The notes under the pieces were generated by a model. That model was not told where the DNA came from. It made no database searches and worked only from the letters and a program-made list of their open reading frames with translations. Shown here one piece after another: positions 1 through 10,352 of a stretch of 10,352 nucleotides of DNA (positions are counted from its first letter, which is position 1; each line of letters starts with the position of its first letter). The DNA is from Thermotogota bacterium. Lineage in GTDB: Bacteria > Thermotogota > Thermotogae > Petrotogales > Kosmotogaceae. Made by a program: the position numbers and the translations under genes. The DNA lies in the NCBI GenBank assembly GCA_034660555.1, contig JAYEJL010000121.1:1-10352 (forward strand), read 5' to 3'.

Positions 1-204
1 ACTTTTCTTTTGAATGAGGTGGTGTATGCAGTTTTCTTGGTTCGTAAATAAACTACTGCTATAATTTGATCGTTGAGTGTAACAAGGCCAGATATGGCAA
101 CTTTTAATGTATACTCTCATTAATATTCTTCATAGGGTCTTATCCCTTTAGTTGTTATACTCTTTAAATAAAAGCAAATTCTTAGGATTAAGGAGGCTTT
201 CAAA

Positions 205-3021
205 GTGAAATACGCGATAATTATAAGCATAATCTTTTTTGTTGTGCTTTTTATTGTTGGTTGCCCAGACACCTGTCAAACTCCATCATATGAAATAACA
301 GTTACAGCTAATCCTTCTAATGGCGGACAGGTGAGTGGTGGAGGAACATTTGAACAGGGTACTGAAGTTACCATAGTCGCAACTGCAAATGAAAACTGGT
401 TATTTGATAATTGGACTGAAGAAAGCATAGAAGTTAGTAATAACAATATATATGTATTTAAAGCTAATGAAAACAGAGATCTTGTAGCGAACTTTGTTGA
501 AACAACACACCAGGTGACTGTTTCAGCAACCCCATCTGAAGGTGGACAGGCAAGTGGCGGAGGTACTTTTGAACATGGTACTGTAATCACAGTTAAAGCA
601 ACTCCAAATGAAGATTGGGAGTTTTTATATTGGACTGAGCAATTTGAAAAACTCTGTGATACAAAAGAATACTCATTTACTGTTGATAGAGATATTGAAT
701 TGGTAGCAAATTTCGTAGAAACACATTATATAACCGTAAGTTACAGTAATGGTGGAGAAGTCACCGAGAATGATGAAAAAAACATGGAGAAAATGAACAA
801 TGTTCATGTTACTAATTCATATCCTGATATTAGAGTAATCTGGGATGGAACACTTTATTGGGGGCTAAAGGAAAAGAAGTACTTCACACTGATAATAGAG
901 AATCAGACTGGCGGTAATTTTACAGGACATGCTGGACTTGAAGGGAATTTACCGAACAATGCAGTTAATGGCACAGTTAAACAAAATGGAGAAATAGAGT
1001 TCAGTTTCAAAGTGAAATCACAACCGCCAGATAATTCCACTTACGATTTCCAATTCAGTGGTGATGTTGTAAATAATACAATGGATGGAGACTGTGTTAT
1101 TTATAAAGAAAAAGAGTTTTATAAGAAATGCCCTTTTGAAGCTGATAAAAGAGAAACAGAAATCTATCCTGTTCAACACGGTAAAGATATAACTTTCGAC
1201 ATGATTCCAGATACTAATTATATTGTTGATTATGTGCAAGTAGATTGGGTATCGATTGGTCCAGAAACAACCTATACATTTGAAGATGTCATAGAAGATC
1301 ATTATTTTCATGCGGAATTTAAATTACAGTCCTATACGATTACTGCTACTGCTGGTGAAGGAGGATCTATATCTCCTTCAGGTGAAGTTCAGGTTCAACA
1401 TGGTGAGAATCAGACATTTACAATAACACCTGATGAGAATTATGCAATATACGGATTAATTGTAGATGGCTCTTACACTGATGTTGAACCAACCTATACG
1501 TTTGAAAATGTAACTTCCAACCACACAATTGAAGCACAATTTATCCGTACTTATACTATAGATGCATCATGCAGTGAAGGGGGAACAATAAATCCATCTG
1601 GAGAAATAGAAGTTTTTCACGGCTATGGACAATCATTTAGTATAACTCCTGATGAAGGTTATTCTGTCAACGATGTCTTAGTAGATGGAGCTTCAGTAGG
1701 TTCGAAAGAATCCTATGTGTTCAGTAATGTTACAACCGACCATACTATATATGCCTATTTCAAAGGGAGTCCCCCGCAATACAAATGGCAAAAAAACTAT
1801 GGTGGAACTGATGACGAATGGACAAACCAAATTCAACAAACCAGTGACAGTGGCTATATAGTATTCGGAACAACACTTTCGAATAATCATGATGTAAGCG
1901 GGAATCACGGAAATAGCGATGCATGGATCGTCAAATTAAATTCTACAGGAACGTTAGCTTGGCAGAACTGTATAGGTGGAAATAATGTAGATTATGGAAG
2001 ATCTATCCAGCAAACCTCAGATAATAAATATATAGTTGCAGGTAACACCTTTTCGAGCAGTATTTCAGATAGTCCAGAAAGTGAATACTATACGGAAGGA
2101 GTAACTTATTCTGACGCCTGGATTGCGAAAATCAATAGTTCTGGCGGAATAATATGGAAAAAACGTTTTGGAGGTAGCAGTGGCGATTCCGGAAGATCAA
2201 TAATACAGACAAATGATAATGGCTTTTTACTATTGGGTGATACAAGTTCTACTGATGGAGACGTTTCAGGTAGTAATGGAGGAAATGATATCTGGGTACT
2301 TAAACTCGATTCCTCCGGTGCAATAGACTGGAAAGATTGTTTTGGCGGTAGCGGTGATGAATTTGGCTACTCAGTTCAACAAACATTAGATAATGGATAT
2401 ATAATCGCTGGAAAAACTGCTTCAAACAATGGTGATGTAAGTGGAACACATGACACATACTGGGGAGATATGTGGGTTATTAAGCTCGATTCTGATGGCA
2501 ATCTTGACTGGCAAAAAACTCTTGGAGGAAGTTATGAAGATTGCGCACTATCAATAAGTCAAACTACTGATAATGGGTATATAGTTGCCGGTTACACAAA
2601 TTCAAGTGACGGTGATGTTACTGGCAAACATAGTTACAATGATATATGGATAGTTAAGTTAAGTTCCTCCGGAGCAATAGAATGGCAAAAAGCATTGGGG
2701 GGTAATTCAGAAGAATTCGCATCATCTGTAATTCAAACATCAGATGGATCCTATCTGATCGCAGGGACAACTTACTCAGATGATGGTGATGTAACTGGCA
2801 AGCATAATGGTAGCGACTTGTGGCTGGTAAAACTTGATCCTTCAGGAATGATAAAGTGGGAAGGCTGTTTCGGTGGCTCAAAAAATGACGGAGCGTCATC
2901 AATCGAGCAAACTGCAGATGGTGGATATATAGTATCTGGTTATTCATATTCAGATGATGGAGACCTTATAGATAATAACGGGGGGGAAGACTTCTGGATA
3001 ATTAAACTTAATTCTGATTAA
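205..3021 (+). CDS. Large surface lipoprotein: signal peptide II, five Ig-like/InlB-B-like repeats, C-terminal 7-bladed beta-propeller
   Basis: GTG start after AAGGAGG. Hydrophobic N-terminus ends in lipobox IVG-C20. Two repeats of type 'V..A.PS.GGQ.SGGGTFE.GT..T..AT.NE.W.F..WTE', three of type 'YTI.A...EGG.I.PSG...V.HG..Q.F.ITPD..Y.....VDG......YTF.NVT..HTI.A.F', then seven ~55-60 aa repeats 'W....GGS..D....I.QT.D.GYI.AG.T.S.DGDV.G......D.W..KL...G' from ~1780. Confidence 0.85.
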   Translation: MKYAIIISIIFFVVLFIVGCPDTCQTPSYEITVTANPSNGGQVSGGGTFEQGTEVTIVATANENWLFDNWTEESIEVSNNNIYVFKANENRDLVANFVETTHQVTVSATPSEGGQASGGGTFEHGTVITVKATPNEDWEFLYWTEQFEKLCDTKEYSFTVDRDIELVANFVETHYITVSYSNGGEVTENDEKNMEKMNNVHVTNSYPDIRVIWDGTLYWGLKEKKYFTLIIENQTGGNFTGHAGLEGNLPNNAVNGTVKQNGEIEFSFKVKSQPPDNSTYDFQFSGDVVNNTMDGDCVIYKEKEFYKKCPFEADKRETEIYPVQHGKDITFDMIPDTNYIVDYVQVDWVSIGPETTYTFEDVIEDHYFHAEFKLQSYTITATAGEGGSISPSGEVQVQHGENQTFTITPDENYAIYGLIVDGSYTDVEPTYTFENVTSNHTIEAQFIRTYTIDASCSEGGTINPSGEIEVFHGYGQSFSITPDEGYSVNDVLVDGASVGSKESYVFSNVTTDHTIYAYFKGSPPQYKWQKNYGGTDDEWTNQIQQTSDSGYIVFGTTLSNNHDVSGNHGNSDAWIVKLNSTGTLAWQNCIGGNNVDYGRSIQQTSDNKYIVAGNTFSSSISDSPESEYYTEGVTYSDAWIAKINSSGGIIWKKRFGGSSGDSGRSIIQTNDNGFLLLGDTSSTDGDVSGSNGGNDIWVLKLDSSGAIDWKDCFGGSGDEFGYSVQQTLDNGYIIAGKTASNNGDVSGTHDTYWGDMWVIKLDSDGNLDWQKTLGGSYEDCALSISQTTDNGYIVAGYTNSSDGDVTGKHSYNDIWIVKLSSSGAIEWQKALGGNSEEFASSVIQTSDGSYLIAGTTYSDDGDVTGKHNGSDLWLVKLDPSGMIKWEGCFGGSKNDGASSIEQTADGGYIVSGYSYSDDGDLIDNNGGEDFWIIKLNSD

Positions 3022-3154
3022 ACAGTACATAAAAAGACTCTGAGTAACACATATGATTTTTGATTCATAACCATCCATGAAAGCATATAATTAATATGTT
3101 CATTTAGGTTTTTTTTGCAATTGAGTTGTGTAATGATAAAAGGGGGGGATATCT

Positions 3155-3968
3155 GTGAAGAACGATTCTAACGCTAAGCAAGAAAATGCTCCTGAAATAA
3201 GCTTCAGTTATTTGAGAAAATTCAATCTTTTTATGGGCATTCTGCATCTTATACAGGCTATCATGATGCTCACATTCGCCATAACCATCGACAAAATTAG
3301 CGCATTTAAGACTCCTATATGGTCCTATTTTCTCAAATTCGATTCAGAAAAAATGAGATTAGTTACAGATCCACAGAAATTGGGAGAAGTCCCTTTTGGA
3401 ATTTTTGTTTCGTTTTTCCTTTTTATATCGGCAATAGCGCATTTTATTATTGTTATGCCAAAGGCGAACGATGTATATAATCGTGATTTGAAAAAGGGCA
3501 TCAATAAATTCCGCTGGTATGAGTATTCCATTAGTTCATCATTAATGATCTTCCTTATAGCCATGCTGTTTGGGGTTTATGATGTTGGAGCTCTTATCGC
3601 AATTTTCCTTTTAAATGCTTCAATGAATTTATTTGGATTGTTAATGGAAGAAATAAACCAGTACACGGAAAAAACAAAACGGTCCCCTTTTGTTTTCGGC
3701 TGCATCGCAGGAATATCTCTGGATAATCATTTTCATGCATGCGTTTGGAAATGCCAATCCTGCTGAGGTTCCCTGGTTTGTTTATGCCATTATGGGTTCC
3801 TATTTTGTCTTCTTCAATTTATTCCCGATTAATATGATTCTCCAGTACAAAAAAGTTGGTAAGTGGTCTAACTACCTGTACGGGGAGAGAGGCTATATTA
3901 TGCTTAGTCTAATAGCCAAAACGGTTCTTGCATGGCTTGTATTTTTTGGAGTGATGCACCCTGCTTGA
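3155..3968 (+). pseudogene. heR: Heliorhodopsin, split by a frameshift at ~3719 (about 270-271 aa if repaired; may be an assembly error)
   Basis: ORF 3155-3766 has MGILHLIQ (TM1 His), ISAIAH (TM2 His), FRWYEYSISSS (counterion Glu), MNLFGLLME and FGCIAG. ORF 3690-3968 carries WIIIF...NMILQYKKVGKW.NYLYGE..YI.LSLIAK (retinal-binding Lys, SLxAK). Junction GGA ATA TCT C TGG lies where the family has G-x-x-P-W. Confidence 0.93.
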
Positions 3969-4017
3969 TGTAGATGTAGAATATAAACAGGAGATAAAAA
4001 AATAAACGGAGGATTAT

Positions 4018-4554
4018 ATGCAAGCACTGGTTACATTATTGCCTGATGATCTGTATAAAAAGGTACAGAGTATCTGGATGGAATTGAAGAGAGATTACAA
4101 CATAAGCAGGGTCCTTGTTACACAGTTCCCCCATATTTCTTTATCCACTGCTGATGGTTATAAAGACATAGATAAACATCTGGAACAGTTTATTTCAAAA
4201 GTAGAACCTTTTACCATAAGAACAAATGGACTGGGTATCTTTGCTGGAGAAAGACCGTTGCTATACATAGAGGTCAATAAAAACAGAGAGCTACTCAATT
4301 TTCATGAAAAGTTGTGGAAAACTGTCGACAAAATTGCAATAAATCCTGAAAAACTATATAGACCAAAATACTGGGTCCCTCATATCACCCTTATTTTTCT
4401 AGGAGATTTAACAAAGGACAACATCGGTGAAATAATGGAAAGATATGCTTTTCAGGATTTTCATCACGAGTTTATCGTGGATAACATAACCCTGCTGGAA
4501 GGCTCCTTTGAAAAGGGCATAAAGTTGGTTAAAACATACTACTTAAAAAAATAA
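4018..4554 (+). CDS. 2H phosphoesterase (2'-5' RNA ligase/LigT-like superfamily)
   Basis: Two Hx(S/T) motifs, PHISL and PHITL, about 80 aa apart in a 178-aa protein. GGAGGA RBS; 49 nt after the heliorhodopsin stop. Confidence 0.85.
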   Translation: MQALVTLLPDDLYKKVQSIWMELKRDYNISRVLVTQFPHISLSTADGYKDIDKHLEQFISKVEPFTIRTNGLGIFAGERPLLYIEVNKNRELLNFHEKLWKTVDKIAINPEKLYRPKYWVPHITLIFLGDLTKDNIGEIMERYAFQDFHHEFIVDNITLLEGSFEKGIKLVKTYYLKK

Positions 4555-4628
4555 AATTTTGCCAGTTAAGTAACAAATAATATCGAACTGCATTTTGATG
4601 CTAGCTTACTACGCAATAAAATCAAAGA

Positions 4629-5050
4629 TTACTGATTCTCAAGTATCTTTATTAATTTATCTTTGAACCTCTTGATATCTTCAATACCACCAGAACGCAA
4701 TATTTCAAGTATTTGACTGTCATCAACCACCCAATATCTATGTATTATCAGGTTCCTAAAGCTCGCCATCTTTGAAAGATTATTGCCCAATTCTTCATCC
4801 AATAATCCCTGTTTTATAAGATTCAAAAAACACTGTTTATAACTACCAGGAGCTTTGAATTTTTTTAGTGAAGATAAATCATACAGGCATCAATAGAATT
4901 CTGTATAGCCCTTAATAAAGAAAATTTCAAACTTGAAAGTATATCGTAGTCAGCGAGTATTTGAGAATCAGGTAAATTCATTTTTTTCTCGATTTCTTTA
5001 ACCATTTTCGAAATCTCATCAATCAAATAGGGTAATCTTTCTTCTTTCAC
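4629..5050 (-). pseudogene. hepT: HepT/DUF86-type HEPN RNase toxin, frameshifted at ~4879-4880 (140 aa if one base is restored)
   Basis: The 61-aa and 65-aa track ORFs join when one base is added in TGT ATG [C]AT TTA TCT, giving ...AIQNSIDACM(H)LSSLKKFKAPGSYKQCFLNLIKQG...MASFRNLIIHRYW (RX4HXY motif). GTG start overlaps the MNT stop (GTGA, 5047-5050). Confidence 0.85.
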
Positions 5051-5511
5051 TTTTTTCCATCCTTTAAATTTTTTATGTAGTTTATCGTGGACTTTCTGTC
5101 AAGATAATCTCGCATTATCCTGAATTCAAAATCCACCCTCTTTTCTTCATTCTTAGATAACAACAAAGTTCCACTTATTGCAACAGCAGCAAAATCCACA
5201 GGAGCATTATTAATTACTTTAACGTCAATTGGAATATTCAAAGTAGATTCTATCTCATAAGAAAGATCAAGTTCATACGAGAGAGTATTAGAAGGTAGAG
5301 GGTCAACTACTACAGCAATATCAATATCCCCAAAAATTTCCTTTTCATTAAAAGAACCATATATGTATGCTAAAATAACTTCTTTTTTCTCATCTAATAA
5401 CTCTTTCAACAGTTCATACACAAGTTTCTTGTTTTTTGTTTTATAGAAATAAAGCTCCTCTTCTTCTACATCTTCATTAACGCAAATAAACAAATTCTTT
5501 TTATCCCTCAA
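5047..5511 (-). CDS. mntA: Minimal nucleotidyltransferase (MntA-type antitoxin)
   Basis: LAYIYGSF-x7-DIDIAV (GS...DxD) plus IDVKVIN third Asp. TTG start after AGGAGGAG. Directly upstream of and overlapping a HEPN gene. Confidence 0.88.
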   Translation of the reverse strand: MRDKKNLFICVNEDVEEEELYFYKTKNKKLVYELLKELLDEKKEVILAYIYGSFNEKEIFGDIDIAVVVDPLPSNTLSYELDLSYEIESTLNIPIDVKVINNAPVDFAAVAISGTLLLSKNEEKRVDFEFRIMRDYLDRKSTINYIKNLKDGKK

Positions 5512-5538
5512 GATAACTCCTCCTGTTAATTCACCAAA

Positions 5539-5547
5539 ATTATAGCA
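5539..5547 (-). promoter_or_regulatory. Extended -10 element (TGcTATAAT) for the mntA-hepT operon
   Basis: Minus strand reads TGCTATAAT about 28 nt upstream of the TTG start. No convincing -35. Confidence 0.5.
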
Positions 5548-5689
5548 TATAAAATATTCAAAACTGCTTTATTAAAGCCTTTCCAGATTCACTACAGAAT
5601 TAAATTATTTCAAAAACTTCTGTTTTCTTTAGAGGTATATAATTGAAATAGAAACACTAATATACAGTTAAATGAAAGGAGAATCATTT

Positions 5690-5971
5690 ATGCCCTGGGT
5701 AAGACAAGAAGATTGTACGGGATGTGAGCTTTGTATAAAGGCATGCCCTGTAGAAAATGCCATAATAATGCAAAATGGAAAAGCACATATAAATGATGCT
5801 ATTTGTACACGATGTGGTCTGTGTTTTGATGCATGTCCTCAAAATGCCATAAGACCAAACTCAGAAAATCCCATGAAAAGAGGCAGAGGCATGGGCCCAG
5901 GAAGAGGGATGGGCCAAGGAAAAGGGCGTGGAGGTGGAAGAGGACGAGGCACAGGAAGAGGCGGTTTTTAA
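5690..5971 (+). CDS. 2x[4Fe-4S] ferredoxin-type protein with Gly/Arg-rich C-terminal tail
   Basis: CTGCELCIKACP and CTRCGLCFDACP motifs; tail KRGRGMGPGRGMGQGKGRGGGRGRGTGRGGF. The ATG at 5690 follows AAAGGAGA, so it is a likelier start than the track's 5672. Confidence 0.9.
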   Translation: MPWVRQEDCTGCELCIKACPVENAIIMQNGKAHINDAICTRCGLCFDACPQNAIRPNSENPMKRGRGMGPGRGMGQGKGRGGGRGRGTGRGGF

Positions 5972-6272
5972 CAGAAAAACAAATTTCAAACTTCATTTCT
6001 TGACCTTTTAATCTGACTATTTACTTATGAACTGGCGTACTACGTAAAATCAACTATAGCACAGCGTCTCTATATGTCCAATCCACACACAGCCTCTGGC
6101 AGCCCTATTTAAAACCGTTGTACAAAGAATGTAGATAACCACCTTTACTAATGTAAATGTCTTGTACAGACTTTTTCCCACATCGTCCACAATATGTATA
6201 TTCAAACCCTGAGATTTATTTACCTCCTTGTATTGTGCTTATTCTTATTTCAAGCCTTTTGCTCACGATTGC

Positions 6273-6354
6273 GTACAACGATTTTAGCATTCACGACGTT
6301 GCCGAAGGCAATGTCCTTAAGGCGTAAGCAAGAAGCGTATATAGTGTGTTATAC
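6273..6354 (-). other. attC-like recombination site 2 (82 bp)
   Basis: Minus strand: GTATAAC (contains the TAA stop of the 189-aa gene) ... internal hairpin TTGCC-TTC-GGCAA ... CGTGAATGCTAAAATC-GTTGTAC. Outer arms GCGTATAAC/GTTGTACGC pair almost perfectly; inner arms pair poorly. Confidence 0.7.
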
Positions 6355-6918
6355 GCTGTTGCTTTCTCTATTCTTATGTTCATAAGAAAATCCACAAAAG
6401 AAACAATATACTGTATCCTGCCAATTCTCCTCTATCTTTATTTTACGTTGACAGCACGGAAGATCGAATATTTCCATATCATTGACCTCAGGAGACACCC
6501 ATGGTTCATGTTGTTCCATCTCCTTACCTTCAAACCGTATAGAAACCATACCAGAACTATGTCTTTGAGAAGTTTCCTTAAGTGGACGTATGAGATTTTC
6601 ATTAACTATCTTTGCCATAATGTTTTTGGCGACAATACCCACATAGGCAAGTTGTTCTTCTGTCCAGCAACTGTTGCTAGACGCCGGTTGCCCGCAGTAA
6701 GGGCAGATAAATTCAATTTTTGAACGTTCACTCTCATCTAAATCTGTTACCTCTTCTTTCGGCTTGATCATAAAGGAGTCTATACCCTTCTGAGCAATAT
6801 CTGTTAACTCCTCTTTTTCTAATAAGACCTTAAATTCTTTACGACAAAAAGGACATTCTCTTCTAAAGAATCCGTCATCATCTAGAGGAAATGGAAGGTT
6901 CATACTAATTTCACTCAT
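6349..6918 (-). CDS. Multi-zinc-ribbon hypothetical protein (second gene of cassette 2)
   Basis: 189 aa with DDDGFFRRECPFC, FICPYCG, LPCC and YCFFCG (four Cys pairs). AAGGAGG RBS; ATGA overlap with the upstream gene's stop; its own stop lies inside the attC inverse core. Confidence 0.8.
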   Translation of the reverse strand: MSEISMNLPFPLDDDGFFRRECPFCRKEFKVLLEKEELTDIAQKGIDSFMIKPKEEVTDLDESERSKIEFICPYCGQPASSNSCWTEEQLAYVGIVAKNIMAKIVNENLIRPLKETSQRHSSGMVSIRFEGKEMEQHEPWVSPEVNDMEIFDLPCCQRKIKIEENWQDTVYCFFCGFSYEHKNRESNSV

Positions 6919-7705
6919 TTGGCTTCCTCCTTTATCTGATTAAAGCGGCGGATAATCGCCGTAGAGAGAGTTGAAGCAGTATTTATAGCAAGCTCTGCTA
7001 TATTCTCCGATACACCAGGTGGAAATATGCCTTTCCCGTGAGCGTCTCCTAACGTATTTCTTAATCCTCCTAAATGAGTCACGACACCTGATAGAGCATT
7101 CATAAGGATTAGAGTTGCTCCAGAGGGATCACGTTCATCAAAGTGTAGGATATCTCGTGTGGACTTCCACAGGTCAGAGATCTGTTTTTTGCTGGGTAAA
7201 GGTTGCTCTAACATTTCATGACAAATTCTCATAACGCTCTCAAGACAGGCGATACTTCTCGTAACTGAATTTTCAAAATTTCCATCTCGGATTGCCTTTC
7301 GAGCTTTCTCCAAATCTTTGTAAGCAGAGTAAAAACCTTGCGCTTCGAAAAGTCCCCTTGTTGTGGAAACAATCTGGCGTGTCGTTTCGGCTGTAACCAG
7401 ACCACATGTGCGGCAAAAATCTAATGTTGTCTCTCTTTTGCGGATCTTGCAAAAAAAAGATTCTACATCGAAAGAGGTACCGCCTATGTATGGATAGATT
7501 CGAACCTTTGGAAGGACTGCGTCGCAACCGACCTCTCTAAAAATCTTTCCAGCAGGACAATTAAAGCAAATAGTTGGTTAACCTCGTTCGTAGTTTTATC
7601 TCCAGTCTGTCGTGCTGCTCGACATATAAGGGTACCCATTCCAACTTGTTGCAGATGACATTCCACGTTGTCATTTTCTTTAGGTTCTTTAAGTTGATTT
7701 GGCAT
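6915..7705 (-). pseudogene. Cys-rich N-terminal domain fused to Abi_C-like HEPN domain, frameshifted at ~7576 (263 aa if one base is restored)
   Basis: ATG 7705 after AGGAGGT. Adding one C in GTT AAC C[C]A ACT joins the 73-aa ORF to a stop-free frame TICFNCPAGKIFREVGCDAVLPKVRIYPYIGGTSFDVESFFCKIRKRETTLDFCRTCGLV...YKDLEKARKAI, which continues into the 132-aa ORF with SIACLESV and LRNTLGDAHGKG (RN-x5-HG, abortive-infection C-terminal type). Confidence 0.8.
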
Positions 7706-7744
7706 TCATGACCTCCTGTTCATTCCCACAAGATAATGAATGAC

Positions 7745-7825
7745 GTATAACGTTCCCAGCATATACGAAGTTTCGGCGTAAACCGATTTGGGCGAGCTTA
7801 GTGAGCAGCTTATGCTGCGTTATCG
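7745..7825 (-). other. attC-like recombination site 1 (81 bp)
   Basis: Minus strand: CGATAAC-G-CAGCATA ... TCGG-TTTACG-CCGA ... TATGCTG-GGAAC-GTTATAC, starting 7 nt after the stop of the 367-aa gene. CAGCATA/TATGCTG and ATAAC/GTTAT are complementary. Confidence 0.72.
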
Positions 7826-7832
7826 GAAATAC

Positions 7833-8936
7833 TCATTTTAATCTATTTTCTTCAAATGATTTTTGTATCAAATCTTTGGCATTTTGAAATCTTTGGATGC
7901 TATCAATTGCAAGCTCCACATCGCCTACCCCCCAATGTCCAATGTTTGAAACATCACGAACATATTCAGATAGGCCTTCTAAATCCGAATAATTTAACTT
8001 CAACCAAACACGAAGCCCACTTTTCTGAGTGTGAACACAACAAAAAATATTATTTCCATGTGAATATCTGGCATACTTGGCGAGATACTTTCTTTGAACC
8101 ATTGTTGGATCAAGCTCTCTACAAAATTTATCAATTGTCCGAAATAATTCAACAACTTCTCGTGGTTTTCCTTTTAAGTGATGTCCCTCACTATACTCTT
8201 TACCTCTTGCTCCAGTTCTCTCGGGATGTACAGAGTCTACACCAAATGTTGAAGAAATCTTGATCTCTGATGTTTGGGCCCAGAGCCTCTTGAGAGCTTT
8301 CTTAACTTGCATTGGTTTAATGGTATCATCTCCAATGGCGGAGCGTATAAGTCTGATAAATGTATTTGGAGGGTCCGTGAAAAGTTTATCTAAAGCTTTT
8401 CTTATCTTTCCTGTGGTGAAGATTTGTTCACCAATTTCGTCAAGTAGGCCTTTAGCCATTGCATCACGTGAGAAACGAGCAAATTGCTTTGCAACTTGTT
8501 GAATTGTCATGCCCTCGGTTTCTTTTGGATCAAGAGAAATTTCAAAAAGTAACTTATCAGGAGCTTCCGCCTTTTCGGTGGTGTGATAAACTTTGTAAGT
8601 AATGCCATTAGTAAGAATACTCCACTCAACACCAGCATTAGCAGCGTAACCGACTACTTGTGTAATCGATTTAACGTCTGTAAGTGAATCATTTAACGGT
8701 TTCGCCTCTATGAATAGAACTGGTTTGCGGTTTATTTTGGGTGCATAGTCAACGGACTTTCCATCAATAGTCGGATACTCAAGTTCCACTTCGTCTGGGT
8801 CTCTTACATCCCAGCCGAGAGCCTGAAGAAATGGATCTACGAATATTGTTCGTGTTGGATACTCTTTTAAGTTATCTTTTCGGTACTTATCCAATTTCAG
8901 CCGGAGGTCCTCAATACATTTGATTATGGTATCCAT
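7833..8936 (-). CDS. HsdR N-terminal-like PD-(D/E)xK endonuclease fused to C-terminal DUF5655-like domain (cassette 1)
   Basis: E..TR..FVDPFLQALGWDV..PDEV..EY...GKSVDY...LFIEAK...QVVGYA...EWSILTNG typical of HsdR-N-like nucleases. C-terminal RDVSNIGHWGVGDVEL typical of DUF5655. AGGAGGT RBS. No helicase motifs. Confidence 0.85.
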   Translation of the reverse strand: MDTIIKCIEDLRLKLDKYRKDNLKEYPTRTIFVDPFLQALGWDVRDPDEVELEYPTIDGKSVDYAPKINRKPVLFIEAKPLNDSLTDVKSITQVVGYAANAGVEWSILTNGITYKVYHTTEKAEAPDKLLFEISLDPKETEGMTIQQVAKQFARFSRDAMAKGLLDEIGEQIFTTGKIRKALDKLFTDPPNTFIRLIRSAIGDDTIKPMQVKKALKRLWAQTSEIKISSTFGVDSVHPERTGARGKEYSEGHHLKGKPREVVELFRTIDKFCRELDPTMVQRKYLAKYARYSHGNNIFCCVHTQKSGLRVWLKLNYSDLEGLSEYVRDVSNIGHWGVGDVELAIDSIQRFQNAKDLIQKSFEENRLK

Positions 8937-8957
8937 TTTTTACCTCCTGAACATTCC

Positions 8958-8985
8958 TGATAACTCATTTTTATGCGAAATTGTC
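8958..8985 (-). other. Putative attI-like entry site of the cassette array
   Basis: Minus strand GACAATTTCGCATAAAAATGA-GTTATCA. The core is complementary to cassette 1's inverse core, but no upstream AAC inverse core exists, so it is not an attC. Confidence 0.45.
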
Positions 8986-9028
8986 CGTATATACCTCCAG
9001 TCTGAGGATATATACGAAGTACTTCGTA
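8986..9028. repeat. Overlapping 12-bp bulged hairpin (8986-9016) and perfect 16-bp palindrome (9013-9028)
   Basis: CGTATATACCTC-cagtct-GAGG(A)TATATACG and TACGAAGT/ACTTCGTA. Confidence 0.85.
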
Positions 9029-9034
9029 AATACT

Positions 9035-9108
9035 CTTTTTATCAAAAGATAACATATTTTATCCTACAGAACAAATACAGAGCAAAAGAACAGATAAAAA
9101 ACCATACT
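9035..9108 (-). repeat. 74-bp direct repeat copy 1, containing a leftward sigma70-like promoter (TTGCTC-18-TAAAAT) facing the cassette array
   Basis: 67/74 identical to 9795-9868. On the minus strand, -35 is at 9085-9080 and -10 at 9061-9056. The repeat is directly visible; promoter function is inferred. Confidence 0.8.
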
Positions 9109-9411
9109 TAAGAAGTAATAGTGACAGACTTCTTTTTTTAGGAGATCCTTACTCCTCTTTACATCCTTCTCTTTCTCTAAATAAATTAGGCTTCAGAATT
9201 CCAAGAACGGTTGAATAGAACTGTATTAACACTTGGTTCAATAACGTGTCATTTTGGGAATTTTTAATCAAAGATAATAATAGGAGTTTATATTATGCAT
9301 TTTATATAGGTTTTCACATTATTAGGATACAGGGCTTTTATCTTTTTACAGCATCAATTTCACGCTGTCTCCATATAAGGATTGTTGATGAAAGATAATA
9401 ATGTTTTCCTC

Positions 9412-9756
9412 CTACTTTTGTCTAACTTCGAAAATCTTATCCAGTCTTTCTTCATTAGTAGGATCCATTTCAAATGGCTTTGTAAGCTTTTTACATGGAT
9501 AATCTTTGCATTCACCACAATTGTCAATATTTTTCTCAATACCACAAAACCTTATTTCACATTCATTGCAAAACCTAAACAACTTATCATTGTTTCCTGA
9601 ACATCCAAGGCAATTTATATCCTCTTTTCTGAGAACATAATCTTCATCGGAGAATTTTCTAGCAACTGTTTCTCTTAATGCGTCATCATCTTTTAGTGTT
9701 ACTTTATAGATTTCACAGTCTTCACAAAGGATTCCACAATAAGCGATTTTATTCAT
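9412..9756 (-). CDS. DUF3795-type Cys-rich protein
   Basis: IAYCGILCEDC...INCLGC...FCNECEIRFC...NCGECKDYPC..L pattern; GAGGTG RBS. Confidence 0.85.
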   Translation of the reverse strand: MNKIAYCGILCEDCEIYKVTLKDDDALRETVARKFSDEDYVLRKEDINCLGCSGNNDKLFRFCNECEIRFCGIEKNIDNCGECKDYPCKKLTKPFEMDPTNEERLDKIFEVRQK

Positions 9757-9794
9757 ATTTCACCTCTTAAAATTATGATAATAAAAACATTTTA

Positions 9795-9868
9795 CTTTTT
9801 ATCAAAAGATATCACATTTTATCCTGCAGAACAAAGATAGTGCAAAAGAACAGATAAAAAACTATACT
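9795..9868 (-). repeat. 74-bp direct repeat copy 2, containing a leftward sigma70-like promoter (TTGCAC-18-TAAAAT) upstream of the DUF3795 gene
   Basis: 67/74 identical to 9035-9108. On the minus strand, -35 is at 9845-9840 and -10 at 9821-9816. Confidence 0.8.
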
Positions 9869-9905
9869 GTATGGTACTATAATGACTAATACAGGAGGTA
9901 AAAGA

Positions 9906-10352
9906 ATGAACAAGATATCCATTAAAGAAGCAAGAGACCTGTACCCTTATTTGCGAAAAGAAAAAGAGTTTAATATTTTTATCATTGGAGATATTGAGAA
10001 TGCAAGTGATAATACAAAATTTATAGACATTTATATTGATGGGAATAAGAAAAACCCGACTGGTGTTTTACTTAGATACTACAACTACTTCATTATTTAT
10101 TCTCCTGGCGAGATGGATTATAAACAAGCAGCCAAAATAATTAGAGATTGGGGTAAAACACAGGTACTAAGCGGCAAAGAAAGCCATGTGAATGGGATTA
10201 AGAAGTATCTTGATGATTTAATCGAAGAAGAAAACAGAATGTATTTTTCCGCTCTCAAAGAACCAAATTTTACATCTTCTGATTATAAAATACAAAAGTT
10301 AACTCCTGAAAACACAGAAAAAGTGATTCAGTTATTGAATAGCATAGAAGAG
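9906..10352 (+). CDS. Probable GNAT-family acetyltransferase, N-terminal part (runs off the window; not in ORF track)
   Basis: AGGAGGT RBS, ATG 9906, open to the end: MNKISIKEARDLYPYLRKEKEFNIFIIGDIEN...GVLLRYYNYFIIYS...LSGK. The N.FIIGDIEN and LLRY motifs match the N-terminus of a common GNAT family. The acetyl-CoA motif would lie beyond the window. Confidence 0.65.
   Translation, partial: MNKISIKEARDLYPYLRKEKEFNIFIIGDIENASDNTKFIDIYIDGNKKNPTGVLLRYYNYFIIYSPGEMDYKQAAKIIRDWGKTQVLSGKESHVNGIKKYLDDLIEEENRMYFSALKEPNFTSSDYKIQKLTPENTEKVIQLLNSIEE

Follow-up and report, generated by a model that had tools for sequence, protein, structure and literature searches.

The question raised by this locus is whether two overlapping genes on a contig of a Thermotogota bacterium (GenBank assembly GCA_034660555.1, contig JAYEJL010000121.1) form a phage defense module, and whether that module is new and still active in this genome. 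Throughout, the window is the whole stretch of DNA that was analyzed, 10,352 nucleotides in length. A first-pass annotation of the window had proposed an undescribed anti-phage system consisting of a Cys-rich HEPN protein (here A) and a zinc-ribbon protein (here B). We consider it somewhat probable (roughly 0.6) that the locus represents, in a decayed state, a horizontally mobile conflict module of two genes and of the abortive-infection type, which would combine an HEPN RNase effector with zinc-binding sensor or regulator parts. The features of the locus are listed in Table 1.

Table 1. Positions of the A-B genes, their signals, and the flanking attC-like sites in the window.
Feature	Coordinates	Strand	Details
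attC-like site, 3' end of the A-B cassette	6271..6356	-	GCGTATAAC on the B stop codon; inverted partner GTTGTACGC 77 nt downstream; central GCCTTCGGC hairpin
Gene B, intact, 189 aa, acidic (pI 4.8)	6349..6918	-	Four invariant Cys pairs; PADLOC PDC-M14A 8.8e-26
ATGA, overlap of gene A stop and gene B start	6915..6918	-	GGAGG at 6931..6927
Gene A 3' part, residues 44-263 and TGA	6915..7577	-	Remaining Cys-rich domain (to about 7392) and HEPN (about 7346..6918)
R216 and H223	7061..7059; 7040..7038	-	Both in the gene A 3' part
1-nt deletion shifting the gene A frame	7576..7579	-	Window AACCAA; relatives AAT/AAC CCN
Gene A 5' part, codons 1-43	7578..7705	-	ATG 7705..7703; start of the Cys-rich domain (C16, C28)
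AGGAGG ribosome-binding site	7712..7717	-	6 nt upstream of the gene A ATG; motif kept in L007, L008, L020
attC-like site that belongs to the preceding cassette and bounds the A-B cassette on its 5' side	7743..7826	-	GATAACGCAGCATA ... TATGCTGGGAACGTTATACG

Gene A is located on the minus strand (7705..6915) and encodes 263 amino acids once its frame is restored; in the window it is broken by a 1-nt deletion. The frame that starts with the ATG at 7705 reads MPNQLKEPKENDNVECHLQQVGMGTLICRAARQTGDKTTNEVN; from 7577 the adjacent frame carries on with PTICFNCPAGKIF..., ending at the TGA at 6917-6915. Homologues without the break are 263 aa long and read ...TTNEVNPTICFNC... At the deletion site the window has GTTAACCAACT, whereas the 11 relatives compared have GTTAAT/CCCA-type DNA (AAT/AAC CCN ACN); therefore, one base was lost at about 7576-7579, and the proposal that one added base yields a 263-aa protein was correct. 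The 5' part matched residues 1-43 of an intact homologue (P0001) with 90.7% identity in frame -2 of a tblastn search. No sigma-70-like promoter was found upstream of gene A on the minus strand.

In protein A, an N-terminal Cys-rich domain (about 105 aa, eight conserved Cys) precedes an Abi_C/HEPN domain. In an alignment of 24 sequences (24-89% identity to the first sequence), C28, C47, C50, C61, C86, C98, and C101 were invariant, while C16 was at least 90% conserved; these seven Cys and M1 are the eight invariant columns. Protein A contains LRNTLGDAHGKG, and R216 and H223 (R-x6-H) were at least 90% conserved in the same sequences. The described layout, an eight-Cys N-terminus ahead of an Abi_C/HEPN domain with an R...H motif, is thus conserved in this alignment. 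The Pfam Abi_C model matched the 220-aa piece of A from the window (9.7e-09, 35.7 bits, above the cut-off of 24) and the intact relative from locus L005 (41.3 bits). With the window pieces of A and the intact L005 protein as queries, no Pfam family besides Abi_C, HEPN, and DUF7014 was found at E <=0.01, and the N-terminal Cys domain had no Pfam match. The PADLOC AbiJ model matched A (1.2e-10) at profile positions 154-274 of 281 only, which is the HEPN part. The C-terminal domain is an HEPN domain of the AbiJ/Abi_C class, a predicted RNase. The pattern of conserved residues suggests that the eight-Cys domain binds two metal ions, probably zinc. A search for longer proteins with this N-terminal domain scored 0 of 18 candidates, which is weak evidence.

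The fold was modeled on P0001, which is 89% identical to A, and not on the broken product of the window; the mean pLDDT was 88.7. Residues 121-255 of this model aligned to the HEPN protein 1ufb_A with a Z score of 13.3 (rmsd 2.9, 121 residues aligned). A PDB-wide VIA-align search with residues 121-263 returned 1ufb (Z 13.3), 2hsb (12.6), and the HEPN domain of sacsin (12.1), as well as the AbiA HEPN domain (9.7), HepS (8.3), and AbiV (7.8). In Foldseek, HEPN proteins made up 12 of the 13 top matches listed for the A model, all with E of at least 0.1; neither the model of A nor that of B had a match in the PDB at E <=0.001. An ESM Atlas search with residues 1-108 of A as query gave no usable match, and a sequence-profile search of solved structures gave nothing better than E 0.1.

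The stop codon of gene A overlaps the ATG of gene B, as the first reading had it, and the four Cys pairs of B (C22/C25, C72/C75, C155/C156, and C172/C175) were invariant in 27 sequences. The term multi-zinc-ribbon was overstated: the pairs fit better as two predicted four-Cys sites than as four separate ribbons, and B is predicted to contain two zinc sites linked via a long helix. B matched the PADLOC PDC-M14A model (PDLC04447) in two stretches with 89.1 bits; a canonical PDC-M14A member matches the same model at 2.6e-55. By profile similarity, B is assigned, distantly, to this candidate family. B proteins have a pI of 4.6-5.0, while A is near neutral. The B model had no recognizable fold match in the PDB-wide VIA-align search (best Z 3.6). 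Prediction of an A+B complex scored 0.00 in both runs (verdict "no answer"), which bears neither for nor against binding; B may bind or regulate A.

The two genes are co-conserved, as expected from the first-pass annotation. A was followed by B in all 14 testable genome loci (15 loci, the 15th ending at a contig edge), and B was preceded by A in all 54 testable metagenome loci (59 loci, the other five beginning inside B). Intact natural pairs occur, among others, in L007, L035, and L087. Across 39 non-identical loci, the two genes overlap by 4 nt in 21 and by 8 nt in 10. The pairwise identities of A and B in these loci correlate with r = 0.93 (741 pairs, which are not independent), and B diverges faster than A (mean identity 49% versus 62%). 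A 450-aa protein (P0243) was rejected as a true A-B fusion; it appears as a read-through after a shift near the C-terminus of A. A conserved third gene was likewise rejected: a ~300-aa protein and a dual-specificity phosphatase are located 3' of B in one divergent sub-clade only (L004, L005, L077-L081).

Copies with 53-91% identity were found in MAGs labeled Actinomycetota, Aminicenantes, Chloroflexota classes, Omnitrophota, Syntrophobacteraceae, Phycisphaerae, and Anaeromyxobacter. Among kin the pair is patchy: no close copies were found in four genomes of the same genus, and the PDC-M14A family is present in 5 of 151 genomes of the phylum. A search of 50,697 phage records returned no homologue of A or of B, and plasmids contained no full-length A (none of the 108 records with a match spans 80% of A). 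The bacteria that harbor the family are almost entirely uncultured and come from sediment, the subsurface, and bioreactors. The flanks of the 15 genome loci are unlike one another in every locus; they include GmrSD, McrBC, Eco57I/MmeI-type R-M, Schlafen/AlbA_2, and AbiEi, and also AAA_21 ATPases, HNH, PIN, transposases, and integrases. The context is often defense-like, judged by eye in these 15 loci without a background rate. In the window, the neighbors are a PDC-S18-like gene and an MntA/HepT pair.

The two genes had been placed in one cassette that moves as a unit, and three observations agree with this: DNA similarity to the closest loci is limited to 6347-7771, attC-like sites flank the pair, and independent metagenomic contigs part precisely at 7746-7748 in the upstream site. 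As criterion for attC we used a 3'-terminal site of the cassette with core sites in inverted orientation, RYYYAAC ... GTTRRRY. In the window, the sites flank the A-B pair as imperfect inverted repeats. At the 3' site, GCGTATAAC (6348-6356) and GTTGTACGC (6271-6279) match at 8 of 9 positions; the region has a fold z-score of -3.29, and its lowest-energy fold is a local hairpin that leaves the two ends unpaired. Loci L007 and L020 have the same layout at an equal offset to B. The contig comparison took in Logan contigs of runs X1-X4 (runs X5-X11 contain only small shares of the window). At the upstream site, these contigs have about 7747-7779 in common, with divergence points at 7740-7748 and 7772-7780, and the depth is 76 compared with about 18; this site is a cassette boundary shared by different neighbors. 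No second copy of it was found in the genome bin. In a search for IntI in this genome (95.5% complete), the best TIGR02249 match scored 86.6 bits against a cut-off of 265 and was a 157-aa recombinase fragment on another contig; the cluster is best described as attC sites lacking an integrase. We rejected attC as a general feature of the A-B family: under a strict rule, a site downstream of B occurred in 4 of 73 loci, compared with 3 of 213 coding windows in the control. Three of these four (the window, L007, and L020) share their offset on the B stop codon, and the one in L085 has another position and looks like chance.

The claim that the system is undescribed stands for the combination but not for the parts, which fall into PADLOC candidate PDC-M14A (B) and match PADLOC AbiJ and Pfam Abi_C (A). 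What is new is an Abi_C/HEPN protein paired with a PDC-M14A-like B, in which A is located upstream, has no PDC-M14B match, and carries an N-terminus without Pfam match. Models of AbiJ_NTD exist in Pfam. Like A, AbiJ of Lactococcus has a variable N-terminal domain followed by a C-terminal Abi_C-type HEPN domain with the R-x6-H motif; however, the N-terminus of A is an eight-Cys domain and none of AbiJ-NTD1-5, and AbiJ is one gene, whereas A comes with an obligatory second gene. The N-terminal domains of the AbiJ family were proposed to be sensors (PMC3710099). B shares the four Cys pairs with canonical PDC-M14A but is longer by an acidic helical insert of about 28 aa, and the partner is upstream of the zinc-ribbon gene in A-B and downstream in PDC-M14. 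No PDC-M14B model matched A at E up to 10, the PDC-M14B model PDLC04448 had no match in the whole genome at E up to 1, and an hhalign profile comparison of A with PDC-M14B gave a probability of 0.2. A full-text search for PDC-M14 by name returned no paper; its makeup is probably given in preprint supplements, outside such a search. The PDC systems are described as untested candidates (10.1101/2024.01.29.577857).

Validated systems with a similar construction provide points of comparison. RAZR (ring-activated zinc-finger RNase, PD-T7-4) resembles A in having an N-terminal zinc-binding domain followed by a C-terminal HEPN RNase; its zinc finger senses phage ring proteins, the RNase is the effector, and defense needs the R and H of the HEPN motif (PMC13017515). 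However, RAZR is a single gene with a Cys4 ribbon and a DUF4145-type HEPN domain, whereas A has eight Cys, an Abi_C-type HEPN domain, and a partner gene, and the PADLOC PD-T7-4 model had no match in A at E up to 10. RAZR provides the best working model for the possible action of A. HEC-08, a validated HEPN defense with zinc-finger-like domains that depends on its HEPN histidine (10.1101/2024.01.29.577857, Payne et al. preprint 2024), also joins HEPN to zinc-ribbon-like modules, but in one protein with the DUF3644 HEPN domain N-terminal and the zinc fingers C-terminal; the PADLOC HEC-08 model had no match in A. Taranis is a validated Abi_C defense in a Vibrio cholerae chromosomal integron cassette (10.1101/2024.07.02.601686). 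Like A-B, it places an Abi_C/HEPN gene in a cassette; set beside A by its description, it differs in being a single gene with an N-terminus distantly related to AbiJ_NTD5.

Analogy with the validated HEPN systems makes abortive infection the most likely mechanism. Intact A would carry a metal-binding eight-Cys domain ahead of the HEPN RNase; B, made from the overlapping start, would bind or regulate it, and A would be kept inactive. A phage-derived trigger might then be sensed by the Cys-rich domain of A and/or by B, whereupon the HEPN domain, which probably acts in dimers or larger oligomers, would cut RNA and cause growth arrest. RNase activity, metal binding, A-B contact, phage trigger, and defense are all predictions in this scheme. 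The logic first suggested, in which an RNase is under the control of a zinc-binding sensor or antitoxin, is still the most plausible one. Locus L020, in which A is intact and B is interrupted by a 154-bp MITE-like insert, fits poorly with B as an indispensable antitoxin and gives no support for B as a sensor.

Proteins related to B also occur with other partners. On Rhodococcus and Kocuria plasmids they directly follow CAP12/Pycsar-type TIR proteins, and on Lysinibacillus and Bacillus plasmids they are located upstream of PDC-M14B. In P0313, the Cys-rich domain of A is fused to a CAP12/Pycsar-type TIR domain. A second candidate fusion, P0289, was rejected; it has only the first 56 residues of A, joined to a SAVED domain, and is possibly chimeric. 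An ESM Atlas search with PDC-M14B as query returned its own clusters only and a weak AbiTii lead at 0.88. We tentatively suggest, as a possibility that we favor less than the reading of the locus itself, that the PDC-M14A-like B family is a promiscuous two-zinc-site sensor or regulator for Abi_C HEPN RNases, CAP12/Pycsar-type TIR proteins, and PDC-M14B; the eight-Cys domain of A would be a second, previously unnamed metal-binding sensor domain of HEPN and TIR effectors, and together they would form a new modular abortive-infection family, widespread in uncultured anaerobes and occasionally captured by integrons. If A-B defends against phages, it would be a compact system of ~1.4 kb with an HEPN RNase and two kinds of cysteine-rich modules, and PDC-M14A would gain a context as one small zinc protein for HEPN, TIR-like, and PDC-M14B partners. 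This raises the question of whether zinc proteins of this kind sense the trigger, as the RAZR zinc finger does, or serve as general-purpose antitoxins. With a few copies located between attC sites, the view of integron cassettes as stores of defense genes would extend beyond Vibrio.

The pair might instead be a classical toxin-antitoxin addiction module, with A as a constitutive HEPN toxin and B as its acidic antitoxin, which stabilizes a cassette array or mobile element rather than stopping phages. There are well-known HEPN toxins that are paired with protein antitoxins, and integron arrays commonly contain toxin-antitoxin cassettes. The overlapping frames and the strict coupling of A and B are consistent with this possibility, as are the acidity of B next to a near-neutral A, the HEPN-MNT structures among the fold matches of A, and the MntA/HepT pair in the same window; loss of the toxin with the partner kept, as here, would be a usual path of decay. 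However, if A were a constitutive toxin, the intact A and disrupted B of L020 would kill the cell provided that the cassette is expressed, B-like proteins occur with three unrelated types of partners (HEPN, TIR-like, and PDC-M14B), and A has its own conserved eight-Cys domain, as in sensor-effector fusions. We therefore regard an addiction module as rather unlikely, although the abortive-infection and toxin-antitoxin readings are compatible with each other. Far less probable still is a housekeeping or regulatory role in RNA processing, unrelated to conflict with phages or mobile elements. HEPN domains do act in RNA processing (PMC3710099), and the family has no known phenotype; but the patchy presence among close kin, the 53-91% identical copies over distant phyla with unrelated flanks, the position of the window copy between attC-like sites, the repeated decay of copies, and the family ties to Abi_C/AbiJ and PDC-M14A all argue against such a role.

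A different objection concerns the state of gene A in this genome, since the frameshift could be a sequencing or assembly error and A intact and functional in the organism. On the 10-kb contig, A, a heliorhodopsin (3155-3968), and HepT (4629-5050) are each split over two frames, as a single small indel per gene would explain. Three such breaks are many for a real genome and would agree with systematic indel error; the heliorhodopsin and HepT breaks (about 3690-3766 and 4826-4865) are located at or near A7 and C4/T4 runs, and the sequencing platform of the runs is off record. However, the site in A is no long homopolymer (AACCAA versus AATCCA or AACCCA), and Logan contigs from runs X1 (6200-7776) and X2 (7276-7779), which come from two samples of one study and were built independently, match the window across the deletion without any gap. 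Two mismatches to the window elsewhere in X2 show that it is not the same assembly; X1 may be the source sample and X2 belongs to the same study, so the support from the two is not fully independent. We consider an error improbable. With the identical deletion in contigs from two samples, gene A is most likely a real pseudogene rather than something to repair, as had been assumed, and the A-B module is consequently probably non-functional here. For this genome the message is modest: the effector gene is broken. Decayed copies elsewhere also argue against an error; next to the disrupted B of L020, A carries a nonsense codon and B an IS element in locus L011, and L021 has frame shifts in both A and B.

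The window is an entire contig of 10,352 bp from a genome bin of 2.1 Mb (188 contigs, completeness 95.5%); a DnaN gene was found in the bin, and the organism is thus a bacterium. Gene A, the upstream member of the pair, loses its reading frame after 43 codons, and the remainder lies one frame over. Homologues of A without a break are 263 aa long and read uninterrupted across the corresponding point (...TTNEVNPTICFNC...). At the position of AACCAACT in the window, eleven relatives read AAT/AAC-CCN-ACN, indicating that one base is missing in A at about 7576-7579. In the frame that follows the break, the earliest start codon is TTG (7313), whose product would be only a truncated 132-aa HEPN piece. 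The stop of A and the start of its downstream partner, gene B, share ATGA. The first-pass annotation had described a cysteine-rich Abi_C/HEPN protein broken by one base and a partner whose start overlaps its stop codon; the reading frames, the relatives, and the alignment confirm this description.

Coordinates of the gene pair, its surroundings in the window, and features at homologous loci (L numbers)
Feature	Locus	Position	Strand	Remark
Predicted lipoprotein, 938 aa	window	205-3021	+	repeated domains
Heliorhodopsin gene	window	3155-3968	+	two overlapping ORFs, PF18761 positions 1-161 and 163-242
MntA/HepT pair	window	4629-5511		
HepT/DUF86 partner of MntA	window	4865-5050 and 4629-4826	-	split
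MntA-like nucleotidyltransferase	window	5047-5511	-	intact
Gene B	window	6918..6349	-	intact, 189 aa
Gene A, start	window	ATG at 7705	-	preceded by AGGAGG
Gene A, remainder	window	7577 to TGA 6917-6915	-	
Shared core upstream of A	window	7747-7779 (approx.)		33 nt
Preceding cassette	window	7833-8936	-	367-aa HSDR_N + DUF5655 protein
Palindrome	window	8976-9026		upstream of the HSDR_N + DUF5655 gene
Insert in gene B	L020	5829-5982		154 bp
Tyrosine recombinase fragment region	L022	G000:C33:848-4056		157-aa C-terminal fragment beside 323-aa and 451-aa ORFs
TIR + B-like pair	L089	2629-3923		B-like vs PDC-M14A 1.3e-14
TIR + B-like pair	L090	2645-3962		B-like vs PDC-M14A 7.8e-10
GFFGLFDILGYRSL-motif protein	L004	581-1471		
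GFFGLFDILGYRSL-motif protein	L005	1986-2930		
GFFGLFDILGYRSL-motif protein	L006	2153-3016		

Independently assembled contigs from four public sequencing runs of one study (X1 to X4) were compared with the window over positions 6200-7900. The X1 contig covers 6200-7776 with zero differences and zero gaps; X1 may be the source sample. Run X2, from another sample, departs from the window sequence at positions 6280 and 7143; its contig spans 7276-7779 without a gap. Since both contigs are gap-free, the deletion in A is present in the DNA of two samples, and the deletion site has no long homopolymer. A caveat is that two further genes on the same contig, heliorhodopsin and HepT, are each likewise split between two frames, with breaks in or close to A7 and C4/T4 runs. 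The copy of the pair in the window is broken, and we consider A very probably a real pseudogene in this genome (roughly 0.85). The heliorhodopsin split is a one-base shift near the C4/T4 runs, and that of HepT a shift at the A7 run.

In the 220-aa piece of A, the Abi_C domain covers residues 158-206 (Pfam, 9.7e-09, above cut-off), and the last 121 residues of A match the PADLOC AbiJ model. Seven cysteines (C28, C47, C50, C61, C86, C98, and C101) are invariant in an alignment of 24 A sequences (24-89% identity to the first sequence), and C16 is nearly so; the R-x6-H motif corresponds to conserved R216 and H223. The structure was assessed through an AlphaFold2 model of the intact homologue P0001 (89% identical to window A, mean pLDDT 88.7). 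In a PDB-wide VIA-align search, residues 121-263 of this model resembled HEPN structures, including 1ufb_A (Z 13.3, rmsd 2.9, 121 residues), 2hsb (Z 12.6), and the sacsin HEPN domain (Z 12.1), with the HEPN domains of AbiA, HepS, AbiV, LsoA, and Csm6 lower in the list. The N-terminal domain, about 105 aa of beta-hairpins and short helices in the model, had no Pfam match in the window's pieces or in the intact L005 protein; its cysteine pattern suggests metal binding. A library clustered at 50% identity yielded 28 homologues at E <=1e-30 and 66 at E <=1e-10; weaker matches covered the HEPN part only and had different N termini.

Protein B matches the PADLOC model PDC-M14A (8.8e-26), and four cysteine pairs (C22/C25, C72/C75, C155/C156, and C172/C175) are invariant in 27 sequences. 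In its model (mean pLDDT 78.9), a long helix (87-119) joins two small beta-hairpin clusters, and an acidic insert is disordered; Foldseek and VIA-align searches of the PDB returned no resembling solved structure (best Z 3.6). B is acidic (pI 4.8) and A close to neutral.

A genome search with A found 15 loci, 14 with B directly downstream; the fifteenth ends 47 nt past A. A metagenome search with B found 59 loci, and A was directly upstream in all 54 that have upstream sequence, the other five starting within B; the two counts overlap, as some metagenome loci are genome loci. After identical pairs were removed, 39 loci with full-length A and B remained. In these, the overlap between the end of A and the start of B is 4 nt long at 21 loci and 8 nt long at 10, the pairwise identities of A and B correlate with r = 0.93 (741 non-independent pairs), and B diverges faster than A (mean identity 49% versus 62%).

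The PDC systems are 145 candidates from BREX, DISARM, and type I R-M loci, identified through "guilt by embedding" as described in 10.1101/2024.01.29.577857. Canonical PDC-M14, in which PDC-M14A (144-152 aa) is followed by a PDC-M14B of 240-270 aa without a Pfam domain, occurs in the genome of one relative as well as on plasmids of Lysinibacillus and Bacillus (L006, L091, and L092). A had no match to the PDC-M14B models in model search, genome search, or profile comparison; the window pair therefore has only one of its two components in common with PDC-M14. Plasmids of Rhodococcus and Kocuria encode a B-like protein directly after a CAP12/Pycsar-type TIR protein (PDC-S35-like), with a gene overlap of 4 nt in Rhodococcus; this TIR protein is a third partner type for the B family. 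P0313, a metagenomic protein of 513 aa, combines the eight-cysteine domain of A (E 1.8e-09, residues 10-108) in one fusion with a CAP12/Pycsar TIR domain (Pfam 9.3e-14) of the same type as in the plasmid proteins. Together with PDC-M14, these cases show that both cysteine-rich parts recur with unrelated effector domains. The pair had initially been put forward as an undescribed system; the coupling of a conserved cysteine-rich HEPN protein with B holds up, but the parts are not new in kind, and this candidate system is a new combination of an AbiJ-class HEPN protein with a PDC-M14A-like zinc protein.

The closest working models are the validated RAZR/PD-T7-4 system, whose HEPN RNase is described as activated when phage ring proteins are bound by the zinc finger at its N terminus (PMC13017515); the validated HEC-08, a HEPN protein with zinc-finger-like domains (10.1101/2024.01.29.577857); Taranis, a validated Abi_C defence from a Vibrio integron cassette (10.1101/2024.07.02.601686); and a 2013 proposal that N-terminal domains of AbiJ proteins are sensors restraining the HEPN domain (PMC3710099). 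By analogy with these we favour an abortive-infection module. A pure toxin-antitoxin module is a possible reading; however, at L020 A is intact and B is interrupted, which argues weakly against B as an indispensable antitoxin. As an abortive-infection module, A would be an RNase effector with a built-in metal-binding domain, and B a co-translated regulator acting as inhibitor, trigger sensor, or both.

Four copies besides that in the window are damaged. In L020, B is interrupted at codon 12 by an insert that resembles a miniature transposable element: its ends are inverted repeats of ~21 nt and its core is a G/C-rich palindrome. In L011, a GAA codon of A reads TAA (nonsense) and B is interrupted by a DDE transposase, L021 has frame shifts in both genes, and A of L004 lacks ~20 residues of the cysteine-rich domain. 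Some of this damage may be assembly error in metagenome bins.

Copies with 53-91% identity come from bins labelled Actinomycetota, Aminicenantes, several Chloroflexota classes, Omnitrophota, Syntrophobacteraceae, Phycisphaerae, and Anaeromyxobacter. The pair is rare among the window's kin: none of the four same-genus genomes searched yielded a close copy, two genomes of another genus have copies of ~35% identity and one more has a canonical PDC-M14A, and across the phylum 5 of 151 genomes have a member of the PDC-M14A family. DNA similarity with the nearest loci ends at 6347 and 7740-7771, and the G+C content of the unit is 40.6% versus ~35% in its surroundings. On the 3' side of B, GCGTATAAC shares bases with the stop codon, and its inverted partner, GTTGTACGC, lies 77 nt further downstream. 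L007 and L020 have an equal attC-like arrangement with identical offset and clearer inner repeats; their A proteins share 90-91% identity with P0001 (window A about 89%). Under a strict rule, an attC-like site lies downstream of B in only 4 of 73 loci, and at the stop codon of B in three of these (window, L007, and L020); cassette capture therefore characterises one sub-clade rather than the whole family. The fourth site, in L085, is located elsewhere and looks like chance.

On the 5' side of A lies the attC-like GATAACGCAGCATA...TATGCTGGGAACGTTATACG, with no second copy in the genome. Its core is common to contigs of all four runs, which part into different sequences at 7740-7748 and 7772-7780, and depth at the core is 76 versus about 18. 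A shared core with diverging neighbours is what a recombination site common to different cassettes should show. It also means that the join of A-B to the preceding cassette comes from the original assembler alone; for the join to the sequence below 6200, an independent 4.2-kb contig gives confirmation. Given attC-like sites and no integron integrase found in the bin (best match 86.6 bits versus a cut-off of 265), we describe the unit as a cassette flanked by attC-like sites, with no known integrase. The recombinase fragment at L022 is not an integron integrase by score.

The flanks of the pair differ at every genome locus. They include GmrSD (L012), McrBC (L016), an Eco57I/MmeI-type enzyme, Schlafen/AlbA_2, and AbiEi (L017), AAA_21 ATPases (L013 and L021), an SMC-like ATPase with HNH (L015), PIN (L020), Fic/RhuM (L011), transposases (L009, L011, and L012), and integrases (L018 and L019). 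In the window, the protein of the preceding cassette matches PADLOC PDC-S18 (3.1e-23) as well as the N-terminal portion of a type IIG enzyme model, and the MntA/HepT pair flanks A-B on the opposite side. The palindrome upstream of the cassette gene may be a third attC-like site (about 8945-9035). The 938-aa lipoprotein matches SBBP beta-propeller lipoproteins weakly (NF047494, 6.5e-13, far under the cut-off). A protein of ~290-314 aa with the motif GFFGLFDILGYRSL, which had no Pfam or PADLOC match, adjoins A-B in one sub-clade and, in another genome, a canonical PDC-M14; the L004 and L005 copies have a dual-specificity-phosphatase-like protein after them.
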